From Paraspadella gotoi (lineage: Eukaryota; Animalia; Chaetognatha), in assembly GCA_051294375.1 (NCBI GenBank), contig CM119271.1:7740162-7804161 (forward strand): a stretch of DNA of 64,000 bases. The letters run 5' to 3'. Below are positions 1 to 64,000 of the stretch, piece after piece. The position numbers and the translations under genes were made by a program. A model generated the notes under the pieces. The model was not told the DNA's origin. It did no database searches and saw nothing but the letters and a program-made list of their open reading frames with translations. The first letter of the stretch is position 1. The number at the start of each line of letters is the position of its first letter.

Positions 1-2698
1 TCACCGAGAAACATCGGGAGATGCTTACTCTCTTGATAGAGGAAATCAAAACTTCTCCCGGGCTCAACTTCCTCAATGACCAGAGGATAAGACAAGGCGC
101 TTACAAAATCTATGCCGACGCGAGCACAACGGCCATGGGAGGCCTCATCACAGCCACAGCAGATGGGGTGGAGTACCCATTATCTTTTCACTCCAAATCN
201 NNNNNNNNNTGCTTTCAATATGATGGTAAGGAAGTATAAAGGATATACGTGTGGCAGGAGAGTCACGTTAGTAACAGACTCCCAATACTTTAAAAGAGTC
301 ATGGATCTTCAACACGACAAGCAGCAGCTCCTCCCAACAAATGTTCTTCGCTGGATCACAGAAATAAAGCAAGAATGTCAACCTAAAGAAGTCATTCTGG
401 TCAAAAGCGAGGACAACCCCGCTGACTTCCTCACCCGCTTTACCGAACAAGGACAGATTACCCCCCTTGACACCCCCTTTTTCCCGGCTGGTTTTGACGT
501 AGATGGAAGTTACGAGCCTGGTTATGCTGAGAATCCGGCAGGAGACGAAGAGGCACCAAGCCACCTCGACCTCATCACCGGACATGCTCCAACTCTCACC
601 CTAATGGCTCAGCTCTTACAACAAGAAACAAAACCTTTTCGAACAAGATTTTTCGAGTTTGTAAGACAAAATTTTGCCAACAGAAAGAAAAATATGGAAA
701 AACTGTATGGGAAAACAAAAACGAAAGATTCAGACACTTTCATCAGGACAATATCCGCGAAAGATTGGACACTCGGACATCCCGAACTAGAGATGTTGGC
801 CGAAATGACCGGCATCAACATAATTGTCATGGATGAGGACAACATCAGCCAAACTGGTTGCAAATACGAGAGATCTTATCAAGCTTCTCGGGCAGACAGA
901 ACAATAAAGATATTCAGAACCATCACCGGCCAGGTTAGCCTAGTTGGAGACTCTAACCTAGCCCAACAGCTACGACCAATAAAACCGGTAGACTTAAAGA
1001 TTGTATCTGTCAAAAGCTTACGACAACCAACCAACAGGGGAAGGCCAAGAAATCAACAAATTGGCACCAGACATACCAGTGAAGCCCCACCTGATTTATT
1101 ACATATAAATCTCAACCTCAGCGAAAAGCAACAACATCAAGCCCAAACCAGACCTTTCAGCGAAACCCCGGCCGACTTGATAAACATAAACCTCGAGGCC
1201 AAAACAGGAACGAACCAACAAGCCAGGCCAACTAATCATGACAGCAGCATAGTCGACAGGATCCCCATCAACTGGCCAGGCGCAAAGGAAGAAGTCTCAG
1301 TTGATAGCACCCTCGAGACAAGCATTGATATCACAAGGAGGGAGGTCGAAGAAGAATTAAGAAACCCACAACCACAGAACTTTTCCCTCGTCCCACTAGC
1401 CAGAGAAATCAGAGATTGGCAACAACAAAACTCAATTTTCAAGGAGGTTATTTTGTTGCTCAAAAACAACGGCAAAGAGAAAGCAAAAACTTTGCTTGAA
1501 AAAAAGATGACAAAAGGCAAAAATACGGCGGAGAGGTATCTCACAAATTGCATAGACGACCTTGAGGTCACCACGGACAATATCCTCACCATAAGAGGCT
1601 ACAAAGGGGACACGCCAACCTACAAGTACGTCGTCCCACCCGAAAAGGCTGAAGCAATCACTCATAAGATACATATACAATTTGGACACCCAGGGCGAGA
1701 TCGCACAGCTTTTATCACAGCCCAATACATCTCCACACCAGGATTAACATCAGCAGCCGCGAAAGTTGTGCGAAATTGCGATAATTGCGCAAAAGCCACG
1801 GATCAACAAAAGAACAACGAGACCTCGTCAGCGCCCAACCTCGCCATCGCTCCGTGGGAATCATTAAGCATTGACGTAATGCATCTACCAACCGTTTCAG
1901 GTTACAAATACGCCTTAATCGCCTCAGACAATGCATCTGCATACACCTGGGCAATCCCACTGAAACGAGCTGACGCCGACAGCCTCGTCAAGGCACTTGA
2001 TGAAAATATCTTTCTCCTCCATGGATCATATCTCGAAATAAATTTTGATGGAGCAACACAACTCAACGGAGGCGCAATGAAATCTATTCTAAACCTCCTT
2101 GATACAATCGGCCGAAAAATATTAGTTGGACGCAAAAATAGCAACAGGGCCGAAAGAGATATTGGCAGGAATAAGACAGGCCTTGCGCAAAGCAGTCGAA
2201 GATCAACCAGACAAATGGCTCCAAATGTTACCCCAGCTGATGTTATTGTTAAACGCCACTCCTATCATCGGCTGGAAAACAGATATGTCCCCCCATGAGA
2301 TCCAGTATGGACACAGGCCAAGGATCCTCGAAAGTGCCGACGACTACACCAAAAGGTCACTCGTTGGTTACGTCAGAAACCGAGCAAACAGGCGAGAGGA
2401 AGCTGAAAGAAAGCTGGCAAGTCAGAGGCTTGACCTCTACAGGCAAAGCTCAAGACGGAACCCTTACAGGAAGCCAAAAGAAATCAAAGTAGGGGACTTG
2501 GTATTGGCAAGAAGGGACCTCATCACAACGGGCGCAGCACCAACCGAAAACAAAGTCAAGCGCATCTATACAGGCCCTCACCAAGTTCTTCAAAAAGACG
2601 GAAATCACTTTGTAATAAGCATAAACGGCCAGCGATCTAAATATCACAGACGTCGTCTCAAACTCCACCAAGCGCCCGAGAACGATGCCATCGAATAG
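1..2698 (+). CDS. pol: Pol polyprotein C-terminal part (RNase H, linker, integrase); frame changes across the N gap at 200-209 and at about 2170
   Basis: RNase H motifs IYADAS..GG, YPLSFHSK, LVTDSQ, LRW, DNPADFLTR. Integrase zinc finger H..IHIQFGHPG..CDNC. Catalytic SIDV (D at 1873), NFDG (D at 2047), RAER (E at 2152). Removing one extra A near 2170 gives IGRIRQALRK..W...LP..LLLNATP..SPHEIQYG..VGDLVL..YTGPHQV. Confidence 0.9.
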
Positions 2699-2834
2699 AT
2701 AGAAATCAACATAGTAAAACTAGTGTAACGCAGACGTACAAAAGAAACAAACAAATCGACGCCAAAATCTCTCCCTGATCTTTCTCGTAATTTCTCTTAA
2801 TTTCTCGAAATCTCTCTAATCTCTCGTAATCTTG

Positions 2835-3080
2835 AAAGAAACAATAGAGCAACGGAGCCATTTCCCAAAGAAAAAGAAACGACGTTAAAACGAAAAACAA
2901 TAACTTTTTTCAAGCCAAACAAGCCAAACAACACCATAATCTCATTTTCCCCTCACTAACAGGATTAAAGAAACAATAGAGCAACGGAGCCATTTCCCAA
3001 AGAAAAAGGAAACGACGCTAAACTTTTTCAAGCCAAAAGAAAAAGAAACGACGCTAAAATTTTTTTTCAAGCCAAACAAG
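2835..3080 (+). repeat. Imperfect direct repeats in the pol-env intergenic region
   Basis: AAAGAAACAATAGAGCAACGGAGCCATTTCCCAAAG at about 2835 and about 2967. Repeated GAAACGACG(C/T)TAAA and TTTTCAAGCCAAA sub-units. Confidence 0.85.
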
Positions 3081-3120
3081 GAAAAAGAAAACAATAAACT
3101 TCCCCGACGCGAACCGCGGA

Positions 3121-3253
3121 CCAATCAGGAGGCTCCCAAAAACTTTACAAACGCCAATCATAATCAAGAAACAAAAAAACGGGAAATCCAGCCCACGTCG
3201 TTGATCCGACCAGCGAGTTTAAAAGGGGACAGAAAGACGAACTCGCCATCAGA
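3121..3253 (+). promoter_or_regulatory. Candidate internal Pol II promoter upstream of env
   Basis: CCAAT boxes at 3121 and 3154, TATA-like TTTAAAAG at 3218-3225, Inr-like TCAGA at 3249-3253, about 110 nt before the env ATG. Confidence 0.4.
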
Positions 3254-3359
3254 GCAAAGAAGAAACGTTCCAAGAGATCTTGCCTCTTCTCGCGAATTGA
3301 AATCAAAAATAAAAGATCGTCAGACAGATTTCAAATAAATCGCAAAGAGAAACAAGATC

Positions 3360-5176
3360 ATGGAAACAACAACAACAACGGCGACTCTCGTTTCACCTTA
3401 CCTGGTGGACGAGGGCAGAAAAGCGAAGCAACGGATCCCCAACACTTCAGCGATCCTTACTCCACCTTACCTGGTGGGTAAGGACAGAAGAAACAAGCCA
3501 GCAAGCTTATGGAACAAAACCATGCTTGTCTTAGCTTGTTGCATCATCACCACGGAGGCCGGAGAAAACCTTGTGCAAGTCTTTGACTGCAACAAAACGG
3601 CCCAACATGATGCGACTTTCCTAGACCCTCAACACTGCATCAAGGCGAAGCCAGTCGCCTCAAAGATCCAGAAGGCGGAACTCATCTTCTTGCCTGAGGG
3701 ATCACAACACGACGGGAAAGGCTGCGACATTACCATCACAGCAAAAGGCAGCGTCTGCGGCTGGTGGTCGATCCAGTACCCGAATCTGGACGCAGTTGAC
3801 CACCTTACTACAACAAGACAAAAATGCCTTAACATGCACAAAGGCATCGAAGTGACACTAGATGATGCTCCATTAAAGACAACTAACAAACATGGGGTGA
3901 TGAATCCAATTTCATTACCCAAACTGAAGCTGGGCACTAACCTACACAAAGTCACCGTCGGTTCCGTGGACGCAGATGGTTATTGCACCGGTGAAAAATT
4001 TATTTTTCACGACTACGTTTACGACGGAGAACGGGCAAAAATCGTGATAAATATCACATTATACGAACAAAAGATCGATGTCGCGGACACCGAAAATCTA
4101 CCACTCAGGACGCAGTGTAACAAAATTGCCCATAGTTGCACTTACCCTGGCGGCATCCTCGCTTGGACGGAACCATCTTGTAGAGCAAGAAGAGCCTTCG
4201 CGGGGCCAATCAAGCGCACGGAGGACGGCTTCATCCGTTCCCTGGGCCCCAATGACAAGCAAAAGGCCCTCCAGAACTGCACTCAGAGGCGAGGCAACGC
4301 CCCCTGCAGCCGTAGCAAAATGATAAACTTGGGATTTGGCCAATGCTGGAGAGCTTGCTTACATGATTTCAAGTTTGAAAAAGACCAAACTGACAATTAT
4401 GAGAAATGTGCCCCCATCTGTGACGCGGAGATGAATCCTCCGTTCGCTCTTCGCCTCACAGGCGATAGTCAGCTCATGCCAGGATGCGGAATAAGAGCAC
4501 AAAAGACGTCCTCGCCGCATTTCTTCTTCACCACGGATGTCACACCCGACCTGCAAAGAGACGAAAAGCTTATCCAAGCCATAAGCAAACGTTTCTCCGA
4601 ACTTGGAAAAAAGAATCATGAAGAATTAGAAGCACTAACCCAAGTTCTCCGGCGTGAAATTTGCAAATTAAAGGTCGACGAGGCCAGATCTATAGCAGCA
4701 AAAGCCCACGCCAACCCTTCCTCCGTTACGTTCATGGAAAGAGGGACAATCGCCTTCTTACGAGGGGAATTGCTACTCACAGCAAAGTGTAGCCTCACCT
4801 TAGCCCACTTACGACAAACAGAAACATGTTTTAAGGACTTACCCATCAAATTTAGAGGAAAAGAGTTATTCCGTCATTCGATTCACCATCACATCGTACA
4901 AACCCGACAACGAGTTGCAACCCGCCGCCTATTTATATGCAACAGGGAACCTATAAAACAAAAACGGGAGAAATCATCAGTAATTATTCAAAAATAACAT
5001 CAAACATGCCAGACGAGAAACAAGATCCATCTACTGAGGCAAATCTTTTCTAAAGATACAAGATTTCCTCGAAAAACATCACAAATTTACGACCGGATTC
5101 CAGGACTTCAAAGATAACCTGGAAAAATACAAGCATGGATCAACTTACTCAAGCTTCAAAAAAGTCATCGGAAATT
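3360..5176 (+). CDS. env: Env-like glycoprotein resembling chuvirus (Jingchuvirales) G, class III fusogen type; 3' end frameshifted and running into the gap
   Basis: Signal-like MLVLACCIITTEAG, then VFDC, CDITITAKGSVCGWWS, RQKCLNMH, GSVDADGYCTG, PFAL..CG, GTIAFLRGELLLTAKC and RQTETCFKDLPI, matching recalled chuviral G motifs in order. After about 4903, alternative frames read PTTSCNPPPIY and LKIQDFLEK..KVIGN up to the gap. No TM anchor is visible. Confidence 0.78.
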
Positions 5177-5318
5177 NNNNNNNNNNNNNNNNNNNNNNNN
5201 NNNNNNNNNNNNNNNNNNNNNNNNNNNNNNNNNNNNNNNNNNNNNNNNNNNNNNNNNNNNNNNNNNNNNNNNNNNNAACAAAACAAACGAAATAAAAACG
5301 CGACCCATCGCTCCTTAC

Positions 5319-6136
5319 CTCATACGCGTTCAAGAGATTTCTCGAATTGAAATCAAATTCGTTCGTCGGCAGATAATTTTGAAAGGACTCGTTCCCTCGA
5401 TTTGACAAACCCTGTCCGGTCTGACCCGATGGTTGTACGCCCTGCGGGGGTAGACCAGCTACCCCCCAGCCAGCCGGGTCCCCCTCGCCCGTACCGCCTG
5501 GGTTCGGACCGCCCGGGGCGAAATTCCGGACGCCCGCGGAGCCGACTAGGCTGAGACGGAATCCCGGAGTCGAAACGTCCGGATGGCCGCCGACGCTGCC
5601 GACGCTGCCGACTCCGCCGCCGAATCCGGCCAGTGTCGACGAGACATCGACGCCGACTTTGCACATTTCCGACGGAGTGTTCCGGCCGCTTGCGAAGGCC
5701 GGCGTCGGCGCCTGATTGTGGAAAGGGACGGCGTCGAAGGAGCGCTGCTGGAGATCGTTGAAGACTCCCTGCTCCATCGGAGCGTAGCACTGCGGCGGCT
5801 GAATCTGCTGATGCTGAGGTTGTTGAAACTGCTGCTGCTGCTGTTGTTGGGACATCGAAGACTGCGGCATTTGCGGCGCCGGCTGCGGCTGCGGCTGCGG
5901 CGGCGCCATCGGCATCGCCAAGCGAGACGCCGGCGTCGCCGCTTGTTGATGATGAGTCTCGAAGGCGCCGAAGGGAACTTTGACGAAGCTCTCGGCGGAT
6001 GATACGCCGGCGGTGGAAACGGGGCCGATGGGGACGCCGCCAATGACGCCGTTAATGACGCCGCCAGTGAGGCCGCCAGTGACGCCGTTCTGAGCGGCGC
6101 CGTTGGTTTGGACGGCGACGACGTCAATCATCGAAT
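5319..6136 (-). CDS. tutl: Turtle-like gene, probable cytoplasmic-tail exon (Q/P/G-rich)
   Basis: Acceptor ttctttcag| at 6137-6139, donor GAG|gtaagg at 5318, one open frame through the whole exon. Assigned to tutl by strand and position only. Confidence 0.55.
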
Positions 6137-7024
6137 CTGAAAGAAGAAAATCGGGAAAATGCGGCGCTGAAAAAAAATCTGAATTGTTTTAAATAAATGT
6201 TTAAACAAATATTCTAATTTGTCATTAAAATTTTTTGGGAGAAGTTTATCAATCAATCATTCAATCAATTTATCAATTATTTTTAAAGCTTTGTCTCACC
6301 TTTTCTGTTTAGTTCCATTAATTAAAAAAGCAAAAATGAGGGAAGATAAAAAANNNNNNNNNNNNNNNNNNNNNNNNNNNNNNNNNNNNNNNNNNNNNNN
6401 NNNNNNNNNNNNNNNNNNNNNNNNNNNNNNNNNNNNNNNNNNNNNNNNNNNNNNNNNNNNNNNNNNNNNNNNNNNNNNNNNNNNNNNNNNNNNNNNNNNN
6501 NNNNNNNNNNNNNNNNNNNNNNNNNNNNNNNNNNNNNNNNNNNNNNNNNNNNNNNNNNNNNNNNNNNNNNNNNNNNNNNNNNNNNNNNNNNNNNNNNNNN
6601 NNNNNNNNNNNNNNNNNNNNNNNNNNNNNNNNNNNNNNNNNNNNNNNNNNNNNNNNNNNNNNNNNNNNNNNNNNNNNNNNNNNNNNNNNNNNNNNNNNNN
6701 NNNNNNNNNNNNNNNNNNNNNNNNNNNNNNNNNNNNNNNNNNNNNNNNNNNNNNNNNNNNNNNNNNNNNNNNNNNNNNNNNNNNNNNNNNNNNNNNNNNN
6801 NNNNNNNNNNNNNNNNNNNNNNNNNNNNNNNNNNNNNNNNNNNNNNNNNNNNNNNNNNNNNNNNNNNNNNNNNNNNNNNNNNNNNNNNNNNNNNNNNNNN
6901 NNNNNNNNNNNNNNNNNNNNNNNNNNNNNNNNNNNNNNNNNNNNNNNNNNNNNNNNNNNNNNNNNNNNNNNNNNNNNNNNNNNNNNNNNNNNNNNNNNNN
7001 NNNNNNNNNNNNNNNNNNNNNNNN

Positions 7025-7420
7025 CGTCTCCGTTCGACTTGAGACTATCCTTCGAAACCAAAGAATCCTGAGTGGCGCAACTCCTGACGCCGTCCTCGAT
7101 TTCAGGAGTCTCTTTCGACGCCGCGGCGCTCTTTTCGTCCCCGACGGCGCCGCGACGGTGCTGCCCCTGGCGGAGACCGGAGAAACCCGTCGACGACGAC
7201 GACGACGAAGCCGACGAAGTGGGGGACGGCGCCGACCATTTGTTGTTGTTTTGACGCCCTTTGTTGGCGCCGCTTCGTCCGGCCTTTTTGTTCTTCCGGC
7301 CGCTCTTTCCGGAGCCGGAGGATTTCTTGCGGCCGCCGCCGCCGCCGCTGCTGCTGCCAACGGCGTCGCCGCCGCTTTTGGCGTTGGAAGGTGAGGATTT
7401 GGAGGTGGATGCGACCGGTT
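7025..7420 (-). CDS. tutl: Turtle-like gene, cytoplasmic exon (3' end in gap)
   Basis: Acceptor ccctcag| at 7421-7423. A phase-1 join to the TM exon reads KY-E-PVASTSKSSPS..GRKKSSG..KSNGD. Confidence 0.65.
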
Positions 7421-8921
7421 CTGAGGGTGAGGAGAGGTGGAGGTGAGCTTTGAGTCCAATGAAAGGAAGGTAAGTTACACGTTTTTATCCTTTTGTATAT
7501 ACAATTTATACATAAATAATACCAATAAAATTTTAAAGTGTTTGATGGTATTGATGGAGGTCATAAAGCTTCGAAAAGCGGAATAAAGTCGAACGACCTC
7601 GCGGTAAATAAAAATAAGTTTGCTGAGAACGTTGGACCGGCGCCATCGTCTCTTCTGCGCCATTTTATACCCGATTTCATTTGGTCTTCAATGCGCAGAA
7701 TTAGTCCAGTCAGTTAGAATTCAAAGACGCCACTTCTCCGAACTTAGTTCAAAACATTAGAATTTTCTCAACTCCTAAAAACCTAAAAATACTTTAAGAA
7801 AAGAAGAGACGACAAATTCGGAAACAAAATTCGAAAGCGAAGTGAATTGAAAACCCGAAAAGAAGGGGAAAAAAAATTTACTCGTTATAAAGCGAATCGC
7901 TTGCGCGGTCATGCAATCCCGGGAAAGTGAAAGGCTAAGAGGGTTGTCGTTAGCGTAGTGTCGAAAGTGAATGAGTGAGAGGAAAAGTGAAATAAAAAGA
8001 AAAAAGAAAAAAAAANNNNNNNNNNNNNNNNNNNNNNNNNNNNNNNNNNNNNNNNNNNNNNNNNNNNNNNNNNNNNNNNNNNNNNNNNNNNNNNNNNNNN
8101 NNNNNNNNNNNNNNNNNNNNNNNNNNNNNNNNNNNNNNNNNNNNNNNNNNNNNNNNNNNNNNNNNNNNNNNNNNNNNNNNNNNNNNNNNNNNNNNNNNNN
8201 NNNNNNNNNNNNNNNNNNNNNNNNNNNNNNNNNNNTTTTTTTGTTTTTTAACGAACTTCTGCCTCCGTTCGACAAATTGGAGAAAATTCTTTCACCCGAG
8301 TTAAACAAAATTGGGTGGNNNNNNNNNNNNNNNNNNNNNNNNNNNNNNNNNNNNNNNNNNNNNNNNNNNNNNNNNNNNNNNNNNNNNNNNNNNNNNNNNN
8401 NNNNNNNNNNNNNNNNNNNNNNNNNNNNNNNNNNNNNNNNNNNNNNNNNNNNNNNNNNNNNNNNNNNNNNNNNNNNNNNNNNNNNNNNNNNNNNNNNNNN
8501 NNNNNNNNNNNNNNNNNNNNNNNNNNNNNNNNNNNNNNNNNNNNNNNNNNNNNNNNNNNNNNNNNNNNNNNNNNNNNNNNNNNNNNNNNNNNNNNNNNNN
8601 NNNNNNNNNNNNNNNNNNNNNNNNNNNNNNNNNNNNNNNNNNNNNNNNNNNNNNNNNNNNNNNNNNNNNNNNNNNNNNNNNNNNNNNNNNNNNNNNNNNN
8701 NNNNNNNNNNNNNNNNNNNNNNNNNNNNNNNNNNNNNNNNNNNNNNNNNNNNNNNNNNNNNNNNNNNNNNNNNNNNNNNNNNCAATTAATCAAAGGACGT
8801 TGAGGCTCGGAATCTCTTGGCGACATTCCATAAATTTTCAGCCTCTCCATCTCTGGATGCTGCCGACGACGACGACGACGACCACGATGACGACGACGAC
8901 GACGATGACGACGACGACGAT

Positions 8922-8956
<35 letters not shown>

Positions 8957-9289
8957 CGACGACGACGAGGATGAAGACCATTTCTGTGACATAGATTGCT
9001 TTTCATCACGCCGGCGGAGATAAAAAAAAAAACTAAAAACGAAGTGAGACTCGATATTCACGCATCGAGAAAATCTTTGATTCCATCTTAAACTTATTCT
9101 TTCATGTTCGCAATTAATTGATTTTTTTTTTCATTTTAATCATATTTTATTTGTAATTTCGTTTTTTAAAAAAAAAACTTTACAAGCGGTGATTAACATT
9201 ACATTATATCAGAATCATCAACTTCAAAAATAATTTGTAAATCAATCAGTCACATCCACCAACCAGTCATTGAAATCAATAATAGATCA

Positions 9290-9324
<35 letters not shown>

Positions 9325-9400
9325 NNNNNNNNNNNNNNNNNNNNNNNNNNNNNNNNNNNNNNNNNNNNNNNNNNNNNNNNNNNNNNNNNNNNNNNNNNNN

Positions 9401-9437
<37 letters not shown>

Positions 9438-9446
9438 CCCCCTCAC

Positions 9447-9629
9447 CGTATTTGCTCATCTCCTTCTCTTTCCTCTCCTCCGCCTCCTTGCGGCGTCGTT
9501 TCTTCCCGCAGAATTTGACGGCGACGACGCTGAGGACGACGGCGACGATCAGGAAGAGGACGCCGCCGACGCCGCCCGCCACGGCGGCGGTCAGCGGCGC
9601 CGCCACGCCGGTCGAGAAGTGGGAGTAGC
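9447..9629 (-). CDS. tutl: Turtle/IGSF9-like transmembrane exon
   Basis: AAVAGGVGGVLFLIVAVVLSVVAVKFCGKKRRRKE closely matches the recalled insect Turtle TM and juxtamembrane segment. AG and GT sites are phase 1 on both sides. Confidence 0.85.
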
Positions 9630-9774
9630 CTTTAGATGGGGGATGGAGGATAACGTTCAATGGAGTTGGGATCGGGAGTTGGGTTTAAGTCCCTACAGCT
9701 ACACTACTTTATCTATTCATTCGTTCTTGCAATAATTTATTAATTAATTAAATAATTGATTAATTATTTCAGTC

Positions 9775-10090
9775 ATTCGTTCATCCATTCATTTATTCAT
9801 TAATTTATTCATTCATTCATTCATTCATTCATTCTTTTATTCAGATATTCATTTATTCATTAATTTATTCATTCATTCTTTCATTCATTCATTCATTCAT
9901 TCATTCATTCATTCATTCATTCATTCATTCATTCATTCATGCATTCATTCAATCATGCATCCATTCATTCATTTATTCATTCCTTCATTCTTTTACTCAG
10001 ACATCATTCATTCATTCATTCATTCATTCATTCATTCATTCATTCATTCATTCATTCATTCATTCATTCATTTATTCATTCATTTATTCA
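9775..10090. repeat. (ATTC)n microsatellite
   Basis: Long cattcattcatt tract. A (CAAT)n tract lies at about 9290-9435. Confidence 0.95.
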
Positions 10091-10534
10091 TCTGTTAATT
10101 CATACATTTTTCTATTGATTAATTCATTCTTTCATCCAGCCATTTACTCATTAATTCGTTTAATATTTAAATTAAATCATTCACTAATTGATTCATTCAC
10201 TCATCTAAAAGAAGACGTTCGTAAATTAATGAAACAGAATAACAACGAAACCATCGTCATCGAAGAGGAAAAACAAAAAAACAAAATAGCATCGGCGAAT
10301 TCGGAAAATAACTTTCCGGGGAAAACAAATTTGACAAACTACCTCAAGGAAACAACATAACATAACAAGAACGAAAATAAAAGGCGAGTCTGGCGGAAAC
10401 GATTAAAGAAAAAAAAAAACTGAAATTTAAAAAAGTTTAATTGCGTAGAAGTGAAGAAAATATGAAAACTAAATTGCATCCGGAGAGAGTCACGCCCACG
10501 CAAAGCTAATTTCTTAACTTAAAAAGAATCCATT

Positions 10535-10566
<32 letters not shown>

Positions 10567-13319
10567 TCTTTTCAAGCACACTTTTGTCAAGCCGTCTTTT
10601 CAAGCACCCATTCACGAGTACTAAGAGATCTTCCCAAGCACCAATCCTTACAAAAGCCGGTTGGTATTGGCNNNNNNNNNNNNNNNNNNNNNNNNNNNNN
10701 NNNNNNNNNNNNNNNNNNNNNNNNNNNNNNNNNNNNNNNNNNNNNNNNNNNNNNNNNNNNNNNNNNNNNNNNNNNNNNNNNNNNNNNNNNNNNNNNNNNN
10801 NNNNNNNNNNNNNNNNNNNNNNNNNNNNNNNNNNNNNNNNNNNNNNNNNNNNNNNNNNNNNNNNNNNNNNNNNNNNNNNNNNNNNNNNNNNNNNNNNNNN
10901 NNNNNNNNNNNNNNNNNNNNNNNNNNNNNNNNNNNNNNNNNNNNNNNNNNNNNNNNNNNNNNNNNNNNNNNNNNNNNNNNNNNNNNNNNAGAGAGAGAGA
11001 GATAGAGGAGGAAAGTCTCAGCGATGACGTCAAAAAAGAACGTCATTGTAACGTCGCACTGACGTCATCCCGACGTCACAGTAACGCCGAAGAAAAAGCT
11101 AATTCGAGACGACGGCGGCAAAGGCGGTTCCTATGGCAACCACAAGCGAAAATTGGAAACAAATTCGAGAGAAGCGAAGATTGGATGAGAAGAAGGGATA
11201 GAAGGAGAGGAATAATAGATGCGGGGGGGGGGAGAGGGAATGAAATGAAATGAAGAGAGAAAGAAAGAAAGAAAAAGAGAAAGAAAGACTGAAAGAATGA
11301 AGAAGGAAAGAGAGAAAGAAAAAAAAGACAGAAAAGAATAAATAAATAAATAAATAAATAAATAAAAAAAAAGAAAAAATATAAAGAAAGATAATATAAG
11401 GAGAGGAAAGGAAAGTAAAGGAAACTATAATCAACATGGGAAGATATCAAAAAGCAAAAAAATAAACAAAGAAATACAACATCAGTAGCTGATGGAAAAG
11501 AGATTCTGAAACATTTACAAAAAAATGGCGACCCGACCTGAGGACTGATGATAAAGAAAGAGAGAGAGAGATAGAGACAAAGCGAGAAAGAAAAAAGACA
11601 AGAAAGAGATAGAGAGAGAGAGAGAGAAAGGAAGGGAGAGAAGAAGAGGATTAAGTCTTCCAAACGAGACTCCCAATTTTCTTTTTCTCCTCTTTTTTAT
11701 TTCCTTTTATTCGTCCAACTAAACTCTCTCAATTTTCTCTCTCTCTCTCTCTCTCTCTNNNNNNNNNNNNNNNNNNNNNNNNNNNNNNNNNNNNNNNNNN
11801 NNNNNNNNNNNNNNNNNNNNNNNNNNNNNNNNNNNNNNNNNNNNNNNNNNNNNNNNNNNNNNNNNNNNNNNNNNNNNNNNNNNNNNNNNNNNNNNNNNCT
11901 CTTTTCACACTCTCTTCCCGTCTCGCTCTCTCCATCTCCTCTTTAAGTTCAACCCTATATTCTCACATTTTCTTCCCTTTATCCATTTCTCTCCTCTCCC
12001 TTCCTTTCTCTCAGCCCTTTAACCTTGAAATCTCAAACTTTCCTTACCCAAGCGCCCTCACCTCGTCGCAGGAGGACTTTTCGCCCATCTTTCCAGAACT
12101 TACCAGGTCCCAAGAGACGTTCCTCCTGCTCCCTTTAGTTTCTTGTCCCGCCCACAGGCTCTTCCTCGCCCAAACAGCCGCCACGGTCTTTCATCTTTCT
12201 CTCCCACCCTCATCGCCCAGTTAAAAATAAAACGCCCACAAACTAATCAGGAAACAGAGTTTTCCATATTGTAATTTTGTAGTTTAGACTCAGACTTTTT
12301 AACTCGTGCGCTTGTAGAAAAAAAAGGGGTTCAATTAGGAACATGCGAATAGAATTGTAAAAGTTGTAACGTGAAACATCTTTTTCATGAGTTAATGCAT
12401 TTGAAAGGCGACGAGTGTAACTTTGCAACTTTAGAGATTTGAGATTTGAGCCTCGGTAATCTCAAGGCCGATCGTCGTCGTCGTCATCGTCGTCGTTGTC
12501 TTCATTTTGGTCGTTGTCATCTTCGTCGTCTTCATTTTTGTCTTCGTTCTTATCTTTTTCGTCTTGGTCGTCATCGTTGTCATCTTCGTCGTCATTGTAT
12601 TTGTCTTCATTTTTGTAGACGTAGACGTCGTTATCTTTTTTGTCGTCATCGTCATCATCTTGGTCGTCATCGTCGTCGTAAACTTTGTTGACGCCGTCGT
12701 GTTCATCTTAGTTGTCCTTTTCTTTATCTTCGTCGTCGTCNNNNNNNNNNTCGTCGTCTGTTTTTCCTGATTCCGCCCAACAGAAAATGAAAAAAAAAAT
12801 AAATGCACTCAATCGACAACGCCGTTGGCGCTGTGGTCGTCGCAGCCGGCGTCTTCATCGTCGTCGTCGTCGTCGTCGTCGACGTCACTCGAAAACATCA
12901 ATAGAGATTTCTATTCCTGTCAGAAGACGAGGATCTAATTCGAGAATCTCCCATTTTTGGGAGGAACAGAAGGGCGAGTCCCTTTTAGTCGAATCGGGTA
13001 AGCTCTTACTCGACTGCGATTCGACCACCTAGAATTTTACACAATCAAATCATGATTAATTTTTATTTTTTTCAGGCAAACCGCGTGTCTTCTTAAAACT
13101 TTTTAAACAATGCGAGAAAAAGACCAGAATAGAACTCAGAACTTTATCAGTGATTCGTTGATACTAAAATAACATGAAGTATGTACTTGAAGTTCAATTG
13201 AAACATGTTCAAGTTGAACATTTTCCGCTTTTTTTTTGGTCGTTTCTTAAACAATATTTCGTAAGGATATAGAAAATGTATGCGATTCGAGTTAGTGTAT
13301 GAGCAAAGGTAACGCAACT

Positions 13320-14095
13320 AGAGTCTACGTCGTTCTTAGACAAGTCGAGGAAGGAACTTTTTTCAATGGAGATTTTTCTTTTTAAAATTCTGATACCAAA
13401 TAATGTCAACGCGCCCTGGGAAAAATTCAGGTTGAAAAATAGATGTAAAAACAGTCGATTCCGATCAGTTGGCATCTGAGGGGCTCGCATTTTTTTTCTT
13501 CTTGACAAATAACCATCATTTTGACATCAGAACCATCCGATTGCAAATGGACTTGGTCCGCTCGGGAAAATATTTTTGACGCAATTTTTTATATATAAAA
13601 TAAAGGATTTCTCAACTTCATACAATGTCAACGCATTTTAAAGTATGTGTCATCTTTTAATAAACTTTGAATTCAGGGAATCCGATAGCAATATGTCTGA
13701 AGGGCTCTCAAAACTTTTCTTTACATTTCCATTTGGTTAATTTAATATGATATGATCGATGTTAAAGTGAATTTTTTAAGGGGTGGTCCCATTTTGGTTG
13801 AAATTTTTATTTAAAGTAAAAGTAAAAAGAGGAAGCAAACGCATCGGAATTTCTAAGGAGTTTTCAACCGGGAGTCAGGATGTCGGGAAAAATCTTCTAT
13901 GGCGACAAAATCTTCGCAAAGAAGGGGTGGATTTTCGAAGATTTTGCGTTATAATAATTTTCTTAATTTATTCGGGTGCGGATTTTTTTTTGAACCTTAA
14001 AAATAGCAATAGTTGCCATCATTCTACGATTGGCTGGTCAAAGAATAATATTTAAAAAAACCTCTGACTTTTTTCGTCAGGCTTAGTTCCTACGC
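13320..14095. repeat. Interspersed repeat copy 1 (about 0.78 kb, probable non-autonomous transposon)
   Basis: Colinear similarity to 30302-31075 (gagtctacgtcgttctt, ttcaatggagattttt, ttaaagtaaaagtaaaa, ttttcaaccggga, gcttag.tcctac). Confidence 0.7.
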
Positions 14096-14553
14096 AACTG
14101 CTCTAGAATTAGCTAAACCTGATTCTGATAGAAGATAGGCGAAGATAACTTCTAAATTAAGAGGTCTAAAAATTCCACGAGGGAAAAAAACTACGGCACG
14201 CTATCGCGATTATAATACGTGGATGATGAGTAATCGATGTGTGTTAATATTATATCCAGTGGATGACAAAACTGGAATAAGGCTGCCAGTAATATCGAAC
14301 TGCACTCACGTATATAGATGAAAAACGATAGAAATGCGCACTGTTCACTTGTAGCTGAACTTGATGCGACGGATGCATCGGTCTCTCTCCGCGTGAGCGA
14401 TCTATATAACTACCGTCGATCTCTTCTCTCCGCGGATCGGGTCTTCGGCACCTCGTGAACCGCCGACCAAAAAAGGCGGAACGACCAAGTCCTGGTTTAT
14501 TGGCTTTGGCTACTCTTCTCTGCTCTCTCTCTCTTTCTACTCTTCGCTCCTCC

Positions 14554-14607
<54 letters not shown>

Positions 14608-14774
14608 CTTTTCCTCCGAGCTTGTTCTTCCCCTCGTTTTCGTCTGGTTCTGTTTATTTTTCATGTTTCCGAAATGGGAGGGAAAAAAAACGCGCGTAAA
14701 AAAAAAAGAAAAAAACTATGGTAAGTTATGAAAGTCTGAAGTCAAAGGAAGATGACCACGAGGACGATGAGTGA

Positions 14775-14819
<45 letters not shown>

Positions 14820-15144
14820 TAGACGGTAGACACAACATAAGTTTTGGCTTCTCACGTAATATTTAATATTTATTCTCACGTAATATTTAGGCAATAACGT
14901 ATTCGAACAAACAATCAATCAAATCATCAATTCATCCAAGTAATCAGAAAAGCAAACCATCTCACTGAAAGACAAATGAATAAGTAAACATGTAAATAAA
15001 TAAATGAATAAATGAAAAATTAATGAATAAATCAAACAATCAAATGCTGAATCAATCGAAAAAAGTATCAAATCGATAAGTTATCGGATGAATACACCAA
15101 TAAATAAGTAAATCCTCTCAATTCAATTAACTAATTAAATAAAA

Positions 15145-15260
15145 TGAAATGAAATGAAATGAAATGAAATGAAATGAAATGAAATGAAATGAAATGAAAT
15201 GAAATGAAATGAAATGAAATGAAATGAAATGAAATGAAATGAAATGAAATGAAATGAAAT
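15145..15260. repeat. (GAAAT)n microsatellite
   Basis: Perfect pentanucleotide tract. Confidence 0.97.
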
Positions 15261-15276
15261 GCAAAAATCCACTCAC

Positions 15277-15446
15277 CCGGAACTCGGTACATCAGCACTT
15301 GCGAGGATCCGCTGAAGGAGAGTTGCGAAAAGGCGAAGACCCTGAACTTGTAGGCGACGCCGCGTTGGAGGTTCTCCACTCGGTGGTTGGAGGCGTCGAC
15401 GAGGCGATCGCTCAACGCCTCCCAGTCGGGGGCGGAGACGCGCCCG
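15277..15446 (-). CDS. tutl: Turtle-like gene, second FN3 domain, C-terminal half
   Basis: WEAL..HRVENLQRGVAYKFRVFAFSQLSFSGSSQV is an FN3 motif. Phase-2 acceptor caccag|; phase-1 donor G|gtgagt joins the TM exon. Confidence 0.88.
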
Positions 15447-15953
15447 CTGGTGGAGTGGACGGATGTTGGAGGATTTAGGGGGGGNNNNNNNNNNNNNNNN
15501 NNNNNNNNNNNNNNNNNNNNNNNNNNNNNNNNNNNNNNNNNNNNNNNNNNNNNNNNNNNNNNNNNNNNNNNNNNNNNNNNNNNNNNNNNNNNNNNNNNNN
15601 NNNNNNNNNNNNNNNNNNNNNNNNNNNNNNNNNTTCCGCACGAAAATGCATCGTTTTTAATGTGTTTGTTTTATTGTTTTTTCACGTATCTTTTTCAATA
15701 GAAATTCCCTGTTTGATCGCCTCTAATTATTTTTAATATCTTATCTTTATCTTTATTTTCTTCTCAGAAATCTAGAGAAAAAGTAGATTTTTCTTTCTTT
15801 TTTTTTATTTTCTCTAATCCATATCTCCTTTTTTTTTTTACGCCCATAGCCTGGGATTTATCGCTGCATAATTTTTTTTCCCTTTCCTTTTATCCAGTTT
15901 ATTTTCATCGCGAGTTGCCATTTTGTTTTTTTTTTCTTCCTCCCACTTCTCAC

Positions 15954-16018
15954 TTGATCTTATCTCCCGAGGCGGGAGACATCTTGCGGCCTTCGACGAG
16001 ATAAAACAAAATCGGCAC

Positions 16019-16051
<33 letters not shown>

Positions 16052-16086
16052 TGGCGCCGACGTCCACGACAGATTCACACTTCGTC
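15954..16086 (-). CDS. tutl: Turtle-like gene, second FN3 domain, N-terminal half
   Basis: RSVNLSW..PILFYLVEGRK. Acceptor ttccag|; phase-2 donor AA|gtgag matches the next exon. Confidence 0.85.
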
Positions 16087-17341
16087 CTGGAAATAAAAAG
16101 AAACCATTGAGTAAACAAAGAGAGAAAAGGGATCGAGTTGTGTGGTTGAGGATGTGGGGGGGAATGTGGAAGTTGACTGTGTGGGGCGGGTGGTGATTGA
16201 GGAAATGAGCGGGCAGGGGCGTGTGAAAAGGGTAGACAGTAGACAGCCACCACAAAGTCGTTGGGCAAGGGCTCCATGGCTCCATGGCTGTCATTGTAGC
16301 CGGTACAAGTCCGTTTTATAAATATGCTGAATCGCTTTTGAAATCAAATAAAAAAATATTTTTGATAAATAAACACATAAAAAACAAAAATAATTTTAAC
16401 TCAGCTTAAAAATAAGTTAAATATATTTATAAATTCATCAAAATTTATCAATTTATCAATTTATTCATCAAAAATCAATCAAATTTATCAAAATCTATCA
16501 ATATCAGTCCCTGCCATGGTTGAATACGGACTTTCAGTGGTAGCATTGGCTTTTATGGGTGACCCGCTAAANNNNNNNNNNNNNNNNNNNNNNNNNNNNN
16601 NNNNNNNNNNNNNNNNNNNNNNNNNNNNNNNNNNNNNNNNNNNNNNNNNNNNNNNNNNNNNNNNNNNNNNNNNNNNNNNNNNNNNNNNNNNNNNNNNNNN
16701 NNNNNNNNNNNNNNNNNNNNNNNNNNNNNNNNNNNNNNNNNNNNNNNNNNNNNNNNNNNNNNNNNNCTATTTTTTTTTCTATTTGAGACGAAGAGGGAAT
16801 AGAAAATCGATGTGACTCGATCACTGTGAGACCAGTTGATTTTTAAAACTGGGATTATAAAATCGAATCACTTAGATATTTATTTATTAATAGATTTATT
16901 AGTAATGATTTTTAATATTGATAATTCTTTGGATTTTTGAATTGTAAACAAAAAGTTTCAAAGCAAAATAATAAAAAAATATTTATTAAAAAGATTCATA
17001 AATATTAGTTAAAATTACATTAACTTTGATAACGATTATTTAATGTTATCCCTTTAAACAAGAAGATTATTCAAACCANNNNNNNNNNNNNNNNNNNNNN
17101 NNNGACCAGATGAAAACTTTTAGGTTTTAAATAAAATGTATTTGTACTTTAAATGAAAAATTTAATTACTGCAATATGCAAATTAGATTTTAGGACCTTA
17201 AACCTTTTTTCGAGGGAGAAGGTTCCATATCGTCGACGCCGTGCTTAACTTTGTATACATCCTCACCCAATACATTTAAAACTGTTTTTAGGAATGTGTA
17301 AAAATATTATAACTTTTTTTTCTTTCCTACTTTCCCTGCAG

Positions 17342-17431
17342 GCCGACTCTTCCGACGTAACGTTCTTTTTCCCGCCGGACCGCAGCCTCCGCCGCCACCG
17401 ACCTAGAAGTCCAGCCGCTCGTCGACGAATG
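17342..17431 (+). CDS. tutl: Turtle-like inter-FN3 linker exon lying in a locally inverted segment; the minus-strand copy is at about 22477-22579
   Basis: cctgcag|GRLFRRNVLFPAGPQPPP(P)TDLEVQPLVD..|gt. With about two single-base indel corrections suggested by the second copy, it bridges the 63803-63981 and 15954-16086 exons in phase 1. Confidence 0.6.
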
Positions 17432-18241
17432 GTTCGTGTGTTTGATAATGTTTTCTTGCTTTAGTAATAATTAATATTAATCAATTTACTCTTTAAATTT
17501 TAGTTATCGTAGTTCGTTCGAAATCAAATTATAATTTATTTGCTTGAACCACTGACATGGCAAGACAAGGGTAAAATAATTATAATTATATTAAAAAAGC
17601 TCCTCTTTTGGCATAAATGGTTATCAGCCTCTGCCTCAAAAAAAAAAAAAAAAAATCATTTTTAAACATTTGATTATATAGTTTTTATGAAATGGTTCTT
17701 AACATTTTTGAAATGTTTTGAATTTTCAATTGGTGTTATTAGTTTTCTATCATTGATGCTGGTATACATTCATTTGTTTAGCGCGTTGTTATGGATTTCG
17801 TTAAAAAAAAAGTTCTCTCATGAATATGATAATGGTATAACCAAGATGTTTAACAGGCATATCGTACTTCGGTTAACCCACCATTCTGATCAATGGATAC
17901 ACAAACGGAAAACCAAACAATTGATTTCCTTTGAACAATAGTTGTATTTATCACTTCATCACCTCCTAACGAAGAACGACGAAAATTTTCTGTTAACTAA
18001 CGATGAGAAAAAAAACCGCCGCTACCGAGAAAATTCAACGGAGAATCTTTAACGCGACTCGGCGCCGCATTCGCGCCACTTCTCCACTAATTATCATTCC
18101 CACCAGTATTACTATTATCATAATAATTACCCCATTTAACAAAATGCGGATCTCGTAATAAAAAATAAAAAGTTCTTGATCGCCGCAAAAAAAAAGAAAA
18201 AAAGTGAAGCGTGTGAATATGGAGGAGGCGTCAAACTCTAG

Positions 18242-19031
18242 ACGGCGTCGCGGCGGATCCAGCGGCGCCCCATCCGGAACCGGAACCGGCGCCCCATCCG
18301 GAACCGGAACCGGCGCCCGATCTCCAGCATCTACCGGCGCCGGAACGCGATCCCGAACGATTTACGACTCGGCGGCCGGAAGTCGCTCGACGAGGCCGAC
18401 AAAGGGAACGCCGACGACGAGGACGAGAACGCCGACGACGACGATGACGACGAAGAGGACGACGCCGCCGGGAACGACGACGATGAAGACGAAGACGACG
18501 TCGACGAAGATGACCGAGTTCTCGACCGGATATTTTTCCGAATCTCCGAGGTGAATGAATGAATGAATGAATGAATGAATGAAATGGAGTAAAGGAAAGG
18601 AGGATGAGAGGGAATGAATGAATGAATGAATGTTGAAATGAACGGCGAAATGAATTAATTAGTTGATGAGTGGATGGCGGGAATGATCGATCGTTAGTTA
18701 AATAGATACTTAGATAGATTGTGGATTAGTTATAATTTTAGAGAGGAGAGAAAGAGAGCGTATTTGCATTCACGTTCTCCACAGAGTTATCAAGGGTACG
18801 GACTGATACGGTTATACGGACAGAATAACGGATGAAGGGACGGATTAATGATTAGGCGGACGAACGTATTGATAAAAAGGTGTATGGACTAATTAACCGA
18901 TGAGCGGATGGACAGATGGACCGATTGAATAGACGCTTGATTTTTATCGCAAAAATCTCGACTTCGCTCCAACTCGTCCAGGTGAGGAAGACCTTCGGTG
19001 AGGCTCATAAATCCAATTTGCATAACGGGGA

Positions 19032-19118
<87 letters not shown>

Positions 19119-19541
19119 AACCTGAAAAGTGGGAGGTTTTAAACATCGATCTCTCTTTTTTCCTCAATTCCTCATTCCCGTTTTCAAATTGCGCGAAAAA
19201 GCAACGACGCGAACTCATGAATTAGCGAAACGGCATTTCTGATGAAACTTGCGATATTATCGTAATTATGCAAAACGGATTGTACTTATATCCAAAGATA
19301 ACGCGTGATGAGGTTAACCTTCTCATCTCCAAAGTAACTTGCGGTTGATTGGTGCTTTTTAAAAACGAATGAGTGACGAGGAAAAGCGTTTGTTGAGATC
19401 GACGAACTCTGCAACATTTCCAATTACATTCCTTTGCTTCAAACTCCCCGAATCACCGACAGCTTGAGAAGCCAACTGGTCGAGAATCTTCGCGAAACGG
19501 AGAGAAAGATCGAGGAGACGCGACAACTGGCGACGATACAG
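18242..19541 (+). CDS. Possible exons of an unidentified plus-strand gene (acidic and coiled-coil segments)
   Basis: GC-rich islands ending in donors: ..DRVLDRIFFRISE|gtgaat (18550), ..ISTSLQLVQ|gtgagg (about 18981), ..LRSQLVENLRETERKIEETRQLATIQ|gtgc (19541). No family recognised. Confidence 0.3.
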
Positions 19542-20314
19542 GTGCAAAGAGGGGGGGGGGAAGTTTTAACAGGTGCTGTTGCAAGAATATGCCGCAAATA
19601 GCTTCTTAACAACTGTAGCCAATAGTCGAACGACAGCGACCTCTCCAGCGTTCCTTCCCTTCTCTCCGCCAGGCGGAACGACACGCTCGCAACACCATCT
19701 TCGGCCGGCTCCCTCGGCGTCTCGAGACGGCGTTCGCGGCGCTGGGTTGCATCCTCGTCGTCATCGTCGTCGTCGCCGTCTTCTTTTCGGCGACTTTTTG
19801 GACGCCGTCGCTGGAGGAAGAGGCGCGCGTGTCTGCGTGCGCATCGTCGCCTTGCGCGCACGGATTGTGTATCGACGTGCAGGTTGGGTTTTGGGTGGGG
19901 GGGAGGGTGGCGGGGGGGGACCGACGGACCGACCCGACCCGTCGCCCGATGGCAACGTCCGACCTTCCGATGGCACCGAACGATGATTCTTCTTCTCCTC
20001 AATGAAGAAGAGAATTTGTGGAATCGGAATTTGTAAAATATGAATAACGGATATTTTATTCATCGAGTTATCGCCCTGTCTTCTTGTCGTCGTCGTCGTC
20101 GTCGTCGTCGTCGTTTGAAATCGTCATCCCCTTGATTGTGAACCAACTTTTCTTTTCAGCGTCGTCATCGTTGTCGTTGTCGTCGTCGTTGTCGTCTGTC
20201 GATATCAACGAGAAGAAGGTAATGATCATCATGGATTCCTGATGGTTGTCGTCCCCGTGATAATCTCATTCAAATTTATCATCAACAGAATCATTGTCAC
20301 CTTTGATATCATCG

Positions 20315-20379
<65 letters not shown>

Positions 20380-20750
20380 GTCGTCGTCGTCGTCGTTATG
20401 ATCTTTCTCCCTTAAGTCGTTCTCCTCTTCCTCTTCCTTCTCCACCCCCCCACCCCCGCACCCCCCAGCCGCCCTTCCCCCCCTCCCCCCCAAGGGGAAG
20501 GCGAAAAAAAACCCTCGTTCGTTTTTGTTTTTTTAAAAAAAACCGATAGTCAAATTTTTCGAGCGCGAAATTGATTTAGAAACTCCGTGAATAAAGAGGA
20601 AAAAAGAAAAAAGGAAAAAAGAAAAAGGAAAAAAGAAAAATAGAAAGTAAAAAAGAAAAAGGAAAAAGGAAAGAAAAATCTCGTTGAGCCGTTGATAAGG
20701 CAATCGAGAAAGAAGATTTCTTGCTTTATATTTTTTTTTGGTCTTTCATT

Positions 20751-20781
<31 letters not shown>

Positions 20782-20843
20782 CGTTAGTTTTAGTTAAATC
20801 GAGAGGTCGTTTTTAGACGACCGCCATCACGCCTTTTTTGTTG

Positions 20844-23800
20844 TTCCGCGACGAAAAATGCATCCGTTTTAATGTGTTTTGTTTTATTGTTTTGTTCACG
20901 TATCTTTTCGAATAGAAATTTCCCTGTTTTATATCGCCTCTAATTATTTTTAATTATCTTATCTTATCTTTATTTTTCTTCTCAGAAATGCTAGAGAAAA
21001 GTGGGATTTTTCTTTTCTTTATTTTTAAATTTTCTCTAATCCATTATCTCCCTTTTTTTTTTTTTTTTATTTTTTAACGCCCATAGCTCCCCTGATTATT
21101 TATCGCTGACATAATTTTTTTCCCTTTCCTTTTTATTCCAAGTTTATTTTTGCATCGCCGAGTTGCCAATTTTTGTTTTTTTTTTCTTCTCCCCACCTTC
21201 CTTCAACTTAGATTCTTATCTTTCCCGATGGCAAGGGAGACATCTTGCCCGGGCCCTTCGACGAGATAAACAAAAAATCGGCACCGACGACCGACGACGG
21301 CGACGATGACGACGATCGACGATGGCGCCGACGTCCAGACGACAGGATTTCACCACTTCGTCCTGCGAAATAAAAAGAAACCATTGAAGTAAAACCAAAG
21401 AGAGGAAAAGGGAATTCGAGTTGCGTGGGATGGACCTGTGAGGGGCGCAGCGGGGAAATGTTGGGAAAGTTGACTGTTGTGGGGCGGGTGGTGTGAAACC
21501 TTTTGAAGCGAATGCAGAGCGGTGGGCAGGGGTGTGCAACGTATGTGAAAAGTCGGTAGACAGGTTAGACACGCCACGCACAAAGTCGTCTGGGCAAAAA
21601 GGGCCTCCCTGGCTCTCCATGGCTGTTCATGTGTACCGGTAAAGTTCCCGTTTTATAAATATTGCATGAATGCCTTTGAAATCAAAACTTTAAAAAAATA
21701 TTTTTTGAATAAATAAACCATTCCATAAAAACATAAACAAAAAATAATTTTAATCTCAGCTTTTAAAAATAAAGTGGTGTTAAATATATTTTATAAATTC
21801 ATCAAAATTTTATCAATTTATCAATTTATTTACGATCCAAAAATCAATCAAATGTATCCAAAAATCTTCTATCAATAAATCAGTCCCTGCCATGGCTTGA
21901 TATACGGACTTTTCAGTGGCCGGTTACACTTGGCTTTATGGGTAGACCCCGGCTAAAACTTGTGGATGGATCCGGCCATTTCTCCACAGGGCCCTGGATG
22001 TGGGTTAGGATATATGTTGTGGATTGGCTTGGGGCGGGCGGTTGGGGATCGGGTTGATTTCCCGAGAAAAAGATTGAAGTGAATCGAGTGGAAGGAACTC
22101 GAAGGAAAAGAAACATGTCGTTGCCGGAGAAAACTATTTTTTTTCTATTTGAGACGGAAAGAGGGGAATAGATAATCGATTTGTGACTCGATCACTGTGA
22201 GACCATGTGATTTTAAAAACTTGGGATTATAAACATCGATAATCACTTAGAAATATTTATTTTATTAATAATTATTTTAATAGAATATTATAATTCTTTT
22301 GAACTTTTTGGTAATTGTAAAACAAAAAACGTTTTTCAAAACAAAATAATAATAAAAAAAGTAATTTATTAATAAAAAGAATGCTATAAATATTAAGATA
22401 AATCTACAGTAACTTTTGGATAAACGATTTTTTAATGTTATCCCTTTAAACAAGAAGATTATTCAAACCAACGAACATCGTCGACTGAGCGGCTGGACTT
22501 CATAGGTCGGTGGGACGTCGGAGGCTGCGGCCACAAAACTCCCGCGGAAAAAGAACGTTCACGTCCGAAAGAGTCTGGCCTGGCCCGTGGAAAAGTAGGA
22601 AAGAAAAAAATAGTTTATAATATTTTTTTAAACATTTCCTAAACAAACAGTTTCTATAATGCGTATGACACGTTTTTTGGGGAGGGGGGATTTTTTTTGT
22701 ATAACCCAAAAATAGTTATTAAAAGGGGCGCACCGGCCGGCGTTCGACTATAGGAAAATTCTTCTACCTCGAAAAAAAAGGTTAAGGTCCTTTAAAAAAT
22801 CTAATTTTAGCAGTATTTGCCAAGTAAATTAAATTCTTAACATTATAGTACAAATACATTTATTTAAAGAAGCTTAAAGTTTTTCATCTGAATGTTTTTC
22901 TTGCCTTTAGTTAAAATTAATATTAATCAATTTACTCTTTAAATTGTATTATTGTCGTAGTTCGTGCGAAAACAAATTATAAATTTATTTGGCTTGAAAC
23001 CACTGACAATGGCGAAGACAAGAGGTAAAATAATTATAAATTATATTTTAAAAAAAGCATCCTCTTTGGCCATTAAAGGTTATCAAGCCCTCTGCCTCAA
23101 ACAAAAAAAAAAAAAAAAAAATCATTTTTAAAAACATTTGATATATATAGTTTTAGAAATGGTTTCTTAACATTTTTGAAATTTTTGGAATTTTCAATTG
23201 GTTGTTATTAGTTTTACATCATTGATGCTTGGATATACATTCATTTGTTAGCTGCTGTTATGGATTTTCCTTAAAAAAAAAGTTCTCTCATGAATATGAT
23301 AATGGTATAACCCAAGATGTTTAACAGGGCATATCGGTACTTCGGTTAACCCACCATTTCTGATCAAGATGGACACAAACGGAAAACCAAACAATTGATT
23401 TTGCCTCTTTGAACAATAGTTGTATTTATCACTGGTCATCACCTTCCTAACGAGAAAAAAGAACGACGAAAATTTTTCTTGTTAACAACATTGAGAAAAA
23501 AACCCGCCGCTAACCGCAGAAAATTCAACGGAGAATAATTTAAACGCGACTCGGCGCCGCATTCGCCGGCCACTTCTCCACTAATTATCCATTCCCACCA
23601 TATGTTACTATTATCATAATGTAATTACCCCTTTAACAAAATGCGCGAATCTTCGTAATAAAAAATAAAAAAAAAGTTTGTTGATGCGCCGCAAAAAAAA
23701 AGAAAAAAAAAGTGAAGGCGTGTAAAATATGCGAGAGGCGTCGATCTTCTAGACGGCCACGCCGTCGCGGGGGATCCAGCCGGCGCCCCCCATCCGGAAC

Positions 23801-24645
23801 CGGAAACCGGCGCCCCATCCGGAACCGGAACCGGCGCCCGATCACTTCCGATCTCCCGCATTCTACCGGCGCCGGAACGCGGGGATTCCCGAAGATTTAA
23901 CGCTCGGCGGCCGGAAGTCGCTCGACACAGCCGACAAAGGCGTAACGCCGACGCGACTGAGACGAGAGAAACGCCGACGACGCGATGACGACGAAGAGGA
24001 CGACGCCGCGGGAACGAGACGCATGGAAAGACAAGACGACGTCGACGAAAACATGACCGAGTTCGTCGACCGGATATTTCCGAGATCTCCGAGCGGTGAA
24101 TGAATGAATGAAATAATGAATGAATTGAAAATGGAGTTAAAGTTAACAGATGGATGAGAAATGAAATAATGAATGAATGTTTGCAAATGAACGTGCGAAA
24201 GATGAATTAATTAGCGTTGATGAAGTGGATTGGCGGGAATATGATCGATCGTTTTTAGTTAAAAATAGATACCGTAGATAGATGTGGCATAGTTATAAAA
24301 TTTTTAGAGAGCGAGGAAGAAAGAGAGCGGTATTTGCATTCACGTTCTCCACAGAGTTATCCATAGGGTACGCGACTGATTGACGGTATACGGACAGAAT
24401 AACGCATGAAGGGACGGATTAATTGATCAGGCGGACGAAGCGTATCATAAAAAAGGTGTATGACTAATTAACGATGAGCGGATCATGACAGATGGACCGA
24501 TTGAATAAGATATTCAAATCGACGCTTGGATTTTTTATTCGCAAAAATCTCGCACTTCGCCTTCCAACTCGTCCAGGTGAGGAAGACCTTCCGGTGCAGG
24601 CTCATTAAATCCAATTTGCATAACGGGGGAAGAGAGAGAGAAGAG

Positions 24646-24686
<41 letters not shown>

Positions 24687-27240
24687 ATGAGAGAGAGAGG
24701 AAGAGAGAGAGGAGCGAGAGACCGGAGAGGAGACGAAGATTTTTAGAGAGAGAGAGAGAGAGAGATTAGGAGGAGACGAGAATACCTGGAAAAAAGCTGG
24801 AGGTTTAACATCCCCGAATCTCTCTTTTTTCCTTCATTCCCGTTTCAAATTTGCCGCGAGAAAAAAGCAACGACCGCGAACTTTGATGGAATTTTTAGAC
24901 GCAAAACCCGGCATTCCTGATGAAACTTGCTGATATTCATCGTAATTATGCCAAAACGGATTGTACTTATATCCAAAGATATAACGCGGTATGATGAGTT
25001 AACCCTTCTAATCTCCACAAAAGTAACTTCCGCTGTTGATTGGTGATTTTTTATATTTTTTAAATTACGAATGACGTGACGAGGGGGGAAAAGCGCTCTG
25101 TTTGTAGGCCGACGCCGGAACTCTGCCAACATTTACAATCACTGTATGAGGAAGCTTGGGCTCTCTACGCCTCTTGAGGTGAAGATGGTTCCACTGGTCG
25201 CAACTTATTCTTGAACGAAAAGAATCCCAAAGCGTTTTACTTGTTAACTTGTAAGCTCGAAAGTACCGGAAAGAAAAAATTAACGCGAAAAATATAAAAC
25301 TGTAAATAAATGTAATAAAAATGTAGCGAGAACGACCGTTTAAAAAAATCTGTAGGAAATCGAGATTCAAATCGAATGATGAATCAATATGTCGAGGGAG
25401 TAGAAGAAATCAAAAAATAAAAATCGTTTTTGATACAATCTTCAGTTTAAAAACGTTTAAGTCTAGGAACTGTGTGTAGGCAAAGTAGTTGTCGGGTCTT
25501 AGAAGTGATCCAGTGAATCTAAATCTGTCTTGCTTTGGATCTTCGATTCCAATAAAGTTTTGAAGAGAGAGAGAGAGAGGGAAGAAAGAGTGGAAAAGAA
25601 AGAAGTCCGGTCGAGTACTCTGTCCGGGTCGATCGGTCAATCGTTCTATCGTTTCGAATGGGTCAGATCTGGCCGTTCTCTGTCGGGTCTCGGCCTTTTC
25701 TCCTTCCAATCACACCTTTGCTCCCAAAACTCCCCCGAATCCACCGACAGCTTGAGAAGCCAACTGGTCGAGAATTCTTCTGCGAAACGGAAACGGAGAA
25801 AGATCTTCGAGGAGACGCGACAATACTGGCGACGATACTAGGTGGCAAAAGAGCGGAAGTTGGGAAGTTTTAACAGGTGCTGTTGCAGGAATATGCCGCA
25901 AAATAGCTTCTTAACAACTGTTAGCAATAGTCGAACGACAGCGACGCTCTCCCAGCGTTCTCTCCCTTTCGTCTCCGCCAGCGGAACGACCACGCTCGAA
26001 CCACCATCTTCGGCCGGCTTGCCTTCGGCTGTCTCGAGACGGCTGGTCGCGGCGCGGTTGCATCCTCGCCGTCATCCGTTCGTCGTCCGCCGTCTTTCTT
26101 CTTCGGCGACTTTTTTGGACGCCGGTCGCTGGGAGGAAGAGGCGCGCGTGTCGGTGTAGTCTGCCCCCATTCAACCGTGCGCATCTGTCGCCTTGCCTCG
26201 CGCACCGGATTGTTGTATCGGACGTGCAGGTTGAGGCATTATAATTTTTTGGCGGGGAAGGGTGGGGGGGAGGGAACCGACGGGACCCGACCCCGTACCC
26301 ATCGCCCGATGGCAACGTCCGAGTCCCCTTCCAGATGGCACCGAACGATGATTTTCTTCTCCTCAATGAAGAAGCAGAATTTTTGGAATCCTCAAGAATT
26401 TGTTAAAATGAATAACGAATATTTTACTTTCATCGAGTGTATACGCCCTGTCTTCTTGTCGTCGTCGTCGTTCGTTTTCATCGTCCGTTCGTTGTTCGTC
26501 GTCGTCGCGTTCCTTTTGGAATTTTCGTCACCCCTATGATGTTGCAACCAACTTTTCTTTTCAGCGTCGTCGTCTGTTTGTCGTTTGTCCGTCTACCCGG
26601 TCGTTTGTCGTTGCAATATCAACGAGAGAACTGGGTAATGATCATCATGGATTCCTGATTGAGTTGTCGTCCCCTCGTGATAATCTCCATTTTCAAATAT
26701 CATCAACAAAATCATTGTCACCTTTATATCATCCGTCATTCATCATTCATCATTCATCATCATCATCATCATCATCGATCATCATCATCATCAATCAGGC
26801 ATCGTCGTCGTTCCGTCGTCGTTATGATCTTTCTCCCTTTAAGTCGTTCTCCTCTTCCCTTCCTTCTCCGCCCCCCCACCCCCGTTACCCCCCAGCCGCC
26901 CCCTTCCCCCCCCTTTTCCCCCCCCAAGGGGAAAGCGCGAAAAAAAACTCTCGTATCGTTTTTTGTTTTTAAAAAAAACCGATATAGTCAAATTTTTCGG
27001 AGCGCGAAAAGATTTTAGAAAACTCCGTGAATAATAGACGGAAAAAAGAAAAAAGGGAAAAAAAGAAAAGAAAAAAGAAAAAAACTAGAAAGTAAAAAAA
27101 GAAAAAGGAAAAAAAGGAAAGAAAATCTGCGTTGAGCCGGTTGATAAGGCAAATCGAAGAAAGGAAGCATTTCTTGCTTTATAATTTTTTTTGTCTTTTC
27201 ATTTCCTTTATTTTTCTCTTTTCTTTCCTTCTTTTTCTTT
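20844..27240 (+). repeat. Indel-rich tandem copy of 15634-20780, probably a long-read gap-fill artefact
   Basis: Colinear with the first copy throughout, with scattered single-base insertions and homopolymer changes. Carries about 570 extra bp (about 25135-25704) and the opposite orientation of the 17104-17435 segment. Confidence 0.85.
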
Positions 27241-29696
27241 TCTTTCTTTCTTTTTTTATCCATTTTTCTTTCTTTGTTGTCTGTATTTCTCCTAAAGTTT
27301 TTTATGGAACATATCTTTATGCATCTTGATTCGCGACAAGCTCTCTCTCTCGTCTCTCTTCTCTTTCTCTCTCTCTCTCTCTCTCCTCTCCCTCTCTCTC
27401 CTCTCTCTCTCTCTCTCTCTCACTAGCTTTAATGAAACCTCCTCTCAATTTAGTTCCCTTAAAAAAAACTCAGCGAAAAATTTTATTTTTTTTTTCTTGA
27501 AAAAAAAATAGTAATAAATTTAACGGAGGAAAAATGTAAGTAGAAGGAAAAAAAGGGAAAAAAAAACGAAGAACGATTTGAAATTTTCCAATTGATGTTG
27601 CGCTGCCCAGTTGACTTTAATGTTTTGTAATTTATGGTATTTTATGTTTATTATTTCTTGTGTGTAATTGGCTTTTGCATCACACCCAATAAGACTCGCC
27701 CCCACCCCCGCAAATATGACTGACGATGACCTAAAAAAAACTTCTTCACCCGTATATAATTATGACAAGCACTGCAATCAAATTCCATCTTTTATTTCCT
27801 TATAGGTTTTAGGAATTTTTCCTGAAAGAGGCGAGCGAAGCAGTTCCCTTAGATGTTGAGGTTTTTTCCGTCTCTTAACAAAATGAGCAAACCAAAATCA
27901 AATGCGGATAATGTTCAATTGAGGCATTTTTAATGTAAACTGGACACCCCACCGACGGAAAGGAAACATTACTGACGGTTCGACTGACGACTCGAAAATG
28001 GTGATTATACGGGAGTATGCTCCGCGAGACCTTCGCGGCACAACCTAAAAAATATGAAGGAGATACTATATCTAACGAACCTCAATCCTTCGACGGCAAA
28101 GTAAGAGCCCACCAGGAAAGACCGTTAAGCCTTTGGAATATATAAGGCTTTCTCAAGAGAGAGAAAGAGAGAGGAGGAGACGAAGAGAGATGCAGAGGAC
28201 TGAGAAGGAGGAGGGAGGAGAGACGAGAGGATACGCTTGCCGAGCCGCGGACATGTATTCATTCCTTATCTCGTAAATATTTATGTTTATTTACAAACTA
28301 TAAAAAAAGGTATGTATTATTCCAAAACTTAATAGACGCCTTGGTTGTATTTTATTAAAAAAAATAATTTTTTTCAGCGACATCTGAAATGTGAGGACAG
28401 AAGAGAGAGAGATGAGGAGGACGAGAGAGAGAAGAGAGAGAGACAGAGACGAGAAGAGAAGAGAAGAGAGCGGTGCAAAAGAGGAGAGGAGGTGCGGGGA
28501 GACGATCTGAAGGAGAAAGAGGAGGAGAGAAGATGGACGGTGCGATCGCCGACGATATCTATTTGCCCAATGCTATGGAATAAACAAGCCTGGAAAATAA
28601 AAACATAAAAAAAAATAACCAGAGGTTTTGAGAGAAGAGAAACGAGGAGGAGGGTGGTGAGGAGGTAGCGAGTGGAGGGAAGCAGGAATGATGGCATGGG
28701 GGAAATGTTCCATTATATTTTTTTTTTTTAGGCAAACGAGGACGAAGAGAGAGAGAGAGAAAGAGAGAAGGAGAGAGAGACCGGCAGAGAAGAAGAGAGA
28801 GAGAGAGTAGAGAGGAGGATGTAGGTGAGAAGAGAGAGAGAAGAGAGGAAGAAACACGATGACAAAAAAAAAATGTAAGAGAGTAAAAAAAAAAAAGACT
28901 AACGGACGAACAGAAAGCAAGATGGAAAAAGGAGAAAAAATAAATCCTTTTATATGGTATACTGCTCCTAGTTAAATTTAGAGAGGAGGAGAAGAGAAGA
29001 GAGCTAGAGAGAGAGAGAAGTAGAGAAAGATATATTTTTGTGGTCGGAAAAAAACGTAATTCACTGGTGACTGAAGAGGCCGACCTAATGAGAACAAACC
29101 CTAGTCCAAAATAGCTAAAAAACATTAAAGAGAAGAGAGAGAGAGAGAGAGAGAGAGAAGAGAGAGAAGGAGGAGGGAGAGGAGAGAGTAGAGAGATGAG
29201 AGAAGAGAAGACAGAGAGAGAGGAGAGGATGGAAAATACGAAGAAAATTACAACAAGGATAAAGAAGAAAGAATATCATTAAGATAAGTAAAACTGAAAG
29301 AAACTGAAAAATAAAAATAGATAAACTGAAATTAAAGAGAAACTTCGAAAATGAAAGGTGAAAAAAAATCAACCACCAGTGTTCTAATGCCTCCCCTTTT
29401 ATCTGAGATAGTAAGAAGAAAGAGGAAAAAGAGAAAGAGAAAATGAGAGAGAGAGGAGAGAGAGAGAGAGGGATCTCTCAGTCACAATCGAGAGAAACTT
29501 CAAATGAGTCATCAACGAAGAGAGAGAGGAGAAGATAGAAGAGAAGAGAGAGGAAGAGAGAGAGAGAGTGAGAGAAGAAGAGATGNNNNNNNNNNNNNNN
29601 NNNNNNNNNNAGAGATGACTCTTCATGGTCTGCAATCATGAAACAATCTTTCATTAATGAGGAGGGGAATAAAACAAGCTCCTCCCCATTTGCAGA

Positions 29697-29727
<31 letters not shown>

Positions 29728-30235
29728 TCTCCCACTCGCCTGTGATCCCAGTTCGTGCGTCACAATTATCCGTCGTGATTATTCCATCCTAATCCGTGAT
29801 TTTGTTCACGTCTTCGTGAACATTTGTTTTCATCTTATGACATTCAGATGAGGGCAAAGATTTGCGACCACCGCTCAACTGTTCCTTTCAACATTGCATA
29901 TTACGCGCTAAAACATAGTCTGAGATTGTTCAATAATATTCACAGTTTTTTATTTTTCTTCCGTATTTCGAATGACGAGTTTCGTTTAATATTTTTTGGA
30001 AGAACGATTTTTTTTGATCTACATAGTTCTTCTGCGAGCGTGGCGATAATTAATTCTAAAATTTGCTGAACAAGATAGTATTTATTTTTTTCATTTCATA
30101 TCATTCTTGTTTTATACTGATCGAGTCGTTTTTATGTCGGCGATTTTTATTCGGTCATGCATCGTCCCTCTTCTATTTTATTTCTCTCTTAACGAGGTGA
30201 AACAACGACAACTTCTCTCTCTCTCTCTCTCTCTT

Positions 30236-30297
<62 letters not shown>

Positions 30298-30301
30298 TCT
30301 A

Positions 30302-31075
30302 GGAGTCTACGTCGTTCTTAAGAGATCGGAGGAAGACTTCCTTTTCAATGGAGATTTTTCGTTCAAATCTGACTACCAAACGAATATATAAACGCTCCTG
30401 CGTAAAAAAATTCTTAAAATATCGATTGTGTAAAAACACTTGATTCCGATCCTGGTTGCATCTGAAAGGCTCGCATTTTTCTTGTATTCTTTGATCAAAT
30501 CATTCAACAATTGCTTATCAAACAAGCCAGGCAACATATAGCCTACTTCTGGGACGGGAAAAATTTTCCATCTCTGATTTTGATTAGAAATGAAAGGATT
30601 TTTTTCCTTGAAAACGGGCTATAAACGTGACTGAGGTATGTTCCTGTTCAACAAATGAGGTCCAATTTTGGAATGCTTTGGCAACGCTGTCTTGAAGGGC
30701 TCTGAAAAATTTTTCTTTACATTTTATTATTGATTATTTTGAGATATGATGACGATCGTCGGGGTAAAGTGAATTAGTCCATTTTTTGGTGAAATTTTAT
30801 TTAAAGTAAAAGTAAAAGAGGAGGCTAACAATCGGATTCTAAGAGTTTTCAACCGGGAAGTCAGATTCGGGGAGAAAGAATCTTCGTATGGCGAAAATCT
30901 TCCAAAGAAGGGGGTGAAATTTTCCCAAGATTTTGTTTAATTATTTTCTATGATTTATAGTCGCATTTTATTGAAACTTAATATTAAACATATTGCCATC
31001 ATGTTCTACCTTGGCCGTATAAGAATATATTTAAAAAAAGCCTCGGGCTATTGTTCGTTCAGGAGCTTAGTCCTA
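30302..31075. repeat. Interspersed repeat copy 2
   Basis: Similar to 13320-14095; flanked by (CT)n tracts. Confidence 0.7.
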
Positions 31076-31284
31076 CTCTCTCTTCTCTCTACTCTCTTCT
31101 CTCTCTCTCTTCTCCTTTCATCTTGCGAAATTAAATGAAAAACGATGAAGCAGAGACTTCTCATCACAACTTCCTGACGCCCACGCCCACTTTTCAAATT
31201 CCCCCCCGCCAGAATTCGCCACCCCTTCAACGATCGAACACCCCCCCTTTCCCCTTACCCCGCGACAACTTCCTATAACCCCAG

Positions 31285-31417
31285 TTCACCTTCCGCTGCG
31301 TATCTGCGATAACGGGATACGTTGGACGCCAATGCGCCGGACACCGTTCGGGCACTATTGCGCCAGCGCCCCCTGCAGAAACGGCGGCACCTGTCGGAAC
31401 GGCATCGAAACTTTCAG
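31285..31417 (+). CDS. EGF-repeat exon of an EGF + F-type lectin gene (contains indels)
   Basis: ..GYVGRQC then HYCASAPCRNGGTCRNGIETF(R). Acceptor ccag|, phase-2 donor ag|gt. Confidence 0.75.
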
Positions 31418-31684
31418 GTGGCGTTCGAGCGATATTTTTTGAAAGCGCCCCGGGGGGCGGGGCGGAGAGGGTTAGACGCCGGGAAGGAACGGAATTTTTT
31501 TTTCCGGCGCCGGATTAATGGCGGATATTCGCTCATGAAAATTCCATTGGCTTCCGTCTCTTTTTTTTCTCGAACGTCTTTTATTTCTTCATCAACTTTG
31601 TTTATCAATTTTTTATCTGTTTTTTTTCCCTTCTTTTTTTAAAAAAAAATACTAATCCTTGGTTTCGAGTTTATCGTATTTTTT

Positions 31685-32080
31685 TCTTTTCTTTTCTTTT
31701 CTTTTCTTTTCTTTTCTTTTTCTTTTCTTTTTCTTTTCTTTTCCTTTCTTTTCCTTTCGTCGCTTTTCGCTTTCGATCTAATCCACTTTTTCTTTTCTTT
31801 TCTTTTCTTTTCTTTACATTTCTTTTCTTTTAGCCTTCTTTTCTTTTTCTTTTCTTTTCTTTTCTTTTCTTTTCTTTTCTTTTCTTTTCTTTTCTTTTCT
31901 TTTCTTTTCTTTTCTTTTCTTTACATTTCTTTTTCCCTTCTTTTCTTTTATTTTCTTTTCCCTTCTTTTCTTTTCTTTTCTTTTCTTTTCTTTTCTTTTC
32001 CTGTCGTCGCTTTTCGCTTTCAATCTAATCCACTTTTTCTTTTCTTTTCTTTTCTTTTCTTTTCTTTTCTTTTCTTTTCT
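31685..32080. repeat. (TTTTC)n microsatellite
   Basis: Long pentanucleotide tract with interruptions. Confidence 0.95.
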
Positions 32081-32772
32081 CTCGATCTAATCCACTTTTT
32101 CTTTTCTTCCATCTTCTTTACTCGATAATAAGATTCGCTTTCAAGTTTAATATTCGGCTTCGTGACACATTGCCTCAATTTTTTATGCTACGTGATTTAT
32201 AAATTTTCTATGTAAAAATACTTTCTTTTTCTTTTCTAACTACAATTTTCTGAGCACGTACATATATAATATTGTATATTGTATAAATACTTAATTTCTC
32301 GATAATTTATAAACAGCTGAATATTTTCAACTTTCTAAACATCCTACCATGTTTTTAAAAATCACCACTAACAGACCATATTTTATTTAAAAATTTTAAA
32401 CACAATACTTTATCTCTAATTAAACAACATTTGTTTACTCTTTTTATTTTTTGTTTTCCTTTTTATAAACACCACAGTCGTTGTTTCTAAACGCCACATT
32501 TAGGATTTCAATTTCTGTAAACCACAATTTTTTTTTAAATTTCGTTAAACCACACTTAACCCATAACTCTTACTATCTTACTTTCTTCCAACGAATTTAA
32601 GATTCCCTTTCGCTTTCCGATTATCGCTTTTTTTTTCCTCAGATACAACGCATCGCATCTTTCTTTCCTTCCATTTTCTTTTTCTCAGATGCAACGCATT
32701 GCATCCTTCTTCCCTTCCCTTTTCTCAGATGCAACGCACTGCATCCTTCTTTCCTTCCCTTTTCCTCACCAG

Positions 32773-32842
32773 ATGCTCCTGCGGGGTTTTTCAGGGGGAA
32801 TTTTGCGAAAATCGAAACTTGGCGCTGAAAAAATCAGTCGAG
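32773..32842 (+). CDS. Exon completing the EGF domain and starting an F-type lectin (FTP) domain
   Basis: (R)CSCGVFQGEFCENRNLALKKSVE|gtgag. In phase with the previous exon. NLALKK is a typical FTP domain start. Confidence 0.8.
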
Positions 32843-32883
32843 GTGAGAATCCAGTTCCAATGTCACTCTCTCTATCTCGTCTC

Positions 32884-32938
<55 letters not shown>

Positions 32939-33072
32939 TCTCTTCCTTCTCTCGTCGTCTCTCGTCTCTCCGTCGTTTGCTCTCTCTCTCTCTCTCTCTC
33001 CTCCCCTCTTGCTCTCGGGGAATTCCGATGGAAAGGAAATGATTTGAATAATGCCGATAACAACCCCAACTG

Positions 33073-33110
<38 letters not shown>

Positions 33111-33458
33111 GACGTCGAAAGTCACAACTGTCAAATCCGCGAGAGGACGAGATTTCGATTTGAGGAAAAACTATAGAAATGCTTTCGACTTTTGATGACA
33201 TTTGTTTGGGTAAATGTTTCTATATAGTAACTTAGATTGCGTATCTTCTAACTAGAATACAAAGGACAAGTTCTTACTAGTATCCATTCCAGAAGTCGCT
33301 TCAAGATTTTCAATCTTTCATTCCCGAATTTTCCATCCTCAATTTTGGAGATAGATTTCCGTTTTTTCAACTTGAACCCCGAGTATCAGATCTCGATTCA
33401 GGCTTTTGACCCCGTATTCATGATTTCAATGATGCAGATGTCGATTCCCAATTTTCAT

Positions 33459-33785
33459 CAATTTTCAAGCCCCGATTTAAGATCTCGTTTTCCAAATTTT
33501 CACTTTTGATTTCAAGATATAAAATCCCAATTCGATTCCAGATCTTGAACATCAATTTTCAAGCCCCGATTTAAGATCTCGTTTTCCAAATTTTCACTTT
33601 TGATTCCAAGATATAAAATCTCACTTCGATTCCAGATCTTGAACATCGATTTCCAAGCCCCGATTTAAGATCTCGTTTTCAAAATTTTCACTTTTGATTC
33701 CAAGATATAAAATCCCAATTCGATTCCAGATCTTGAACATCGATTTTCAAGCCCCGATTTAAGATCTCGTTTTCCAAATTTTCAC
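33459..33785. repeat. 94-bp minisatellite, about 3.5 copies
   Basis: aagccccgatttaagatctcg recurs at 33467, 33561, 33655 and 33749. Confidence 0.95.
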
Positions 33786-33857
33786 GATCTGAAATCCCAA
33801 TTTTCAATCCCCCGGAGGGAGGGATTCAAAATCTCCCTTCCGCATTTACGATTCCAG

Positions 33858-33965
33858 ATTTCCTCGATTCTGATGGAGGACGAATCTTTGGTCCTCAAAG
33901 TCGGCGTGGATCTGAAACCAAAATCCATCTACATTTCTCGCGATTCTTTTTTCATGCCATCGCAG
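33858..33965 (+). CDS. Probable FTP-domain exon (ISSILMEDESLVLK...)
   Basis: Acceptor ttccag| in phase 0 gives KKSVE-ISS, at the FTP QSS position. Donor cag|gtt. Phase to the next exon is not reconciled. Confidence 0.5.
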
Positions 33966-34711
33966 GTTTAATATCGCTTAAAAAAATATGACAATGACGT
34001 GGTCGAAGATTATGACAATGTCGTTGAGGGAGAAAATGACAATGTCGACGATGCCAATGACGTCACTATGATGACAACTACTACTATCTACTATCTAGGA
34101 AAAAAGTATATCACATAATTGTTGAAAAATTTATTTATTCATTAAAAAATATATAAAATATAGGTAAAATATTTTTAATATTTGGTATACCCTGCTTTGG
34201 TATCGACTATTGCCTGCATTTGTCTGGGCATGCTCTCGTATAGTGAAATGTTTTTCTACAACTTTATTCTTTTCAGCCCGCCACTGATAATATGCATTTT
34301 TTCTTTTTTTTAAGAGCTAAAAAGTACTTTTATGAACCAAAAAACGATTTTTTTGCTATTTTTTATTTAAGGTAGCGATCTTTTGTTACCTGCAACTTCT
34401 AAACAGTTTAAGCTATAAAAAGTATGAAGAAAGCTACTAAAAAAAAATTCAATGTAGATTTAAAAGCAATCTGATTTATTTAAAATTAAACAAGTTTTCG
34501 AGTAGATATTCTCTACAAAAAGTGTGAAATACTTTTTTCCTAGATGGTATGTCGACTAAGATGACAATGACAATGATTTAGTGGACTAGGATGACAATGA
34601 CGTGGTCGACGGTCATAACGTTTAAGACGACGATGACAATGATTACCACTAACGCAACAACGACAACGACGACGACGACGACAGATACGACGACAACGAC
34701 GACGACGACAG

Positions 34712-34994
34712 CAAAACCGTCGAAGCCCCAAACCTAAATTCCGAGGTGACGGACGGTAACAAATTCTTCGCCAATCAACGTCGCTCGTCCGAAGACGCCG
34801 ACGAGGACGACGACGACGACGACGACGGCGTCCCCGACGCCGTCTCCTCTCCCGCCGAGGGTTACGCCATCTTGGGCAACGCCCACAACTTGTTGACGTG
34901 GACCTGCGTGGTGACGCAAGAGGAAGAGAATCCTTGGATCATCGTGGATTTGGAGGAGGAGTCCGAGATTCATCAGATCGAAGTGCATTTGAGG
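34712..34994 (+). CDS. FTP-domain core exon (3' end in gap)
   Basis: VTDGN..TCVVTQEEENPWIIVDLEEESEIHQIEVHLR matches the FTP pattern DG..C.HT....PWW.VDL......I..V.I..R. Confidence 0.78.
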
Positions 34995-37709
34995 NNNNNN
35001 NNNNNNNNNNNNNNNNNNNNNNNNNNNNNNNNNNNNNNNNNNNNNNNNNNNNNNNNNNNNNNNNNNNNNNNNNNNNNNNNNNNNNNNNNNNNNNNNNNNN
35101 NNNNNNNNNNNNNNNNNNNNNNNNNNNNNNNAAATTTAAGATTTATCTTATAGTTAAACGCATGGAAGCTAATTTATATTATCCAAATATTTTGACTTTC
35201 TTTTTGCTATTTAAAATAGTTTAGAGATGAAACGAAAAATTCGTTGGAATAGCAATTTTATTTTTAATATTGTACATGTTTCGACTCTTAGTGGTACGAG
35301 TCTTCAGACATTTCAGACATTAGTTTGAGAGAGAGAGAGAGAGAAAGATAGAGAGAGAGTTTCCAACAAAGAATTGAGCAAGGGACAGTNNNNNNNNNNN
35401 NNNNNNNNNNNNNNNNNNNNNNNNNNNNNNNNNNNNNNNNNNNNNNNNNNNNNNNNNNNNNNNNNNNNNNNNNNNNNNNNNNNNNNNNNNNNNNNNNNNN
35501 NNNNNNNNNNNNNNNNNNNNNNNNNNNNNNNNNNNNNNNNNNNNNNNNNNNNNNNNNNNNNNNNNNNNNNNNNNNNNNNNNNNNNNNNNNNNNNNNNNNN
35601 NNNTTGCTATTCCAACGAATTTTTCGTTTCATCTCTAAACTATCTAAATACTATATACTATAAAAAAATTTTTATTTTTGAAAATTTTTTTTAAGGGATT
35701 CTGATAGAGCTTGTAAAGTTAGATTATTATTATTATAACTTTTTGAAATTTTAATGATTTATNNNNNNNNNNNNNNNNNNNNNNNNNNNNNNNNNNNNNN
35801 NNNNNNNNNNNNNNNNNNNNNNNNNNNNNNNNNNNNNNNNNNNNNNNNNNNNNNNNNNNNNNNNNNNNNNNNNNNNNNNNNNNNNNNNNNNNNNNNNNNN
35901 NNNNNNNNNNNNNNNNNNNNNNNNNNNNNNNNNNNNNNNNNNNNNNNNNNNNNNNNNNNNNNNNNNNNNNNNNNNNNNNNNNNNNNNNNNNNNATTTTAG
36001 CCCATTTATCATTAAAATTTTTGAAATCTTTATAAGAATCCATTTTTAAAAATTTAAATTTAAAAAAATTTAAATTAGCGACCTACAGTGGAGAATGGTC
36101 TAGATAAAAATGGCGAAAGAAATGAGAGGAATCGATTTATTTGAAATCAGAAAAAAGCGAATGGAATCGAATCGGCTGCTGGTACAATGTGGGGCGAAAT
36201 ATACGCGACATGACTTAAATGACATAAAATGATCAAACATGACTAAAATGACATAAATGATAAAATGACATAGAAGGATCAAACGTAACATACAAACGTA
36301 CAAACGTACAATTTTCCTATTAACGAAAATAATCATCGATATAATTTACTTGATATAACTTCTTTATTTTGAGCCACGAAAATTTATTATTAGTTGGTCC
36401 GACATCGAATTAAGCCACAAAATTGTTGAAATAAAAGTCATTATTTAAAAGTCATCTTTTTATTTAGAAAAAAGATAAATCAAATATTCCGAAAAATAAA
36501 TATAAATATTAAAACGATCGCTTAAAAACAATACTCCAAAATGTAAATGAATGTAAACGAAGTTCGGAAGAAATAAAACAAGAAATAAGGCATGTAGCAA
36601 TTGAGAGAGNNNNNNNNNNNNNNNNNNNNNNNNNNNNNNNNNNNNNNNNNNNNNNNNNNNNNNNNNNNNNNNNNNNNNNNNNNNNNNNNNNNNNNNNNNN
36701 NNNNNNNNNNNNNNNNNNNNNNNNNNNNNNNNNNNNNNNNNNNNNNNNNNNNNNNNNNNNNNNNNNNNNNNNNNNNNNNNNNNNNNNNNNNNNNNNNNNN
36801 NNNNNNNNNNNNNNNNNNNNNNNNNNNNNNNNNNNNNNNNNNNNNNNNNNNNNNNNNNNNNNNNNNNNNNNNNNNNNNNNNNNNNNNNNNNNNNNNGGCG
36901 ACCAGGCAAATGGAAAGATAACCCAGAAGAATAGACCGGCGATGAAGCAGGCGAACCTACAAATCAGTCGACGAAACAGGCTTTCAAACAAAAGAAGATA
37001 AGATGAGGCAGATAAAACGGGATGAGGCAGGCGAANNNNNNNNNNNNNNNNNNNNNNNNNNNNNNNNNNNNNNNNNNNNNNNNNNNNNNNNNNNNNNNNN
37101 NNNNNNNNNNNNNNNNNNNNNNNNNNNNNNNNNNNNNNNNNNNNNNNNNNNNNNNNNNNNNNNNNNNNNNNNNNNNNNNNNNNNNNNNNNNNNNNNNNNN
37201 NNNNNNNNNNNNNNNNNNNNNNNNNNNNNNNNNNNNNNNNNNNNNNNNNNNNNNNNNNNNNNNNNNNNNNNNNNNNNNNNNNNNNNNNNNNNNNNNNNNN
37301 NNNNNNNNNNNNNNNNNNNNNNNNNNNNNNNNNNNNNNNNNNNNNNNNNNNNNNNNNNNNNNNNNNNNNNNNNNNNNNNNNNNNNNNNNNNNNNNNNNNN
37401 NNNNNNNNNNNNNNNNNNNNNNNNNNNNNNNNNNNNNNNNNNNNNNNNNNNNNNNNNNNNNNNNNNNNNNNGAAAGAAAGAAAGAGAGAGCGAGGAGACT
37501 GATACATTCAGGAAGAAAAAAAGAGAGAGAAAGAAAGAAAGAATGAATGAAAGAAAGAAACAATGAAAGATAGAAAGAAAGAAATAGATAGCAGGAAGAC
37601 AGAGACAGACAGTGAGAAAGAAAGAGAGAGAAAAACAAAATGAATAAAAGAATCAGAGAAAGAATGAAAGCACGATGGTAAGAAAGAGAGAGGGAGAAAG
37701 AAATGGTAG

Positions 37710-40700
37710 GGTAGACGGCGGGGCATTTATTGTCAATCATTCCTCCAACTCGAGAAGCAAAACGGAGAAAATGGCCCCAACCCGGAGATGAGACTACAGC
37801 AGCGAACGGATCGCCAATCAACTGCTATGGGAAACTAGTAAAAAACCTGTTACCTTAGGAAAACGTAATTTGAATACGATTCGTCGTCGCTGATGTACCC
37901 AGAATATACTCGGTGCAGATTTTTTGGCGGAAAATTTCCTAGCTCCAAACACCGAGATGGATTATTATGGACTACAAGATTACTCAACCCATCGCGGCAT
38001 CGACATCATCCGAGTCACTACTCACGTAAACTTCGTTGAACAGAAAAGGCGAAAAGTTTACAAACTGCTGGAGTCTTTCCCTCTCTCTCAAACGCCGACT
38101 TTTGAGTTGAAAGAGCCGAAGCACGGCGTGACCCACTCGATCCCAACTGAAGTCGACCATGCCAATCTCGTGCGCGTTCGACTCGACCCAGAAAAGTTGG
38201 CGGTGGCGAAGAGAGAGTTAGAAAAAATGGTCTCTCTTGGCATAGCGAAACGGGGAAAAGTCAGAATGGTCGTCTCCCCTGCACGTGGTTGGAAAGCCAG
38301 ACGGCGGCTGGCGTTGCTGTGGCGACTACAGGCGCCTGAATGAACAGACAATAGACGACAAATACCCCGTCAAACTACTTACAGACTTCAACGCACAGCT
38401 AGAAGGAAAACGATATTCTCGAAGATTGATTTACTGAAGGGAATCATCCAAATCCCAGTCAGCCCCGAAGATTCAAGAAGACAGCGGTAATAACCCCCTT
38501 TGGGTTATATGTTTTTCCCCGCTGCCTTTCGGACTTAAGAACGCAGGACAAGATTTTCCAGCGTCTTATGGACGAAATTCTTGGAGACATTCCACACACG
38601 TTTGTGTACTTGGACGACATCTTGGTAGCCTCGTCATCACCAGAGGAACACCTCCAGGACTGGAGCGAGTTTTCAAGGCCCTCCGATGCCAATGGCTTGG
38701 TGTGAACACCAAAAAAATGTTCTCGGCCAGGAATCATTGGAGTTCCTCGGATTTCTGGTCGACAAAAACGGAGTTCGTCACTTCCTGACGAGTTCAAACA
38801 CTTCGGGAGACGACGAGACCCCAACCACGTCAAGGAGCTGCAAAGATTTCTTGCATGATTAATTACTATCGTCGTTTCGTGCCCAAGGTTGCTCATCGTA
38901 TGTGCGCCACTATAGAGGCATTGAGTGGAAAAACAAAGGCATTAAGGCTGGACAAAAGACTGTGAACGAGCGCTTTTGAAATCAATCAAAGAAGGTTTGA
39001 TCCAAGCTGCACTCCTTCATCATCCTCGAACGGTGGCCCAGTTATGTATACAACAGATGCATCGGATCATGCGGTTGGAGCCGTCCTTGAGCAACGAGGC
39101 CCAAAGGGTGGGAAACCCTTGGCATTTTTTCGGCAAAAACTAGGCAAAAAACCAAAAACTTTGGCCCCCGTTTGACCGGGAACTGTTTGGTGCCTTCAGG
39201 GCAGTGCGACATTTTCGGTCACTGGGTAGAGGGCCGCAGTTTCCACCATATATACCGATCACAGAGCTTCGTCCCGGCAATCAAAAAGAAAACGGACCAC
39301 AAACTGCTCGCCAAGCTTATCAACTGTCAGTGATAGCCGAGTTCAACTACTGACATCAGGTATTTGAAGGTAAGGCCAATGTAGTAGCGGACGCACTCTC
39401 GCGCCCAACACCTCGTCAACAGTTGCAGCAGCCTCACAGCAGCAGAGGACATCAAAAATGAATCGAGGTATCGATGATCAACTCGACCCACTCAACTCAA
39501 CTTCATTCGGTCGACGAGCCAGTCACCCAGCCGACGAGCAACTCGAAGCCGAGAATGGAGAAGCCGATCAAAGAAAAAAAATTCGGCCTCGAGGACGTCA
39601 GGGCGGTCATCGCTCAATCACACTTCGAAATCGACTTCGAGCAAATGGCAGGGGACAAGCCTAGACCCTGATTTCCAGCGATCGCCCGAGGACTCACGAT
39701 CGGGATTAACATTCCGGAAAATCCAAGTCGGCGATCAACAACTCTTGGCGGATGTATCAAATGGCCCAGCACGACCATTTGTCCCCGCAGCGTGGCGCCG
39801 TAAAATTTTCGAAGTCATTCACGGCCTCGGACATCCCGGAGTAGAGCAATCGAAAGGCAATCACATCGAAAATTTGTTTGGACCAACATGAAACAAGACG
39901 TGAGCAAATGGGCAGAGATTGCATTGACTGTCAGAGAGCAAAGGTCACAAGACATGTCGTGCCAGAGATAAGGCGATTTAAAATACCTCCCGTAGATTTC
40001 CACACATAAATTTAGATCTCGTCAAAATGCCCAACTCAACGGTTTCACTTATCTTCTCACAATGGTGATCGCTTTTCGAGATGGCCAGCTGCGATCCCCA
40101 TCAAGGATAACTGACATCGACAATTATCGACGCCTTGAGTCATAACTGGATAAGCATTTCGGACGCTGCCGTCATCCCCACTGATCGAGGAGCTCAGTTT
40201 TAATTCGGCCTCTGGCGAGAATTGACAAGACAAAATGGGGGATTAACATCAGATGACTACAGCATTCATCCCCAGGCCAACGGCCTGGTGGAAAGATTTC
40301 ATCGGGAGATTGAAAGAGTCTCTAAGGGCGTTGGGCAAAAGAAGAAAAGGAGAATAAATGGTTTTGGAAATTACCCCTGACCTTCTCGCAATTCGTACGA
40401 CAATCAAGGAGGATATCGGTGCCTCAGCCGCCCGACCTCGTCTTCGGAGAAGGAATTAGCATACCTGGGAGCATGCTCGGCGACTGCCAAATCGACGATG
40501 CAGATCTGCAACGTCAACGACGGATTCAATTAGCGAAGCTCCGAATCGAAGTCGCCCGCTTCAACCGACGCCAACCTCCGCGCATCAGCAACCGTCGATA
40601 CATCTTCCAGCCACTTAGATCGGCACAATACGCTTCGTGGCGACGAGCTGGCGTACAGCCGCTTTGATTCCTCCATATGAAAGGCCCATATGAGTTATCA

Positions 40701-40790
40701 ATCGAAACGGTCTGAACATGACAGTCGAAATTCCAGCACTGGCAGAGAGACAATCAATATCGCCCGTGTCAAAGCCTGCATGGATTTAGC
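37710..40790 (+). mobile_element. pol: Ty3/gypsy retrotransposon pol (protease, RT, RNase H, integrase), CsRn1/Kabuki-like, heavily frameshifted; intronic
   Basis: VDGGA and TAANGSPINCYG (protease); SPLHVV..DGGWRCCGDYRRLN and YLDD at 38607-38618 (RT); TDASDHAVGAVLEQ, DRE and YTDH (RNase H); HGLGHPG, TDRGAQF, HPQANGLVERFHR and GPY (integrase). No gag or LTRs seen. Confidence 0.9.
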
Positions 40791-41924
40791 GACGAAGTGT
40801 TGAGAATCGATGATCAGATTCTACGCCCAAGACGTCGCCAGCCGCCAAACCTGGGCTCCGAACTCGAACGCCAGCACCAACAACGAGAGAAACGAGATCT
40901 ATGACTCGACGTGCCGCTTCGCGTCCTCCTCCTCCTCCTCCTCCTCTTTCCCCCTCCTTTCGCCAACACCCCCCCACCTTCCCCTAACCCACCCCATCAC
41001 CTTTATGTTGTTTCTCCAACTTTCCTCTTCTCCCGAGTTCTCCGTTCCGCCATCTCCAACCTCAGAAAATAAAGCAAATAACAACAACAACAACTCCGAG
41101 GAGAAAGAAATGAGCCAACGGTGGAGGTTCTCGAAGTCAACGGCAGAGAACAACAACAACAACAACACAAACAACAACAACAACAACAACAACAACCGTT
41201 CCTACTTATGCAGCCTGGTAAAGGAGATACTTCGCCGAAACAAAAAGGAAAACGAGAATAACAACAACAAAAATTGTAAATCCCGCTATCGACCTAGTCC
41301 AGAGCCGGAGCAGTTTCCCCCTCTTCTTCCTACGTCGACGATACATTTTACCCCTATTTGTAATTTTTTTTCTCTATTATTGCGTAGTTTTTGAATTTTT
41401 AAACTTTTTCATATTTTTGGAGTCAGTAGTCAGTCTATTCATGATTTGATATATACTTGTATATATAATATGAGAGAAAGTATTTTGTTATCACACATAC
41501 AGCATTCGATGGACTACAAACATATTATTGAATTATATTAACCTATATATTTCAACAGGGGGCATGCGGCCATCTTTGGACTATTGTATCATTTAATAGA
41601 CTTTTGTTTTTCATTAAAAGCAAATCACAAGATGTCTCATCTGATTTAACTTTTGTTTCATATTGCTTTCTTTAACTCTTTGTTTACTGAAATTATTCCA
41701 GTCCTTGATTTATAAAAAAACTGTCATTAGGAAAAATTTGATTACCCTTTTTTGTGTAGCCAAAGGTCCGGAAACGTACCGGGACATCTCATCTTGTGCA
41801 CTCCATTGCCGAGTAAGATCGATGTAAAAGGAACCGTGTTCAGGAAGTAAGAAAGAGAGATGGGAGAGAAGAGAGAAAAAACCAAGAAATATGAAGAAAG
41901 AGAGAAAAAAGAAGAAAAGGAGAA

Positions 41925-41966
<42 letters not shown>

Positions 41967-42214
41967 GACAAGGGTTTTTCTTCCTTCTTGTTTGCGAGGG
42001 ATTGTCCTCGGCAAAGGGGGGGGGGCGTTAAGGGAGGAGAGAAAGAAAGAGAAGAGAGATGACGATTGAAGGAAGAAAAAAAAAAGAGGAATGATTCTTT
42101 GCTTCTGCTTCAGTTTTTTTCTTCCTCTCATTTTCTCTCATATTAAAAAAAAAAGATTTCTCATTTTTTTTCCCTTTCTTTTCTTTTTTTTTTATACTAG
42201 GGATCTTTCTTTCC

Positions 42215-42246
<32 letters not shown>

Positions 42247-43784
42247 TTCTTTCTTTTACTTTTTTTTCCCCCGTTTCCTCCACGCCTTTTTCTTGTTCGC
42301 GACTTTTTTTTTTCTTTCAGAGTTTTCTTCCTTTTTTTCTTTTCAGTTTCCTCCTTTCCTTTTTTTCCTAGATTTTCGATATCATATTCCTATTCTTGGT
42401 TTCCCTCGTCCGCTCCTTCTCCACTCTCTCTCTTCTCCTTACTCTCTCCTTCTCTTTCTCCCCCATTTCTCCTCCCCATTCTCTCCTTCTGGATCTCCTC
42501 GCCTTTTCCCTCTCCCCTTTCTCCTCCCTCCTTTCTTTCTCTTTTTCCTCTCACTTAGTCTCCTCCTCCGCTTCCTCCCTCTCTCCCTTCATTCTCTTCC
42601 ACTGCCCCTTCTCCTTCCTCCCACTCTCCATCTCCCCTTATTTTCCTCTTTTCTCTCCTCTCTCATTTCCTACCCTTCATTATCTTCTTCCGCTCCCTCT
42701 CTCCATCTCTCTCCCCCCTCTTCTTCACTCCACTCTTCTCGCCCCTCTTCCCCCCTCCCACTCCTTCCCCCTGTTTTTCCTCCTATTTTAACATCCCCTC
42801 GTTTTTTTTTCTCCTGATTTAAGACGAATAATTTTGCATGAAGCGGAGATAGAAGGAGTAGGAGGAGGAGAAGTAGGAGGAGAAGGGGAGGAAGTAAAGG
42901 ATGAAAAAAAAAGGCGCGTGGATTAAATTACAGTTCTCGACCACCCCTCCCTCGTCCCGAGTCGCCGAAAGCGGTCACGGACTCACGATCCCCCACCCCA
43001 TGAACCCCCAGCCGTTTCCCGACCCGTGTCGCCGCTCCTCATCACCCAACCCCAGTCGTCAACATCTCAAGCCCTCGGCCCGTCTGAACGAGTAGTCCCC
43101 AACCCCTGGTCGACGTCCCTCAGCCATTCAGCCAGCCCAAGACTCACCACTCCCAGCCACTCACAGCAAACAACCTTCACTCCTTCTTCCACCCTCCTCT
43201 TCCTCCTCCTCCCTTTTTCTTCCAATTTTAAAATCTCTCCTCACGAGGAGGAGGAGGAAAAGGGAGGAGGAGGTTCCAGGATACCAATCTTTTTCTTCTT
43301 TTTTTCTTTCTTTTCTTTTTTTTTTTTCGGCAGATGGTCGCTCTTTGGCGAATGATGATCGCATCCCTCGTTGGTGATCGTGTCTCGTTAAATAATGATT
43401 AATCAATCAAGAGTTTTGGGATGAAGTATAAATATGTTAATGAATGAATGAAGGAATGAAAGAACCGATGAATGAATTTATGAATGATATAATAAATGNN
43501 NNNNNNNNNNNNNNNNNNNNNNNATGAAAGAAAAAATGAATGAATGAATTGAATGCGGGCGTCAAGGAGAGAATGAATAAAGTAAAAATATCAATGAAAA
43601 CAACCTTTATGAATAAAGAAAATACGTGAATAATAGAGCACGAATAAAGAATGAATCAATGAAAACATCAATGATTAAAAGAGCGAATGATAAAGAATGA
43701 ACACACGAATGACTAGAAAGATGAGTGCATGAATAAATAAACGCCCCTCCTCGCCCATCTCCTCCAACACTCCCACGCCCACAG

Positions 43785-44169
43785 ATTCGACATCATGTCC
43801 ACTCGCTCGCTCCGTCGCGCTCAACTCCCTCTACGCGCCGCCGTCGGCTTCCATCGCCCGCGCCGACGCCTCGACCCTACCCAACCTCCGCCGGGAAGAG
43901 GAAACCACTCCTCGAGCGCCTCGTCGGCGCCCGTCAACTCCTCGGAGACGTCGCCCTTCCCTCCCTTCGATAGCAACTCGGTCTGCCGGCGCCACGACGT
44001 CACCGGGGCCGCTTACTCGGCGCCGCGCGGCGCGTTGTCGGTCCGCTTCCGGTGCGACCCGCCGCTCGTGGGTCACGTGATCAGTCTCTCGGCGCCGACG
44101 AGGAAGGGAGAGAGGAAGAGGTTGGAAGTGTGCGAGGTGGAGGCGTATGGAAAGACTGTGGCGGAATAA
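43785..44169 (+). CDS. Terminal exon of the EGF + F-type lectin gene
   Basis: Acceptor cccacag|, then VC..FRCDPPLVGHVISL..LEVCEVEAYG and a stop, a typical FTP C-terminus. Confidence 0.8.
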
Positions 44170-46158
44170 TCGAGGGAGAGATGAGAGAGGGAAAGATGGG
44201 TCGGAAGGGGGGTGAAAGAAGGGAGGAGGAGAGGAGGAGGAGGAGGAGGAGGAGGAGGAGGAGGAGGAGGAGGATGACAAAGTAGAAGACAAAGGGGGAA
44301 GATCCTTTTGAACGTCGAAAGGCACGAAAAGTTTCGACTTCTTGTTTCGTTTATGTTTCTTTTTTATCGCATCAATTTTATAATAACTATCGAATCTTCT
44401 GCATTTTTTTAATTTGTTCACAATTAAACAACGTTCGTCTCTAACGATGCGCTTTTTAGGTTGGATAACGTGATGCGAATTAGTTTCACGTTTCTAACTT
44501 CATGAGTATGAACAGAAAAAAAAAAAAAAAAAAAAAACCCGAAACGCCCCCCCAATTTTTTTTTTGTCACGGTTTACGTTACAAACCACTGTGGGGAAAT
44601 AAGAGAAGAATCGAGATTCGTTTCACGAAAACTAAACTTTCTTTTTTTTTCCGCGAAGATTGAACGAGTCGTAAAAACAAAAGGGACGCCCCCAACTCCT
44701 TCTCTCACCCCCTCTACCGTCCGTTCATCAAACCCCCCAGCCCTCAGTCGCGCCCTCTTTGACGGAGAGATGTTTTCAGGAAATAAATAATCTACGGTTC
44801 ATGTTGTCGGATTTTCCATTCGCTATTTTGTTTCGTTCAACCGACGGAGAGCGAGAACGAGGCCGCGCGCGACCGTAGAGACATCTCGCTTGAAAAGGGG
44901 AGAGTGACGAGAAACTTGAATACATTTTACAATTTCTTAGGAGGCGATAACATTGAGTAAAAAAGTGGGCCGAGAAAACTTCAGTCTTCCCCTTAAAAAA
45001 AAGATAATATTGATCTGATTTTAGGTCACAACCCGAGACGATTATTATACTAACGCCCTCTTACGAACTCACCATTCCTCTGGGAATCGAATAGAGGTCG
45101 CTTTCCAATCGCGACGACGATAACGACGACGACGACGACGAAGAATCAGTTCGTTTGAGAATGACACCTCGAACGTTCGTCTGCAATTTATAGATAAAAA
45201 AAATTAAGAACAATTATTTTCAGGTTATTTTTTTTTACCGTTAATATTGCTTCACTTTGCAAAGAAAAAAAAAAGGTAAGAATAATCGAACTGGAGAGAG
45301 AAAAATTTAAAACTTAAAAAGTCCATTAGCGACTTTTCTTTTTCTCTCTCTCGGTTTCTCTTTCTTTTCTTTTACTATTTTACTTTTCAAAATATTTTTT
45401 TTTAAAATTGATACTCGCAAGCAGTAAACTAATGCGGACCGTTGGCGAACGACTGGTTGGATGTTTACTCTCTCTCTCTTCTTCTCTCTCTCTCTCTCTT
45501 CCCTCTCTCTCTCTCCTCTCTCTTCCTCTCTCTCTCCCGCACTCCCACCACTCTCATCTCATTTCAATGCCATTAAACTACTGTATAGTTCATTTTCTTA
45601 AGAACAAATAGACAATTCCATCCCGAAAAACTCGCTAATTGGAAGTTTTGGGTTTCGTGTCGTCAAAGAGTATATGATTCCCTGGAGATGAGAGGAGAGA
45701 AAGGAAGAAGAGAAAAAGAGGAAGGGAAGGGGTGGAAATGACAGGGCTGAAGGGGGCAGGAGGGGGGGGTAGGGTAGTAGGAGAAGGGGGTTGGGGGGGT
45801 GTGCGGGGATCTAGTGTAGTATAGAGGGTAACCAAGGAATTCTCTGTGAAAAAAAACTATCATGAAAAATTTATGATAAATTAAAATCAATTAATAAAAA
45901 ATAGAATGAATCTATTGAATCAATTAATATAGAGAAACGAATGATTGAATCAATCCGATGAATCCAGCGAATGAATGATATGATGAATCAATCAGGGGCA
46001 ACAACTCTCAAGAAGATAAGAAGCAGGAAAGCGAATAAGAAAAGAAGAGATACGAAAAAAATTGACAATGAGGAAAAAGAAGGAACAAAAAGAATAGAGA
46101 TGTATGTACATAAACAGAGTCTCAACACCAAGACAGTTAAAAAAAAAAGGAACATGAA

Positions 46159-46194
<36 letters not shown>

Positions 46195-47998
46195 CGAGAG
46201 GAAAAAATAATTTTTTCGTGTCATCTGAAAAAGACAATAACGGAGAGGTTGGGCGATGTGGAGAGTTGAGGGGCTTCATAGGTAGAAATTGAGAATGAAG
46301 ATGTCCCACTGAACAGACGAGAAACACAATTACAAAGCTATTGTTGAGCCAGGTGTAAGGCCTAGTAAAAATCTTCTAAAATTTAACTTTTAATTTAAAG
46401 AATTCTAAAAGTGACGGGAAACGAACAACATTATACGTAAGTGAACATTTATCGTATTAATACACAAAAACATTATAATAAATTTTACAATTTTTTTTAC
46501 GCACGAGTAGGCCATAATTTATACTAGTACAATCCAATATAAATGGTTAAAATTTTCACAAAACAGTTTTTTTTCCTTAAGGATTTTTTTTGCAGATTTG
46601 ATTTCCGTCATAAAAAATTTGATATAAAAAGAAATATAACTCTTTTTGAAAAAATTTCCCTTCATTAAGTGGTCAAAACAAACAAAAAAATTAGAAAAAG
46701 TATATTATTTTTTTAAGCCTGAAAATTAACTTTTTATACTATTAATATAGTTTTTGTGTAATAATTAACTCACTTAATGAAATAATTTTTAAAAAAATAA
46801 ATTTATATTTCTTTTAATCAATTTTGACGCAGGAATTCAACACTGCAATCAAAAATTAAGACAAAAAGGCCCTATTTATCTTACCTGAACACAAAATTTT
46901 CTCGATCCAGATTTATAAGGGAGATAGTACTATACTATAAATATAAGCCCTACTGCGAAAATTAAAAAAACATAATAAAATTATTTTTTTTTTACCAAAA
47001 ATTAATGTTTTCACTGATGGATAATATATGTTGTTTTTTCATAATTGATCCTTTAGAATTTTCGTACGTAACCTTTTTCACTACGCCTTGTGAGCAGTAT
47101 GAGCAGAGCAGAAGAGAAGGAGAGAGAGGAGAGAGCGAGAGAGAGGAAGAAGAGATAGGAGAAGAAAGACGAGAGATGAGGAAGAGAGAGACGAGACAGT
47201 AGAGAGGATTAGGATGACGACAGAAACGAAGAGATAGACAGAGAGACCGAGAGAGAAGATCTGAAGCCATCAGTGATTTTCTGCTTTCATAAAACCTCCT
47301 AGGTTCGTTAGGTGAGGGGAAACCGCACCGGTCACAAGCTCTTCCGAAGCGAGACCCACAGCACAAACAGACAGTACCGCAACCACCGATTTAAAGTCTT
47401 TCTTAAGCCAGGACATGCGTGTCAATTGCGAGAAATCGTCTGGCACGCAAAAGCAACTCGCGAGACGAGAAACGAGCAAATTTTACTTTGTTAAACAACG
47501 CAGCGGAGTGATGTTGTGAGTTTCTCGAGTCCACAGTGTCTTTTTTAATGAGAGCCGGTGCCAGTAAAGGAAAAAAAACTTTCCAGAGAACCAATTAGTA
47601 TTTCATTAAATCGTCTTCAATTAATTTGTATTGTAATGAAATTAACCGCGCTTAATTTTTTGCTAGAATTTTAGGCTTTATAATGAATATCGCATTGAGA
47701 AAATACAGAGCATTGTATACGGATATTTCAGATTTTTTTTTGAACGGTAATACTAATAATTCCGTTTCTATATTAAAACTCGTTATTTGTAAACAATAAA
47801 ATTTCTTTACCGTTCTCATTTCAAATGAAACAATCTGTTTTAATTAAGGCTCACAGTTAGAACTTCTCATGAATGATGTTGTCTCTATCTATCAACTGTC
47901 ATAACAATGAAACAAAAAAGGTTTAAAAAACTTGTATATTTACTACAATTCTCAGCAAGAAATTAATCAAAGAAAGGGTGTACATGTATATTTAATAC

Positions 47999-48455
47999 AA
48001 AATAAAATGTCACCTAACAATAAATCACAGCAAGGTATTATTCATTAAAAGTGTCGGAATCTAGAAATATGGCAGAAATCTTTGCATTATATTTAAATTT
48101 AATTTTAATAAAAATAAAATGTCACCTAACTATAAATCACAGCAAGGAACTATTCATTAAATGTGTAGGATTCCTGAGACCTAGCCACAATCTTTGCATT
48201 ATATTTAATACAAAATAAAATATCACCTAACTATAAATCACAGCAAGGAACTATTCATTAAATGTGTAGGAGTCCAGAAATATGGCAGCAAACTTTGCAT
48301 TTTATCATCGCAGGAGTATCAAGCCACCAAAAGCAAATCGGATCGGAGGCAAAAAACAAAATGTTACCTAACTAAAGTAAATATATATCACCGCAAGGAA
48401 TTATTAATCGGATTCAGGAAATATGGCTGAAATCTTTGCCCCTTGCATTATTTTA
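47999..48455. repeat. Degenerate tandem repeat (unit about 100-140 bp, 4 copies) overlapping the protease gene's stop codon
   Basis: Units with aaaatgtcacctaac..aaatcacagcaagg..attcattaa..aaatatggc.gaaatctttgc start near 47999, 48111, 48212 and 48355. Confidence 0.85.
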
Positions 48456-50504
48456 AAATGGCGAGCTTTAAACTCCCCTCCGCTAGGTTCCGGAAACCCG
48501 CACAAAAATATGCCGACGATGTCACCTCCCGGCAGTTGAGGCGACACCACTGCCGATCCGGAGCAGCCCCAAGCCATTCCGCATTTGTGCATGAGAAAGC
48601 GCTTGGGGTACAATAGCCTGCGCAGTTGTTGTGCCAAAACTTCCGTGGCCTTCGAATCGGAATCGGAGTTTTTTTTAGCGCTTTTGACGATTTGTTCGAT
48701 TAGATATTTCGCGTCATCCTCGTCGAGCTGATTATTGCAAGGCTCCCGCACCAAGCTAACCTGAGTGTTGGAATGCTTGAGCAAGGCGCTCAAATCTTCC
48801 GTCGAAAAATTTCTCAGCTCTTCGGGCAACACCGTTTCGCGCGAATCGATGATTAACTGCGCAACGTGTTTACAAGTTTTCGCGTCGTAAGAGGATTTGA
48901 ACCAACGCAGCTTCTCCACACTACCTATCGAGGTTTTGGGAAACCCTACGGCGAACAAATTCTTAAAACAACGCCAAAATTCTTCAGAGCGATTTAATTG
49001 CATCGGGGTAGCGAGAATATCGGTAGAAATAGTGATATCGGGCAATGGAACCACACGCAACAGAGCATGATCAGTTTTGTCGACGTCACCAAATCGAATG
49101 AGCGCGGGTTCCGGGAAGCAATGGGTTGGCTTTGGTGTGCGATTTATCCCACAGTTGAAGCACACTTGGGCCTTTTTAATGTCTAGTTTTCTCCACACAT
49201 GATAGGCAGTGAGAATGATGCCTGTTTTAGAATGTGTGTCGTAAGACACTAGGGTCGCGTTCCCTTGCAATTGCATCGGAGTTCCTTTGGTTGCTTCGTT
49301 GACGATGCATGCTTTGGAGGGCGATGACAAATACTTAAAAATGAGGCTCATATCAATACAATCCCCGCCCTGTCCGTCATCTTCGTTTCTCATGTCAAAG
49401 ATAGGTCGACTGACCATTTCAGAGGTAGGCGTCTCAACCTGGTTGCTGCTCGATTCAGCCCCTTGAGTGCCGATCGGAGAATGGTTATTTTCTTCAGCCT
49501 GATCCAAGCTGACAATGCTGCACCTTGCTCCATTGTCGAAGCTATTGAAACCGCTGCTGGCGCTGCTGCTGAGTTTCGCTCGTTTCTGCTTGGGTTGTCC
49601 ATCGTTGACGGAATCCTCGTTCAAAGAATTTCCAAATCCAGAGTCTTGGCTGATCGAGGAATTCAAGACTTTAGGATTTTCTTCGTCGTCCTCGTCGTCT
49701 TCTCCCCCGGCGAAATCCTGCGAATTTCCGAACGCGTCGCCATAACACCCTGTGTTGTTACAAAGCTCTTCAAATGACTTTTTCTCCGCAGTGTCGAAAG
49801 TGTTCTCAATCTCCTTTGTCGACAAATCATATGGGCCCTTGGACCATTTCGCTATGACACCTTTCAAATACTTTTTCAGAACCTTGTTTTTTTCTACAGC
49901 GTATGCTAATGTTTTAGCCAGAAGAACGGCGTGAGTTTTGACCATCGATTCATTTTCGAAGCAACTCACGCTCACAAAAAGATTTGGCGGGTCAATCTCG
50001 ATAAGTGTCTCCACGCCCCCTACGAATCCGCTGGCGCCATTTTGCGTCGCTTTAACCGACCCCGCTTCGCAGAATTCGAAAAGCGGTAAGGGCAGCCAAG
50101 GAGATAAGACGTGAACATCCTTACCAACCGAGGTAAGTTCGTACTTTGCAGTAAGGTTGAAACGATTTTCCATCGGGAGTTGAGGCAATTTCACATAGGG
50201 CAGTCGAAGAGATAACAGCGGGCAGTAGAACCACTCTCTCAATTTCTCGTCTAGAATTTGCTTGGCTTTTTCAGGGGGCGTCGTGGGGAATAAGAGCCGT
50301 TGCATCCTCAGTTGGTAAATCGCTTCGTCAAAACTGGATCGAGTCTCGTGATAGCGGAGTTTTCGAAGGAAACGCGCCGGGGCGAAGCCAGTAGCGATGA
50401 TTTCCGCCAAAGAATTAACTTTCTCAGCGTCCAGAATCCAAGTGTTCTTTACATGTTCCACAATTTCACTGAAGTCGGACGGCAGCTTCCCAAGAGTCGT
50501 AATT
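48404..50504 (-). CDS. Paralog A: COR-like region, acidic linker and trypsin-like serine protease; 5' end in gap
   Basis: Uninterrupted ORF of about 700 codons, open up to the gap (the GTG at 50461 is not the true start). Triad motifs ILTAYHV, TDHALL and GCSGSAVV. Confidence 0.85.
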
Positions 50505-51073
50505 NNNNNNNNNNNNNNNNNNNNNNNNNNNNNNNNNNNNNNNNNNNNNNNNNNNNNNNNNNNNNNNNNNNNNNNNNNNNNNNNNNNNNNNNNNNNNNNN
50601 NNNNGTTAAACACGCAGAGTGAGATTTTTCGAGTCACAGTGTCTTTTTAGAGAAACTCTCGATAATTAAGCGGGTTTCCCTTTGAAAAATGTACTTAGAA
50701 TAAGCCACGTTTAAAACTTTTTGAAAGCTTTTTTAACCTTAGCTCTTAACGTATTCCAATTAAAAATTGCTGGTAGGATTTTACAATTGCGTGTTTGCAA
50801 ATCAACTCGTAATTTTTTAACTATCGTTGTTTTACTGCAGCTTACTCATTTAGGTAGGTAACTATTCAAAAGATTAATAAATAGTCTTTGAACAAATTTA
50901 TTTCGTATTGAATAACAAACGGGAGAAAACAGTAAAATTAATCTTAAGAAAAATCACAGCAAAACACTCCTTAAAAGCCTATGATTCAAATTGACTAATG
51001 ATATCATCAAAAACAAATATTTAGAAAATATTTTATTTTTATGGTTAAAGAGCTAAAAAAATGAACCGAACGT

Positions 51074-53487
51074 CTAAGACAAATCGTCCGAGTTCAAGGA
51101 CATAAGTCCAATTTTTGATCCCTGCACGATTTTAAAATGTCGCGCCTGAAATTCCGACCCCATCGGCTCCGGATATCCGCACAAGAACAAGCCGATTATT
51201 TCTCCTCCCGGCAATTGGGGCGAAACGACAACGGATCCCGAAAGACCCCAAGCCATCCCGTCGTTGCTCATGAGGAACCTTTTGGGATGCAGCAACTGGC
51301 ACAATTGCTTCGCCAAGAGATTCCGCGACTCCGCATTAACTTCCGAGTTATGTTTAAACAAAGCACTCTTCACGATCGAATCCACGATTTCTTTCGCAAC
51401 GATTTTGTCGTTTTCATTTTCGCACGATTCCTTTACCGCGTCGCACTGCGCTTGCGCATTTTTCAACAAAACGCATAGATTTTCCGAGGAAAAGTTGTTC
51501 AGCTCTTTGGGCAAAACGTCATCCCGCGATTCGAGCATCAACTTGGCCACGTGTTTACACTTTCTCGCTTCGTAATTGCTTTTGAAAAACGCTATTTCGT
51601 CGACGGTTCCCAAGGAATTTGAAGGAAACCCAAAGACGTAGACCTTGTTGAAACACCGCCAAAATCCTGGAGAATGGTTGAGTTGTATGGGCGCGGCAAG
51701 GATGTTGTCGGAGATTCTCGCTTGAGGTAACGGACTCACACGTAAAAGAACGTGGTCAGTATCTTCAACGCCGCCGTATCTAACGAGAGCGGTCGCGGGA
51801 AAATAATGTGTCGGAATCAGGGCGCCTCCAGAATTGAAACAGACGCGTGCCGTCTCCACGTTGAGTTTTGTCCACACGTGATACGCGGTAAGAATTTTGC
51901 CTATTTTACTATTGCTGTCGTAAGAGACGAGAGTTGCATTTCCTTCGAGTTTCACGGGAATACCGTTGCTTGATACGGTCACGATGTAAGCTTGGGAAGA
52001 CGCCAACATGTATTTATTGATCAAGCTCACGTCCATAAAACTTCCGCCTTTTCCCACTTCCTCGCTTTTCTTTTGGCGAAGTGGGGGTCTGGCCATTTCG
52101 GCAGGGGGAGAGGAATTCGCTTGGTTGCCGTTGGGGTCCATGCCGACCGTCAATGAATTATCATTGCTTACTCCCTGATCAAAGCTGCCGAGGCTGGATC
52201 TTCCATCAGCATCGTAACTGCTGAAACTGCTGCCGATGCTGAGCTTTGCTCTTTTGTTCGTCGGTTCGTCGATCGATTGATTGGTCGAAGATATTCCGGA
52301 ATCCTGACTGACGGATGTGTTTAGGACTTTGGGATTACGGGGGTTCTCTTTATCGTCGTCTTCATCATCGTCGTCATCGTCGTCTTCTCTTCCGCCGGCC
52401 AAATTCTGAGAAGTTCCAATTCCCTTCTCGTAGCGATTTTTATTTTCTTCGAGTTCGTCTTCAATCCAAGTCCGAGAATTTTTCTCAGCTTCGGAAAATC
52501 TATTTTCTATCTCATTCGCCGATAATTTATGACTTTCGAACGACCACGAGACGAAATCAAGAACGAGACATTTTCGCAGAACGTCGTTGTTTTCGAGAGT
52601 CGTCGTTATACTTTTGGCTAAAACCGTGGCGTGAGATCTCATCAGCGATTTACTTCCGGAACAACTCACGCTCACGAACAGATTGGGCGGCTCTATCTCG
52701 ATAAGCGTCATCACGCCCCCTATGAATCCGCTGGCGCCATTGAGCGTCGCTTTAACCGACCCCGCTTCGCAGAATTCGAAAAGCGGCAGGGGCAACCAAG
52801 GGGATACGACGGAAACGTCCGTACCAAACGAGGTAAGTTTATATTTTGCAGCGAGGTTGAAACGATTTTCCACCGGGAGTTGAGGCAATTTCACATCGGG
52901 CAGTCGAAGGGATAACAGCGGGCAGTAGAACCACTCTCTCAATTTATCTTCTAGAATTTGCTTGGCTTTTGCAGGGGGCGTCGTGGGGAATAAGAGCCGT
53001 TGCATCCTCAGTTCGTAAATCGCTTCGTCAAAACTGGATTCGGTATAGTGGAGCTTCCGAAGGAATTGCGCCGGAGCGAAGCCACTAGAAACGATTTCCG
53101 CGAAAGGATTAATTTTCTCGGCGTCCAGGATCCAAGTGTGCTCTATATATTCCACGATTTCTTCGAAGTCAGAGGGCAGCACCCCAAGAGTCGATTTCCA
53201 GCTCGCCCTCGCTTCCATGACGGGCGATTCCATGATGAAGGACACGTCCATAAATACTTCGTCTGGAGACGTTTTCGTCATTTTCTCTTCTTCGACGTAG
53301 ACTTGGTCCGGTCTGGTAACGTAATTCATTAACGGCGGCGAAAGCGAGCTTCCCGAGTCGGTCGACGAGTCTCGGGAGAAGGTCGCCTTTTCGGTCTCCA
53401 TCGAGGAAAAGGCCGAGTCGGGTGACGATGGAGAGAGAGAAGGTTTTAAAGATTCGAATTGGGAAGTGAGTGAAGATTCCGACGGAT
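51074..53487 (-). CDS. Paralog B: S-rich N-terminus, COR-like region, linker and trypsin-like serine protease (large exon)
   Basis: Acceptor ccttcag| at 53488-53490. Triad motifs ILTAYHV, TDHVLL and GLSGSVVV. Clearly paralogous to 48404-50504. Confidence 0.87.
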
Positions 53488-53575
53488 CTGAAGGTGAGAG
53501 AAAGTGAAATGATGTTTTAGAATAATATAAGTTTATATTTATATTATATTGAGGCAGCTTTAAGTCTTGCCTCAC

Positions 53576-53631
53576 TGCTGTCCGTCCTCAGCCTCGTCTT
53601 GGCTTGGGCTCGGCTTGAGCACTGTTTACAA
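53576..53631 (-). CDS. Possible small upstream exon of paralog B
   Basis: A phase-1 donor A|gtgagg matches the 53487 acceptor, reading ..RAQAKTRLRTDS-N-PSES. Confidence 0.4.
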
Positions 53632-54285
53632 CTCCGTAAAGAAAATAATAAACTTAATTAAAATACGATAAAATAAAATATTTATTATATATATATGTAT
53701 CTATGAAATTGGTACAACCAATATAAATATAATATTGTGGCAGCAAGACTTAAAGCTGCCAATTTCATAGATATCTACAAAATATTTTGTTTTATCGTCA
53801 TCTCTGACATTTCCAAAGTGAAAATGTATTTTAATTAAGTTTATTATTTTCTTTATGAGTTGTAAACAGTGCTCAAGCCAAAAGAAAATAAATAGTTTTA
53901 GCTTAAGCACCTCAACTACCTTATGGAGCATTTACATTAATATAGAAAATATTATCTTATGGAACGCGGAACTTTGAATCTACTTTACGTTGATATAGAA
54001 ATTATGTTTTTATGATAACATCTGCATGCTTTTCCCATTTTGTTTTTTTATACATTTTTAAATTGAAAAAGATTGAAATTTGTGATTGTATGTTATACGT
54101 AACGTGTTAACTATTTCTTGGAACTGAGAAAACTTAGACCTTCTATTGAAACGAGTTTGATAGTAATACCGAATAAAATAAAATAAAAAATTCAAAGTCA
54201 CGATTTCTTGCCTCACTCAACCGAAATTTGATAACAACTTTTTTTTTTGTGGCGAAACCCGCAGTGCAGATTACGCCTAATTTGA

Positions 54286-55893
54286 GTCACGTGACGTAGC
54301 CGAAAATGAAAATTACAGCCGTCTTTTCAAACTGTTCTGTCTGTCATTCAACTGAGAAAGAAGAAAAAAACATTTAACAAGACCAACCTGAAATCCTTTC
54401 TCGACTGGAAGAGGATTTTTTAAGGTTTTTCTCCATTCTCAGAAGCGGGGTTTTTTTTTTCGGTTTTAAGTGAAACTTCCTTTAAGTCTCGTTGTTATCG
54501 TTGTTGGTTTTATCAGGATTTATGTCAAAATTTATTGTTCAAAGTTCATTTTTTTTTCAGATCGGAATTTGCCAAAAAAATATTTTGCTCAAATTAAAGA
54601 TCCGCGAAAAAAGTTTTAAATCGATTTCGAATTCGAGCGTTATTCTTCCCGACAGTTATGAATTGTCTTTTTTAAAAAGAGAATTGTTAAGTAGTCTTCG
54701 TATCTGTTTAGTTCCTACTCAAGATAATAATTTCGTTTTCGTAAATCCACGAGATTTGGGAACGGTTATATTAGATGCCACGCGATTGGAGATGCCACGA
54801 TGAAACCATCGCATCGAAACCTTCTTTAACTCAATTGAATAAGATGAAGCGAATGTATTCGTCAGAACCCAGGGGGTTTTGTCGGTGAAAATCCCAACCA
54901 ACTCGAGCAGCTGTTGTCGAGAATGCATTCCGTCCGTTGGGAAGCGGCGCTGCAGTCGCGGCAGCCTCGACTGCTCTTTTGCTGGTTAACAAACCTTTTA
55001 GAAAATAACGTAATGATTAAAATTATGATCAATAGTTTTTGAAAATCATAGTTGACTCAGAACGTTCGTGATTTAACTGTTTAAAACTTTAATATAAAAT
55101 ATTATTATTATATGCTTTAAATACTGTAACTACGCGATTTCTGACTCACAGCAGCAGCGGCAGGATTTGGAGAGAGAACCGTTCAACCGTAAAGTCGCAT
55201 TTCCTCAAAGTCAAACCGCAGACGGGATATCGGATTAATGAGATAAAAAGATAGCTATATATATATATATATATATATATAATTTAGAACATATTAGAAA
55301 GAAGTTTTATTATTTTTTTTGTCGAAGATATAGATAATATTTAAACCCGAACGTCTTAGTAGTAGTAGTCCGTTATACTTTCGTTATCAATAAATTATTT
55401 GGTTCACAAACAAGGATTTTTTATTTTCACAAACGAACATGTTTTCGTTATCAAATTAACTGGTGTTCTACTTTTTTTTTTTTACTTCGTTGAATTGTTC
55501 GTTAGTTCCTTTTTCTCCTTCTCTCATTCCTTCTCTCCTTTCGTTCGATTGTATAAATCAAGAGTCGAGTAACAAACAAGAAAAAAAAAAAGGTCACGTG
55601 ACTTTACTTTGAAATTCCGCCCCGCGTTCACCGGCGACGAGAAAAAGAAAGACACAAAAGAAAAGAAAAAAAAAGGGAAAAGAAAGAAAATAGGGCGCGT
55701 TAAACGAATAAATAAAAAGGCCGTTTATTTCTAAACCGCGTGATTCGATTTCCTAACGAAGAATTTTCCTTTTATTTTCTTTTTTTTTCCCCTTTTTTTT
55801 ATTCCTCCGTTTCTTTTCTTTTCTCCTTTCTCCCGCTTCTCTATTGAATGACACTTTGGGGAAATCTTCTAAGCCTTTTGAGATGACTCGATC

Positions 55894-55929
<36 letters not shown>

Positions 55930-56053
55930 GAGAGAGGGAGAGGGAGAGAGAAGAAAGGAGGAAGGAAAGAATGAAGGAAAAAGAAAAAAAAAGGAATATG
56001 TATGAAAGAATGAACAACTAAAACGAAAAAGGATGGGATCTAAAATAAGAGGA

Positions 56054-56085
<32 letters not shown>

Positions 56086-57865
56086 ANNNNNNNNNNNNNN
56101 NNNNNNNNNNNNNNNNNNNNNNNNNNNNNNNNNNNNNNNNNNNNNNNNNNNNNNNNNNNNNNNNNNNNNNNNNNNNNNNNNNNNNNNNNNNNNNNNNNNN
56201 NNNNNNNNNNNNNNNNNNNNNNNNNNNNNNNNNNNNNNNNNNNNNNNNNNNNNNNNNNNNNNNNNNNNNNNNNNNNNNNNNNNNNNNNNNNNNNNNNNNN
56301 NNNNNNNNNNNNNNNNNNNNNNNNNNNNNNNNNNNNNNNNNNNNNNNNNNNNNNNNNAAAGTACATACACCGATTTAGACATTTATTATCTACACAAAAA
56401 CCCCGAACAAAATAAATTGATGACTTCAAATTAAACCGACAGGAGAAGGCCGAAAGAAAAATTATAAGGGTCATAACTTTTTCCCATCGAAAACGTAAAT
56501 CCACCGAAAAGAGAAGTCGTTCAGGTAAGTGACGTTTTGAACGAGAACGAGGCAAACGTAAATAAACAGAAAAAAAAGGTAAGTGCGAAAAGAAAGGATT
56601 GGGGAATAAAAAGAAAGGGAAAGAGAGAGAAAGGGAGAGAGAGAGAGAGAGGAAAGGGTGAAAGGGATAAAAAATTGAAAGGAGAAATGGGTAATGAGAA
56701 AAGGAAGAAAGAAAACCATAAGGATTGAAAAAAAAAGGAAAGGAAAAGTAAGTTCGCGACGTAAGGAGTTTGTTTTCACGTGTATTTCCCTGTGATCACA
56801 TTTACTTCACCCGCATTAACTTTGTGATCACGTGACCGTAGTTTTGTGAGAATTTTTAGGGCAAGTCGGACAAACCGACGGACAGACATACCGACTGACC
56901 GACCGACAGACCGACCGAAANNNNNNNNNNNNNNNNNNNNNNNNNNNNNNNNNNNNNNNNNNNNNNNNNNNNNNNNNNNNNNNNNNNNNNNNNNNNNNNN
57001 NNNNNNNNNNNNNNNNNNNNNNNNNNNNNNNNNNNNNNNNNNNNNNNNNNNNNNNNNNNNNNNNNNNNNNNNNNNNNNNNNNNNNNNNNNNNNNNNNNNN
57101 NNNNNNNNNNNNNNNNNNNNNNNNNNNNNNNNNNNNNNNNNNNNNNNNNNNNNNNNNNNNNNNNNNNNAACGACCCAGACTATTTTTCTCTATTTACTTT
57201 TTTTTTTTACCGTCGTCGTTGCTTGTAACGAAGTATCCCTTTATTTTCTGTCTTTATTTTTCTTTTTTAACGCGAGTCGTTGCTTGTAACGACCAAGCTT
57301 CCCCAATTTTTTTCCCCTGCCTTTTTTTTCCCTTCCAGTTCTCTCTTCTCCCTTTTTTTTCCCTTCTCTTCTTTTTCATCGCTCTCCTAAAAACTTTCGC
57401 GTCTTTTCAATTTTTCAGCTTTGGAAGAAAAAAAAGAGAAAAAAAAAGAAAAAAAAAATGAAAGGAAAGAATAAAGAAAGAAGGAATTAAGGAGGGGAAA
57501 AAAAGATTAGACAAAAGTAAAAGACAGAGAAAATAATATAATAAAATTTCCCAGCGAAAAGAATGAAAATCAAACAATCCTTTATTTCTTATCTGTCCTT
57601 GTGTAAATTTATGGAAGGGCGAGAACCGTGGAAAATAATCAACGAGTAACTTCCGGTTTAAACTTTTACTTTGTTGTCATCCGTCGTTGTCATCGTCGTC
57701 GTCGTCATCGTCATCGTCGTCGTTGTCATCGTTATCGTCGTCTTCCTCGTTTTGTTTATGGAACGGGTTTCGTTCCTTTTCCGTTTCTTTTTCGTTTTGC
57801 GAGTTTAATCCCCCATTGGCTTTGGCCGAGAATAAGATAGAAAAAAAATCTCACAGCGCATGCGC
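54286..57865. promoter_or_regulatory. Scattered promoter-type motifs: palindromic E-boxes and an NRF1/ewg-type site
   Basis: GTCACGTGAC at 54286 and 55593, TCACGTGAC at 56828, GCGCATGCGC at 57856. They lie upstream of the protease pair on the minus strand. Confidence 0.3.
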
Positions 57866-58812
57866 GAAGAAATCCCTGGTCTTGCGCCTCTCGTCCGTCG
57901 GAGCGCTCTCGCTTGACAAAAGATAATTATCGTAGCGAAAGAACATTATGGTTATTGGTTAACCCTTACCCCTAATTCCTTGGTATTTAGTTTAATTAAT
58001 CAAATATATTTTTTTATAATTCTGCGACTATTTAAAAAAAAAAACTGTTATAAATTTATGAATTTAATCAATAATAGTATATTCCGTTTTCCATGGGCGC
58101 TCGGACGAAAGCAGAAGGGGACGTAATCTTTTCCGCGTCTGCTCCTCGGCGGACGTAACAGCTTTTTAGGGGATATTTATACGGACATTTAAATGGAGAT
58201 CGAGCGACGGGCCAACTTTTTACCCGGAGACTTTCGAAAAGAATGAGACGACGACGAAGACGGCGACGACGAGAAAGAAAAGAAAAGCGACGACAACGAA
58301 CGATGACGAAGAAGAAGATAAAGAAAATGACGACGACGACGACGACAAAAACGATGACGATAGTGACGACGATGACAAAGACAGTTTGTCAATCTTTGTC
58401 AAGCTAGCGACAATGTCTACTATGAACGAATTCGACAAAAAAAAANNNNNNNNNNNNNNNNNNNNNNNNNNNNNNNNNNNNNNNNNNNNNNNNNNNNNNN
58501 NNNNNNNNNNNNNNNNNNNNNNNNNNNNNNAAAAAAAAAAAAAAAAGAAAAAGGAAAACGAAGAAAACGACGACGACAACGATGACCAAGGAGACGATAA
58601 CGACGATAACGACTAAGAAGATAATTACGTCAGCGACGAAGCGGGTAGCGACGATGACGACGACGATGATAGCGACGACGACGACGACGATGACGACGAC
58701 GACCGAAACGTGGGAAATCAGTGCGTGACGAGGAGATCCCAGGGTTAGACGCGTCAAGAAGGATTAAGGAGGCGTGGCACGTGTTTTGCGTTGAAACTTT
58801 AACGTGGAACAC

Positions 58813-58936
58813 GGTGTCAGTGTCCATATGTCAATCAGTGTCGGTGTCCATATGTCAATCGGTGTCAGTGTCCATATGTCAATCAGTGTCAGTGTCCATA
58901 TGTCGATCAGTGTCAGTGTCCATATGTCAGTGTCGG
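58813..58936. repeat. 24-bp minisatellite, about 5 copies
   Basis: Unit gtgtcagtgtccatatgtcaatca. Confidence 0.93.
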
Positions 58937-60673
58937 CGTCAGTATAAAGGGACGACAATGATTTAGTTTCTGAGTTTCCGAGTTTCTTCCAGACTACGGC
59001 TAATTTAAATAAATTGTTCTTAATGAGAAACTACTTCGTCTACAGCGACAACGAAGACGACAAAAACGAGTACGTAATGTCTTTGACCTCATCTGTCTCG
59101 CGGTGTAACGATCTTCCATCGACTTAGATGTGTTTCGATAGAAAAAAAAAACGAAAAAAAAAGAGAAAGAGAAAAAAGAAAACAGAAATAAGAAAAAAGA
59201 AAAAAAAAAGAAAACAGAATTCCTCTGCCAAAGCAGACCTTCCTTTTTCCTTCCCTGGATTCCTTTGGCTTGGAAAAAAAAAAGAAGTTAAGTTTACATT
59301 TTCTCAAAAGCTGGTGTCTAAGGAAATTAAGAAAAAGTTGTTTTGAATGATATTTATGACGACGTAGAATAAAATTCAAGCTGTTGTTGAATAGATTTAA
59401 ACTGTTTTTAGTAGCCATTCAGTTATCCATAAAATTTAATTTTGTCGAAAAGTTTGAATTGTTATATCAAAGAGACTTTTTTTCGTTGCCATTAATTTTA
59501 TGTCTTGCTATTTTGTCCATTAAACTTAAATTTAAAAATTCATTCAGGGGAAAAGCGAACAAAACTTTATATTCGAATTCGTTTTTATACTTCGTTATTA
59601 ATTCTAAAGAAAAAATGTGCGGGTAAAATTGTTTTCATTTTTACTAAACAAATACAATTGATCTTCACCATAATTTTTTCATGAAATACTATACAATCAG
59701 AACTCTTTTTTCTTTTTTTCAGAAATTCTTACTTAACTATTAAACTAACAAAAAGAAAAAGGAAACTTTAAAAAAATTCGTAAATCGAAAAGTCGCCAAG
59801 TGATTGAAAAAAAACCTCCTCGTGCTATTTTCTCATTCTCCTTCTTCGCGCTTCCCGAGTCGTAAAAGGTCGAATCGTAGCAAAGGAACCCATAACGTTT
59901 TCCTTTGTGGCCCTAATGATGCCTTTCACACGGGACGTTCTCTCTCTCTCTCTCTCTCTCTCTCTNNNNNNNNNNNNNNNNNNNNNNNNNNNNNNNNNNN
60001 NNNNNNNNNNNNNNNNNNNNNNNNNNNNNNNNNNNNNNNNNNNNNNNNNNNNNNNNNNNNNNNNNNNNNNNNNNNNNNNNNNNNNNNNNNNNNNNNNNNN
60101 NNNNNNNNNNNNNNNNNNNNNNNNNNNNNNNNNNNNNNAGAGAGAGAGAGAGAGCGAGCGCAATTTCCGTATCTATACAGCGGGGCCCGGATTTCGCGAC
60201 GAGGCCGGTAGAATGGAGCAGAAGCCANNNNNNNNNNNNNNNNNNNNNNNNNNNNNNNNNNNNNNNNNNNNNNNNNNNNNNNNNNNNNNNNNNNNNNNNN
60301 NNNNNNNNNNNNNNNNNNNNNNNNNNNNNNNNNNNNNNNNNNNNNNNNNNNNNNNNNNNNNNNNNNNNNNNNNNNNNNNNNNNNNNNNNNNNNNNNNNNN
60401 NNNNNNNNNNNNNNNNNNNNNNNNNNNNNNNNNNNNNNNNNNNNNNNNNNNNNNNNNNNNNNNNNNNNNNNNNNNNNNNNNNNNNNNNNNNNNNNNNNNN
60501 NNNNNNNNNNNNNNNNNNNNNNNNNNNNNNNNNNNNNNNNNNNNNNNNNNNNNNNNNNNNNNNNNNNNNNNNNNNNNNNNNNNNNNNNNNNNNNNNNNNN
60601 NNNNNNNNNNNNNNNNNNNNNNNNNNNNNNNNNNNNNNNNNNNNNNNNNNNNNNNNNNNNNNNNNNNNNNNNN

Positions 60674-60713
<40 letters not shown>

Positions 60714-60960
60714 CATAATAACAACATCAACACACCGAATTTTGTCTTTCTTTCCGAAATTAAATCGAGTGATAAGCATATAATGTAGAGTCGTCTGTTT
60801 TGCGATCAATCTTAATCCTTTGTATTAGTACAAATCATTCGTAGGGACAACTGGCCACGACCACGGTCGTCGTCGTTGTTTCCGTCCAATAAGTTATGTG
60901 ATTCATCTCCTAAAATAATTTCGAAAAGCGTTCGTTTAATATTTTAAAAATGATTTTCAG

Positions 60961-61176
60961 AATTCAAACCTGGAATTGGAATCTAAAATGCTAAATGTTT
61001 CGACACCAGGCACCGAACTACCCATTCCATCTTCTCTTCGAGACCGCCTCTCGGCGATGGGCCAATCGGGCCATATGCGTTCGGAGAGTTTTTCAAGTGG
61101 GCTGTCGGCGCCCCGGCTGCGGCCGGCCGGTCTGTTGAGAGGGTCGGAGCTCCAACAAAACCAATCAGCAAAATGA
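60961..61176 (+). CDS. Possible terminal exon of an unidentified plus-strand gene
   Basis: Acceptor ttttcag|, then the GC-richer frame NSNLELESKMLNVSTPG..QQNQSAK and a stop. Confidence 0.35.
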   Translation, partial: NSNLELESKMLNVSTPGTELPIPSSLRDRLSAMGQSGHMRSESFSSGLSAPRLRPAGLLRGSELQQNQSAK

Positions 61177-61911
61177 GTCCTGGACGAACTTAGAGCAAAA
61201 ACCTGTTTCGCTCTCCGCTTTTTNNNNNNNNNNTTGCCGTATTGCCGTATTGCCGTATTGCCGTATTGCCCACACGTTTTAGGAATACAATAACAATGAT
61301 AAAAAACAATAACAATAACAAAGCTCACTAAAAAAATCGTATTTGTTTCAGTTTTCTTGACAATAAATGATTTTCTTTTATTTTTAAGTCGAAAAATTCC
61401 GGAGGATTTTCATTTTCTCGTTCGGGATTTCTGACGCCATTGTTGTTGTTGTTGTTGTTGTAGTTGTTGTTATTTGTAAGACGATGGAATCTTGATTAAA
61501 TACGGGGGCAGGCATCGTCGTCGTCGTCGTCGTCGTTTTAGACGTCGTTATTATCGTCGTCAGCGACTAGAAATGAGGCGTTGCGTTTCTCCGGGCCTTG
61601 GCATAAAGAGGAGATCGACGCAAAGAGCTGCAATTGATGGAGTTCCGAGGGTGTGACGTATTGATCAGTGGACGAGCCGTTCGGGACAATCATTGTCCCT
61701 GAATTTCGGGATGTTGACATTTCCCAAAAAAAAATCACGAGGCTCATATTTGCTTCTGTTGTTGTAGTCATTTTGTCAAAGTTGTGAGAAAAGTGAGAGT
61801 CACAAATTGGCAAAACGTAAATCGTAAAAGCTCATGGAGTCTGTCTGCATCTGTCCCCATCCCTCGGCATCTGTCGGCATCTTATAAACATCGACGGTAC
61901 GCTACCACCAC

Positions 61912-61947
<36 letters not shown>

Positions 61948-62253
61948 GGCAGCCGCTACTACTAGGGCGAAAAAAAAAATAATCGGTAACGTCATTACCG
62001 ATGTCTCATTAGCGAATAGCGTCGGCGGCGATGACGATGCCGCCGCCGCCGCCGCCGACGCTGCCGCCGCCGGCATCTGCGGCATCGGCATCGGAGAAAT
62101 CGAGGATGCCGACCCGTGGCGCCGCCAATTTATGATGAGGATGATGATGACGACGACGACAAATAAGACGACGATGACGACGATGACGACGACTCCACTC
62201 ATAGTGATGAAGGTAATTTGATCCCCTTACGCCTCGTTGAAACCACGTCGTCG

Positions 62254-62285
<32 letters not shown>

Positions 62286-62796
62286 GTTGACGATATTATT
62301 TTTTCCTGTATAACTTAATCTTGAGTAGTAATAACAACAACCAAAACAACGTGAACTAAAGGAGTGAGAAGGATGACGACAAAAAGAAGGGAGTGTGAGA
62401 AGAAGAGTTAGAGAGAGAGTGGGAGCGAGGGGGAGAAATAAGAGAGAGAGTTGGAGAAAGAGAGAGAGAGAGAAAGAAAGAAAGAAAGAAAAANNNNNNN
62501 NNNNNNNNNNNNNNNNNNNNNNNNNNNNNNNNNNNNNNNNNNNNNNNNNNNNNNNNNNNNNNNNNNNNNNNNNNNNNNNNNNNNNNNNNNNNNNNNNNNN
62601 NNNNNNNNNNNNNNNNNNNNNNNNNNNNNNNNNNNNNNNNNNNNNNNNNNNNNNNNNNNNNNNNNNNNNNNNNNNNNNNNNNNNNNNNNNNNNNNNNNNN
62701 NNNNNNNNNNNNNNNNNNNNNNNNAGAATGAATGAAAAGAATGAGAGAAAGAAAGAAAGAAATAAATAGAGAAAGAAAGAAAGAGAGAGAGAGAGC

Positions 62797-62844
<48 letters not shown>

Positions 62845-63691
62845 AAAAAAAAGAAAGAAACAGAGAAACAAAAATAAAGAAACAAAGATAGAAAGAGTGA
62901 TAGAGAAAGATACGGGAAGACAGACGGACAGAACAAAATTCTTATTCCAATTCGAAATTTCGGTTCTATAACCAACGTCACCTATTTCCCCACCCCCACA
63001 TCATCTGTTCTCCCCCAATTTTCATTCTAATTCCACCTCATCTGTTTTCCTTCTGTTTATCGTCTCCTTCTACACCCCACTCTTTATCACCAAGTCTTCC
63101 ACACCCCAATATCCCCGCAACACCACCGTTATTCTTTTTGGATTCTCGATTAAATTTCATCCTCGACTTTTTTACTTTTTATTCCAATTGAAAACGAACT
63201 TAGTTTGTTTTATTTTTACGTCGGGAAGATGAAACTGAACGAGGTTGTTGTTATCGTTATATAAAAATTGGAATAGTTAATCATGAACAATCTTGGACTA
63301 AAGAACATTGATATATAAAAAAAAAAATTAAAAATTTAAAAGATAGCCAAAAAATCAAAAAACTATATTTTTTACACTAAACTTTAATTATAGGTTAATT
63401 ATAATAGTAACGAATTCGAATCTGCTAACAAAAATAAGAAAAAAACCATTTTAAAAAAATATGGGCGTATGCGAAAATTAAACTAAAAATCATTTTTTTT
63501 ATTTAAAAATGTTCACAAGCCTGTTCGCGATCTACTATTCGAATTTTGATTCTACTTGATTTTAATATTTTTGCTACGCTTTAATATATATATAAATGTA
63601 ACGACTCCGAAGCATTCTAACCCTTATCTCTAATCTAGTCTTTAACCCTAAAAAAACTAACTTTATTGCGCATTTAAGATTAAATGGGGCG

Positions 63692-63743
<52 letters not shown>

Positions 63744-63802
63744 TACAAATTCGACACTGTGACTCGTCACCCCACAACCAATAACTCGAGCAACGAACTC
63801 AC

Positions 63803-63981
63803 CCTTAGTCCGCGTGTAAACGACTTGAGAGAAATTTCCTTTTCCCTGACGATCGATGGCGCGAACGGAAAACTCGTAGGACGCGTCGGGAAGGAGACCG
63901 TCGACGACGAACTCCGTGGCGCCTGTGGGCGTGACCGGAACCGTTCGCCACGCGGAAGAGGCGCCGTGGGTGCGTTTGAAC
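63803..63981 (-). CDS. tutl: Turtle-like gene, first FN3 domain, C-terminal half
   Basis: acccag|..FKRTHGASSAWRTVPVTPTGATEFVVDGLLPDASYEFSVRAIDRQGKGNFSQVVYTRTK|gtgagt is an FN3 motif. Not in the supplied ORF track. Confidence 0.85.
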
Positions 63982-64000
63982 CTGGGTTGGAGGGAGAGTG

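What the first reader, a model, noticed from the sequence alone, without database searches (positions are those of the whole stretch)
1..5176. Ty3/gypsy element carrying a chuvirus-like (class III) envelope gene: candidate invertebrate endogenous retrovirus lineage
Seen: a gypsy-type RNase H and integrase, followed after about 660 bp by a same-strand Cys-rich glycoprotein ORF with a signal-like segment. Established: insect errantiviruses use a baculovirus F-type env, and chuvirus-like glycoproteins are best known as captures by BEL/Pao elements. Inference: the motifs here (FDC, C..CG..S, GSVDADGYCTG, GE.L..KC, CFKDLP) are chuviral G-like, so this looks like a gypsy element with a negative-strand RNA virus-type fusogen. 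The long open frames suggest a young insertion, and the few frameshifts may be sequencing errors.
Basis: partly seen in the sequence, partly recalled or inferred. Interest (0 to 1): 0.85.

Follow-up and report, generated by a model that had tools for sequence, protein, structure and literature searches.

The report
Gypsy retroelement with herpes-like fusion gene
A retrovirus-like jumping gene whose polymerase gene is followed by an envelope gene of the chuvirus/herpes glycoprotein B family, likely young and present in several copies; this combination is already described across invertebrates, so it is mostly an ordinary new member, with a possible inactive deubiquitinase-like insert as its one odd trait.

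Summary
Window 1-2698 is the 3' half of a gypsy-type pol (RNase H, then integrase). After 661 nt comes an env ORF (ATG 3360) that matches Pfam Monjiviricetes_fusion (E 3e-18); a profile of its relatives hits herpesvirus gB (E 4e-4). Contigs from 4 runs of 3 studies differ from the window at all three frame breaks, so these are likely assembly errors. In three DNA runs pol and env have equal depth, about 3.5-3.8 times the flank in two, which fits a linked, young, multi-copy element. The claimed novelty fails: Chary and Hayashi (PMC13524379) report chuvirus-like env beside gypsy pol, and 221 of their 1,512 elements carry gB-type env. What remains: the env is a divergent branch (best relative 31%) with a six-cysteine insert, and a 396-residue stretch between RNase H and integrase holds a weak OTU-like segment lacking catalytic Cys and His (Pfam E 0.003, below cutoff; folds uninformative). 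Gag, RT, LTRs, transmembrane anchor, host taxon and expression were not seen. Verdict: new member of a known kind.

The parts
3..438 (+). RNase H of pol, split by a 10-N gap at 200-209 (contigs hold 48 letters there)
   Evidence: Pfam RT_RNaseH_2 E 1.3e-4 and RT_RNaseH E 0.05-0.07, all below cutoff; motifs; gap bridged in 4 of 4 runs
571..960 (+). Tentative OTU-like segment in the pol bridge; no Cys or His where an OTU protease has them
   Evidence: Pfam OTU 18.3 bits, E 0.0034 after trimming, cutoff 23.3; E 0.051 untrimmed; Atlas 0.79, cluster with OTU on 20% of members; Cys/His positions; fold pLDDT 39
976..1380 (+). Polar linker with a short internal duplication around two LxxINLxL motifs
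   Evidence: No Pfam hit for 976-1500; composition; duplication read from the sequence
1381..1632 (+). Segment before the integrase finger; may be the 'mini domain' of PMC13524379 (inferred from position only)
   Evidence: Sequence; no Pfam hit for 1321-1650; definition in section 7
1633..2166 (+). Integrase zinc finger and catalytic core, D-D-X34-E
   Evidence: Integrase_H2C2 E 1.5e-8, rve E 4.3e-4; foamy virus integrase E 6e-7; spacing
2171..2698 (+). Integrase C-terminal part, in another frame after a break; GPH motif in place of GPY/F; weak SH3
   Evidence: ORF 2126-2698; SH3_Tf2-1 E 0.15-0.17; break not shared by contigs
2699..3359 (+). A-rich pol-env spacer, 661 nt, with a 56-bp direct repeat (2835-2889, 2967-3022)
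   Evidence: 43% A; self-blastn 96% identity
3360..5176 (+). Class III (chuvirus-G/herpes-gB family) env, two breaks near its 3' end, cut by the assembly gap before the membrane anchor
   Evidence: PF24664 65.5 bits, cutoff 27, E 3.2e-18; 13 of 21 Cys on family-conserved columns; profile hits gB E 3.7e-4; 38 relatives
3522..3560 (+). Signal-like hydrophobic segment starting at a second ATG
   Evidence: Hydropathy scan; no signal peptide predictor was run
4278..4421 (+). About 50-residue insert with six cysteines in the env middle region, shared with P0039/P0001, absent from the canonical members shown
   Evidence: Alignment A1; pairwise with P0039
5177..5276 (.). 100-N assembly gap hiding the end of env and any 3' LTR
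   Evidence: Sequence; contigs run 273 and 279 nt past 5176 (records 6 and 13)

Best explanation
This is the 3' half of a gypsy-type retroelement in which pol is followed by a class III (chuvirus-G/herpes-gB family) envelope gene, likely a young, multi-copy errantivirus in the broad sense of Chary and Hayashi. Shown: RNase H, integrase, spacer and env in that order on one strand; the family of the env; equal contig depth of pol and env. Inferred from the family: the element is LTR-bounded, copies itself through an RNA intermediate, reverse transcriptase and integrase, and makes Env from a separate message whose signals lie in or before the 661-nt spacer. Env would be a membrane-anchored trimer that fuses particles with neighbouring cells. 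By analogy with Drosophila gypsy, this would let particles made in somatic tissue reach the germline. The env belongs to an old, divergent branch, not a fresh capture from a sampled virus. The OTU-like bridge segment is most likely a catalytically dead domain carried in the polyprotein.
For: PF24664 E 3.2e-18. 13 of 21 Cys sit on columns where nearly all distant rows with a residue have Cys. The profile of 40 sequences ranks 41 herpesvirus gB sequences first among 44 PDB hits. Pol/env contig depth: 55/53 (X1), 67/70 (X2), 456-461/474 (X6), against 14.4 and 19.4 for the flank contig in X1 and X2. One 7,232-nt contig in X1 and X2 carries pol and 4,331 nt upstream of the window. The main contigs of X1, X2 and X6 show one substituted letter against the window across the element. 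All three breaks differ in 4 of 4 runs. The 661-nt gap fits the paper's 1,000-nt limit for non-insect elements.
Against: No single contig spans pol and env; they break at the 56-bp repeat. Gag, RT, LTRs, primer site and transmembrane anchor were not seen. The tool warns that depth is no copy number; the flank is GC-rich and may be under-covered; X6 lists no flank contig; in X9 element depth (3.7-8) overlaps flank depth (4.2). RNase H, rve and SH3 hits are below Pfam cutoffs, and no RT or integrase tree was possible. The env was folded only as a single sequence, with pLDDT 33.
Confidence: 0.85

Rival explanations
1. An independent, lineage-specific capture of a glycoprotein from an unsampled negative-strand RNA virus by this gypsy clade, separate from the described gB-type errantiviruses.
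For: The env and P0039 form their own long branch (SH-aLRT 99, stem 2.35) apart from canonical members, score only 62-66 bits on PF24664 against 290-680 for most full-length hits, and share a private six-Cys insert. No pol relative was found in two word-indexed searches.
Against: Described gB-type env groups are as divergent (18-32% identity within groups), and some carry extra domains. None of the 30 clusters looked up is named as a viral protein. The tree is a quick search with long branches meeting and no root.
Confidence: 0.12
2. Chance adjacency: an env-less gypsy copy lies next to an endogenised viral glycoprotein gene.
For: No contig spans both genes. PMC10084718 reports chuvirus-like glycoprotein fossils flanked by gypsy fragments without clear capture (passages).
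Against: Env depth tracks pol depth, not flank depth, in X1 and X2; contigs tile through the spacer; both genes share strand and base composition (A 33-35%, C 26%, G 21%) unlike the flank (A 21%, G 32%).
Confidence: 0.04
3. A BEL/Pao element of the Anakin type, the known carrier of chuvirus-like glycoproteins, mistaken for gypsy.
For: BEL/Pao has the same RNase H-then-integrase order (recalled), and one Atlas row carries Peptidase_A17 on 10% of members (score 0.77).
Against: Pfam hits are RT_RNaseH_2, Integrase_H2C2 and SH3_Tf2-1, with no Pao family listed. The motifs ADAS and W-x-x-x-S-I-D-V resemble gypsy (recalled). Best PDB hit is foamy virus integrase.
Confidence: 0.03

Closest known systems
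HSV/gB-type errantiviruses (env-carrying Ty3/gypsy) of Chary and Hayashi, PMC13524379
   Same: pol followed by a chuvirus-like, gB-type env within 1 kb; near-identical copies; non-insect hosts included; 221 of 1,512 listed elements.
   Different: Their bridge classes (RNase H plus mini or pseudo-RNase H domains; 5 marked 'Other') include no OTU class. The six-Cys env insert could not be compared with their figures. Whether this element or its clade is in their set is unknown.
Anakin, mosquito BEL/Pao elements with chuvirus-like glycoprotein (Dezordi 2020, PMC7642597; seen as search listing and as cited)
   Same: Same broad glycoprotein family joined to an LTR retroelement pol.
   Different: The pol here has gypsy-type, not Pao-type, domain hits; the env is a weak, divergent member of the family.
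Drosophila gypsy/ZAM/Idefix errantiviruses
   Same: pol-env order; supplies the model for soma-to-germline infection (discussion).
   Different: They use an F-type env and mostly a duplicated pseudo-RNase H bridge.
OTU domains of Ginger1 transposases and Helitrons (PMC2836005, passages)
   Same: A deubiquitinase-type domain fused to a transposon protein; Ginger1 has a gypsy-related integrase.
   Different: Those are DNA transposons with OTU after the integrase; here the segment lies before the integrase in a retroelement pol, is below cutoff and lacks the catalytic residues.

Membership tests
Ty3/gypsy (Metaviridae) | RNase H upstream of integrase | tested here: met
   Order 3-438 then 1633-2166
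Ty3/gypsy (Metaviridae) | Integrase with H2C2 finger and DDE core | tested here: met
   E 1.5e-8; D-D-X34-E
Ty3/gypsy (Metaviridae) | GPY/F module at the integrase C-terminus | tested here: inconclusive
   GPH variant; SH3_Tf2-1 E 0.15-0.17
Ty3/gypsy (Metaviridae) | RT or integrase phylogeny within gypsy | not testable with these tools
   RT lies outside the window; no reference or related pol retrieved
Ty3/gypsy (Metaviridae) | LTRs, primer-binding site, polypurine tract | not testable with these tools
   Both ends fall outside the window or in the gap; no repeat of the element elsewhere in the window; no genome held
Errantivirus, operational sense of PMC13524379 | env-like ORF within 1,000 nt downstream of pol | tested here: met
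   661-nt spacer
Errantivirus, operational sense of PMC13524379 | gag ORF upstream, all three ORFs uninterrupted | not testable with these tools
   4,331 nt upstream exist on one contig but were not readable; the three breaks are not shared by contigs
Errantivirus, operational sense of PMC13524379 | Several near-identical copies (typical, not required) | tested here: inconclusive
   Depth 3.5-3.8 times the flank in 2 of 4 runs; uncalibrated
Class III fusogen, PF24664 / HSV-gB type | Family score above curated cutoff | tested here: met
   65.5 bits against 27
Class III fusogen, PF24664 / HSV-gB type | Conserved cysteine scaffold and gB-like central helix region | tested here: met
   13 conserved Cys columns; gB E 3.7e-4 over 73 profile positions
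Class III fusogen, PF24664 / HSV-gB type | Five-domain trimeric fold | tested here: inconclusive
   Single-sequence model pLDDT 33; not searched against folds
Class III fusogen, PF24664 / HSV-gB type | Signal peptide | tested here: inconclusive
   Short, moderate hydrophobic stretch
Class III fusogen, PF24664 / HSV-gB type | C-terminal transmembrane anchor | not testable with these tools
   ORF cut by the gap at 5177; relative P0039 has a hydrophobic C-terminal stretch
Chuviridae glycoprotein fossil (recent viral capture) | Nests among named chuvirus G proteins | tested here: inconclusive
   No named viral G among 30 clusters looked up; long separate branch among 19 rows
BEL/Pao (Anakin) | Pao-type pol domain families | tested here: not met
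   None listed for the pol pieces in the window; only the 3' half of pol was available
OTU cysteine protease (PF02338) | Score above cutoff | tested here: not met
   18.3 bits against 23.3
OTU cysteine protease (PF02338) | Catalytic Cys near the start and His near the end of the domain (positions recalled) | tested here: not met
   No Cys between nt 376 and 859, no His between 778 and 1072; match covers only model positions 35-113 of 128
OTU cysteine protease (PF02338) | OTU fold | tested here: inconclusive
   pLDDT 39; no meaningful Foldseek or VIA match

The most novel reading that the evidence does not exclude
An undescribed errantivirus clade, shared by several sister families in this genome, whose Pol carries a captured, catalytically dead OTU deubiquitinase fold between RNase H and integrase that binds ubiquitin to shield the integration complex or blunt host defence, paired with its own gB-type env branch bearing a six-cysteine module that could replace missing receptor-binding partners.
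Probability: 0.25. Interest if true: 0.62.

Novelty: new member of a known kind. Interest (0 to 1): 0.3.

Why it matters
The gypsy plus class III env combination is established, so the finding adds one more element, not a new kind. It has modest value as a likely young element with a divergent env branch for which only unnamed metagenome fragments are relatives. How gB-type errantiviruses enter cells without herpes-like partner glycoproteins is stated as open in PMC13524379; a clade-specific cysteine module is a candidate. If the OTU-like segment is real, it would extend the link between transposons and ubiquitin proteases (Ginger1, Helitrons) to an LTR retroelement pol; four literature searches listed no such case, but Repbase and most subscription journals are not covered.

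Tried and rejected
Word-indexed homolog searches found nothing for env, the RNase H/OTU-like region or the integrase; these are weak negatives. Locus scans found no relative in metagenome contigs or viral contigs, so no second pol-env locus was seen. No whole genome is held. Single-sequence folds of env (pLDDT 33) and of the OTU-like segment (pLDDT 39) were poor; Foldseek (no hit at E 0.001) and VIA (best Z 5.1 on a helix pair) are uninformative. PDB sequence search with the OTU-like piece gave 0 hits at E 10. NCBIfam and PHROGs gave unrelated hits at E 0.025-0.028 on the same piece, which shows how easily weak hits arise. No RNA holder was listed; run X9 is only guessed to be RNA, so expression is untested. 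Single-copy depth was not calibrated on a host region. Rfam found nothing in the window. Earlier findings of the scan: none. Five short motifs or terms were searched in the 7 supplements of PMC13524379: the four sequence motifs gave 0 hits, but no protein sequences were seen in the parts read, so this is no test. The spacer was considered as an LTR between two elements and rejected: it has no second copy in the window and the same depth range as the genes. The host taxon was not determined; intron-split FN3, EGF and F5/8 exons point to an animal. The careful tree did not finish; the quick tree left out fragments under 450 aa and three near-duplicates (P0001, P0040, P0017).
Full report
Observation. 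The window opens inside a retroelement pol. RNase H motifs lie at 3-438 around a 10-N gap (Pfam RT_RNaseH_2 E 1.3e-4). An integrase follows at 1633-2166, with an H2C2 finger (E 1.5e-8), an rve core (E 4.3e-4) and D-D-X34-E; its best PDB match is foamy virus integrase (E 6e-7). Its C-terminal part continues in another frame to 2698. After a 661-nt A-rich spacer with a 56-bp direct repeat, an ORF starts at 3360 and runs, with two breaks, into a 100-N gap at 5177. Stop-free runs of 695 and 552 codons far exceed the maxima of 195 and 204 in 500 shuffles each.

The env. It matches PF24664 Monjiviricetes_fusion at 65.5 bits, cutoff 27. An exhaustive phmmer search gave 38 relatives at E 0.001 or better; 29 of the 38 match the same family at E 0.01. 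Thirteen of the 21 cysteines in 3519-4901 fall on columns where 11-17 distant rows, nearly all that have a residue, carry Cys; two lie in the signal-like segment; six form an insert of about 50 residues. The best relative, P0039 (unnamed ENA record, 31% over 455 residues), has the same insert with six cysteines and the same RARR motif just before it. A profile of the 40-row alignment ranks herpesvirus gB sequences in the first 41 of 44 PDB hits, best E 3.7e-4, over the central helix region. So the class III assignment rests on sequence, not on a model: the only env fold was single-sequence and poor (pLDDT 33). In a quick tree of 19 long rows, the env and P0039 form a long branch (SH-aLRT 99) apart from canonical members; long branches meet and the root is arbitrary. 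Of 30 clusters looked up, one bears an organism name (a beetle uncharacterised protein) and none a viral name.

Linkage, age and breaks. Nine runs of one organism, in 3 studies, hold 84-96% of the sampled words. I laid 4 of the 9. All four differ from the window at each of the three frame breaks, so the breaks are not shared and are likely errors of this assembly; I did not read the contig versions through. One 7,232-nt contig in X1 and X2 carries pol and 4,331 nt upstream of the window. Env contigs run 273-279 nt past the gap. No contig spans both genes; they break at the spacer repeat and otherwise tile across it. Pol and env depths agree (55/53, 67/70, 456-461/474) and are 3.5-3.8 times the flank contig in X1 and X2 (14.4, 19.4). 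That fits a few near-identical copies that all carry env. It is uncalibrated: the tool says depth is no copy number, the flank is GC-rich, X6 lists no flank contig, and X9 shows no clear excess. Short lower-depth contigs with 9-10 differences in about 110 nt at 91-199 and 340-451 show a diverged sister subfamily.

The bridge. Between the last RNase H motif and the integrase finger lie 396 residues. The only Pfam hit there below E 0.1 is OTU: E 0.051 in the whole piece, 0.0034 after trimming, 18.3 bits against a cutoff of 23.3, model positions 35-113 of 128. The Atlas independently lists an OTU-bearing cluster as best named hit, at 0.79, which is lead level only. The segment has a W-x-x-G-x-x-E-L ... 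N-I-I-V pattern that resembles OTU domains (recalled), but no Cys or His where the catalytic pair should be. Folding and fold searches were uninformative, a PDB sequence search found nothing, and other libraries gave unrelated hits at E about 0.03. A deeper, diverged contig matches the window for 29 nt ending at 602, the start of this segment, and again at 1924 in the integrase, in 3 of 4 runs (table 5), a hint that sister families keep the motif. I put an OTU-derived fold at about 60%, and an active protease at under 5%.

How it likely works. Shown: gene order, env family, equal depth. Inferred from Ty3/gypsy biology: LTR-driven RNA, Gag-Pol particle, reverse transcription, integration; Env from a separate message; a trimeric class III fusogen on the particle; passage from soma to germline as in Drosophila gypsy. 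Expression, particles and fusion are untested.

Comparison with what is known. PMC13524379 (read: abstract, sections 5 part 1, 6, 7, 9, 14, 22, term passages; supplement 1 part 1 and term searches, supplement 4 parts 1-2 of 3; figures and the GitHub sequences not seen) describes env-carrying gypsy elements across metazoans. It states that the mosquito BEL/Pao chuvirus-like glycoprotein also lies next to gypsy pol, found 114 such elements in one search, and lists 221 gB-type among 1,512. Within-group identities of 18-32% and extra env domains in some Branchiopoda make this env's divergence unremarkable. Its bridge classes contain no OTU; five elements are marked 'Other' and might hide one. PMC10084718 (passages) had found no clear gypsy capture in 2023. 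PMC2836005 (passages) reports OTU in Ginger1 transposases and Helitrons. PMC12440569 and PMC11943222 (passages) added nothing; PMC7642597 was seen as a listing only. Four searches for OTU in LTR retroelements listed no such description, within the limits of that library.

Verdict. A real, probably young gypsy-type element with a class III env: a new member of a known kind. Interest 0.3. The open points are the pol's place in the tree, the host phylum, and whether the bridge segment is a dead OTU domain.

Noticed in passing
window:37894-40664 (+): A second, decayed gypsy-like element in pieces across frames; RT fragment Pfam RVT_1 E 2.7e-6; no tblastn match to the first element's pol.
   Followed up: partly
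window:48407-50503 and 51077-53587 (-): Two tandem paralogous intronless ORFs of 699 and 837 codons, nearly unannotated; only a weak Trypsin_2 hit (E 0.006) on the first.
   Followed up: partly
window:15134-15484, 31149-31439, 34653-34994, 63666-63998: Exon-sized FN3, EGF and F5/8-type pieces of host genes among microsatellite-rich introns.
   Followed up: partly
window:3394-3420 and 3463-3489: The 54 residues before the env signal-like segment contain a short duplication (two PYL motifs); all 4 runs also hold a contig that loops back here (table 5), suggesting a variant with a further repeat.
   Followed up: no
window:4182-4193: RARR furin-like motif in env, conserved in P0039, just before the cysteine insert.
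   Followed up: partly
window:5277-6188 and 7025-7440 (-): Low-complexity open frames of a probable host gene on the opposite strand, next to the element across a 100-N gap; no Pfam hit for the first.
   Followed up: partly
P0022, P0031: Two database relatives show the fusion-protein domain joined to Ig domains (P0022) or a weak Bcl-2 match (P0031); may be gene-calling fusions or domestications.
   Followed up: no
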